Notes under the pieces: generated by a model
Databases searched by the model: none
Told to the model about the DNA's origin: nothing
The model's input: the letters and a program-made list of their open reading frames with translations, nothing else
Made by a program: the position numbers and the translations under genes
Source of the DNA: a virus
Taxonomy: Duplodnaviria; Caudoviricetes
Reading direction: 5' to 3' (one strand)
Length of the DNA stretch: 38,813 bases
Virus record (IMG/VR): IMGVR_UViG_3300046000_005732
Coordinates: 1-38,813 of that record
Part shown: piece after piece, positions 1 to 38,813 of the stretch
Layout of the letters: every line of letters begins with the position of its first letter
How positions within the stretch are numbered: the stretch's first letter is position 1

Positions 1-73
1 TAGGCCAATCGTTACCTACTTCTCGTAGGTAAACTGAATCTATATCAAATACACCTTTGTTAATTATTGGCAT
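1..73 (-). CDS. 5' end of a truncated gene (MPIINKGVFDIDSVYLREVGNDWP...), probable virion/tail protein
   Basis: ATG at 73 with an open frame running off the window edge; late-promoter-like AATAAATA upstream; not in the ORF track. Confidence 0.6.
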   Translation of the reverse strand, partial: MPIINKGVFDIDSVYLREVGNDWP

Positions 74-103
74 TTTTATACTTTACTTTATTTTATACTC
101 TAT

Positions 104-111
104 TATTTATT
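104..111 (-). promoter_or_regulatory. T4-type late promoter variant (AATAAATA)
   Basis: One mismatch to TATAAATA, intergenic, about 30 nt upstream of the ATG at 73. Confidence 0.55.
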
Positions 112-116
112 GTTAC

Positions 117-1898
117 TTAACTAGAACGATATCTAACAATTACTATACCGCTGCCACCGCTTCCGCTAGGTACGCTGCCGAAACTTCTACCTCCGCCACC
201 TCCGCCGCCAGTATTTGTTCCCCCACTTTGAGCAGCGCGATTCGATCCATTGGGGTCTCCGGGGAAATAACCACCACCGTTACCGCCGCCACCCGTACCT
301 CCAAGACCTAGATATCTTCCGCCGTCATTCGAGTCATAGTAAGCACCGGCGCCACCGCCACCTGCAAAATATTCACCCGAAGTAAATGGTGTGGTTGCGC
401 CTGCACCACCAGCGGCACTAAATGATCCAAACAGAACCTGAGAAGGACTTCCCGATTCTCCAGCTGCCCCGGCACCTCCACCACCCCCGGCTTCAAGCGC
501 GCTATCGCTATACGAGCCGCCGGGATTACCTTGCCCTGGTACTCCGGAGCCGGCTGAGCCAGTAGGTGAAGCAAATGGATTATATCCAGCGGCGCCACCA
601 GATCCACCTGAGCCACCGTTCCAAACCGCGATGGGACCGGGCAAGGAGTAGGTATAACCTGCAGAACCACCCCCAAACGCTAATATAGAAATATATGGAG
701 ATGCAATTGTTGTATTAGAACCATTGTCGCCTCGGGCCGCTGCGCCGCTGAATGTTAACCCGTTTGCTCCACCGCCAATTATAATATTACTAATTCCAGT
801 ATTAGTTGCAGTATAAGTACCGGTTAACATACCGCCAGCACCACCGCCTCCTGCGCCGATGTATTGGGGGGGGGACCCGACACCCCCGGCACCACCGCCA
901 GCTACTGCTAAATATTCAATAGTTCGATTTGCAACAATTCCCAAATTTGTAATATTAAATGTATTTGAATCGGTAAATCTATGAGAGGTATAACCATTGG
1001 CAACAGTAACATTTCCGCCGGTGGCATTAATAAATGCCAATGCCGTATCCACAATAGATACAACATTGCTAGTTGCTATAGCTACTCCTCCAACACCCGT
1101 TTGACTAAGATTCAATTGAAAGGATTGGGATACGTTGTTTGGTATAATTGATGTGGTCGGTAAATTTACAACTACGGGAGTCCCTGTAGATATTATAAAA
1201 GAACCAGTATTTCCGGACACAAAATTTGATGGTAACACATTACCTGAAGTATAATAATACAAAGTTGTGGCATTTGCATTATGTGCAGTAATTGTGAATG
1301 TTACATTCGACCCCTCTGCAATTTCAGTATAATTTTCAACAAAACTTATTACATTGACAGTTTTATAGAAATCTAATATTTCTACATTTGAGGATGAATA
1401 AACGATGTCGCCTACTGCAGAATTTGTTCTTATTTGAACACCAAACTTTTCTCCGGTCTCGTCTACAAGACCAGCATCCGTATTTGCCCTTAGAACAAAT
1501 GTTGCTTGGTTATTTACTATAGGAAAAACGCCAGTGTTGCCACCTAAAAAATCAGATATAGTTAAATTTGCTGTTACGGGATATGCGGAATAAAATATAC
1601 CTGCACCGTTCATCGCATTCGCAGTAACAAGTGTAAAACTTACAAGATTGCCCTCTGCAACAGAAGATACATTTGCAGATAAACTGACAACTGTACTTGT
1701 ATCGTTAATAGTCATTTGTGGACTTGTTGCAACTATAAATCCACTAGTGCTATTTTTTCTTAATCTAACTACGAATTGTTTATTTCCTTCTAATGCATAT
1801 GGATTGGTAGGAAGAAAGACATTTGCATGTCCGTTGCGCACAACGACCGATCCAGTAAAGGAATTAGATGCAAAGTTTTTAGGAAATATAGTTGCCAT
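117..1898 (-). CDS. Virion/tail-associated protein with Calx-beta/Ig-like repeats and a C-terminal glycine-rich domain
   Basis: Repeated S.AEG..V.FT...T...YY...GS/GV modules; C-terminus with HRFT...EYLAVAGGGAGG...GGSGIVIVRY pattern typical of phage Gly-rich adhesin-like domains. Confidence 0.75.
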   Translation of the reverse strand: MATIFPKNFASNSFTGSVVVRNGHANVFLPTNPYALEGNKQFVVRLRKNSTSGFIVATSPQMTINDTSTVVSLSANVSSVAEGNLVSFTLVTANAMNGAGIFYSAYPVTANLTISDFLGGNTGVFPIVNNQATFVLRANTDAGLVDETGEKFGVQIRTNSAVGDIVYSSSNVEILDFYKTVNVISFVENYTEIAEGSNVTFTITAHNANATTLYYYTSGNVLPSNFVSGNTGSFIISTGTPVVVNLPTTSIIPNNVSQSFQLNLSQTGVGGVAIATSNVVSIVDTALAFINATGGNVTVANGYTSHRFTDSNTFNITNLGIVANRTIEYLAVAGGGAGGVGSPPQYIGAGGGGAGGMLTGTYTATNTGISNIIIGGGANGLTFSGAAARGDNGSNTTIASPYISILAFGGGSAGYTYSLPGPIAVWNGGSGGSGGAAGYNPFASPTGSAGSGVPGQGNPGGSYSDSALEAGGGGGAGAAGESGSPSQVLFGSFSAAGGAGATTPFTSGEYFAGGGGAGAYYDSNDGGRYLGLGGTGGGGNGGGYFPGDPNGSNRAAQSGGTNTGGGGGGGRSFGSVPSGSGGSGIVIVRYRSS

Positions 1899-1902
1899 TT
1901 TT

Positions 1903-2994
1903 CTATTCTATTGAGTAGTATATAACTGTACCGTCATTTTCGGTAGTTGTAAATGAAGCTAAGAACGTATTTGACGAAGAAGCGGACGGTGTGTATGTTG
2001 CGATTGAATATACTGAACCTAATCTAGCAGAAATAAATGCAGAAACTGCTCCGGCACCTGCATTTGTATAATTTGCATATAATTTATCACTCAATTCAAT
2101 TCTTTTTGGAGCCGTTATTATTTCTACCGTAGAATTTGGAGGAATAGGTAAATTATGTGCTAAATATGCTTTAGGATTTCCATTTGCATCGCCCCAATAT
2201 ACTTTAACAGGAACAGTTGAATTTACTAAATTTACAAGCTTAATGCTTTCTACAATACTAAAACCTTGCGCCGAATCGTATATTTGTATGTTTGTATTGG
2301 AATTTTCTAATGTGATTCCGTTTCCGATATAAGAAAAATCCGTCGCAAATGTTTCGTATGTATAAATCGATTGTAACAGATTAGATGTGGCTGTACCATC
2401 TGAGGTAAATCCTTGAAGATTTACCGTATCACTTGGTTGTAGCAATTGCACATTTCTCATTAATTCAACAGCGCCACCAACTGGAACTGGTAGCTTATTG
2501 GCAAACAGTGCAGTATTACCCGTAGAATATAAAATATTGCCGGATATCAATGCGTCTTGATTACTAATATTTGTGATATGTAATGATCTTAATACATGTC
2601 TATCGTTTATTGGAGAATTCGGCATTGTTACAATACCCGACATGGTACTTAACACATTGCCATATCCTGAACCATCTATACCTAAGTTGAATTCAAACGA
2701 AGCCCCGGTGTTTATAATTACACCATCTCCGTTTATTGCGATACCTTTTCCTGCCGTGAATACGGATCTAGCTCTAGTATTCGTAAAGTATTGATTAGTA
2801 CTTTCTAATACGTTACCGGAATCTAATTGAATCCAACTTCGATATCCATTTAAATCTGAGGTAAGTACATGCGCCCGTTCAGGCGGAAGGCCTAAATCTG
2901 GTTCTGCTTCTGATAAATCTAAGAATTGGTAACGATCCGAACTAACATTCGAGCTAGGAACTTTCGCAACTCTGCCGGATATTAGTTTAGTCAT
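1903..2994 (-). CDS. Virion structural protein (fibre cassette gene C, copy 1)
   Basis: N-terminal SGRV...DRYQFLDLSEAEPDLGLP motif shared with 12402..14351; one TNQYFTNTRAR fibre repeat; two internal beta domains resembling the 113/120 aa proteins. Confidence 0.7.
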   Translation of the reverse strand: MTKLISGRVAKVPSSNVSSDRYQFLDLSEAEPDLGLPPERAHVLTSDLNGYRSWIQLDSGNVLESTNQYFTNTRARSVFTAGKGIAINGDGVIINTGASFEFNLGIDGSGYGNVLSTMSGIVTMPNSPINDRHVLRSLHITNISNQDALISGNILYSTGNTALFANKLPVPVGGAVELMRNVQLLQPSDTVNLQGFTSDGTATSNLLQSIYTYETFATDFSYIGNGITLENSNTNIQIYDSAQGFSIVESIKLVNLVNSTVPVKVYWGDANGNPKAYLAHNLPIPPNSTVEIITAPKRIELSDKLYANYTNAGAGAVSAFISARLGSVYSIATYTPSASSSNTFLASFTTTENDGTVIYYSIE

Positions 2995-3328
2995 TTGCTG
3001 ATTCTAAGACACTCATTAATAATTGAACTGCATTATTTGCGCTAGCACTTGCATATACCTTTTGCCCAGTTTCTAAAACCAATTTAGAACCAGCACTAAT
3101 AATAGCCATAGAGTCGTTGCCTGGGATTTTGAAATCTTTAGCAAGAGCAGTTTTTACATTAGCAGTGGATCCATGGTAAAAAGATATCTGTACCGTAGTA
3201 TTGTTTAAATTTGCTGCCTGTACCGATAAGAAAATAGAAGTTTTTCTAGATGGGGCAGTATAAAGAATTTTATCTTCAGTGGTAATATCTGCGGTTATTG
3301 TTTTAAATACGTTTAATGCGGTTGCCAT
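2987..3328 (-). CDS. Small virion/fibre-associated protein (cassette gene B, copy 1)
   Basis: Clear paralogue of 14358..14720 (LN.F.TITA..TTE...LYT.P...DF.IP..D...K.VLE...S.LE). Confidence 0.7.
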   Translation of the reverse strand: MATALNVFKTITADITTEDKILYTAPSRKTSIFLSVQAANLNNTTVQISFYHGSTANVKTALAKDFKIPGNDSMAIISAGSKLVLETGQKVYASASANNAVQLLMSVLESAND

Positions 3329-3335
3329 TTTTATT

Positions 3336-6300
3336 TTATCCTTCGATTGCTAATATATATGGTGTCATAACTGCAAACAATGCTTTGTTAAATGTCCTGC
3401 CAGAAATTGTACCATCTACTCGATTAAATACTAATTCTGTACCAATTCTAAAGTCACCCTGTTGGTCTGTACTTGTAAAATATACTCTGCCGCCCTTTTC
3501 CTCAGTAACTTCATTTTCCTGAATAGGGAATCCGCCATTGTAAGGCAATGCCGTTTGTATATTTGTACCTGAACCAATATATTCAAATGTATATCCTAGA
3601 GCAGAAATATAACTAGGTTGGTGGAAACTAACTGAAGAATTTGCCAATATTACAGTATCTGTGGCGCCCTCTAAAAGAGTAACCAACGATGTATTTGAAA
3701 CCATCGGAGTACTATTTGCTACAGTATAAAACGCAACTGTACCATTACTAATATTTGCCCAATTTCTATTAATATATCCATTTACTTCAGCAACAATATA
3801 ATCTCTATTTGCTAAAATTATTTTAGCAGCATTAATAACATTTGAACTTGTACTTAAAGTACTATAAGAAATTGGGCTTTTAACTGGGGCAGCATTTGCA
3901 CCTAAAGTTATAATATCTGTAATTAGATCAATCTTTTGTAGTACAACATTTGCTTCAGCCAAACTTGCCGCCGGATATGACGTAGTATCTTGTGTATATA
4001 CTGATTGGTAAGGCGGATCAAATAAGGTTGCATTTACAAACTCAATTGTTTCTGCAGCAATAAAATCTTTATTCGCAAGTATTAATTTAACTGCATTTGA
4101 AACATTTGTAGATATTGTTGCCACATTCGCATCAATTGAAATTTTAGCTAACGCAACATTGGGCCCATTTGTTATAATATTATTAATTAAACTAATTTTT
4201 TGTAGTGCAATATTTGCTTCCGCTAGAGTTGCGGCAGATGCTGCTGTAGTATTTTGTACAAATACGTTTTGTCTAACATTTGCAACAGGAATTCCTCGTA
4301 CAATTTCATCGATTATAGTTCCGATAAAGTTATATGCTGCGCCTGTTTGCACAATTTGTTCGTTAATTTGAGTATTTGCTGTACTAAAATTATAATAAAA
4401 TACACCAGATTGAACCGATTGACGGTTACCATCGTGACGCAAATCAAATATGGTACTATCTAAAATATAACCAACATCTCTAGCGCATTTGGTTTGTGCA
4501 TTCGCTACATCAATAAAGTTATTTGCATTTGCAAAAAATCCTGGATATGTTTGGTTAACGTATGCAATAGTTTCTGCTTGAATAAATGATCTATTCAATA
4601 ATACGAGATTTGCAGCATTATTAACAGCTACATTTGTATTTGCAGGAAATTTATTTGAAATAATTCTATCACTAATTCCCACTGTGCCATTATTAATGAT
4701 ATCAATAACTAAATTAAAATTATTAGTAATTATATTTGATTCATTAACAGTACCACCTGTGCCAGAAACTTGTAAAACGTTCGCTTGTTTTGGTGAAGCT
4801 ATTGTAATATTCTGTGCAATATTTGCAGCTAATACTTTGACATGGGCAATTGCCGCCACTGTTTCTTCCGATTGATTCGGAATAGCAGAAGAAGTTTGCG
4901 CCCAATATTGCAATCCAGCAAAATTAGATTGCGTATTACTAGTATATCCTAAATCAAAAGCAATAGAATCTACAATTAACTTAGTATCTCTTTCACATTT
5001 TTCTTGATTATACGCAGCAACCTTTTTATTTCTAACAATGTCATCAATAATAGTGCCAATGAAATCATATGCTGCAGTTGTTTGTACAACTTGGTCTTCA
5101 ATTTGTGTAGAATTGAAATCATTAGTATAATAATATACACCCGATGTTATTGCCTGCCGATTACCGTTATGTAAGAAGTCAAATATTATACTATCTATTA
5201 GATAACCGGTGTCTCTTTCGCATTTTGTAATTGCATTTGCTGCATCAATAAAGTTTGTTGCATTCGCAAAAAATCCTGGATATTCTTGATTAACAAATGA
5301 TATGACTTCTTTCTGAATAAATTCTTTATTAGCAATAACTAAATTTGCTGCATTATTGACAGCTACATTTGTATTTGCCGGAAATGTATTCGGAATAATT
5401 CTATCCGTTATACCTACTGTTCCTCCGGTAATAACATTTGCAACTAAATCAAATCCATCAGAAATTCTGGTAACCCATGCTCCAGCATTGCCAAATGTTT
5501 GATTTACATTTCCTTGTCTAGGAGCAGTTATATTAATATTTGCGGCAACATTTGTAGATAAATCTTTTGCATAATTAAATGCAGCAATTGTTTCTTCCGA
5601 TTGATTCGGAATAGCTGACGAAGATTGAGACCAATATTGCAATCCCGCAAATGCGGACTGCGTATTACTTTGGTATGCTAAATCGAAAGCAAGAGAATCA
5701 ATAATTAATCCGGTATCTCTGCTGCATTTTGCCTGATCGTAGTTTGCAAATAAAATAACATCGCCATAATTTGGACGAGAATTTAAATTTGTGATTAGAT
5801 ATTGAGTACCCTCATCTGTTTCAAACGATTCTGCATATTTACCAAAGTTTAATGGGCTACTAACTCCTCTTGCAAGTAGACCAAGCCTACCAAACGATGC
5901 ATTTGAATTAGTAATGGAACAAAATCCGCCATTTTCACATAAAATTGCAATATCGCAGCAAATAGTAAATACCGATACTAATTGCGTATATCCTCTATTA
6001 AGCATGTGGATACCAATACCACCCTCATTCGTATTGGTATAAGAATCGCACACCATCGAGCGAAGCCCTGAAACATAATTGCCATCTACTCGCATACCTG
6101 TTCCGGTAGTTGTAATAGATGAAGAATTTTGAATATATGGGCTTGTACTAATAAATCCTGCCGATCCGTCCGGATTATATGAAAATACTGCCGAAGGACT
6201 TAAATGATCTCTAAATGTAATACCCGTTACATAAGATGCATTGTTCACATAGAACATATCCTTAGTTCGTTCAGCGGGTCGTATTGTGGTTGTTCGTAAA

Positions 6301-7520
6301 TTATCGCCAACCAGACCAACGCGATTCTTAATGGTGACTGGTTGCTCATATAAAAGATAATCTCCACTTTTAACAAAAACGGTAGTCCATGGTTGCGCTC
6401 TATTTAACGCAGTATGGATATTCGCTAATGCGTTAGCGAAAGAATGACCACTATTATTATCGTTACCGTTGCCGGTGACATATAATACATTTCCCACTGG
6501 TTGATCCATATAGGATCGTAATAATGCAATACTTTGATTTAACGGATTTAAAGTTACAACCGGTTCATCATGAACATATATGTCTCCACCAACAATTAAA
6601 TTGCCCGCAATATATGCACCACCGGCAACCTGTAATGCTCCGGTTGTTTCGGTATTTGCAGCTAAAGTAATATCAGTGATATCTAACGCTTTATTAATTA
6701 ATAAAGTGTCTGTTGATGATATGTATTTAATCTCCGCATTCGCACCTGCAATAGTAATGCCGGCGCCATTTGCTTGTGAAGCATTTGTTGCTCCATTCGC
6801 AAGTACAATATTTTTATCTTCAATCGTTAGTGTTGCGGTATTAATTGTTACCGTATTACCTTGTACTTCTAAATCGCCAGACACTGTTAAATTATTAACA
6901 GTGACATTATTTCCCGCCAATGCACCAATTGCCCGTTGCGAAGTAAAATATAAGTTATTACCTTCACTTAGATCACTTGTAGTAAAGTTATCTAATGTTA
7001 AAACAGTATTTGCTACATTAGCAGTCGTGGCAAATACAGAAGAATTTGCTACATTCGCAGTAGTTGCGGATTCCGCAAACTTAGCAGTGTTTGCCTGAAA
7101 AGACGCAATAGATTGTTGTACTATACCTAAAACACTATTGGCAACATTAGCTAATGCAATATCAGAAACAGTAATTACATTAGGTGCCCACTCTGAACCA
7201 TTCCAAATTAACCCATATCCCATTAAAGGAGTTACGGTTACCGTGTTTACATCTGAAAGAGCATCGATACTTGCTAATGTTAAATTTGCATATGCTCTGC
7301 TATCTCTATAATAAAGATTAGTGCCCTCAGCTAAATTTGCCGTAGTAAAATTATTTAAAGAACTTACCGTGCCTGTAACATTTGCAACTAATTGCCCACC
7401 TACTGTTAAATTACCAAACGATCCGCTATAGGTAACAGTAATATTACCGGCAGTAAGGTAATTAATTCCGTAAATATTTCCGGAAACTTGTAGTCCTGAT
7501 TTTACTCTAAAATCTTGCAT
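3336..7520 (-). CDS. Large tail fibre/tailspike-like protein with a putative beta-helix domain (cassette gene A, copy 1)
   Basis: TT.NL.EG.NLYY repeats; EDKNIVLANGA motif; VLYV...GND...G beta-helix entry; C-terminal TSTDQQGDFRIG...FAVMTPYILA shared with 14730..17633. Confidence 0.75.
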   Translation of the reverse strand: MQDFRVKSGLQVSGNIYGINYLTAGNITVTYSGSFGNLTVGGQLVANVTGTVSSLNNFTTANLAEGTNLYYRDSRAYANLTLASIDALSDVNTVTVTPLMGYGLIWNGSEWAPNVITVSDIALANVANSVLGIVQQSIASFQANTAKFAESATTANVANSSVFATTANVANTVLTLDNFTTSDLSEGNNLYFTSQRAIGALAGNNVTVNNLTVSGDLEVQGNTVTINTATLTIEDKNIVLANGATNASQANGAGITIAGANAEIKYISSTDTLLINKALDITDITLAANTETTGALQVAGGAYIAGNLIVGGDIYVHDEPVVTLNPLNQSIALLRSYMDQPVGNVLYVTGNGNDNNSGHSFANALANIHTALNRAQPWTTVFVKSGDYLLYEQPVTIKNRVGLVGDNLRTTTIRPAERTKDMFYVNNASYVTGITFRDHLSPSAVFSYNPDGSAGFISTSPYIQNSSSITTTGTGMRVDGNYVSGLRSMVCDSYTNTNEGGIGIHMLNRGYTQLVSVFTICCDIAILCENGGFCSITNSNASFGRLGLLARGVSSPLNFGKYAESFETDEGTQYLITNLNSRPNYGDVILFANYDQAKCSRDTGLIIDSLAFDLAYQSNTQSAFAGLQYWSQSSSAIPNQSEETIAAFNYAKDLSTNVAANINITAPRQGNVNQTFGNAGAWVTRISDGFDLVANVITGGTVGITDRIIPNTFPANTNVAVNNAANLVIANKEFIQKEVISFVNQEYPGFFANATNFIDAANAITKCERDTGYLIDSIIFDFLHNGNRQAITSGVYYYTNDFNSTQIEDQVVQTTAAYDFIGTIIDDIVRNKKVAAYNQEKCERDTKLIVDSIAFDLGYTSNTQSNFAGLQYWAQTSSAIPNQSEETVAAIAHVKVLAANIAQNITIASPKQANVLQVSGTGGTVNESNIITNNFNLVIDIINNGTVGISDRIISNKFPANTNVAVNNAANLVLLNRSFIQAETIAYVNQTYPGFFANANNFIDVANAQTKCARDVGYILDSTIFDLRHDGNRQSVQSGVFYYNFSTANTQINEQIVQTGAAYNFIGTIIDEIVRGIPVANVRQNVFVQNTTAASAATLAEANIALQKISLINNIITNGPNVALAKISIDANVATISTNVSNAVKLILANKDFIAAETIEFVNATLFDPPYQSVYTQDTTSYPAASLAEANVVLQKIDLITDIITLGANAAPVKSPISYSTLSTSSNVINAAKIILANRDYIVAEVNGYINRNWANISNGTVAFYTVANSTPMVSNTSLVTLLEGATDTVILANSSVSFHQPSYISALGYTFEYIGSGTNIQTALPYNGGFPIQENEVTEEKGGRVYFTSTDQQGDFRIGTELVFNRVDGTISGRTFNKALFAVMTPYILAIEG
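4295..5741 (-). repeat. Intragenic tandem duplication of a ~243 aa (729 nt) domain
   Basis: YDQAKCSRDTGLIIDSLAFDL...SAIPNQSEET... recurs as YNQEKCERDTKLIVDSIAFDL...SAIPNQSEET; exact DNA match tgtttcttccgattgattcggaatagc near 4860 and 5589. Confidence 0.85.
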
Positions 7521-7522
7521 TA

Positions 7523-10500
7523 TTATATTTCAGTATAAGTTATGCCTGTTAGGCGAACGGTTGCTAATGTGCCACCCAAAGTAGCTCTAGCTAATAATCT
7601 TACATTACTATTATTTATGTCGGTTGTTACTGTAACAATATCATCGGCAGATGAACTTAACAAAGCATATTGAGTAATATATGTGTTGGCGCCATCGTGC
7701 ATAACTAAAATTTCTCCAGATGCAAAATGAGGACCACCGCTTAAATATGCTGTGGTTTTTGCAGTATAAAGATATTTAGCAGATCTATAAACTGTACTAC
7801 CAAATAAATCTAATACATAATCTCCGGAGTTATCAACATTTTCTATTACCTTTGTACCGGCACTTGCGCTAATAAGTATCTTATCATCAGTAGATCTAGT
7901 AACATTAATTAAACTATCACCTACAATTTCAATAACATCTGTAGATACAACATTACCAGATTTGCTTCCAACTAATTTTAAATTTGCGCCATTTGTTGGA
8001 ATGGTGCCGGCCTGTATAGAAATATTATACGTTACATTGTCATATTCTTCAGGCTTAGGGATATTGTAATATAAAGTACCATCATTAGTAAACTGCCATC
8101 TATCAACGCTTTCATCCCATTTTAAATCTACGTCTGTACTAGTTCCACGATTAACAACAAAACTTGCATTAGATGAAGGTGATCCGGAAACTGAAGTTAA
8201 TACAGTTATTTTATCGCCCGATAATTGTATATTATCTGCAGAGATAGAATATAAACCGGTAATGTTACCCCCGGTTCCCGAACCAATAACTATATTTCCA
8301 GCAACATCTAAATTCTTATTAACTACAAACTTATCGCCGGTATTCGAATATGTAAATGTTGCATTAGCACCATTTATTGTAATACCGCCGCCATCTGCTT
8401 CTGCAGCATTTATTGCATTATTTGCAAGTACAATGTTTTTATCATTAATTGATACGGTTGTTGAATTTACCGTTGTTACGTTACCGCGAATAGTTAAATT
8501 ACCCGAAACAATTAAATCGCCAGTTGCGGTAATAGTTGTCGCAGTAATATCATTACTATTTAATGTACCATCCACGGTTACATTGTTAAATGTAACTGAT
8601 GCAGTAGGATGGACATTTTGCCCAATTGCGATAGTAGGATTGCCTGCTTGGGCATCTCCATCTGTTACATAAACACCTGTACCCGCTGCGATAGAAACCG
8701 CAACCAACGTATTTGTTGCTCCTCCAACTTTTGCAACAAGCCCATTAGAAAAATCTGAAAATATATTTTGTCTTGCATCTGATCTAGTATTTGCAGCAGT
8801 ACCGCCACGTTCGATTGCTACATCTTTAGTACCAAGATATGCATTACCAACAAAATTACCAAAATTATCAATTAAACGAATGCCGTTAATTGTAACAAGA
8901 TTTGAATTAAGTACAATATTGCCCGTACCTAATAAAGATAATCTTGCAGTAGAATCTACGGTGCCTTCTCTATCATTATAGAAATGGATGTCGCTTCTTA
9001 CATTAGGGCTATTATCTTTTGTTTCCGTAATTCGCATACCTGCGAATTTGTTTAGTGTACCATCTTTTAATACACCAAAGTAAATATTTGCAGTTTGTCC
9101 CGAAGTAAACTGTTGTACGTTTCCACCAAAGTACCCGTTAATCTCGGAGGCGGTACCTGGCGATAAACGATTTACAGTAACAAACTGCGTACTTACAAGA
9201 TTTGCTAAATCAATGCCGGCTGGATTGCCAAATTGATCTTGTATTTGTATGCCGCCACCGCCAGAGTCACTTATAGCTAAATTGCCCAAAAAGATTGTCT
9301 GTGCGCCAACATATATTCCGCGCCACAATTTGCTAGGTGATCCAATATTATAAACACCGCTAATTGCGGGTAAAATGTTACCTAAAACTGTTAGATTTTT
9401 ATTAAGACCAAATCCGTCATCTGTTTGGCCATATGTAAATCTAGCATTAGCGCCGTCAATGTAGATCCCAGAACCTTCCGCACTAGAAGGACTACCTGAA
9501 TTTAAAGCAAGTGTTAGTGTTCTACTTTCTGTTCTTACATTGGAAACATTTAGTAATACTGCATTACCTTGTACTGTTAAATCCCCACCTAATATTAAAT
9601 CATCTAATTCGATATCTTTACGATATATTGCAGATTGAATATCTGCTGCTAATCTGTTTGAGGTATAATAAAAATTATTTGAACCTTCAGTTAAATTATC
9701 AGTGGTAAAATTCGATAAGGATAATACTAAATTTGCTACATTCGATCTTTCGGCAAATTGTGCAGATTGTGCTGCACCTACCGTTGCACCCGAATACCAA
9801 TTTGTGCCAGACCAGGTAAGAACTTCACCTACATTTGCTATGCTTGTACTAACGTCGTACAATGCATCAATACTCATTTGCGATACGTTAGCAAATACTC
9901 TACTATCAGTGTAATATAAATTACTACCTTCTGCTAAATTCGTAGTAGTAAAATTCGATAAGGATAATACTAAATTTGCTACATTAGATTTTTCTGCAAA
10001 TACCGTAGAATTTGCGACATTTGATCTTTCCGCAAATACTGTAGATAAGGAAATATTTGCGACATTTGATCTTTCCGCAAATACTGTAGAATTTGATACT
10101 GCAGCAAGTGTTGCAAAATTTGCAATATTTGCTTGATTTGCAACTAAAGCTACATTCGATATACCTGCAAGATTTGCAAAATTTGCATTAGTTGCGGTAG
10201 AAATTACGCCTACGTTACCAACATTTGAAGCTCTAGGTTCCCAAACGGATCCCGTCCACGTTAATACGTATCCCAATGTAGGTGCAGTACTAACAGTATC
10301 TACATCAGCAAATACATTTAAACTTAAATTTGCTAAATTAGATACAACTCTGCTATTTCTATAATATAGATTATTACTACCTTCTAATAAAGCATCTGTA
10401 TTTAAATTAGATAAAGCATTTGAAAGATCAGAAACAGTAGGTACAATTCGTTCTACAAAGAAAGCTGATGCTGCAGAATTATATACTAATGCCCCACCGT

Positions 10501-11122
10501 TCGGATGAGCATCTATGATGTTGCCGGAATTTGGATGACCGGCTGGATAAATTTCATCTGTTACATATACATCGCGCAATGAACCTAGATGCGCTAATTT
10601 TAAATTAGCATATGCGCGAGAATCGCGGTAATATAAATTAACCGCGCCTTCGGATATAGAATCGGTAGTATTTGCAAAATTTGCAATTGCAGCTAAATTT
10701 GCAGAAATGGTACCTAAATTCCAGTCAACTATAATTGAAGGGGTACCTGCGGTGAATGCTCTTCTAGCTAAGGCGTTAGAGAAATAAAGGTTATTTGAAC
10801 CTTGTGCTATATCATCCGTAGTAAGTGTTGCAAGATTTGCTGCTACTTGTCCAGGTGTCCAAATATTACCCGTCCAAATTAAACCATATCCAATACTAGC
10901 TAAACTATTACCAGTATTGCTTCTAGTTTCAACATCAAATAAATCATTAATACTAGTTAATGATAAATTTGCAAATACTCTACTATTAGAGTAATAAAGA
11001 TTTGATACTTCTCGTACGTTAGCAGTAGTAAGAAAGGCGGATAAGTCCGCCAAACTAATATTAGCTAAGGCATTTGCCGCTGAACCGCCGCCGCCCTGTG
11101 AAAATACTCTTGCTTTTGTCAT
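7523..11122 (-). CDS. Long tail fibre-like protein
   Basis: About six T..L.EG..NLYY...R repeats; LxWtGxxW motifs; NDKNIVLA motif; C-terminal F....YRSAKY...EILVMHDG...Y domain seen in T4-like fibres. Confidence 0.75.
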   Translation of the reverse strand: MTKARVFSQGGGGSAANALANISLADLSAFLTTANVREVSNLYYSNSRVFANLSLTSINDLFDVETRSNTGNSLASIGYGLIWTGNIWTPGQVAANLATLTTDDIAQGSNNLYFSNALARRAFTAGTPSIIVDWNLGTISANLAAIANFANTTDSISEGAVNLYYRDSRAYANLKLAHLGSLRDVYVTDEIYPAGHPNSGNIIDAHPNGGALVYNSAASAFFVERIVPTVSDLSNALSNLNTDALLEGSNNLYYRNSRVVSNLANLSLNVFADVDTVSTAPTLGYVLTWTGSVWEPRASNVGNVGVISTATNANFANLAGISNVALVANQANIANFATLAAVSNSTVFAERSNVANISLSTVFAERSNVANSTVFAEKSNVANLVLSLSNFTTTNLAEGSNLYYTDSRVFANVSQMSIDALYDVSTSIANVGEVLTWSGTNWYSGATVGAAQSAQFAERSNVANLVLSLSNFTTDNLTEGSNNFYYTSNRLAADIQSAIYRKDIELDDLILGGDLTVQGNAVLLNVSNVRTESRTLTLALNSGSPSSAEGSGIYIDGANARFTYGQTDDGFGLNKNLTVLGNILPAISGVYNIGSPSKLWRGIYVGAQTIFLGNLAISDSGGGGIQIQDQFGNPAGIDLANLVSTQFVTVNRLSPGTASEINGYFGGNVQQFTSGQTANIYFGVLKDGTLNKFAGMRITETKDNSPNVRSDIHFYNDREGTVDSTARLSLLGTGNIVLNSNLVTINGIRLIDNFGNFVGNAYLGTKDVAIERGGTAANTRSDARQNIFSDFSNGLVAKVGGATNTLVAVSIAAGTGVYVTDGDAQAGNPTIAIGQNVHPTASVTFNNVTVDGTLNSNDITATTITATGDLIVSGNLTIRGNVTTVNSTTVSINDKNIVLANNAINAAEADGGGITINGANATFTYSNTGDKFVVNKNLDVAGNIVIGSGTGGNITGLYSISADNIQLSGDKITVLTSVSGSPSSNASFVVNRGTSTDVDLKWDESVDRWQFTNDGTLYYNIPKPEEYDNVTYNISIQAGTIPTNGANLKLVGSKSGNVVSTDVIEIVGDSLINVTRSTDDKILISASAGTKVIENVDNSGDYVLDLFGSTVYRSAKYLYTAKTTAYLSGGPHFASGEILVMHDGANTYITQYALLSSSADDIVTVTTDINNSNVRLLARATLGGTLATVRLTGITYTEI
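9705..10090 (-). repeat. Exact intragenic direct repeats (38 nt at 9705-9742/9948-9985; 36 nt at 10010-10045/10055-10090)
   Basis: Identical DNA copies encoding NVANLVLSLSNFT and STVFAERSNVAN. Confidence 0.85.
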
Positions 11123-11146
11123 TCTTTTTCCAGAAATTCTCTCTAT

Positions 11147-11154
11147 TATTTATA
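11147..11154 (-). promoter_or_regulatory. T4 late promoter TATAAATA
   Basis: Perfect consensus about 25 nt upstream of the start at 11122. Confidence 0.8.
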
Positions 11155-11275
11155 ATATTCCACATTTGGATACTAAATAGTATTACATGAAAAAGAATAT
11201 CAAATTATTGCATCTATTATAGTTTATCCATTCATATGAAGTTATGCCTACTCACACTATAACTATCTTATGCTA

Positions 11276-12352
11276 CTAAGGCATTTGATACCAACCATTG
11301 CCCGTATAAACATTCAACACATCTTGAAAATATTTCTCATATAAAGGAGCAACATTTTCTAATAAAAACTTCTCGCCGAATTTTCTACAATCCGAAGGTT
11401 TTATTTTATCAAGATTTTTTATAGCTTCAACGAAGTCTGCAAAAGTTCTGCATCTATAACCAGTTACACCATTAGGATTATTTTCAACAAACGCTCCCCA
11501 ATCTGTAGTAATTGTAGGCGTTCCAGATAATAAACTTTCTACTTGTACCCCACCAAACGGCTCAATATACATTGATGCAACAAAAAGCCCTTTGGCTTTA
11601 GACATTAATTTTTTTCTTGTTGCAATATCCGCATATCCCACAAATTCTACATGATCTGGAAATTGAATATTATCCGGATTTTGCCCGGCAACAACTAATT
11701 TAACACCTGCCGCCTTTGCTGCTTGTACTGCAATATGAATACCTTTACCTTCATATACTCGACTTAGAAATAAAATATAATCTTCTTTTTCTTCGGAGTA
11801 TTCAAAATCTTCAGAATCAAAGTAATTTGGAATAACTGTATCATACCAATCGGAACGACAATTACCGACGCCTTCCATACCATAATAGGCATGCATAATA
11901 GCATAAGACTCAAATATTTTCCAACGAGCCCAATGTCCACCTGCATATCCTATGCCCGGTTCAACCACAATCATATCATGATTGTGTGCGTCACATACTG
12001 CTTTTACTCCACTTCCCCAAAAGGGTAAAATGAAATCGTTTTTTTGTTTTCTTTTTCCTACTTCGCGAATAGCATTTTTATAAAATGTTTGGTACGCATA
12101 ATCATTGGTATCAAACTTAAAAAAGTTTTTTCTCCAATCATGATCACCATACGCAATTTTAAAATCTTCGTTAGTTAATACAGTAACATGCTCAGAACAA
12201 ATTAAATCCGAATCTTCGTGTCCATAATGTATTACAGTATGACCTCGTTCAGTCATCATCTTACCAAATTTAACTACCTTTTGTGTATAAGCACATGCGT
12301 TATATTCTTTAGATGATACTGTATGCGGCAATCCTAAAATATGAAATCTCAT
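11276..12352 (-). CDS. Glycosyltransferase, GT-B fold (family 4-like)
   Basis: LFLSR...KG..IA and [19 protein letters not shown] (E-x7-E) motifs; ATG at 12352 (MRFHIL) preferred over TTG at 12364. Confidence 0.9.
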
Positions 12353-12387
12353 AATATCTTTCAAAAAATTTATTATCTAATACTACT

Positions 12388-12395
12388 TATTTATC
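12388..12395 (-). promoter_or_regulatory. Late promoter variant (GATAAATA)
   Basis: ATAAATA core in the intergenic gap upstream of the glycosyltransferase. Confidence 0.5.
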
Positions 12396-12401
12396 CTCAT
12401 C

Positions 12402-14351
12402 TCACCTAGCCTTTAGTGCCGCTACTTCCAATTTAAGTTCGTCAACCATTTGTGATAATTCTTTTACTGCTGCTGTCAAAGCGGGGACTACCTTACTGTA
12501 ATCTACTGATTGCGGTTTAATTTTGCCGTTTTCATCTACTGCATCCTTTTCACCAAATACACATTTTGGTAAAATTTCTTGTATTTCGTGAGCAATAAAT
12601 CCCGGATAAACTCCAATTTCCGGTTGATTTATCCAAGTATATGTAACGGGTCTAAGTTGATTAATTAATTGTAATCCATCGGACAACAACTCCACATTTT
12701 CCTTTTGCCTATAATCTGATGCAACAGTATGGCCTCCACCTGCGGCGGAAAAATATAGAACACCCCCAGCTTGCTTAGCAATCGCACCGTTATCTGCCGC
12801 TAAGGTCGGACCAGTATCACCAAACGTAATCCAATTTATTGCAGGTGATGTTACAAATAACGCCATTGCTGTGCCGGCGGTTGTAGTAGTACTTGCTGCT
12901 ATAGCAGGGTGCGCACCATTTGCAAGAAAATACGCTTTCCAATTAGGAGATCCGGGATTGGTTGCAGTACCTACAACCAATTCTCCACTGGAGTATACAT
13001 ATAATCCATTGCCTACGCCTGTTACCGCAACATCTGTAGTAAAACTTTTAATGCCACTAATAGTTTGAGTGGTATTCGTTGTTACAAACAACGAAGTATC
13101 CGGCGGGGCTCCTGTTGCGCCAGGCGGTCCTGCTATTGTGGATGCAGCACCCGTTGCCCCGGTAGATCCTCGTATTCCCGTAGCGCCGGTTAATCCGGTT
13201 GCACCCGCCACTGTTGAAGCGGGTCCAGGTGAACCGGTTGCTCCAGTTGCACCGGGCGGACCTGCTACCGTTGAAGCGGGTCCTGATGCGCCGGTTGCCC
13301 CTGTTGCACCCAACAGTCCTGTAGCGCCGGTTAGCCCTGTTGCTCCAGCACCGGTTGCTCCTGCGACACCTGTCGCCCCCGAAGCACCTGTTGCACCCGC
13401 AACACCCGTTGCGCCAGCGCCGGTCGCTCCTTGAATGCCCTGAATACCAGTTGATCCAGTTGCACCTGCAACACCTGTTGCTCCAGTGGCACCTGTTGAT
13501 CCTAATGAACCAGTTGCGCCCGTTGCGCCAGCAACTCCCGTAGCCCCTGCCAATCCTGTTGCACCCGTTATTCCGGTAGCACCCGTTGTTCCTATAGTAC
13601 CTGTAGCACCGGTTGCACCCGTATCACCGCCGGTGCCAGTTGCGCCTGTTGTTCCGGCAGGTCCAGTTGCGCCTGTTGCGCCAATACCCGTTGACCCAGC
13701 CCCGCCTGTTGCACCGGTTAATCCGGTCGCACCCATATCACCTGTAGCACCCGTTGCACCTAAACCTGTAGAGCCCGACGGACCAGTTGCACCTGATGCG
13801 CCGGTTGCTCCCCTAAGTCCAGTTGCGCCAGTCGGACCACCTACAAGTAATGTTGCGCCAGTTGCGCCTTGTGGGCCGGGTGGGCCTGCTGGGCCGGTTT
13901 GTCCTGCTGCTCCACCTAATACCGGCATAATTGTAACAATATCATCTACATCGGTAGGTGTATATAGTGTTACTGAATTTGTACCTAAAAGATAATCTCC
14001 GAGTTCAACACCGCCGCCTGGAGAAATAAGAACACCATTTACCCATACTAATACTACGTCTGTATTGGAATTAAATGATAACGCATCTCCCCTTAAACTA
14101 ACCGAAGAGCTAGTAAAAGTATTTGTGGGGCTTGCAGTAATATAATCATATCTAACAGATACCTCGGCGTTAGATTCAATCGTGTCCCAATATCGAGTAC
14201 CGTTTGTATCGCCACGTAAAAAATATCGATTCCCGCCGGGTAACCCTAGATTTGGTTCAGCATTTTCGATATTTAAATAACGATAACGATCATCCGCGGC
14301 ATTCGCGGGACTTAATACTTTTACTTTTCCACTTAAACTAGGGAGAGACAT
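12402..14351 (-). CDS. Collagen-like tail fibre with a C-terminal intramolecular chaperone (peptidase S74) (cassette gene C, copy 2)
   Basis: About 270 aa of mostly Gly-X-Y (GAT) repeats; SDYRQKENV...LRPVTYTW...[12 protein letters not shown]...VDYSK...AVKEL plus coiled coil, the S74 autocleaving chaperone pattern. Confidence 0.9.
13100..13915 (-). repeat. Collagen-like (Gly-Ala-Thr)n coding repeat
   Basis: Degenerate 9 nt periodicity (e.g. gcaccggtt) and locally high GC. Confidence 0.9.
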
Positions 14352-14357
14352 ATTTTA

Positions 14358-14720
14358 TTATTGTAGTGACGTTTCTAATAAACTTAAAAGTACTTTAAGT
14401 GTAGCATTTGCACTACCCTTAATTAATACTGCTTGATCTTCTTCCAAAACAATTTTACCAACGATAACCGAAGATGCATCTTTTCTCGGAATATCAAAAT
14501 CCTGAACCAACTCAGTATCAGTAATTATTTGACTTCCGCCAAATAAAATGTTTGACCTATGTATAAAAGTAACATTTGCGTCATTATTACTTATATTACT
14601 TACCTGTGCGGTCAAAATAATTGTAGCAACTTCTGGCGGAGTAGTATATAATAACGTAGACTCCGTAGTCACATTTGCAGTAATTGTTCTAAACGTATTT
14701 AAGGGAACTAGCGTTGCCAT
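14358..14720 (-). CDS. Small virion/fibre-associated protein (cassette gene B, copy 2)
   Basis: Paralogue of 2987..3328. Confidence 0.7.
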   Translation of the reverse strand: MATLVPLNTFRTITANVTTESTLLYTTPPEVATIILTAQVSNISNNDANVTFIHRSNILFGGSQIITDTELVQDFDIPRKDASSVIVGKIVLEEDQAVLIKGSANATLKVLLSLLETSLQ

Positions 14721-14729
14721 CTTTATCCT

Positions 14730-17633
14730 CTATTGTAATGCTAATATATATGGTGTCATTACGGCGAACAAACTCTTATTGAATGTTCTTCCATTAATAG
14801 TACCCGTCGCTCTGTTTATTAATAGTTCATTACCAATTCTAAAATCACCTTTGTGATCTGTACTTGTATAATAAACTGCGCCGCCTCTAGATTCAATTAC
14901 TTCATTTTCCTGAATAGGAATTCCGCCATTGAATGGGAAAGCAGTTGTTAAGTTATTTCCGGCACCAACATATTCAAACGTATGACTACTGGTTGAAAGA
15001 TAACTACCTTGGTGAAAACTAATCCGCGAATTAGCAAGAGGTCTATCTATACGGAATATCTTTTCGTCGAAAGACACTATACAAGTATTGCTTGTTACAT
15101 TGGTTGTTTCACCTACTGTGTAGAAATTTCTAGTTCCATTACTCAAATCTGTCCAATTTTGATTAACATACTCAAGCACTTCTGCTCTAATAAAGTCTCT
15201 ATTTGCTAAAATTATCTGAGTCGCAATAACTATATTAGAGTCGGTGTTTGCAGTTAAACTAATCGGCTCAATATTATATTGAACGTTTTCATATGTCGGC
15301 CCGTTGTTAATAATATTAGTAATATCATCCACTCTATTACGAACATACAAAATTTCACTAGGTGTTACATTCGCAACAAACGATGTATTTTGCAAATATG
15401 TTGTCTGATATGTATTAGCAATTGGAGTTAATGTTAAAATATCATCTATAATTGTTTTAATATATGCAAATGCGCCGCTTGTTTGTACAGCTTGATTTTC
15501 AATTGCTGAAACATTTTGTAAGTAATCATAATACAATACTGCCTGTGTAATAGTTTGTCTATTCCCGTCATTCGAAATATCAAATGTCAATGCATCTATT
15601 AATTTGCCTACATCAGAAAATACCGTCCTATTCGGCATATACGTTGCATAAGAATAATTATTTGCAAAGAATGTTGCTGCCTCCGATTGCATAAAATTCT
15701 TATTTGCGATTAACAAATTCGCAGTATTTCTTAACGCAGTATCAACATTTGCAGGATACTTATTAGGTACTATCTTGTCAGTTACTCCATATATACCATT
15801 ATTATAGATATTTAAAAATAAATCAAATATATTAGCAACTAAATTCGCAGTATAACCTGTACCGGGCGATGCTCCTAGAATAACTTGAGTATTTGTTCCT
15901 TGGAATGGTGTACTTACGCTATTATCCCACAATGTACTATTAAGCACAACATTTGTAGCAAGTGTTTTTAAATATTCGAATGTAGTACTTACTTCAACTT
16001 TTTGATCCAATACTCTATTCAAACCCTGCGAAGAATATTGTAATCCCGAAAATCTAGATTGTGTATTACTTTGATATGCTAAATCAAATGCCAATGAATC
16101 AACAATAAGACCAGTATCACGGAAACATTTTTCCTGATTATAATTGGCCATTATTACTTTATCTTGTATATTTGGTCTCTTCGTGGTCTCAATTTCTACA
16201 GATCTACTAGATATCTGACGTATAACCTTACCGGAATATAATTTAGGACTTACTCCGTCAGCAACTAAACCAAATCTACCAAAAGAAGTATTTGAGTTAG
16301 TAACCGATGCAAACCCGCCCGACTCTGCAAGAATAGAATATTCGCAACAAATTGTAAACAATGAAACCAATTGCATATATCCACTATTCAATAGATAAAT
16401 GCCTATTCCGCCTTCGTTGAATTGTGTGAATGCATCTAAAACCATTGATCTATTGCCCGTAGCATAATTACCATCTACTCTAATGCCAGTACCAGTAGTT
16501 GTAATTGACGAGCAATTTTGAATATATGGGCTAGTAGTAATATTACCAGCAGAACCATCTGGATTATATGAAAATACTGCAGATGCATTTCTTACATTAT
16601 TCGGATTTGCTGCTCGGTGACCTCTGAAAGTAAATCCATTTACATATGCGCCATTGTTTATATAGAACATATCATCGGTTGGATTTTCAGGAATTATATC
16701 AATAGTACGTAAATCATTTCCAACTAACGATACTTTTCTAGGAATCGTTACTGGATTATTATGTAGTGTATATTGTCCCGGGAATACCTTAACCGACCAA
16801 TACGCATTTACTCTACTTAGTGCCACGTGAATATTTGCAATAGCATTTGGCATTGTTAAGCCATCTAATCTATCATCGCCATTAATAGCAACATAGATTA
16901 CATTTGCGTTTGGTTTTCTTAATTGATTTAAATCTGGAGCTAAAGCAGCAATTGCTCTAGCATTCGAGAAGTATAAATTAATATTACCTTCTCGTAAATT
17001 ATCTGTAGTTACATTTGCTAAGCTAACTTGTGTTACGATATTGGATAAATCGCCTACTCGTATTTTACCATTAGCCTCATCATAACTTATTGTTTCATTT
17101 CCTGCACTAATGGCTCGTCTAATTCGTTGATCGCTAATATTAGCTTCGGGCAATATTACACTTGTTTTTAATCCTGGACTTGTGCCCAATATGACCCATC
17201 CATTAGAATAACTATTGCTGCTATATATTAGCATAATAGTATCGCCTCTTGTATCAAATGTTACTGATACGTTAGGAAATATTCTTGAATTTGCGGTAGT
17301 TAATTCTACTCTTCCGCCGGAAACATTGGCAAGTGTAATTATCTTAATTACCCCATCTATAGAAGATTCAGGTAATTTTGGATATACTACAAGTGGCCCC
17401 ACACTAAATTCTGTTCTAGATTTAGTTAAACTAATAGTTTGATTACTATCAGTTCCTTTAATCAATTGAACGCCCTCTAAGATAACCCTACCTTTTAAAA
17501 TAGGGTTATTTAGATTTTCTAGAATTACGTTCGCAGCATATTTCTTACTGATACCATTATCTATTCCGTAGAAAAAGGTGGTATCAGTAAGAGATGTCGC
17601 GCCAATTAAATCAGATAACTTTAAATCTGCCAT
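14730..17633 (-). CDS. Tail fibre/tailspike-like protein with a putative beta-helix (cassette gene A, copy 2)
   Basis: Shares AVFSYNPDGSAG.I.TSPYIQN.SSITTTGTG.RVDGNY, F.ICC, KC.RDTGLI.DSLAFDLAYQSNTQS and the C-terminus with 3336..7520. Confidence 0.75.
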   Translation of the reverse strand: MADLKLSDLIGATSLTDTTFFYGIDNGISKKYAANVILENLNNPILKGRVILEGVQLIKGTDSNQTISLTKSRTEFSVGPLVVYPKLPESSIDGVIKIITLANVSGGRVELTTANSRIFPNVSVTFDTRGDTIMLIYSSNSYSNGWVILGTSPGLKTSVILPEANISDQRIRRAISAGNETISYDEANGKIRVGDLSNIVTQVSLANVTTDNLREGNINLYFSNARAIAALAPDLNQLRKPNANVIYVAINGDDRLDGLTMPNAIANIHVALSRVNAYWSVKVFPGQYTLHNNPVTIPRKVSLVGNDLRTIDIIPENPTDDMFYINNGAYVNGFTFRGHRAANPNNVRNASAVFSYNPDGSAGNITTSPYIQNCSSITTTGTGIRVDGNYATGNRSMVLDAFTQFNEGGIGIYLLNSGYMQLVSLFTICCEYSILAESGGFASVTNSNTSFGRFGLVADGVSPKLYSGKVIRQISSRSVEIETTKRPNIQDKVIMANYNQEKCFRDTGLIVDSLAFDLAYQSNTQSRFSGLQYSSQGLNRVLDQKVEVSTTFEYLKTLATNVVLNSTLWDNSVSTPFQGTNTQVILGASPGTGYTANLVANIFDLFLNIYNNGIYGVTDKIVPNKYPANVDTALRNTANLLIANKNFMQSEAATFFANNYSYATYMPNRTVFSDVGKLIDALTFDISNDGNRQTITQAVLYYDYLQNVSAIENQAVQTSGAFAYIKTIIDDILTLTPIANTYQTTYLQNTSFVANVTPSEILYVRNRVDDITNIINNGPTYENVQYNIEPISLTANTDSNIVIATQIILANRDFIRAEVLEYVNQNWTDLSNGTRNFYTVGETTNVTSNTCIVSFDEKIFRIDRPLANSRISFHQGSYLSTSSHTFEYVGAGNNLTTAFPFNGGIPIQENEVIESRGGAVYYTSTDHKGDFRIGNELLINRATGTINGRTFNKSLFAVMTPYILALQ

Positions 17634-17659
17634 TATCTCTTCTTATAGAGGTTTAATAA

Positions 17660-18523
17660 TTAAGCGCCTGCTACGATCTGGGATGCATTAGATGTCGCAG
17701 TATCACTTGTACCAGTAGCACTTATAATTGCTCGTACATATCCGTTTACAACATTAGGTGTTGCGTAAATATTAGCAATAGTTACTTGTGCTGTAGCATT
17801 ACTTGTATTTAACGGACCATTGTTACCTAACAATCCAACCCAAACAATATTATTTGGTGAGAATTGCCATGCATATGATACTGTAGGACCTTCCGGAATT
17901 ACATTACCTAATACACTAAAGATTGAGCTAGGCGATGCGGTGTTACCCAATTTAACTGCTGTAGTTTGAACTTGTACAACTACACCATAATCAGGAATAA
18001 CAGTATCATCTGCAGCATCAATTTGTAGTGCAGCTGAACCTGAAGTATTTGCATTAAAGTTTTTAGACATCGCAACTAAAGTTTCTGCTCTTTGTCTTAC
18101 AGAACCTTGGGTATTTGTCCAAGTACTATAATGTGTCCAACCTGTATGAACAATACCTTTAGCTTTAATATCCGGATTTTGAATTTCTAATCTATCCACA
18201 CCGTAGACGTTACGCTTACCAACTTTCAGTTCATAATTTACATTTGCAGTTTGACCGTATGTAAGCAAATCCTTAGGGGATTGTTGAACTGCCATTGCTT
18301 TGCCGGCACCGCTAGCAGCAGTGTAGACATTACTTAATGTTAGTGTTACGTTAGAATCAATCGATGCTACTCTATATTTAACATTTGAGATTAAAAGAGC
18401 ATCTCCTGGTCTAACATTTGCGGTAGTAAAACTACCGATCCCTGTGGTTATATTTGCGGCGCCTTGTACTACGGCACCCGTACCTAGTAACTCTTTATAA
18501 TCTAAATTACCCCATTGTGACAT
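17660..18523 (-). CDS. Virion structural protein
   Basis: MSQWG start, HTGW.HY.T.T..QG.VR...ETLVAM motif and Ig-like YAWQFS C-terminus, as in conserved T4-like structural proteins. Confidence 0.6.
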   Translation of the reverse strand: MSQWGNLDYKELLGTGAVVQGAANITTGIGSFTTANVRPGDALLISNVKYRVASIDSNVTLTLSNVYTAASGAGKAMAVQQSPKDLLTYGQTANVNYELKVGKRNVYGVDRLEIQNPDIKAKGIVHTGWTHYSTWTNTQGSVRQRAETLVAMSKNFNANTSGSAALQIDAADDTVIPDYGVVVQVQTTAVKLGNTASPSSIFSVLGNVIPEGPTVSYAWQFSPNNIVWVGLLGNNGPLNTSNATAQVTIANIYATPNVVNGYVRAIISATGTSDTATSNASQIVAGA

Positions 18524-18575
18524 TCTTATTCCCCTTGAAAATTATGAGCAAGCTATCGACCTTGCACTGTCGGTT

Positions 18576-19556
18576 TTATTTAATTATTTCGCCAGTATGA
18601 ATATACTGTGTAATATTGCCGTCTTTTTCAACGGTATATTCCACGTATGGCTTGTTGGTATCTGGAATATAATTTTCGCCTAAAATATTATATCCTTCTT
18701 TACGATAGTTACTTAATTTATCTGCAAACCCTGCACGAATTAAGGATTCAATAATAATATCGGAATATCCTTCATTGAATGCTTCGGTTGCAATTGCGAC
18801 AATCTCATGTTGGATATTTTCATTTGTACTAGGTACAATTGATTGAATAGCATTAAAATAATCTTTGAATGTCGGGTTATCAGTAACTTCAAGAACAAAA
18901 TCATTGTGATTAATAATTGTCTGAGATGTACCTTCAGCCATTTTCTTAGCTTTTTTGCCTTTAGGCATATCATCTGCATCATCAGGTTCAGCTTTATATT
19001 TCTTGGTATATATTGTACCGGTAGAGACCTTTTTAGTATCAAATTTGCTTTTATCTTTTTTAAGCGCATCTGCTACACTAGGAAAAGCCTCATCGACTTG
19101 CGTGTCTTCTTTCTTCATAGCTTTCTTTTTGCCGCCGTATTCATCTTTGCCTAATCGACCAGCAATAACGTCGCCATGCGTTACTTTATTGTAGGGTTTA
19201 GCATTATTAGCTAAGTTACCATCATTTTCTTCCAATTCATCTTCTTCCTTCATAGCTTTCTTTTTGCTATGCATATGACTTTCTGATTGAAGAATATTTA
19301 ATTGTTCTGTGTATATTTGCTTAGCTCCGGTATCGAATTGGACAGTGTACCATTCAATACTACCATCTTCGTTTGGTTCTGCATGTTCTTCAGAAATGCA
19401 AGTACCTTTGCCGTATAAAGCATGCTCTACATGAGTAGCGCAAAAATGTGCCTTGTCTACATTGTTTTCTTCCACAGGAGCGGCTTGATCTATAGCACTT
19501 TCTCCCAATGTTATTTTTTGAATTGAATCAAATAAGTTTTGTGTTATACGAATCAT
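18576..19556 (-). CDS. Charged hypothetical protein, probable internal head protein
   Basis: K/E-rich low-complexity segments with many xxE sites; HFCATHVEH...WYTVQF small domain; late promoter upstream. Confidence 0.55.
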   Translation of the reverse strand: MIRITQNLFDSIQKITLGESAIDQAAPVEENNVDKAHFCATHVEHALYGKGTCISEEHAEPNEDGSIEWYTVQFDTGAKQIYTEQLNILQSESHMHSKKKAMKEEDELEENDGNLANNAKPYNKVTHGDVIAGRLGKDEYGGKKKAMKKEDTQVDEAFPSVADALKKDKSKFDTKKVSTGTIYTKKYKAEPDDADDMPKGKKAKKMAEGTSQTIINHNDFVLEVTDNPTFKDYFNAIQSIVPSTNENIQHEIVAIATEAFNEGYSDIIIESLIRAGFADKLSNYRKEGYNILGENYIPDTNKPYVEYTVEKDGNITQYIHTGEIIK

Positions 19557-19581
19557 GATAGTCCTTTGTTGTTTACTTAAT

Positions 19582-19589
19582 TATTTATT
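19582..19589 (-). promoter_or_regulatory. Late promoter variant (AATAAATA)
   Basis: About 26 nt upstream of the ATG at 19556, overlapping the stop of the small ORF. Confidence 0.55.
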
Positions 19590-19737
19590 GCGGAAATAAA
19601 GGCTTTTTATTTGGTTTTTTCGAACCTATTTCCCTGTTTTTATTTAGATTAGATTTGCCTGTGGGTGTAGTATGTTTAACGCCCCTGGATATAAGTCCAG
19701 CAAGTAAATTTTCTCTTAGATCTTTTAAAGTTTTCAT
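19585..19737 (-). CDS. Small basic 50 aa protein (MKTLKDLRENLLAG...LFPQ)
   Basis: Not in the ORF track; ATGA overlap with the upstream gene stop; CTS-like start. Confidence 0.65.
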   Translation of the reverse strand: MKTLKDLRENLLAGLISRGVKHTTPTGKSNLNKNREIGSKKPNKKPLFPQ

Positions 19738-20183
19738 ACTTTATTTTTACTACTTAATCGTTTTCTTTCAATGTCCCGTATCTTAGGCATTAACTTATCT
19801 GGTAAATTTTTAATACGTTTTAGTGCAGCTGATATTCTAGCTTCTAACGCATTCTTTTCCGAAGCAGATAATTCACCTTTAGTTCTGCCCTTTAAAAACT
19901 TATTCATTAATATTTTTCTTGCTGATACAGTTGCTCTACGTTTTAATACATTAGTTGCAGCTGATCTTTTTAATTTTACATTTCTTGCGATTGCAAGCAT
20001 AGTTTTTCTAGAGCGCATTTTTTGTCCGCGTTTTAATCTTTCGGTTGCGGATAATGCTTCATCTAAAACAAAGTCACTTTCATCAAATAACTCAATGACA
20101 TCTTCCCATTCTAAAGATTCAATTAAATTGTCAATTTCTTCTTCAGAAATTTCATTTACATCGTATTCTCTAAAGCTAATCAT
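19734..20183 (-). CDS. Basic protein with an acidic leader, probable prohead core/internal protein
   Basis: Start MISFREY at 20183 overlaps the Dps stop (ATGA); acidic N-half then an R/K-rich helix after LDEA. Confidence 0.6.
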   Translation of the reverse strand: MISFREYDVNEISEEEIDNLIESLEWEDVIELFDESDFVLDEALSATERLKRGQKMRSRKTMLAIARNVKLKRSAATNVLKRRATVSARKILMNKFLKGRTKGELSASEKNALEARISAALKRIKNLPDKLMPKIRDIERKRLSSKNKV

Positions 20184-20617
20184 TTTGCAGTCGCCTTTAA
20201 CATCCAACCATGTTTCTGATGCATATCTATTCTATCTTGTAAGAAATTAGCTAGCCCCAATTCCGATGCCTTGTCGGCTTCTTGATATGCTTGCATTAAT
20301 GAAATAATAACAGTATTATTATCTACAATTAAATTATTTACCATCGATTTCGCATCCGGTACACCAGTTAATGTTTCCATTACAGTAGATAATCCTGTTA
20401 ATTCTGCCAACGATACAGGGGTGTAACTATCCATTGCTCTAAGATGTTCGGCAATAGGGTCAACCGCATTGTATAATTCTTCATACAAGTTTCCAAAGAA
20501 TTCATGTAGTTGCGGAAAAAACATTCCTTCTACATTCCAATGATATGTATGGGTTTTAAAATACATTACAAATGTATTTGCCAATACTTTTTTAAGCGCT
20601 GTTTGCAATTCATCCAT
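20180..20617 (-). CDS. dps: Dps / DNA-binding ferritin-like protein
   Basis: KTHTYHWNVEG..F..LHEFF..LYEE....VDPIAEHLR ferroxidase motifs; HQKHGWML end. Confidence 0.93.
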   Translation of the reverse strand: MDELQTALKKVLANTFVMYFKTHTYHWNVEGMFFPQLHEFFGNLYEELYNAVDPIAEHLRAMDSYTPVSLAELTGLSTVMETLTGVPDAKSMVNNLIVDNNTVIISLMQAYQEADKASELGLANFLQDRIDMHQKHGWMLKATAK

Positions 20618-20618
20618 C

Positions 20619-22472
20619 TTATGGCTCCAATTGATTCACTTTTTTCATCATTTTATATGAAGGAGAACGGGTCGAACTAAATTCTAATTGATCTCTATGG
20701 ACATCTTGTCTGTCTTTTTCATGTGCTACTGCCAATTTTTTATTCATCGGCTCGTTCATAAATGTTTTGAAAGATATCAAGCCTACCGGTTTTCCGTCAA
20801 TGGTTTCATCATGTATAGGGTTATCTATTCCATGGAACACATCTTTAATGTCCGAAAAATTAATATCTCTATTATGAGTAGGTGGATCCGGCTCATAAAT
20901 CTCTTGTATCTTTTTGCGGAAGTTAGAGTAATTGGGTTTCATAGTTCTATTTTCTTTAACAACTTGTTTGTCGGTTATTATTCGGGCTGGATGCACTTTA
21001 CGGTTATTTCCTTGTGCTTCTATTTTTATTGCATAGTCTGAAGTATCAACACCTTCAGATGTGTCTTCTGCCCCATAAGTATTAATAGTTGATCCAATCT
21101 CATTTGCAAAGTTTGTATCCTTATGCATACTTAAATTTGACATAATTGTCAAATGCTTTTCCATGTATGCAAGGTCTTTATCCGGATAACCTAACATATT
21201 TAAAGTATCATGTGCAATTGCAAATTTCATTATAAAATTATGCACTGTTTCTTGATCTGCATAGCCATTTTTCATTGCGGCTTTTTCTATTCCTAAATAT
21301 TGATCTGTTGCTTGTATTGCCTGCAGTACAAATTTAGGATTAAGTTTAGAGTTTGCCATCAACTCTTTAAGTTGCTTAGATGCATCTGCACACATATGAA
21401 GATTTGTTGTTTTATAATCTTGATATGTTATTTCTTTTTGTGTACTTAACATTTCGGATAATGCCTCTTTAGACATTAGAAGAGCTGCTTTTTGCTCACT
21501 AAATCTTTTCTTATATGTTATTACCGGTTCAGATATTTTTGAGCTAAATGGTTTGCCAGTATGTTCAACAATGTCTTTTAACCAATGCTTAACTGTTTGT
21601 CCATTTTCTAATTTCATAGTAACATAGGTAGATCCTCTAAAAACAATTGGACCTATATCTCCATTAGTAGTTTCTACAACTTCATTTAATTTAAAAATTT
21701 CGTCATTAATATACGCTTCTCTAATAGAAACGCACATTCCCTTTTCTTGACTCCAAGTTTCCCCGGGTGTTACGCATTCCGTAGGTTTGTTAGGAGTTAT
21801 ATTTTGCATATATTTTGTACCGCCTGGAGTACCCCAATCAAATCTGTAAGGATTTTCATAATCCTCAGTTACCTTTTTCTTAGGTTGTAATCCCGTCTTT
21901 ACATCATCGAATACTTCTTTTGCGTGCTCAGTATTTGCAGCAAGTTTTGTAGGAAGATTCTTTTTGAATTCTTTAAAATTATTATTGACTGCGTGATTCC
22001 GCATATCCGTTCCAGATATACCTTCAGTTCTTTCACCGGTACTTGCAGTAGAGATAGATTTAAAGTTGTAAAAACCATGTTTACCGTGTTTACCATTATA
22101 TTCTTTAATTCTGTCGTAATCTTCTGTGCGATCTGCGCCACTAGCAAGAACTACATGCTTATATCCTTGATCGTGAATATTTGATAACTGATGAAAAATT
22201 GTAGGATGTTGCTTGTCTGAAGTTTTAATATTTACAGCAGGAAAGGCTCTCTGCAGATGTTTTAATTTTTGTGCAGGAGCCAGCGGATTCTTTTTATTAT
22301 CTTGCGAATGTGAAGCAATAACCAAATGATCCGCATTATGTTTTTTTGCGAAACCGGTCATTCCATTGATATTCTCCTCATGACCACGGGTCATTGGATT
22401 CATGCGACCATTCAAGACGACAATCGTGTCTTTTTTGGTTGACTCTTCTTTAATGTAGTCTTTAAATTTCAT
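20619..22472 (-). CDS. Cytidylyltransferase-like (HIGH-family nucleotidyltransferase) domain plus a long C-terminal extension
   Basis: GRMNPMTRGH, SQDNKKNPL, SGADR and ISGTDMR motifs; MKFKDYIKEE leader. Confidence 0.8.
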   Translation of the reverse strand: MKFKDYIKEESTKKDTIVVLNGRMNPMTRGHEENINGMTGFAKKHNADHLVIASHSQDNKKNPLAPAQKLKHLQRAFPAVNIKTSDKQHPTIFHQLSNIHDQGYKHVVLASGADRTEDYDRIKEYNGKHGKHGFYNFKSISTASTGERTEGISGTDMRNHAVNNNFKEFKKNLPTKLAANTEHAKEVFDDVKTGLQPKKKVTEDYENPYRFDWGTPGGTKYMQNITPNKPTECVTPGETWSQEKGMCVSIREAYINDEIFKLNEVVETTNGDIGPIVFRGSTYVTMKLENGQTVKHWLKDIVEHTGKPFSSKISEPVITYKKRFSEQKAALLMSKEALSEMLSTQKEITYQDYKTTNLHMCADASKQLKELMANSKLNPKFVLQAIQATDQYLGIEKAAMKNGYADQETVHNFIMKFAIAHDTLNMLGYPDKDLAYMEKHLTIMSNLSMHKDTNFANEIGSTINTYGAEDTSEGVDTSDYAIKIEAQGNNRKVHPARIITDKQVVKENRTMKPNYSNFRKKIQEIYEPDPPTHNRDINFSDIKDVFHGIDNPIHDETIDGKPVGLISFKTFMNEPMNKKLAVAHEKDRQDVHRDQLEFSSTRSPSYKMMKKVNQLEP

Positions 22473-22499
22473 GAGATCTATTAGAATATAATGTTCTAT

Positions 22500-22507
22500 T
22501 ATTTATA
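22500..22507 (-). promoter_or_regulatory. T4 late promoter TATAAATA
   Basis: Perfect consensus 28 nt upstream of 22472. Confidence 0.8.
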
Positions 22508-22523
22508 TGTTTTGATTGTTTGG

Positions 22524-24200
22524 CTATCTAGCTATTTGAGCTACGGATATACGAACAGATGGTATTGCTGGAGCAAAAGTAGTACTAGGAGGAGCATCCA
22601 ATCTAACACTAGTAGAATCTGCCGCCCAATATATCTCAAATCTATCATTAAATACCATACTAACAAAAAAGTTACCAGCAAGAACTGTTTCTACTCCATT
22701 TCCAGTAATTGATACTCTTCTTGCGGAAAGAGGAATATCTAATCCGTTTTTTCTTGCCCAAACCCATACGTCTTTTGCAGCTGCATTCGTAGATACTAAT
22801 TGTAAATTATATTGAATATCATATAGGCCATAATTGCCATTCATTAAGATATTTGCCCCGTTTGCAAATATACCATTCGAAAAATTAACTATGTTATATG
22901 TAATAGCATACGGCGTGTTTATGACGTTTGCAGTTTGGGATACGTTGCTAGAGAACACGCCATATGGTCTTCGATATTCGATAGTTGGTCTCACTAACAG
23001 TATACCATCTCCCACATCTGCATGTATAACTGCCGCCACAGAAATAACTGCATTTGGAGAAGTTGGGCGGACTTTTGTAAGTGCACCGGGGATACCAGGA
23101 TGTCCCCATAGTAAATCTCCGCTATACCAAACTTCATTAACTAAATTTCCGGTAGTATTAAGATTCCTAACTTCACCAAATGTCGTTGCTCTACCTATAG
23201 TATTGGGGAGTACGTCAGTTGTTAAAACTCCAACCGTGTACAGTTGATCTGCGGTAGTATTTGATATATACGGTTTACACGTAACAACAAAATTACATGC
23301 CTCAAATTGCACGTTCGCCCCAGTATCAATGACTCCGGCAAATTCTACAAACGTACCATTGTATAATACATTACTAGTATTATTATACACTCGTATATAT
23401 TGTTCTAGTCCAACCTGCAATACCGATCCATCTTTATGATATATGTCTAAGCAATCTTGCACGGTATTCCATGCAGTTAACCCAGGAACAACATTTGCAT
23501 TTGCACCATACCCATTGGTATCATACCGCATTGATCTAATAGGTCCTTGATCTCCGCTAACTTGACCAAAGAAAAATTTACCATACGCATCGCCGCGTGG
23601 ATCAGGATTCCACCTAAGAACTTGATCTGTATTTCCTATAGATGATCTATCAACATCGTCCAACATCCTAAATTTAGTTTCACCGGATCCTGGTCCAGCT
23701 ACTGCGATTTTGCCAATTGTTGCTTCTAGAAATTTTAATTTACGTTGTATGTCTTCAAAATTCTTTGATACTGGATCAGGGTCGGGCTGTTGAAAACTGT
23801 CCTTCGGTGCCTCACTTATAAATTGGGCGGCTCTTTCGGCAAGAGTTTTTTCGATGGTTGGGGTGGGGATGGGTATTTCTTCAACAATGGAGGATTCTTC
23901 GATGGTGTTCTTTTGTACCAGCTCATTTAGTATCTCCGTTTCTGGTTCATTTAAAATAGACAATACTTCATCTAACGTAGGCGGCAAGGGATATTCAATA
24001 ATTTCAATTATTTCCTTTTCCAAATTAGCAGTCTTAAACGCTTCCATTAGGTCATTTAACGCATTTTTCTTTATTGACGCGTGCGCATCTTTTTTAATGG
24101 AATTAAATGATTCGACCTCTTTAATTAATGCCGGATCGATTTCTTGACCTAACGATTTGGCAAATTTAGCCAAAAGCTCTTTTTCTTTAATACTTTTCAT
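22524..24200 (-). CDS. Virion structural protein with an acidic N-terminus and a C-terminal TNF/C1q-like beta domain
   Basis: GSGE.KF.MLDDVDR motif; PYG.FSS..SQ...PYAITY...G.Y.IQYNLQL C-terminal pattern. Confidence 0.55.
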   Translation of the reverse strand: MKSIKEKELLAKFAKSLGQEIDPALIKEVESFNSIKKDAHASIKKNALNDLMEAFKTANLEKEIIEIIEYPLPPTLDEVLSILNEPETEILNELVQKNTIEESSIVEEIPIPTPTIEKTLAERAAQFISEAPKDSFQQPDPDPVSKNFEDIQRKLKFLEATIGKIAVAGPGSGETKFRMLDDVDRSSIGNTDQVLRWNPDPRGDAYGKFFFGQVSGDQGPIRSMRYDTNGYGANANVVPGLTAWNTVQDCLDIYHKDGSVLQVGLEQYIRVYNNTSNVLYNGTFVEFAGVIDTGANVQFEACNFVVTCKPYISNTTADQLYTVGVLTTDVLPNTIGRATTFGEVRNLNTTGNLVNEVWYSGDLLWGHPGIPGALTKVRPTSPNAVISVAAVIHADVGDGILLVRPTIEYRRPYGVFSSNVSQTANVINTPYAITYNIVNFSNGIFANGANILMNGNYGLYDIQYNLQLVSTNAAAKDVWVWARKNGLDIPLSARRVSITGNGVETVLAGNFFVSMVFNDRFEIYWAADSTSVRLDAPPSTTFAPAIPSVRISVAQIAR

Positions 24201-24258
24201 TGACTACCTATTGACATGATGTTATCATTTGCTATGTATCCTATTAAATATTCTACTT

Positions 24259-24861
24259 TTATTCTAAGGGTTTAGATTCATTACCTTGTACGTGATGTGC
24301 ATAAAACTGGGTTGAAGGATGTTTAGAACGTAGCTGTAAAAAAGTCTTTAAATTAGACTTACTGTCATCGTACATATGAACATCGTTATACTTATGTTTA
24401 TTGATGTAGCCATGAATAACGATTGCTTTTTTCTCAGCAGGAGTTCCTTCTTTATTGATGTTACCTGCGCGAATTACGTGTATCTTAGACATATTGATAC
24501 CGTGTTTTTTGAATGTACCTAAAAACTTATTCTTATCGTCAAAATTTGCTCTTGCAGTGTTAAATATTACATGGTGGTCTGTTTTAGATGTAACATCCTT
24601 TACCTTATTTATCATGCTATGTATAGGAGTAGATTCTTTACTAAATTTTTCAGCGTTTCTAAATTCGCCAAAATCATAGCTATGCCCCTTAGGTAGATGA
24701 TGGTCGTTAAACTCTTGATTAGTTAGAGACTTTACCGTCTTACCTTGAGGATTTTTAACATGGATTTTTGCTGTTGTATGTAGTAGTGTATCGTCAATGT
24801 CAAAAATATGCAATGATTTTTTACCAACAGCTTCAGTTAAAAAAGACTTAAAAGTTTTCAT
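24259..24861 (-). CDS. HAD-superfamily phosphatase (PNK-phosphatase/RNA-repair HAD-like)
   Basis: IFDIDDTL (DxDxT), NTAR, K and YDDS..NL motifs; start MKTFKSFLTEA at 24861 (TAATG overlap). Confidence 0.85.
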   Translation of the reverse strand: MKTFKSFLTEAVGKKSLHIFDIDDTLLHTTAKIHVKNPQGKTVKSLTNQEFNDHHLPKGHSYDFGEFRNAEKFSKESTPIHSMINKVKDVTSKTDHHVIFNTARANFDDKNKFLGTFKKHGINMSKIHVIRAGNINKEGTPAEKKAIVIHGYINKHKYNDVHMYDDSKSNLKTFLQLRSKHPSTQFYAHHVQGNESKPLE

Positions 24862-25157
24862 TAGCAATTCCACTTACGCAGAGCTTTATTTATTCTTGAA
24901 TCAGGATCATTTGCTGTTTTTGCAGAAGTCAATTTAGACTTCATTCCGCCCATACGAGCACAAAAAGACTTACGTCGATTTGCAGCTTTGCTACCAGGTT
25001 TTAGTTTCGACGGTTTAGTAGTAACGGCAGTTTGTAATTTACTACCCGGATTTTCTCGTCTATAAGCCATAACACCGGCCTTAGTTAATCCGCCTTCAGG
25101 ATTTTTATACTTATTATCCTGCCAATCTTCGTCTAAATATTCTTTGAATGTTTTCAT
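24861..25157 (-). CDS. Small basic conserved phage protein (DUF6321-like)
   Basis: KNPEGGLT.AG...YRRENPGSKL...RRKSFCARM...DPDSRINKALRKWNC. Confidence 0.75.
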   Translation of the reverse strand: MKTFKEYLDEDWQDNKYKNPEGGLTKAGVMAYRRENPGSKLQTAVTTKPSKLKPGSKAANRRKSFCARMGGMKSKLTSAKTANDPDSRINKALRKWNC

Positions 25158-26326
25158 TTGTTTAAATTCTGTCCAGAGAAACCTTCTTTACTTCTATTTA
25201 CGACTTTAGCTACCGAACCATCTTTATAACCAACTACAAATCCTTCCGGATTCGTAGGCTTACCGTTAATAGTGTGTTTTTGATTTTGACCTGAGTTTTC
25301 TAAAGTCTTTAATAGAATATTTTTTGCTTTATCTAAATGTTTATGTGCATTAAATAATTCGCCAAAATGTTCTTTATTCTTTTCTACATGATGTAGCATT
25401 TCTAATTTCTCATTAAATTTACGCATCTTTGTTTCTGGTCTTTTAACTTTTTCTACTTCTTTTTGCATTGATTCATCTAAATGTGACGCATATCCTGCAG
25501 TGCTAGGAGTTGCGCCCGTTCGCACTGTTTTGTTTATATATGTTTGTAGATGAGGAGTGTGTCCTTCTACTAATTGATTATGCTGTTTAATATTTCCTAG
25601 ATGTTCTTTTGCTTTGGAAAGATGTTTTGCAAAATCTTTTCTATCATTTAAATTGTAATCGACATTTTTTTTATTTAATTTATTATGAAAAATATGTACA
25701 TCTGAACTATTGTGAAATTTCGAAGTATCTACTTCGTACTCTGGCTCTGGCGTATCAATTCTAGTATGCAACGATACACTTATTTTTGCTCGTTTTACTG
25801 CCTTGCCTTCTTCCGAATTTGCAGGATAATGATATTTAATTAAATTTTCTTTATGAGTTATCTCATCGCCTTCTTGATTAATTGTTTTATCTTTTTTACT
25901 GCCCATAAAGTCGCCCTGATACACACCATGTAACGGTGACAGAATCTTTTTACCGTGTTCTAATAACTGACCCATTTTAGATTGCAATCCTGCAGAGTGT
26001 CCAAATTTCTCATTTACGTCATCTTGATTAAACGCATACCCCTTTGTAGCGCCTTTATATGCCACACCAAATTCTTTACTACCGGATTTGGGATTTTTAA
26101 CATATCCCATTTCGAAAGAAGGTGATCCATCTGCTTTAATGACTACTGCCTTGGTGGCGGATGGCTCTCCGGATAGATGTTTGTGTAATTCCTCTAATCT
26201 AGATACATCAGCTTCAGATTCTTTTTTGCCAAAGAAGTGAGCCTCGCCTCCAAGATGAGTTAAATGTTTTGTTGCTTTAGATTTTTCAGCAACTTCTTCT
26301 GATAGAAAATTAAGAAATGTTTTCAT
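25154..26326 (-). CDS. DUF6267-like protein with ATP-dependent ligase-type motifs
   Basis: KHLTHL start; IKADGSP (KxDG), YQGDF, EGFVV and KVVNR. Confidence 0.7.
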   Translation of the reverse strand: MKTFLNFLSEEVAEKSKATKHLTHLGGEAHFFGKKESEADVSRLEELHKHLSGEPSATKAVVIKADGSPSFEMGYVKNPKSGSKEFGVAYKGATKGYAFNQDDVNEKFGHSAGLQSKMGQLLEHGKKILSPLHGVYQGDFMGSKKDKTINQEGDEITHKENLIKYHYPANSEEGKAVKRAKISVSLHTRIDTPEPEYEVDTSKFHNSSDVHIFHNKLNKKNVDYNLNDRKDFAKHLSKAKEHLGNIKQHNQLVEGHTPHLQTYINKTVRTGATPSTAGYASHLDESMQKEVEKVKRPETKMRKFNEKLEMLHHVEKNKEHFGELFNAHKHLDKAKNILLKTLENSGQNQKHTINGKPTNPEGFVVGYKDGSVAKVVNRSKEGFSGQNLNK

Positions 26327-26327
26327 A

Positions 26328-27341
26328 TTAATGCTTTAACAGAGATGCGCCAGGTTTAGCGATAAATTCCGGTGTCTTTGTTGGTCTACCTTTATTTACT
26401 GCTTGGATATTTAATAAAGGTTTTCCACCTTTACCGGTAATAGACATAGTTGTGCCTTCGCCCTTTTTAACCGATAATTCGTCTTTGTGATCTGCTAAAA
26501 TTTTATTATAGTGTTCTCTGGTATCAATTATACTATGTTTACCTTCTGAATTCGTACTTGCCATTAATACTTTAGTATTAGTTGGTCCTGCAATATGATT
26601 TAACACTTGCTTATGTAATTCGCTTGGAGTCATTTTACTTAAATGTTTATGTAGCGTATTAATCATCTCTACTCTAGATGAGTGTGAAGATTTTTCTATA
26701 GCATCCCCGACATCCGTGCCTCGCAAGGCTTTATATCTAGTGTGCATTTCTGCAGCAGATGTGGTTTTGCTTGCGCCCAAAACCTTTCTAACCGCCGCCA
26801 TATGTCCTTCATGGGGATTGGCTAATTTAGTATGATCTACACCATATGTGTCGGACAATGTCTTTGGAGTTTTATTCTTAAGAGTAGGGGCATTATTCGC
26901 GTATTTCATACTAAAACCAAGATGCTCAACAGTACCTTTTGGTTTGGTAGAACCGGCACCGTGCACCAAAGTAGTCATCAAATCCGATTCATTGTTTGGA
27001 TCCTTTTTGCCGGTAAAATGCTCAATATCTTTAGTTTGAGATGTCCACGCAGTCTTATCTACTTTACCTTTAAATCCGCTGGATTTTATAAAATTGTGTA
27101 AATGTCCTGCCATTTCCTTCGCATGTGTACTAATACGATCGTAGGTTTCGGGGCTAACCTCATCCTTTAATTTATTATGTATATCTTCAGGCAATTGTCC
27201 TTCTTCTCGATAGGATTCTACGTGCTTTCCTTTGTTGAAATGCATGCCTGTTAGTAGCTCATGTAATTTACCCTCTGCGTCGGATGCTTTTCCTGTTTCT
27301 CTTGCCGCTTCTATGAGAAAAGATTTGAATGAAGTTATCAT
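26328..27341 (-). CDS. Hypothetical protein, possible PD-(D/E)XK nuclease-like fold
   Basis: GKLHE...ESDLM...GFSMK spacing; MITSFKSFLIEA leader. Confidence 0.45.
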   Translation of the reverse strand: MITSFKSFLIEAARETGKASDAEGKLHELLTGMHFNKGKHVESYREEGQLPEDIHNKLKDEVSPETYDRISTHAKEMAGHLHNFIKSSGFKGKVDKTAWTSQTKDIEHFTGKKDPNNESDLMTTLVHGAGSTKPKGTVEHLGFSMKYANNAPTLKNKTPKTLSDTYGVDHTKLANPHEGHMAAVRKVLGASKTTSAAEMHTRYKALRGTDVGDAIEKSSHSSRVEMINTLHKHLSKMTPSELHKQVLNHIAGPTNTKVLMASTNSEGKHSIIDTREHYNKILADHKDELSVKKGEGTTMSITGKGGKPLLNIQAVNKGRPTKTPEFIAKPGASLLKH

Positions 27342-27369
27342 GATTGTCCATTAGAATATTAATCAACAA

Positions 27370-27377
27370 TATTTATA
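27370..27377 (-). promoter_or_regulatory. T4 late promoter TATAAATA
   Basis: Perfect consensus 29 nt upstream of 27341, just downstream of a terminator. Confidence 0.8.
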
Positions 27378-27394
27378 TTCTAAGTAATCGAGAT

Positions 27395-27419
27395 AAAAAA
27401 AGGGCGACCAAAGTCGCCC
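27395..27419 (-). terminator. Rho-independent terminator separating the early block from the late block
   Basis: GGGCGAC-TTTG-GTCGCCC hairpin followed by T7 on the minus strand. Confidence 0.9.
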
Positions 27420-27442
27420 CAAAGGGGTAATGAAGTCTAGAG

Positions 27443-28009
27443 TTAGATTCTAGAGGCCCAGGCTTGCACCACGGGATGAATTACATCATCTGTATAATCC
27501 ATTTTCATTGTATTCACAATAGCTAGCACTATTTGAATGTTGCCTTTAACGTAGCCTGCATTAGAATTAATTCTATCTACGCTAGGCCTATACGGATTTC
27601 TCTTAGCCTTTGTACCGATTTCCATATTAAATGCTAATCCGGTTAATTGACATTTACCGTCGCAAGAATTAAAAATCTTTTGAATGTACTCAGGAGTAAG
27701 ATTAAACTTAAGAATCTTACCTTTTTTCTCAAACGCAACAACCCGAGCTTTTAGTGATTTGAATTCAAGATCACCAAATTTACTTGGATCTGCCTTTTTC
27801 GCCTTATGCCATTCACGCAATTTTTTACGAATCTTCGCAGCTTTCTGAGGAGTTAAACTCTTCTTATTCTTCTGATACTTCCAGCTAGAATATGCGGTTG
27901 CAATGTCTGCCTCTTCATCAGTTAAAGGTCTAGCTTTAAGTGCGCGAATTTTGTAAATACGATCTGCTTCTTTGCGGAATGCAACATCATCAAAATTGTA
28001 AATGCTCAT
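27443..28009 (-). CDS. HNH/His-Me finger-like endonuclease family protein
   Basis: GKCQLTG...PSVDRINSNAGYVKGNIQIV...VNTMK motif. Confidence 0.65.
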   Translation of the reverse strand: MSIYNFDDVAFRKEADRIYKIRALKARPLTDEEADIATAYSSWKYQKNKKSLTPQKAAKIRKKLREWHKAKKADPSKFGDLEFKSLKARVVAFEKKGKILKFNLTPEYIQKIFNSCDGKCQLTGLAFNMEIGTKAKRNPYRPSVDRINSNAGYVKGNIQIVLAIVNTMKMDYTDDVIHPVVQAWASRI

Positions 28010-28036
28010 AATATATAGGTAAGATTCTATCTAAGA

Positions 28037-28288
28037 TTAGCCGCGGCTAAATGCGTCGCTACCGTGCAATTGATACGCAGCTGCTACCATTTTGCGGCTA
28101 GGTGTACCCATGCGATAGGCAGTTTTGCCATTCTTAGTTGAGTTTGTGTAAATAGCAAACCCTTCAGCACGAAGTTCGCTAATACGAGGACGGACTGAAT
28201 CTTCAGTAGTACCTGCCAACCCTGCGAGTTGCGAAGGAGTAAACTGACGACCAGACTCTAGTACTTTCAAAATACGATCTTTTAACAT
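28037..28288 (-). CDS. Winged helix-turn-helix DNA-binding protein
   Basis: FTPSQLA....TEDSVRPRISELRAEGFAIY followed by a wing (YRMGTPS). Confidence 0.8.
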   Translation of the reverse strand: MLKDRILKVLESGRQFTPSQLAGLAGTTEDSVRPRISELRAEGFAIYTNSTKNGKTAYRMGTPSRKMVAAAYQLHGSDAFSRG

Positions 28289-28340
28289 ATGATCTCCATT
28301 AAAATAAAAAAAAATTATAGTAATTATTTACTATATTACA

Positions 28341-28369
28341 ATTATAACAGACTTCAATAAAGAAGTCAA
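28341..28369 (-). promoter_or_regulatory. sigma70-type early promoter TTGACT-N17-TATAAT
   Basis: Consensus hexamers with 17 nt spacing upstream of the HTH gene. Confidence 0.85.
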
Positions 28370-28380
28370 TTACAAGTTGT

Positions 28381-28641
28381 TCATTTATGACGGCGATGCT
28401 GACTAACAATATCTTTTTGATGTTTAATCAAATATTCTCGCCCTGCAATGCCATCCTCTACATCTGAAATTGCTGCACTAATTAAACTGCGAGCAGTATC
28501 TGCGGATTGATGTTTCTTTAATTCGCGAGCACGTGCACTTGCAATTAAAACCATATCATATAATCCACCTGCTTTTTGAGCAGCAAGCTGAGACGTATAA
28601 CGACCTTTGTCTACAATATTTTCTACGTTTAAAATTACCAT
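28381..28641 (-). CDS. rpoZ: RNA polymerase omega subunit homologue
   Basis: RYTSQLAAQKAGGLYDMVLIASARARELK...AISDVEDG aligns by eye with RpoZ [28 protein letters not shown]...ALREIEEG; start at 28641 downstream of the tRNA. Confidence 0.8.
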   Translation of the reverse strand: MVILNVENIVDKGRYTSQLAAQKAGGLYDMVLIASARARELKKHQSADTARSLISAAISDVEDGIAGREYLIKHQKDIVSQHRRHK

Positions 28642-28658
28642 CGTGTTACCTTTATAAA

Positions 28659-28737
<79 letters not shown>

Positions 28738-28758
28738 AAAACTATTTTACTACAAATT

Positions 28759-28842
28759 TGGTACCCGGAGCCGGACTCGAACCGGCACACCTTTCGGCGA
28801 GAGATTTTAAGTCTCTTGTGTCTACCATTTCACCACCCGGGC
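28759..28842 (-). tRNA. trnL: tRNA-Leu(UAA)
   Basis: Cloverleaf with a long variable arm, loop CTTAAAA, encoded CCA. Confidence 0.95.
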
Positions 28843-28858
28843 ATTAATTAATAAACAT

Positions 28859-28887
28859 ATTATATAACATTCTATTAAAATTGTCAA
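28859..28887 (-). promoter_or_regulatory. sigma70-type promoter TTGACA-N17-TATAAT
   Basis: Perfect consensus upstream of tRNA-Leu. Confidence 0.9.
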
Positions 28888-28890
28888 GCA

Positions 28891-29166
28891 TTAGTTATCC
28901 AAAATATGATCAGCAGGTTTAGCCCGCCGTAAATACGTTTCTTCATATCGGGTCTTTGAAGTAATTGGATCATAATATGTTTTTACTTTTTCATTAATTT
29001 CGTTTAGTAAAAAATGTAACAATTTTACTTGTATTCTTTTTGACATGGATTCTAAAACAATTTCTGCATCTATCCCTGTAGATATTTGTTTGATCGCAAT
29101 GCCATATTCAAAAAGACGAACTCTCTCCGACCAATTTTCATATGATTCGTCTTTTTGTTTTCTCAT
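28891..29166 (-). CDS. Stand-alone glutamyl-tRNA reductase (HemA) dimerisation-domain-like protein
   Basis: SERVRLFEYGIAIKQISTGIDAEIVLESMSKRIQVKLLH matches the HemA C-terminal pattern .E..R..EL..A.K.L..G.D...VLE.LS..L.NKL.H. Confidence 0.6.
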   Translation of the reverse strand: MRKQKDESYENWSERVRLFEYGIAIKQISTGIDAEIVLESMSKRIQVKLLHFLLNEINEKVKTYYDPITSKTRYEETYLRRAKPADHILDN

Positions 29167-29170
29167 AAAC

Positions 29171-29244
29171 TGGAGCGGGGTAGGAGAATCGAACTCCTTT
29201 GACTAGCTTGGAAGGCTAGGACACAACCAATATGACAACCCCGC
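29171..29244 (-). tRNA. trnG: tRNA-Gly(UCC)
   Basis: GCGGGGT acceptor stem, CTAGC-CTTCCAA-GCTAG, U73-CCA; slightly irregular D stem. Confidence 0.9.
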
Positions 29245-29249
29245 AAATC

Positions 29250-29402
29250 TTACTTATTATACTCGCCAGTATCTTTTTTATACTGTTCTAGTTTATCCGC
29301 ATATGCTTCTTCAGATAAATTATGCCAACCAATACAATACCCCGACGGGCTACGACCACATCCACACTTAGGTCCATCTTCTTTTAGTAAAGTCTTTTCC
29401 AT
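29250..29402 (-). CDS. 50 aa CDGSH-like (3Cys-1His) metal/Fe-S binding peptide
   Basis: Not in the ORF track; MEKTLLKEDGPKCGCGRSPSGYCIGWHNLSEEAY...; AAGGAG SD upstream. Confidence 0.7.
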   Translation of the reverse strand: MEKTLLKEDGPKCGCGRSPSGYCIGWHNLSEEAYADKLEQYKKDTGEYNK

Positions 29403-29404
29403 AG

Positions 29405-29635
29405 TTACTCCTTATTAGTCTTAGTTGGTTTGATGTCATCAAATGTAGGTTCTTTATGGACACGAACAGGGTACATTTTTGTGTCATTGAAATCTAAAAA
29501 TTTAAACCAATTCAAAGGTTTCCAGAATTTATGGATTATGTTATTTAGAAAAATAACCACAACACCAATGACTGCAATTCCTAAACCAAAAAGAATTGTT
29601 GCTCCCAAAAAAGTTCCTGCTTCTACTAATCCCAT
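29405..29635 (-). CDS. Small membrane protein
   Basis: One N-terminal hydrophobic helix; GGGAG SD. Confidence 0.7.
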   Translation of the reverse strand: MGLVEAGTFLGATILFGLGIAVIGVVVIFLNNIIHKFWKPLNWFKFLDFNDTKMYPVRVHKEPTFDDIKPTKTNKE

Positions 29636-29649
29636 ATTTATCTCCCAAA

Positions 29650-29723
29650 TGGTGCCCCCTAACAGAATCGAACTGCTAATTGATGATTACAAATCAACTG
29701 TTATACCATTTAACTAAGGGGGC
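29650..29723 (-). tRNA. trnT: tRNA-Thr(UGU)
   Basis: GCCCCCT acceptor stem, loop TTTGTAA, encoded CCA. Confidence 0.93.
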
Positions 29724-29728
29724 GTATA

Positions 29729-30199
29729 TTATACCGCCAGTACAGACTTTAATCTATCTGCTGCGTATGATGCAGCAAACGCATTAGGTTTTACCAACGG
29801 AATCACATTACACATACCTTTAATGTATCCTATTGCTTGTTGTATTACGATGTTGCTATTATGCTTTTCATTTGGATTAATATCTAAATGAATTTCTACG
29901 TGTCGGTCACAAATTACGTCAATGAGTTTTTGATACAATTCCGCTACCTTATATACTTCATTCATCAAACGAAGCGAAGGTTTGCTACTTTTAGCGTCGT
30001 AGTCTATTTCTGTTTGAACTTCACCAAAAATTTTACATCCATGGCACCCATCGATGTGTATTACTACTGCAATAGTGTAATCCGCATACCATTTACCGTT
30101 ACGCTTATATCTTTCAGAATCTGCTCCTAGATAGATTTTAGTCTCTTGCGATTGCGTATCAATAAATGCTTTAACTTCTTGGATATCTAATCGTTTCAT
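29729..30199 (-). CDS. RNase H-like YkuK (DUF458) family protein
   Basis: IYLGADS, RLMNEV, EIHLDIN, KP.AFAASYAAD motifs. Confidence 0.85.
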   Translation of the reverse strand: MKRLDIQEVKAFIDTQSQETKIYLGADSERYKRNGKWYADYTIAVVIHIDGCHGCKIFGEVQTEIDYDAKSSKPSLRLMNEVYKVAELYQKLIDVICDRHVEIHLDINPNEKHNSNIVIQQAIGYIKGMCNVIPLVKPNAFAASYAADRLKSVLAV

Positions 30200-30226
30200 C
30201 GTTATCTTCTAAAAGAGTCTAATATA

Positions 30227-30255
30227 ATTATAACACCTTTTTTGCTAGGCGTCAA
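30227..30255 (-). promoter_or_regulatory. sigma70-type promoter TTGACG-N17-TATAAT
   Basis: Consensus spacing upstream of the YkuK gene. Confidence 0.8.
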
Positions 30256-31165
30256 GCTCTTTTTTACGGTTATCTATAATATGATTGTACATAATATCCT
30301 CTACTTTGCGTATACGTTCATATTTATCTTTGGCTCCAAGTATTACGACAGAATACATTTGTCCGTGTCGTTCTACTGCCAAAGCCAAACAATACCCCGC
30401 ATGACTAGTAAATCCCGTTTTGCTAACAACAATTGTATTGAATTCAAAAAGAACAGGCCTATTTGTATTATTCAAAGTAATTGTTCTAATTTTTTTCTTA
30501 TAAATTGTTTCAATTTCAATCTGCTTCTTTGTACTAATCTCACGTATAATAGGATATGATGCAGCATTTGCAACCATTGTTCCTATATCTATAGCAGTTG
30601 CTTGATTTTTAGCACTTATACCTGAGGGGTCATCAAACGAACTACTTATCATACCAAACTCTAAAGCTTTTCTATTCATTTGTTCTATGAACATTTTTCT
30701 TCCGCCAGGATATGCATTAGCTAAAGTTTCTGCAGCAGAATTATCACTCTTAACTAACATAGCACTCAAAATCTCATATCTAGTAAAATTCTTTTTTCTC
30801 GGTAATGATCCGCCGACATTTGAATTAATTTGCATTACTTTAGTTAAATCTTTATCATTATCAAGCGATACCATTGCTGTCATTAATTTAGTAACACTTG
30901 CAAAAGGCCTAATTTTATTTCCATTCTTAATATACTCATGTGTCTTTGTAGTATCATTGAATACTAAAATACTCGTAGTATCTGTACGAATTATTCTTTT
31001 CTTTTTAATATGCTTGTGTGGTTTAGCGTATGCACTCGCACAACATAAAATTAAAGATGTGAATAAAACTATGGCGCCCCGCCACGGAATCGAACCGCGA
31101 CTAACAGTTTTGGAGACTGCTGTGCTGCCACTACACCAGCGAGACTTGGTTGTTGCAAATATCAT
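30245..31165 (-). CDS. Peptidase S11 D-alanyl-D-alanine endo/carboxypeptidase (PBP7/PbpG-like), secreted
   Basis: SxxK (ASVTKL), SxN (SDN) and KTG motifs; signal peptide IVLFTSLILCCASAYA; AGGAG SD before ATG 31165. Confidence 0.9.
   Translation of the reverse strand: MIFATTKSRWCSGSTAVSKTVSRGSIPWRGAIVLFTSLILCCASAYAKPHKHIKKKRIIRTDTTSILVFNDTTKTHEYIKNGNKIRPFASVTKLMTAMVSLDNDKDLTKVMQINSNVGGSLPRKKNFTRYEILSAMLVKSDNSAAETLANAYPGGRKMFIEQMNRKALEFGMISSSFDDPSGISAKNQATAIDIGTMVANAASYPIIREISTKKQIEIETIYKKKIRTITLNNTNRPVLFEFNTIVVSKTGFTSHAGYCLALAVERHGQMYSVVILGAKDKYERIRKVEDIMYNHIIDNRKKELDA
31072..31145 (-). tRNA. trnW: tRNA-Trp(CCA), nested within the peptidase CDS
   Basis: GTCTCGC/GCGGGGC acceptor stem, GCAGT-CTCCAAA-ACTGT, TTCGATT T loop, G73-CCA. 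Confidence 0.9.
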
Positions 31166-31175
31166 TCTAACTCCT

Positions 31176-31183
31176 AATAAATA
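31176..31183 (+). promoter_or_regulatory. Late promoter variant (AATAAATA), plus strand
   Basis: 17 nt upstream of the DnaJ-domain gene. Confidence 0.55.
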
Positions 31184-31200
31184 CTTAAAAAATATTTAAC

Positions 31201-31770
31201 ATGAATCCATATATAGAATTAGAAATATCAATTGATGCGTCTGAAGATGAGATAAAAATCAAATTTAGATCTTTAGCGCAAATTCATCATCCCGACAAAG
31301 GTGGGGACGAGGAAGTATTCAAACGCATAAAATTAGCATACGAAATTCTGATTGATCCTATTCGCAGAAAAGAATATGATCTATTAGGTGAAGCGGATTC
31401 AAATCAAAATATTAAACAATCGGCATTAGATCATATCGCACAAATGTTACATGCAATTGTTCCAAATTTTAATCCCGAAAACGATGATCTAATTACTATT
31501 ATGGTTGGCCAAATTAATCAAATTAAAGTTGATATGGCTAACAATATTATAGTATGTGAGCAATATATATTACAACTAGAAAAAGTTATACGTAGAATAA
31601 ATTCGAAAAATAAAAATCGCAATATACTGTTAGATGTTGTTCAACTTCAAATAAAACAACGTAAACAGGAATTTGAAGATTTCAATACACGTATTAAAAT
31701 TTGTAATCTTGAATTGGAAATACTTAAAGACTATTTTTATGGGCTTGAAGAATTAGTAGCAATCAATTAA
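31201..31770 (+). CDS. DnaJ (J-domain) protein with a coiled-coil C-terminus
   Basis: NPY.EL.I...AS..EIK..FR.LA..HHPDKGGD...F..I..AY..L.DP..RKEYD. Confidence 0.9.
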   Translation: MNPYIELEISIDASEDEIKIKFRSLAQIHHPDKGGDEEVFKRIKLAYEILIDPIRRKEYDLLGEADSNQNIKQSALDHIAQMLHAIVPNFNPENDDLITIMVGQINQIKVDMANNIIVCEQYILQLEKVIRRINSKNKNRNILLDVVQLQIKQRKQEFEDFNTRIKICNLELEILKDYFYGLEELVAIN

Positions 31771-31976
31771 GTTCTGCGTTTTTTAAAATCATAATTAGCA
31801 TTAACTTCGCTTACACCTAAAAGGCTAGTGCAGTCAGGGTTCTCACTTACCATGGTAACAAATTTACGCTGATACACGTTACGTAGATCTTGTGTAAACT
31901 TCAAAGCCTCTGTCATTTTTTCAAATTGTTTGCCATACGACGTGTTCTGATGATCAGTCCAATATACTTTAAACAT
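31767..31976 (-). CDS. Hypothetical protein (69 aa)
   Basis: GAAGG SD; fills the gap between the tRNA and DnaJ. Confidence 0.7.
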   Translation of the reverse strand: MFKVYWTDHQNTSYGKQFEKMTEALKFTQDLRNVYQRKFVTMVSENPDCTSLLGVSEVNANYDFKKRRT

Positions 31977-31992
31977 TAATTACCTTCTAATT

Positions 31993-32085
31993 TGGTACTC
32001 CGGGAAGGACTCGAACCTTCTCTAACCGCCTATCTAGCGAATCGAGGTTATAAATCTCGTCGTGCTACCATTACACTACCGGAGT
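31993..32085 (-). tRNA. Non-canonical tRNA with a UAU (Ile) anticodon and a long variable arm
   Basis: ACTCCGG/CCGGAGT-ACCA acceptor; GTGT/GCAC D stem; CGAG(A)-TTTATAA-(C)CTCG anticodon arm; ~22 nt extra arm; GAAGG-TTCGAGT-CCTTC T arm. Confidence 0.75.
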
Positions 32086-32091
32086 ATATTC

Positions 32092-32179
32092 TGGCGGAGA
32101 GTATAGGATTCGAACCTATGCATCCACTTCTGAACGACAGTTTAGCAAACTGCTGCCTTAACCGCTCGGCCAACTCTCC
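32092..32179 (-). tRNA. trnS: tRNA-Ser(GCU)
   Basis: GGAGAGT acceptor stem, loop TTGCTAA, long variable arm, G73-CCA. Confidence 0.95.
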
Positions 32180-32185
32180 TATACA

Positions 32186-32407
32186 CTATTCAACTTCTTT
32201 GTCTTTGATACTATCGTTATAATTCATTTGGCTCAAAATAACGGAATATACTAACCAAAAGTAAGATGCGATTATTCCTATAATGATTGTCCATGCTACA
32301 AATTGAGCAGACGCTTCTGCAAAAAATCCAACAAGCAATAAAAGTACAGATATAATGATTGCAAATACTACAGCAGTACGTTTAACAGCTTTAACCTTAT
32401 TACTCAT
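32186..32407 (-). CDS. Small protein with two transmembrane helices
   Basis: AGGAG SD; two hydrophobic segments. Confidence 0.75.
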   Translation of the reverse strand: MSNKVKAVKRTAVVFAIIISVLLLLVGFFAEASAQFVAWTIIIGIIASYFWLVYSVILSQMNYNDSIKDKEVE

Positions 32408-32428
32408 AATATCTCCTAATCAATAATT

Positions 32429-32503
32429 TGGTCCGGCGTGCAGGAATCGAACCCACATCGAGGGAGTAGAAATCCCCTGTACTATCCGTTGTACTAACGC
32501 CAG
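32429..32503 (-). tRNA. trnR: tRNA-Arg(UCU)
   Basis: CTGGCGT/ACGCCGG acceptor stem, GGGGA-TTTCTAC-TCCCT, encoded CCA. Confidence 0.92.
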
Positions 32504-32508
32504 GTGTT

Positions 32509-32592
32509 TGGTGCGGGAGGAGAGACTCGAACTCTCACGCCTTTCGGCACGGGCTTCTAAGACCCGCATGGCTACCATTACATCACTTCCGC
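32509..32592 (-). tRNA. trnL: tRNA-Leu(UAG)
   Basis: Loop CTTAGAA, variable arm GCC-GAAA-GGC, encoded CCA. Confidence 0.95.
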
Positions 32593-32601
32593 TTTAAATA
32601 T

Positions 32602-32630
32602 ATTTTAACATAAAATTACTTTTCTGTCAA
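32602..32630 (-). promoter_or_regulatory. sigma70-type promoter TTGACA-N17-TAAAAT
   Basis: Directly upstream of the tRNA cluster. Confidence 0.85.
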
Positions 32631-32648
32631 GCATTTTATAAGGAATTC

Positions 32649-32900
32649 TTAATCTTTTGAATTTACGCAATACCCGCCTTTGAATTGATATACATTAGAA
32701 TCGAATGTCATCTTTTCATAAATTTCACCATTGAAACATTTATACGGATCCTTAGAATTTGTTATGTAATAATAAATTCCGTAACCTATTACGCCCACAA
32801 CTGTCAAACCTAATAGTATCATTGGTAGCATCTTAAGCAACCTAACTACTATACCAAAGTTAGATAAAATAAGTGGTAATACTTTGAGTAGTTCTTTCAT
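32649..32900 (-). CDS. Small membrane protein with a C-terminal Cys pair
   Basis: Hydrophobic helix followed by a short C...C domain. Confidence 0.65.
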   Translation of the reverse strand: MKELLKVLPLILSNFGIVVRLLKMLPMILLGLTVVGVIGYGIYYYITNSKDPYKCFNGEIYEKMTFDSNVYQFKGGYCVNSKD

Positions 32901-32919
32901 TGCATTTTACATTCTTTGA

Positions 32920-33717
32920 CTATTTGCTACCAATTTTTCTTAACTTTTTGTTGACTTCAATAGTATGCCCTAACAGTTCCATATCAATGCCATTTGCTTT
33001 TGCAAAAGAATAAAGCGCACTAGTATCTTTAGGAAAACACATTCCGTCAAATCCTAAACCATCTTGTCCTGGAACTTTCATATGTGTAGATCCAATACGA
33101 GAGTCTAGCTTCATTAGTGAAGAAATGTTATTATAATCTATTTCAAGTTTACTACATAGCATAAACAATTCGTTCATGAAAACAATTTTAGTTGCGAGAA
33201 AAGTATTGATTCCATATTTCATCAATGCCGCTTCCTCAATTGTAACATGGGCAACACTAATTAAATTTCTTTGTCCAATACGAATAATACTTTCTGCCTT
33301 ATTCATATGTGTGCTATTAGATCCACCTATGACTGCAAATTTACCATACTGATAATCTTGTTTCGCATTTGCGGCAGTTAAAAATTCTGGGGCATGGATC
33401 AAATTCGGATACTGTTTGGATAATTTAGTATACACCGTGGGCGGTGCGGTGCATTTACTAATAATTGGACCGGAGCAATCCTTCAAATTATCTAATACTT
33501 CTTCCAAAATTGAAGTATTACACACTCCATCAAAACTCATAGGAGTAGGTACACATACAAAGATGCCATCGCATTCTTTAAGTTCAGCATATGTATGCGT
33601 AGATTTAGTTAGGTCTTTATCTACGATGCGAATTTCACAGGACATATTTTGTGCAATTGCCCCACCAACAAAACCTAGCCCAACGATACCGACTTTAGTT
33701 ATATTTTCATTTAGCAT
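32920..33717 (-). CDS. ugd: UDP-glucose/GDP-mannose dehydrogenase family protein (no C-terminal domain)
   Basis: GLGFVG Rossmann motif, FVCVPTP, KCT, PEFL, K...N.FLA.K, GFDGMCFPKD catalytic Cys. Confidence 0.88.
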   Translation of the reverse strand: MLNENITKVGIVGLGFVGGAIAQNMSCEIRIVDKDLTKSTHTYAELKECDGIFVCVPTPMSFDGVCNTSILEEVLDNLKDCSGPIISKCTAPPTVYTKLSKQYPNLIHAPEFLTAANAKQDYQYGKFAVIGGSNSTHMNKAESIIRIGQRNLISVAHVTIEEAALMKYGINTFLATKIVFMNELFMLCSKLEIDYNNISSLMKLDSRIGSTHMKVPGQDGLGFDGMCFPKDTSALYSFAKANGIDMELLGHTIEVNKKLRKIGSK

Positions 33718-33737
33718 AATTACTCCTTAAAAGACAT

Positions 33738-33759
33738 AACAGCGCCCGAAGGCGCCGTC
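33738..33759 (-). terminator. cUUCGg tetraloop hairpin (terminator or mRNA stabiliser)
   Basis: GACGGCGCC-TTCG-GGCGCTGTT followed by ATGTCTTTT. Confidence 0.65.
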
Positions 33760-33781
33760 ACTCACGTTCATTGTCTATTAT

Positions 33782-34168
33782 TTATGCCGCCAATTCTTTG
33801 ATCTCTGTAATTACAAGATCCTCTTCCTGCACTTTATGTGCAACAACTTTAATCGGCTTAGACTTTGCAGCAGGTTTTGCTACTACTTTTACTGGCTTAG
33901 TTTTTGCTTTAGCTTGTACAATCGGCGTACCATTTTTCTTACCCATTGTCTCTGTAATAAGATCAACATCGCTAGCAAACACTCCACCTAGATCAAGCAG
34001 ATACTGACAAGCTTCTGCCTTCGTCATAGCATTTGGCAACTGTACGAGCTCTAGAGGAGAATGACCGCCCTTCGCAAGCAGCTTAGTACGGGAAACAATA
34101 TCGTTCGCAAAACGAACTTTGGTAATACCATTTTGAGTAGAAACACCGGCAACTGTGAATTTAGACAT
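33782..34168 (-). CDS. Conserved hypothetical early protein with a K/P/A-rich tail
   Basis: FTVAGVS..NG..KVRFAND start; own promoter and GGAG SD. Confidence 0.75.
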   Translation of the reverse strand: MSKFTVAGVSTQNGITKVRFANDIVSRTKLLAKGGHSPLELVQLPNAMTKAEACQYLLDLGGVFASDVDLITETMGKKNGTPIVQAKAKTKPVKVVAKPAAKSKPIKVVAHKVQEEDLVITEIKELAA

Positions 34169-34221
34169 AATTTAAATCTCCATAATAAAATAATAACATC
34201 AAATTTTTACACCACAACATA

Positions 34222-34250
34222 ATTATATAGCCTTTCGGATAGAAAGTCAA
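34222..34250 (-). promoter_or_regulatory. sigma70-type promoter TTGACT-N17-TATAAT
   Basis: Consensus spacing. Confidence 0.85.
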
Positions 34251-34636
34251 GCATTTGATTCATCTTTTTGGATAAATTGCTTAACTTTGTCAGAATGGCT
34301 ACATTTTCTACGGAATTGATATCCCGTACAATTACAGGAAACTGTTCCGTTTTCCGACATGACCATATATGTCTTGCCAGTTGATTTGGATTTGACCTGA
34401 AATATTCGTTCACTTGTTCTAGCTTCTGAGAACGTATGCCCCACAATAAATTTTTTATGAATGACGGAGGTAGGGTGATTCGGATCACCTGTAAAAACAC
34501 AGACGTAGTCGGTATCTACCCATTTTGGGTTCGGCACCACCTTGCCCGTAAATGTTACAAATTTGTAATCCTCTCCAAGAAGCACCGACCGCATCTTAGT
34601 TTGAATTGCTACCGTCTGTCCTATTGTAAAATTCAT
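34247..34636 (-). CDS. SWIM zinc-finger protein
   Basis: Y.V......SCNCTGYQFRRKCSH (CxC-xn-CxH); GGAGG SD. Confidence 0.8.
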   Translation of the reverse strand: MNFTIGQTVAIQTKMRSVLLGEDYKFVTFTGKVVPNPKWVDTDYVCVFTGDPNHPTSVIHKKFIVGHTFSEARTSERIFQVKSKSTGKTYMVMSENGTVSCNCTGYQFRRKCSHSDKVKQFIQKDESNA

Positions 34637-34659
34637 ATCTGCTCCTCCACTATACCTCT

Positions 34660-34688
34660 ATTATAGCATATTTTGGACAAGAAGTCAA
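34660..34688 (-). promoter_or_regulatory. sigma70-type promoter TTGACT-N17-TATAAT with an extended -10 TG
   Basis: Consensus spacing; TGCTATAAT. Confidence 0.85.
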
Positions 34689-34705
34689 GCACTATTTTTA
34701 GCCAA

Positions 34706-34740
34706 AATAATACCCCAGAATGTTTCTCTAGGGTATTATT
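34706..34740 (-). terminator. Probable intrinsic terminator
   Basis: 10 bp inverted repeat AATAATACCC/GGGTATTATT downstream of the small ORF. Confidence 0.6.
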
Positions 34741-34749
34741 AACAGATTG

Positions 34750-34926
34750 CTATTTTTCTTCTTCGATTGTATCTTCTGTAGGTATGTCAATTACTCCATT
34801 TGTTTCAAAGTACTCAAGTGTTTCTAAAATTCCCTGTTGATATCCGTATGCTTTGCAACAATAGCAAGCTAACAACATCAACCCTATTTGTATGAGATCA
34901 TACAACGAAAAAATCATTTCTCCCAT
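34750..34926 (-). CDS. 58 aa membrane-anchored acidic protein
   Basis: Not in the ORF track; AGGAG SD; MGEMIFSLYDLIQIGLMLLACYCCKAYGYQQG...EEEK. Confidence 0.7.
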   Translation of the reverse strand: MGEMIFSLYDLIQIGLMLLACYCCKAYGYQQGILETLEYFETNGVIDIPTEDTIEEEK

Positions 34927-34951
34927 ATTTTACTCCTAGTTAACTACATTT

Positions 34952-35458
34952 TTAATCCCTATTTTCTAGATCATCATACACAAACCAATCTTCTTGGCGC
35001 TGTCTTAAATTTTTAAATTGATTATGTTCTGTTAAAAACTTAGCAACTAAACTTTCCTGTAGTCCATATGCTTCGAACTCCCAAGGTTGATCCCAATAGG
35101 ACACGTCATCCTCATATGTTTCGCCTCTCCAAACAGTAATGTATTTAGTTTTTCTTATCTTTTCCTTCATTTCACCTTTGGCCCATTGTTTAAGATGAAC
35201 CATTTCATGCGCAAGTGCGGTAAACATATGAATTTTTTTTCTTGTTCTATGAATCTCTACTAAAAATTTTCTAGGTATTGGCAAATCGTCGGCAATATTA
35301 CAATATGCGCCTGCAGATAACTTATCACATATATGTACTTCTAGTGTTATATGTTTTATCATTTGCGGGGTTAGTAATTTGTGTGCGAAGGATTTTGCTG
35401 CCATCCTTAGCATTTTTGTCAATTTTATATCTTTTGCCCCTAGTATAGTAAGATTCAT
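34952..35458 (-). CDS. Putative zinc metallopeptidase (HExxH)
   Basis: LAHEMVHLKQ and a downstream QPWEFEAY. Confidence 0.75.
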   Translation of the reverse strand: MNLTILGAKDIKLTKMLRMAAKSFAHKLLTPQMIKHITLEVHICDKLSAGAYCNIADDLPIPRKFLVEIHRTRKKIHMFTALAHEMVHLKQWAKGEMKEKIRKTKYITVWRGETYEDDVSYWDQPWEFEAYGLQESLVAKFLTEHNQFKNLRQRQEDWFVYDDLENRD

Positions 35459-35488
35459 ATTACACCTTTCGAATATGCTATCTTTTAT

Positions 35489-35707
35489 TTATTTAGTATT
35501 TTTAAGGATTTCCTGCCATATCATATCATTTTTAAATTTTTCTGATACCTTAGATTCTTGCGTATTCTCTACATAACTAATTTTTTTACCCATTGGTATA
35601 ATATCATTAATACTTATAGCAATTGGACTATCTAATTGTACTAATACTTCGGTTTCCGCATTTTGCAACCTAGTAGAAGACAACCTAGTATTTTTTAAAG
35701 ATTTCAT
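35489..35707 (-). CDS. Hypothetical protein (72 aa)
   Basis: ATGA overlap with the helicase stop. Confidence 0.55.
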   Translation of the reverse strand: MKSLKNTRLSSTRLQNAETEVLVQLDSPIAISINDIIPMGKKISYVENTQESKVSEKFKNDMIWQEILKNTK

Positions 35708-37137
35708 AATCTAATCTTTGAAAAATCACGCTTGTTGGCTGTAAATATATCCTTGTTTACTTGCATACTATCTCTAGACTGCGGAGGCTTATCATATTTC
35801 GGCAAAGACTGTCTTTGCGGATTTCCAGAATCTGAAATATTTTTCTGTGCAGATTCTTCGAGATCATATAACTTCATCTTTGCTCGATCAACACCAATTA
35901 CAAATCTTTTATTTAATGTAGGATCATTGTATCTATTCTTCAATTGCTTGACCATCAATTGATTCATTTTCTCAAGGTCTTCTGTGGAAATTAACGCAAA
36001 CATAAAGTCAACAGTAGCAGGTAAGCCAAATGATTCTGAAGTGTCGGTTAGCTCTACATCTGTATTTCCAAAACCAGTTCTTGTAGTTTGTGTCGCACTT
36101 AGAATAGGTACATTTTCTTCAACCGCCAATCCGCGAAGTTCTTCCGCAATAGATTTAACTAACGTATAAGAATTAACACCCGAGCTTGCTTTTAATCTTG
36201 AACTGGCACAAATATTTAAATAGTCGATAACAATAAGATCCGGTTTAAATTGACGTTTTAATTGTAACTCATTTAACAGTGCTTTGAAATGACCTACGTG
36301 TGCGCCAGTAGTAGGATATTCTTTAATAATTAGATTACCCTGTGTCTTGCCTTTAATCTTATCCATTCTATTATCGAATAATGCCTTCGGCAATTCTTTT
36401 AGCTGATCCATCGTAATGTTCATTAAATTTGCGTCAACACGTTCCGCAATTCTTTCTTCCGCCATTTCAAGTGTAATATACAGAACATTCCTACCTTGAC
36501 TTAGTGCAGCTGCTGCTACATGGCACATGAACAAACTTTTACCTACGCCAGTTCCCGCCAAGACTACATTTAAAGTCTTATTAGGCATGCCACCGTTTGT
36601 GATCTTGTTAAAGTATTCTAAATCAAACGGTATGCGAGATTCTACTTTATGATAGAACTCATACCGCTTATCTGCATTTAGAATATAATCATGCCCTACA
36701 TTATTGTCAAAGCATACTCCTAACGCATCTTGCAGTAAGGAGGGGATTCCATCTTCGGATTTGGATTTATCTCTGCCATCTAAAATAGCAACCGATGTTA
36801 GAATTGCATTATAAACAGCCTTATCCTTGCAGAATTTTTCTGTCTCTTTATACAACCAGTCTTTATTATGATCCGTTGCTTCTAAGTGTTGCACATAATT
36901 GAATACATCGGTATATTGATCTTCATTTAAATTTTTATCATTTTGTATGGCAATGACTAGAGCATCTTTAGATGGTAAAGAATTGTAGTCTTCGATATAT
37001 GCAGTAATTTTGTCGTAAATGATTTTGTCATTTGTATCTAAAAAATAATCCCGCTTAAGAAACGGGATTACCTTCCTCATATATTCATCATCATGTATTA
37101 AGTTTTGCAGTATTACTGTTTCTATTTTCGTGCTCAT
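35704..37137 (-). CDS. 41: Replicative DNA helicase, T4 gp41 / DnaB-like
   Basis: AGTGVGKS Walker A, YITLEMAEE, IDYLNIC, SIAEELRGLAVE, TSESFGLPAT, KQLKNRY. Confidence 0.97.
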   Translation of the reverse strand: MSTKIETVILQNLIHDDEYMRKVIPFLKRDYFLDTNDKIIYDKITAYIEDYNSLPSKDALVIAIQNDKNLNEDQYTDVFNYVQHLEATDHNKDWLYKETEKFCKDKAVYNAILTSVAILDGRDKSKSEDGIPSLLQDALGVCFDNNVGHDYILNADKRYEFYHKVESRIPFDLEYFNKITNGGMPNKTLNVVLAGTGVGKSLFMCHVAAAALSQGRNVLYITLEMAEERIAERVDANLMNITMDQLKELPKALFDNRMDKIKGKTQGNLIIKEYPTTGAHVGHFKALLNELQLKRQFKPDLIVIDYLNICASSRLKASSGVNSYTLVKSIAEELRGLAVEENVPILSATQTTRTGFGNTDVELTDTSESFGLPATVDFMFALISTEDLEKMNQLMVKQLKNRYNDPTLNKRFVIGVDRAKMKLYDLEESAQKNISDSGNPQRQSLPKYDKPPQSRDSMQVNKDIFTANKRDFSKIRL

Positions 37138-37387
37138 TCATAGCCTTTACTAAAATGTCTTGGATAATAAAAGATAGAGTATCATTGAATTCTTGACTTT
37201 CAGTAACTTCTTCTATGGGTAATAGAGAGTAAATAATGTCATAGTCTACAGAAACTCCATCGTCATCTGCCATTTTAACATCATTTATTGCAAGAGCCAA
37301 TTCATTGAATTTTCCTTCAAGAATTCTTACTCCCCAATGTTCTTTGTCATCTCTTACTACTTGCCAGGGTTCATACTTCACTTGCAT
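37091..37387 (-). CDS. Probable gp40-like head vertex assembly chaperone
   Basis: Small acidic protein in the T4 syntenic position between uvsX and 41; assignment is mainly positional. Confidence 0.5.
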   Translation of the reverse strand: MQVKYEPWQVVRDDKEHWGVRILEGKFNELALAINDVKMADDDGVSVDYDIIYSLLPIEEVTESQEFNDTLSFIIQDILVKAMNEHENRNSNTAKLNT

Positions 37388-38432
37388 TTGTAAACTCCTC
37401 TTCTAAATCAGTATCATCAAATGAGCTAGACATCAGATCACCGGTTGCCATCTGATAACGATTTTCTATAAATTCTCTAAAGTCTTTTGAGGTTAATACC
37501 GGCATCCAAAAATCTTTAGTATAAGTATCTACTTTGCGATATTTCTTTTCTTCGCCTTTAAGTGAATACCAACCATTAGACGGCTTAGTTACAAATCCGC
37601 CTTCTAATGCCACATCCAAAAGACCAGACCACTTACTGATACCGCCTTCATATAATACTTCTACAGGAATTTTAGATTTCTCTCGAACAAACCTAGATTT
37701 CTCAACATTAATAATGAAGTTATAACCTGTAACTTCAGTACCATCTTTTTCTTGCTGACGACCAATAATAAAGATGTTGTCGGCGGAATAATAAATTCCT
37801 GTCCCGCCAGAAACAATCTGCTTAGGATAAAGACCAATCTCTGCATAGGTATGGTTTACAACTACCATAGGGATATCTTTAATAGTTAAATGAGGTGTAA
37901 TCATTCGGAACAAAGATTTCATCTGTTTTGCTCGAGTCATATCTGCAACAGACTTTCCTTCCAACGCATCATCTACTTCTTTCTTAGAAGCAAGATTACC
38001 TACAGAATCCACAACAATAATTATATGATCTCCGCGCTCAAGATTGTTAATCTGAGACATGATATCAAACTTTAGTTGCTCAATGTCCGTAATTGGAGTA
38101 TGTAAAACTCGGGAGGTGTCAATACCGAAAGAATCAAAGTAAGACTGAGGACTACCAAACTCAGAATCATAAAACAGTACAATAGCATCTTCATATTTGT
38201 CCAAATAAGACTTCGCCAATAGCAAAGAAAATGCAGTTTTAAAATGCTTAGATGGCCCTGCAAACACCGTCAACCCCGGAGTCAAACCTCCTTCTAAGCT
38301 ACCCGAAAGGGCAACATTTACCATAGGAACAGATGTTTGAATCATATCCTTCTTACCAAAGAATTTGGATTTATTCAAAACTTCAGTTTCTTTAATTGTA
38401 GAATTCTTTTTCAATTTTTCAAGTAACGACAT
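37371..38432 (-). CDS. uvsX: UvsX RecA-like recombinase
   Basis: AGPSKHFKT, LFYDSEFG, DS.GNLASKKE, ADMTRAK and VEKSRFV motifs. Confidence 0.97.
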   Translation of the reverse strand: MSLLEKLKKNSTIKETEVLNKSKFFGKKDMIQTSVPMVNVALSGSLEGGLTPGLTVFAGPSKHFKTAFSLLLAKSYLDKYEDAIVLFYDSEFGSPQSYFDSFGIDTSRVLHTPITDIEQLKFDIMSQINNLERGDHIIIVVDSVGNLASKKEVDDALEGKSVADMTRAKQMKSLFRMITPHLTIKDIPMVVVNHTYAEIGLYPKQIVSGGTGIYYSADNIFIIGRQQEKDGTEVTGYNFIINVEKSRFVREKSKIPVEVLYEGGISKWSGLLDVALEGGFVTKPSNGWYSLKGEEKKYRKVDTYTKDFWMPVLTSKDFREFIENRYQMATGDLMSSSFDDTDLEEEFTNASEV

Positions 38433-38453
38433 ATAAACTCCTTATAATACTAC

Positions 38454-38482
38454 ATTATATATTCTAAATTTGCGCTTGTCTA
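38454..38482 (-). promoter_or_regulatory. sigma70-type promoter TAGACA-N17-TATAAT
   Basis: Upstream of uvsX and its AGGAG SD. Confidence 0.7.
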
Positions 38483-38707
38483 TACTATCTGTACTAAAAC
38501 AAAGAGTGCGGTTACCAAAGCTGTTTTTAATTTCATATCAGAAGAAACCTCATCCAACGATTCCATTCTTGCCATATCTTTGATCAATTCTACATATTCA
38601 TCTTTAGCAATAGTTTTAGCTTTATATTGCTCCTGTAATTCTAATGCAATTTTAGCCTTTTCTTCCGCCCAAGGTTGCCCGCATTTTGCAATTTCTTTCA
38701 GATCCAT
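38480..38707 (-). CDS. Hypothetical protein (75 aa)
   Basis: GGGAG SD; ATG abuts the upstream stop. Confidence 0.7.
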   Translation of the reverse strand: MDLKEIAKCGQPWAEEKAKIALELQEQYKAKTIAKDEYVELIKDMARMESLDEVSSDMKLKTALVTALFVLVQIV

Positions 38708-38812
38708 TTAAAATCTCCCATGTATAGTTTCTGCTATTAATTTTGCTTGAGCAGACATTATTTTCTTTTTAATGTTACAATAAGCTTCGCTACCTTCTTT
38801 TTCCTTACTTCT
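38708..38812 (-). CDS. 3' end of a truncated gene (...EGSEAYCNIKKKIMSAQAKLIAETIHGRF)
   Basis: Open frame from the window edge to a TAA adjoining the next ATG. Confidence 0.55.
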   Translation of the reverse strand, partial: RSKEKEGSEAYCNIKKKIMSAQAKLIAETIHGRF

Positions 38813-38813
38813 A

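Follow-up and report, generated by a model that had tools for sequence, protein, structure and literature searches.

A stand-alone phage homologue of the glutamyl-tRNA reductase dimerisation domain which most likely acts on the host enzyme

The window analysed here is the whole of a 38,813-nucleotide stretch representing one viral contig (38.8 kb, ~22% complete), and includes tail-fibre genes as well as genes for a DnaB-like helicase and a UvsX-like recombinase. Between two tRNA genes on the minus strand lies an ORF for a 91-aa protein, P0001, homologous to the C-terminal dimerisation domain of glutamyl-tRNA reductase (GluTR/HemA), the bacterial enzyme which starts haem synthesis. The features of this locus are:

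28759..28842, minus strand: tRNA-Leu(TAA), downstream of P0001 (a lineage-specific context)
28859..28887, minus strand: perfect TTGACA-17-TATAAT just past the P0001 stop codon, facing tRNA-Leu
28891..29166, minus strand: P0001, 91-aa stand-alone GluTR dimerisation-domain homologue (from the ORF and homology)
28894..28983, minus strand: P0001 residues 62–91, phage-specific third helix and A-D-H tail
28911-28929: terminator-like hairpin
28984..29148, minus strand: P0001 residues 7–61, two helices matching HemA (from the model and profile alignment)
29171..29244, minus strand: tRNA-Gly(TCC), ending 4 nt before the P0001 ATG (a lineage-specific context)
30227..30255, minus strand: sigma-70-like promoter, 11/12 with an extended -10 (a consensus match alone)

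An 86-aa RNA polymerase omega-like protein is encoded 250 bp from P0001 (28381-28641, minus strand; Pfam RNA_pol_Rpb6, E 0.003), and its homologue in the related contig L020 passes TIGR00690 rpoZ (39.2 vs 23.6 bits); by its sequence, this is likely to be a second mimic of a host subunit. A 50-aa protein with no Pfam match (29250-29402, minus strand) contains CGCGRS..GYC.GWH, which we take to resemble the CDGSH iron-sulfur motif, and similar ORFs adjoin the P0001 homologue in one relative (L025 384-560) and follow just after the haem oxygenase gene hemO in another (L023 10765-11019). The ORF for an S11 D-Ala-D-Ala carboxypeptidase (30245-31165, minus strand) overlaps a tRNA-Trp gene (31072-31145), so that its true start is probably located downstream, and a DnaJ-domain gene is found at 31201-31770 on the opposite strand to the carboxypeptidase. 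A 93-nt tRNA called as Ile, with the unusual anticodon TAT (31993-32085, minus strand), is also present in L012 and L020.

The source virus is an uncultured T4-like phage. The sequence of a close relative, G002, in which the homologous protein shares 92% identity with P0001, starts with a scaffold-like gene followed by the major capsid gene, and the nearest cultured matches to this capsid protein are from Pelagibacter and Methylophilales myoviruses (62–65%). Just downstream of the P0001 homologue, two close relatives (L012 10432-10875 and L020 7326-7775) have a short rubrerythrin gene, flanked by tRNA-Leu and tRNA-Met, which is absent from the window. In the 5 of 64 parts scanned, the rubrerythrin of a close relative was nearest to that of a gammaproteobacterial MAG (83%), followed by Burkholderiaceae (79%), Polynucleobacter (77%) and Pelagibacter (75%), and the relatives' rubrerythrin is thus a hint that the phage host belongs to the Gamma- or Betaproteobacteria. 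According to the main text of PMC11480375, these bacteria make ALA by the C5 route.

The exact P0001 protein is present on 59 contigs. The sigma-70-like promoter ~1 kb upstream is the strongest upstream candidate for producing a transcript that extends into the gene, with no terminator-like site located between it and the gene, and in three relatives (L015–L017) a consensus promoter is found directly before the ATG of the P0001 homologue; as the TTGACA..TATAAT sequence there is located 5–6 nt ahead of the ATG (L015 ~9960-10003, and likewise L016 and L017), leaderless transcripts are suggested. Three metatranscriptomes contained 5–10% of the region's words, with contigs over neighbouring genes and not over the bin 28924-29050 inside the P0001 gene, which speaks neither for nor against expression. 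Purifying selection acts in the relatives of P0001, where three pairs have dN/dS values of 0.11, 0.12 and 0.18, and the value for the window's own pair (0.59) is based on just 10 changes, which are too few to read.

A phmmer search of 1.84 billion 50%-identity representatives identified 126 relatives of P0001 at E ≤ 0.001, with lengths of 55–151 aa and a single protein longer than 110 aa. Our working alignment (A1) consists of 96 of the 100 stored proteins of 84–105 aa (three near-copies and the protein P0105 were left out), and the phage members are ~35% identical to each other. Natural forms of 62–63 aa also occur (L025 200-391, G352 and G356) which end after helix 2 without the Y/D-H tail, and these three relatives indicate that the tail is not always needed. 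No longer forms of the family were found among 7995 candidates (this is weak evidence), and a GTDB pattern scan produced no stand-alone relative in 43 pattern matches. In cultured phages, P0001 had no match, and P0007, a relative with 53% identity, matched full-length hemA only, on two Acinetobacter-labelled contigs (E 0.07). Neither protein has a PHROGs family, and the ESM Atlas gave no usable match. It should be noted that the label 'glutamyl-tRNA reductase' given to some family members in databases is an over-annotation.

The resemblance to the C-terminal dimerisation helices of HemA, which the initial annotation had proposed from the sequence alone, was upheld by profile comparisons, although it is confined to residues ~7–61. 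Its suggested check against the GlutR_dimer profile succeeded for the family and not for the single protein: P0001 alone scores 17.3 bits against PF00745 (E 0.006), below the cut-off of 22.9, while P0007 lies above it (30 bits) and 84 of the 96 A1 members match at E ≤ 1e-3 (64/96 at E ≤ 1e-4, which is about the cut-off). TIGR01035 hemA is matched by 25/96 at E ≤ 0.01. HHalign comparison of the family with 25 HemA sequences gave a probability of 98.6% (E 8e-16) with an alignment that is gap-free across the first two helices, and a PDB search with the family profile placed GluTR dimerisation domains as the top two of four matches (1GPJ, E 0.027; 4YVQ, E 0.38); P0001 alone found no PDB sequence. 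In the reverse direction, the family profile matched 250/300 Gammaproteobacteria genomes, nearly always once each (this tally takes in two unpublished genomes, G058 and G160), and 0/5 alphaproteobacterial genomes, and the best 20 loci of the reverse search were all full-length HemA proteins matched at the C-terminus.

Within residues 7–61, P0001 keeps E20, A24, G31, V37, L38, K48 and H51, and over the 96 phage and 25 host sequences the conservation of these positions is similarly high for E20 (100% in phage and 96% in host), A24 (94 and 100%), G31 (92 and 96%), K48 (100 and 100%) and H51 (86 and 100%), at a mean phage–host identity over the domain of 27%. The last ~30 residues are phage-specific, and residues found only in the 96 phage sequences are W12 (97%), Y74 (95%), D86 (90%) and H87 (81%); in the window's lineage, the proline after H51 has been lost and F52 is found instead. 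The P0001 model (pLDDT 89.6) has helices at 9–29, 34–60 and 67–79, the first two of which are matched by the first two helices in the model of the host HemA domain (355–382, 387–411 and 415–429). Foldseek returned nothing at E ≤ 0.001 with the P0001 monomer model, and VIA-align gave a best Z of 7.3 for unrelated helical hairpins with GluTR absent among the 50 matches listed, a result that is uninformative for so simple a fold. A tree of 55 columns with 32 phage and 25 host rows split phage from host by one branch with weak support (76/95); the phage family may therefore represent one old capture, for which the tree names no donor.

The absence of a catalytic or NADPH-binding domain, also stated in the initial annotation, was borne out. 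Neither the catalytic domain with the TCNR cysteine nor the NADPH-binding domain of HemA is present in the 91 residues of P0001, and a search of the ORFs at 74 phage loci (17 viral and 57 of 58 metagenomic; L168, a 19-residue match, was left out) turned up no N-terminal part (HemA 1–330). A split or broken hemA was rejected as the origin of the ORF, since no N-terminal half is encoded nearby and, in the window, a tRNA gene precedes the ORF by 4 nt. One short match, in G222, which had been considered as a free domain is really the tail of a frameshifted hemA (L197 1907-3201), possibly due to an assembly error, and one Polynucleobacter genome, G016, has two hemA copies (L172 and L174). Judged from its sequence, P0001 is a catalytically empty copy of the GluTR dimerisation domain that has been kept by selection; P0001 is not itself a GluTR, and the domain is already known.

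The link to a tRNA cluster made in the initial annotation did not hold. Clustering of the 74 loci at 70% identity gave 31 lineages. Of the 22 in which the gene is flanked by 1 kb or more in both directions, two have a tRNA within 1 kb of it (3/31 if short ones are counted). None of the 74 loci has a tRNA-Glu, nor is this among the nine tRNAs of the window. Three larger relatives encode a tRNA-Glu as part of arrays of 16–31 tRNAs, more than 14 kb away from the gene.

A different neighbourhood is more typical. In the sample collected by the gene, haem oxygenase is encoded within 4 kb downstream in 11/20 lineages with enough flank and bilin reductase in 9/20, and the usual order is gene–[DnaK]–Hsp20–ClpS–hemO–FDBR (in L023 the gene abuts hemO). 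In the sample collected by haem oxygenase, the gene was found 0.3–5.7 kb upstream in 35 of 68 viral loci and on the same strand in 34. Four loci (L218, L219, L221 and L222) have two tandem bilin reductase genes after hemO and a 408-aa ORF between ClpS and hemO. There is no block gene in the available DNA of 13/31 lineages, and neither haem oxygenase nor bilin reductase was seen in the window or in the two long relatives nearest to it, which between them cover roughly half of one genome. Five relatives from the capsid group were compared: hemO occurs in one fragment, and a relative that is 90% complete is devoid of the gene, hemO and alaS (the viral ALA synthase gene), so that the gene and hemO are both accessory.

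The gene and alaS were not found together. Of the 50 longest of the 68 hemO contigs, nearly all of which are fragments, 30 carry the gene (five of these being search seeds), six carry alaS above the cut-off, 14 neither and none both; the gene was also absent from 24 alaS-seeded viral contigs, one of them complete, which leaves it missing from all 30 alaS contigs examined. Two syntenic loci illustrate this most clearly, with the gene located between the 'MSSTVR' ORF and DnaK–Hsp20 in L205, while in L207 the same ORF runs straight into Hsp20 with the gene missing and alaS ~1 kb upstream. The exclusion is weak after dereplication: Fisher's p is 0.0024 for the raw counts, 0.043 when contigs are merged at 95% haem oxygenase identity (leaving three alaS lineages) and 0.25 at 85%, a level at which contigs with the gene and contigs with alaS fall together in one cluster, that of L205 and L207. 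The pattern fits the host GluTR as the target and leaves the direction of the effect unfixed, as a phage with alaS could dispense with a stabiliser and with an inhibitor alike, and host type alone can explain it because alphaproteobacteria are without GluTR.

Action on the host HemA is, from these comparisons, the most likely role of P0001, and it probably pairs with a host GluTR subunit. As for direction, sustaining and inhibiting GluTR come close to a tie, with a narrow lean towards a sustained ALA flux. The reading we prefer, to which we give a probability of about 0.38, is that P0001 keeps GluTR folded and active during infection, by stabilisation or deregulation, so that the supply of ALA and haem continues. 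P0001 would be expressed early from a host sigma-70 promoter and would then substitute for one of the twin subunits of host GluTR, giving a heterodimer in which W12, Y74 and the D-H tail could provide extra contacts that outcompete the homodimer, and the GluTR subunit capped in this way might be spared Clp/Lon turnover or haem feedback. In a host using the C5 pathway, the result would be what viral ALA synthase achieves in sister phages.

Our lean towards sustaining GluTR has three grounds. Thirty contigs combine the gene with an enzyme that consumes haem and encode no source of ALA themselves; in sister phages the same block is accompanied by an enzyme producing ALA; and the neighbouring ClpS and chaperones act on the type of turnover reported for bacterial GluTR, which passages of PMC6597238 attribute to Clp and Lon. 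Viral AlaS is described in the main text of PMC11480375 as a working enzyme encoded in cassettes with haem oxygenase and PcyA/X. Against this, dominant-negative proteins are classically built as a dimerisation domain on its own, and we see no direct route from heterodimer to activation. The alaS exclusion is weak once relatives are merged and explicable by host type, haem oxygenase is lacking in the roughly half a genome that the window covers together with the two long relatives nearest to it, and the 90%-complete capsid-group relative does without all three genes. The dN/dS of the window pair, based on its 10 changes, and the replacement of the proline after H51 by F52 also count against it.

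Inhibition is the next possibility and one we hold only a little more tentatively. P0001 would split the V-shaped GluTR dimer, block GSAM docking and lower ALA synthesis. This would either save Glu-tRNA(Glu) or hold down the level of toxic haem and porphyrins, with haem already present being removed by the haem oxygenase of the phage. The retention of the dimerisation surface in a protein without catalytic parts is what such an inhibitor would look like, one bacterial GluTR is reportedly titled as a dissociable homodimer, and the alaS exclusion fits equally if viral AlaS makes the inhibitor redundant. GluTR competes with EF-Tu for Glu-tRNA in vitro, as stated in passages of PMC4284751, and FLU inhibits plant GluTR via the dimerisation domain according to passages of PMC4726326. 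However, PMC4284751 also indicates in its abstract that the Glu-tRNA supply is normally adequate for both pathways, and the counts given above tie the gene neither to tRNA genes nor to tRNA-Glu. Blocking GluTR would starve the phage's own bilin route, given the 30 contigs which carry the gene and haem oxygenase without alaS, and the ideal pair of an inhibitor with an alaS bypass was seen in 0/30 alaS contigs. The suggestion in the initial annotation that the protein throttles haem synthesis would also sit uneasily with the usual position of the gene just upstream of phage haem oxygenase and bilin reductase.

We regard it as unlikely that P0001 leaves GluTR untouched and homodimerises into a GluTR-like stem acting as a decoy for something that normally binds there, for instance GSAM, a regulator of the FLU type, or haem bound via H51 or H87. 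The two histidines are well conserved (86% and 81%), one bacterial GluTR is reportedly titled as holding one haem per subunit, and the haem ligand of the Chlorobium GluTR is said to be a C-terminal His, the KLLH histidine; we know of no FLU-like regulator in Proteobacteria, and this together with the natural 62–63-aa forms without the D-H tail argues against a decoy. The plant dimerisation domain is the FLU docking site in passages of PMC4726326, which is in its favour.

Slightly less probable again is that an old capture of the 3' end of hemA was exapted to give a small dimer-forming protein with some unrelated target (a tRNA, protease adaptor or chaperone client), with the haem-gene neighbourhood a matter of historical synteny. 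As the single branch between phage and host allows for a single old capture, the neighbourhood counts would not be independent, and both the lack of block genes in 13/31 lineages and the strongest phage-only residues, W12, Y74 and D86, which are without host counterparts, suit this alternative; it does not readily account for host-invariant residues kept at 86–100% among members as divergent as these, or for the absence of the gene from every alaS contig. That an amphipathic helical hairpin merely happens to resemble HemA, for which P0001's sub-threshold Pfam score and lack of a PDB match would speak, is highly improbable and largely refuted by the reciprocal profile, which picks out one gap-free HemA stretch in 250/300 gammaproteobacterial genomes and none in the five alphaproteobacterial ones.

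A broader version of the preferred reading, in which P0001 sustains the host GluTR, is bolder and on balance rather unlikely. In it, a widespread viral microprotein family would re-partner the host's rate-limiting tetrapyrrole enzyme and free GluTR from haem feedback and proteolysis, acting together with the haem oxygenase, ClpS and chaperones of the phage, and would be the C5 counterpart of the viral ALA synthase. If true, the gene would be a non-enzyme auxiliary metabolic gene and the dimer interface of bacterial GluTR a regulatory switch. The step targeted would be the branch point where charged tRNA-Glu goes either to translation or to haem synthesis. The known phage tetrapyrrole genes encode enzymes where this family would provide a non-catalytic handle, which enzyme-centred annotation overlooks or mislabels as the whole enzyme. 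A stabiliser could be put to use in the bioproduction of ALA and haem, and would reveal how control of proteobacterial GluTR works via the dimer interface. An inhibitor could be taken as a naturally occurring lead peptide against the C5 step, which is absent in animals. In the titles, abstracts and main texts covered, few of them from subscription journals, we found no paper on a phage-borne free GluTR dimerisation domain; the main text of the pmoC-phage preprint does not contain 'glutamyl' or 'hemA', and the string 'dimeri' does not occur in the main text of PMC11480375.

Of the systems already known, the GluTR C-terminal domain (HemA/GtrR; PF00745; 1GPJ, 4YVQ) is the closest, sharing with P0001 residues 7–61 the helix-turn-helix and the invariant E, A, G, K and H, and having three helices in both models. 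P0001 differs in being stand-alone, phage-encoded and 91 aa long, without the catalytic and NADPH domains and the spinal helix, and with the phage-only W12, a re-sequenced third helix carrying Y74, and the D-H tail, at ~27% identity. MicroProteins such as Id and LITTLE ZIPPER similarly consist of a single interaction domain without an effector domain and act by heterodimerisation, but these are eukaryotic regulators of transcription factors, whereas P0001 would be a viral microProtein aimed at a metabolic enzyme. FLU and GBP are also non-catalytic and set the activity or stability of GluTR by binding it, FLU via the dimerisation domain (passages of PMC4726326 and PMC6597238), while P0001, which has no FLU/GBP family match in Pfam, is a copy of the GluTR domain itself with predicted binding. 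The valaS-hemO-pcyA/X cassettes described in the main text of PMC11480375 are like the P0001 family in belonging to aquatic phages, in addressing the first tetrapyrrole step and in lying beside haem oxygenase and bilin reductase, and in the sample examined valaS and the P0001 family never share a contig. In contrast to vAlaS, which in that text is an enzyme bypassing the C5 route, P0001 is non-catalytic and would act through the enzyme of the host.

Follow-up and report, generated by a model that had tools for sequence, protein, structure and literature searches.

A phage tRNA-Trp gene that probably doubles as coding sequence for the leader of a peptidase S11 enzyme

Background

In tmRNA (SsrA), the tRNA and mRNA roles of one RNA act together; the tRNA-like domain has no anticodon and does not include the coding part, and translation does not begin from a Shine-Dalgarno (SD) motif with ATG. 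The locus described here also unites tRNA and mRNA roles in one RNA, but here coding is done by a canonical tRNA, and the two roles would be mutually exclusive. Identity with tmRNA was rejected, ARAGORN and Rfam both calling a plain tRNA with an anticodon arm. SgrS/SgrT and RNAIII are base-pairing small RNAs that code for small proteins, and thus combine in one transcript coding and non-coding functions able to interfere with each other; here, by contrast, a tRNA is nested in the gene of a 300-aa enzyme. Dual-function bacterial RNAs are listed in a preprint (bioRxiv 10.1101/2021.06.30.450655). A trp-type leader-peptide attenuator, with a short leader ORF that has a stop of its own and tandem cognate codons, was also considered for the present locus and rejected, since the frame continues into the enzyme and its one shared Trp codon is found in unfused tRNAs as well.

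In mitochondrial tRNA punctuation, excision of tRNAs cuts the transcript between genes. This arrangement and the tRNA arrays of T4-type phages, whose tRNAs are released by host nucleases, resemble the present locus in placing a tRNA and a protein gene on one precursor that is cut by tRNA excision. In both of them, however, cutting takes place between genes and leaves the message whole or generates it, whereas here the cut would fall inside the coding sequence, past the start codon. According to a study of T4 tRNA maturation (PMC4810235), RNase III is involved and RNase P is the leader-removing enzyme. The encoded protein is similar to PBP7/PbpG in its SxxK, SxN and KTG motifs, its compact domain and its predicted signal peptide, and differs in being phage-encoded and in having the front of its leader coded by a tRNA. 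The cultured Limnohabitans phage DC31 is reported to have a gene for a D-Ala-D-Ala carboxypeptidase homologue (PMC12195039).

Genes for tRNA are treated as non-coding, and same-strand protein overlaps with them are usually discarded as errors. A paper by Jimenez, 'Protein-coding tRNA sequences?' (Gene 2022), reportedly deals with tRNA-derived peptide stretches in database proteins, some of them large, and is said to ascribe most to annotation errors; it may touch on cases such as this one. A search of the literature outside subscription papers and supplements gave no case of an entire tRNA kept in frame within the gene of an enzyme, and we did not find this kind of gene overlap described. A conserved case in which a whole canonical tRNA also spells the leading 24 codons of a real enzyme would demonstrate overprinting of tRNAs, and would mark signal peptides as a place where new coding sequence can readily enter. 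The locus would further allow ribosome loading and RNase P to be studied as competitors for a single RNA in a compact natural setting, and may be a means by which phages ration a cell-wall hydrolase.

Results and discussion

Locus and gene content

The window, that is, the whole stretch of DNA analysed (a virus record of 38.8 kb), contains a UvsX-like recombinase, a DnaB-like helicase, tail genes and nine tRNA genes, and by this content appears to be a fragment of a T4-like phage. Related records of 46-126 kb are 26-70% complete, indicating a genome near 180 kb. The features of the locus are collected in Table 1.

Table 1. Features of the tRNA-Trp/S11 locus and of the predicted promoters around it
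Feature	Position in window	Strand	Basis or remark
Shine-Dalgarno AGGAG	31171..31175	(-)	sequence; 5-nt spacer before start codon
ATG start	31163..31165	(-)	20 nt upstream of tRNA position +1
tRNA-Trp(CCA), 74 nt, discriminator G, encoded CCA	31072..31145	(-)	ARAGORN; Rfam RF00005 52.2 bits
Predicted signal peptide h-region and A-x-A cleavage site, residues 32-47	31025..31072	(-)	hydropathy; cleavage site by eye
306-aa ORF, peptidase S11 (PBP7-like D-Ala-D-Ala peptidase)	30245..31165	(-)	Pfam PF00768 115 bits
Sigma-70-like promoter (predicted), overlaps S11 stop	30227..30255	(-)	11/12 consensus, extended -10
Sigma-70-like promoter (predicted), head of upstream tRNA array	32602..32630	(-)	11/12 consensus, extended -10
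Weaker promoter candidate	31575-31546	(-)	sequence

The Rfam RF00005 match of the tRNA-Trp covers the full model, with no non-standard pair marked. Translated in frame, the tRNA gives residues 8-31 (24 codons) of the S11 ORF, which continues into hydrophobic residues 32-47, a Lys-rich linker and the S11 domain (residues 64-279). This bears out the initial annotation, in which AGGAG-N5-ATG at 31165 was read as opening a frame that crosses the tRNA-Trp without a stop, now followed for 306 codons to 30245, and that runs straight into a hydrophobic stretch and a PBP7-like enzyme. Its statements that no ATG, GTG or TTG lies between tRNA and signal peptide, that the next Met follows the catalytic SxxK, and that the tRNA part holds the only Trp codons of the protein also proved correct. 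Among codons 1-55, codon 1 alone is an in-frame ATG, GTG or TTG, codons 2-55 having none (checked on the identical locus L007); the next Met, M95, lies downstream of S90-V-T-K93; and the Trp residues are W10 and W29 only, both tRNA-coded.

A DnaJ-domain gene lies on the opposite strand (+) at 31201-31770, inside the tRNA array, and a DnaJ-like gene is found at the matching place in L014, L016 and L088. An ATAAATA motif about 20 nt upstream of the window gene abuts the ribosome-binding site of the S11 gene and resembles a T4-type late promoter.

Peptidase S11 domain

The match to PF00768 lies well above the gathering cut-off of 27.6 bits, and the three motifs S90xxK93, S140xN142 and K249TG are invariant in 19 of 19 aligned proteins. 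The best family match is the D-alanyl-D-alanine endopeptidase PBP7/PbpG (NCBIfam PRK11669, NF008668), at 156.8 bits, below the equivalog cut-off of 294; judged by these scores, the protein is a PBP7-like member of peptidase S11 that is not to be classed as PbpG. Both by sequence and by fold, the best PDB matches are 6MUQ and 6AZI, at about 30% identity. The AlphaFold model is confident for the S11 domain, with a helix at residues 31-38; residues 1-31 have pLDDT below 50 and are unstructured. Amongst annotated phages, 51 records match, all at less than 60% identity; the best 40 of the 51 are 23-33% identical, and none of these 40 covers the tRNA-coded leader. Only bacterial PbpG-like genes, with 31-41% identity, were encountered in a scan of genome contigs. 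In the catalytic domain, pS is 0.35-0.72 against a pN of 0.03-0.25 (ten pairs from five DNA sequences), which shows an S11 enzyme under purifying selection and a real gene.

Conservation of the overlap

The clade of the window protein was defined as 18 protein clusters (P0002-P0019) scoring at least 465 bits in a profile search, the next match having 371. The clusters are mostly 53-67% identical, and the clade is supported at 100/99 in a careful LG+G4 tree of 40 chosen rows; L104, whose domain is incomplete, was omitted from the trees. The tRNA-coded leader is present in 15 of the 18 clusters, with 10 distinct leader peptides among 41 proteins. In 13 clusters the representative itself begins with the tRNA-coded peptide, while P0017 and P0019 are shortened JGI calls, the leader being present in other members of their clusters on contigs of equal length. 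Outside these 15 clusters stand P0010, a JGI call from an internal Met, and P0011 and P0012, represented by protein sequences only, which have an ordinary Met start and are nested inside the clade (95/84). Given P0011 and P0012, the tRNA fusion is dispensable.

As a guard against gene-caller bias, the DNA of the clade was fetched by catalytic motifs alone, and in 12 of the 12 in-clade loci found in this way the tRNA lies in frame with an upstream ATG. The metagenome scan took in 9 of 64 parts and gained two informative loci, L104 and L088; chance matches of the pattern scan (e.g. L248, L251, L254, L257, L263, L277, L294, L322-L325) were not counted as S11 loci. Frame and cloverleaf, whose retention in homologues had been named at the outset as a check, are both kept in the clade loci with DNA.

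Several JGI calls (P0017, P0019, P0222, P0252) are cut after the tRNA on contigs of the same length as those in which other sources call the full frame (P0219, P0220, P0002, P0255), which suggests that genes of this kind escape annotation through masking of tRNAs; the enzymes appear to be shortened in JGI calls because tRNA overlaps are discarded as errors. The converse reading, that only the tRNA is used and that the peptidase frame is an untranslated remnant or an artefact of gene calling, is scarcely credible. Spurious peptides called across tRNAs are indeed common, as is seen with a profile of the leader, for which 51 of 58 hits are proteins of 134 aa or less (the five displayed of these run through tRNA arrays). 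But the error in JGI calls runs the opposite way, pN is far below pS, the three motifs do not vary, and the frames are intact across the clade. The remaining hits of this profile comprise five long ones that are repeats, P0424, which has its own Met after the tRNA part, and the clade representative P0014, the only long protein among the 58 that starts with the leader.

Start signal

Five junction types with DNA were compared. Four of them (L013, L104, L014 and L016) combine a 75-nt tRNA with an ATG at -4; the window type combines a 74-nt tRNA with an ATG at -20, and this displacement by 16 nt brings the frame back into register. All five have an SD match of 4-5 nt ahead of the ATG. The ATG is kept in three differing upstream contexts: in L014 and L016 it overlaps the TGA stop of a small ORF lying upstream, in L013 and L104 it falls within the last codons of this ORF, and in the window it occupies a short gap beside the divergent DnaJ-domain gene. 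In L014 and L016, its presence could partly be a by-product of the overlap with the upstream stop. P0230-P0233 retain the position of the Met with a different spacer, in which 4 of the 6 residues following the Met are not the same.

Six of the 378 unique phage tRNAs at the fetched loci are preceded, at no more than 30 nt, by an SD-ATG that opens a frame across the tRNA, namely five S11 fusions and one tRNA-His whose frame ends at CCA. When members of this tRNA-Trp family were sought in a tRNA-first scan, 78 matches were obtained, at 58 unique loci. An in-frame SD-ATG is found in all four S11-linked loci and in none of the 54 others (Fisher p 2.4e-6; the loci are not independent), eight of the latter having an in-frame ATG without SD. 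The frame through the tRNA is open in 39 of these 54 unfused loci. The lack of a stop, put forward as evidence in the initial annotation, is therefore true but weak by itself, open in-frame tRNAs being common in the family. It is the in-frame SD-ATG, not the open frame, that exceeds chance, and the start signal appears to be what is selected.

Long ORFs following tRNAs were surveyed at loci chosen around S11 genes, which are not independent. Of the 55 non-S11 ORFs of this kind, an ATG is found within 90 nt in 52 and a Met at codon 17-29 in the remaining three, so that all 55 have a Met in their first 30 codons; eight S11 sequences reach the end of the signal peptide without a Met. Initiation could instead take place just after CCA at a non-canonical ATA, ATT or TTG, with the G-rich 3' acceptor strand as ribosome-binding site and the tRNA left untranslated. 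Every type has one of these codons within five codons after the tRNA, which is about where ordinary S11 signal peptides begin, and several genes in these arrays start 1-5 nt past CCA. However, neither the codon nor the position of the candidate start is shared between types, the signal peptide would have little or no basic n-region, and both the SD-ATG contrast (4/4 versus 0/54) and the frame-restoring shift would be left unexplained. Starts at AUU and AUA are, moreover, rare and weak. A start after the tRNA is considered very unlikely.

Leader and predicted signal peptide

In the 14 leader-bearing proteins examined, the tRNA-coded leader has a net charge of +1 to +5 and is directly followed by a stretch with an 11-residue hydropathy of 2.3-3.4; the best value in the window protein is 2.81, from residue 32. 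The tRNA segment is predicted to form the basic n-region of a Sec signal peptide, which at 26-31 aa would be far above the usual length, the cleavage site being judged by eye. A twin-arginine signal was dropped, the RR pair being present in some leaders only. The codon spanning the CCA end specifies Lys in 4 of the 5 junction types. In the 54 unfused loci of the tRNA-Trp family (L327-L404), the residue just before the CCA end would be Asp in 46 and Gly in 8, and all fused copies code Gly there, possibly reflecting selection against an acidic residue before the h-region or else one inherited allele.

W29 is present in all 10 leader types and W10 in the window type only, and the rest of the protein is Trp-free in all 19 clade proteins listed. 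The overlap had initially been proposed to be a dual-coding switch linked to the supply of Trp-tRNA, which would require the ribosome to stall at the UGG in the tRNA when charged tRNA-Trp is short; besides the shared W29 and the Trp-free remainder, a small alternative hairpin with a U-rich run behind it is predicted at 31085-31071. The same UGG, in the 3' strand of the T-stem, is however also present in unfused tRNA-Trp (5 of 17, plus many in the tRNA-first scan, whose pattern required UGG), and other phage S11 proteins likewise have no Trp. No cognate AGA codon is found in the tRNA part of three S11 genes fused to tRNA-Arg(UCU) (L253, L256 and L281). The hairpin is weak, with a 3-nt loop and an imperfect U-run, and is made of standard tRNA sequence, and a stalled ribosome would be expected to sit on the tRNA and reduce its supply, which is the opposite of what homeostasis calls for. 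Dual coding, as one half of the original proposal, is well supported by the comparison; the other half, a regulated switch linked to Trp-tRNA, is unsupported, and stalling for want of charged tRNA is held to be very improbable.

Overlaps of other tRNAs with S11 genes

Many phage S11 genes directly follow a tRNA (Ala, Asp, Cys, Gly, Leu, Met, Phe, Trp, Tyr or Arg) and have their own ATG, and this is likely to be the ancestral state. In L088 (2882-2955), P0034 and P0150, a tRNA-Trp overlaps the S11 gene in another frame, with the ATG in the 3' acceptor strand. The sister of these three is L018, with an ordinary start (support 95/91), and their branch is separate from the window clade. The gene order of L088 is the same as in the window clade.

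A distant S11 family (100/100) crosses tRNA-Arg(UCU) in frame in seven DNA types (L253, L256, L268, L269, L281, L288 and L313), and a subgroup reads a second frame of the same tRNA (proteins among P0269-P0388). This overlap is an origin separate from the tRNA-Trp clade. Decayed tRNA-like leaders are also found in the family, for example in P0379, P0380 and P0384. Several of the Arg-fused S11 genes have a TTG 9 nt before the tRNA, beside the stop of the upstream ORF. The tRNA-Arg(UCU) of the window itself, at 32429-32503 (-), has an in-frame ATG in its variable region, as in Arg-fused S11 genes, with a frame that stops two codons past CCA; this ATG is a latent start of a kind that may have been co-opted by other phages.

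State of the tRNA

The features of a canonical tRNA-Trp are all present: full cloverleaf, CCA anticodon, G discriminator and CCA end, G73 being a Trp identity element. In four fused tRNAs, 96% of cells are paired and 4 of 21 pairs are changed on both sides; 58 of 500 shuffles reach this count, and 1 of 500 reaches the covariation score. One of the two-sided changes joins two synonymous third positions in the T-stem. These changes may predate the fusion, similar alleles existing unfused. In the tRNA part, pS is 0-0.43, below that of the domain, and between L014 and L016 it is 0.06 against 0.69 in the domain. A tRNA identical to that of L014 is found unfused at L344, L355 and L396, so coding has not reshaped the tRNA. 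The fused tRNA is the only tRNA-Trp-like match in 5 of 5 partial records (26-70% complete). By these features the tRNA looks functional. Weakening of the cloverleaf in favour of translation was discarded, the folding energy being -21.9 kcal/mol in fused (n=4) and -20.3 kcal/mol in unfused tRNA-Trp (n=17; p 0.14). Folds of the whole junction gave no shared alternative structure among four junction regions (z-scores -1.0 to 0.9).

Were the RNA a message only, the tRNA would be a relic kept for coding the leader. The degraded leaders of the Arg family would fit such a history, as would the N-termini of P0011 and P0012, which resemble the 3' end of the tRNA, and the 5 G-U pairs of the window tRNA-Trp. 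A relic is nevertheless very improbable in view of the constraint on synonymous sites, the two-sided T-stem change at synonymous positions, and the retention of anticodon, discriminator G and CCA; the existence of an identical unfused tRNA and the lack of a second tRNA-Trp match in the five partial records also speak against it. Conservation of the in-frame SD-ATG, retention of the frame over a change in tRNA length, an intact cloverleaf and purifying selection on the enzyme together support dual coding, and the overlap is very probably dual-use, with one RNA serving either as tRNA or as message.

Proposed mechanism and origin

Taken as a whole, the data are probably best explained by an either/or RNA, in which ribosome loading competes with tRNA excision and which originated through a lost ATG. 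Ribosomes would start at the upstream SD-ATG and read the tRNA as the basic front of the predicted cleavable signal peptide. With the SD-ATG transcribed before the tRNA finishes folding, a few ribosomes would load first, before the acceptor stem closes. Between ribosomes the cloverleaf would fold, RNase P cleavage at +1 would remove the start codon, and 3' processing of the tRNA would leave a start-less S11 fragment; that excision of the tRNA destroys the message would follow from known tRNA processing. Each transcript would thus yield a short, small burst of periplasmic D,D-peptidase and one tRNA, and enzyme output would be capped. The tRNA-coded residues would be removed with the signal peptide on export, leaving an ordinary periplasmic D,D-peptidase. 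We infer translation, tRNA maturation, export and the either/or fate alike.

The predicted promoter at the head of the upstream tRNA array is a candidate source of the transcript, which would have to reach the tRNA-Trp. In 4 of the 5 complete types a predicted sigma-70-like promoter overlaps the S11 stop; it may give the downstream genes a transcript of their own, sparing them.

The fusion would have originated when an S11 gene just after an array tRNA lost its own ATG and took the upstream one. It would be tolerated because the extra residues before the signal peptide are removed on export, and such tolerance of signal peptides would explain why all the fusions found are in this exported enzyme. 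Whether damping of enzyme output was itself selected is doubtful; the reversion in P0011 and P0012 favours mere tolerance of damping, and the repeated origins favour selection. A bolder and rather unlikely reading is that a peptidoglycan hydrolase has repeatedly been coupled to the maturation of tRNA in phages, the tRNA being a selected self-destruct timer or limiter with at least three origins (tRNA-Trp, tRNA-Arg and differing frames). If this were true, the ratio of initiation to host tRNA processing would set the amount of wall-cutting enzyme exported.

Other features of the tRNA array

A 91-aa ORF at position 29166 of the window begins 4-5 nt past the CCA of tRNA-Gly 29171-29244 (-), as it does in L013, L014 and L016; its initiation site therefore overlaps the 3' end of the tRNA or needs processing. 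At 31993-32085 (-), the window also carries a 93-nt tRNA with anticodon UAU, called as Ile, which has a long variable arm and is likewise found in L010, L016, L017 and L057. Such an arm is unusual for a bacterial-type tRNA-Ile.
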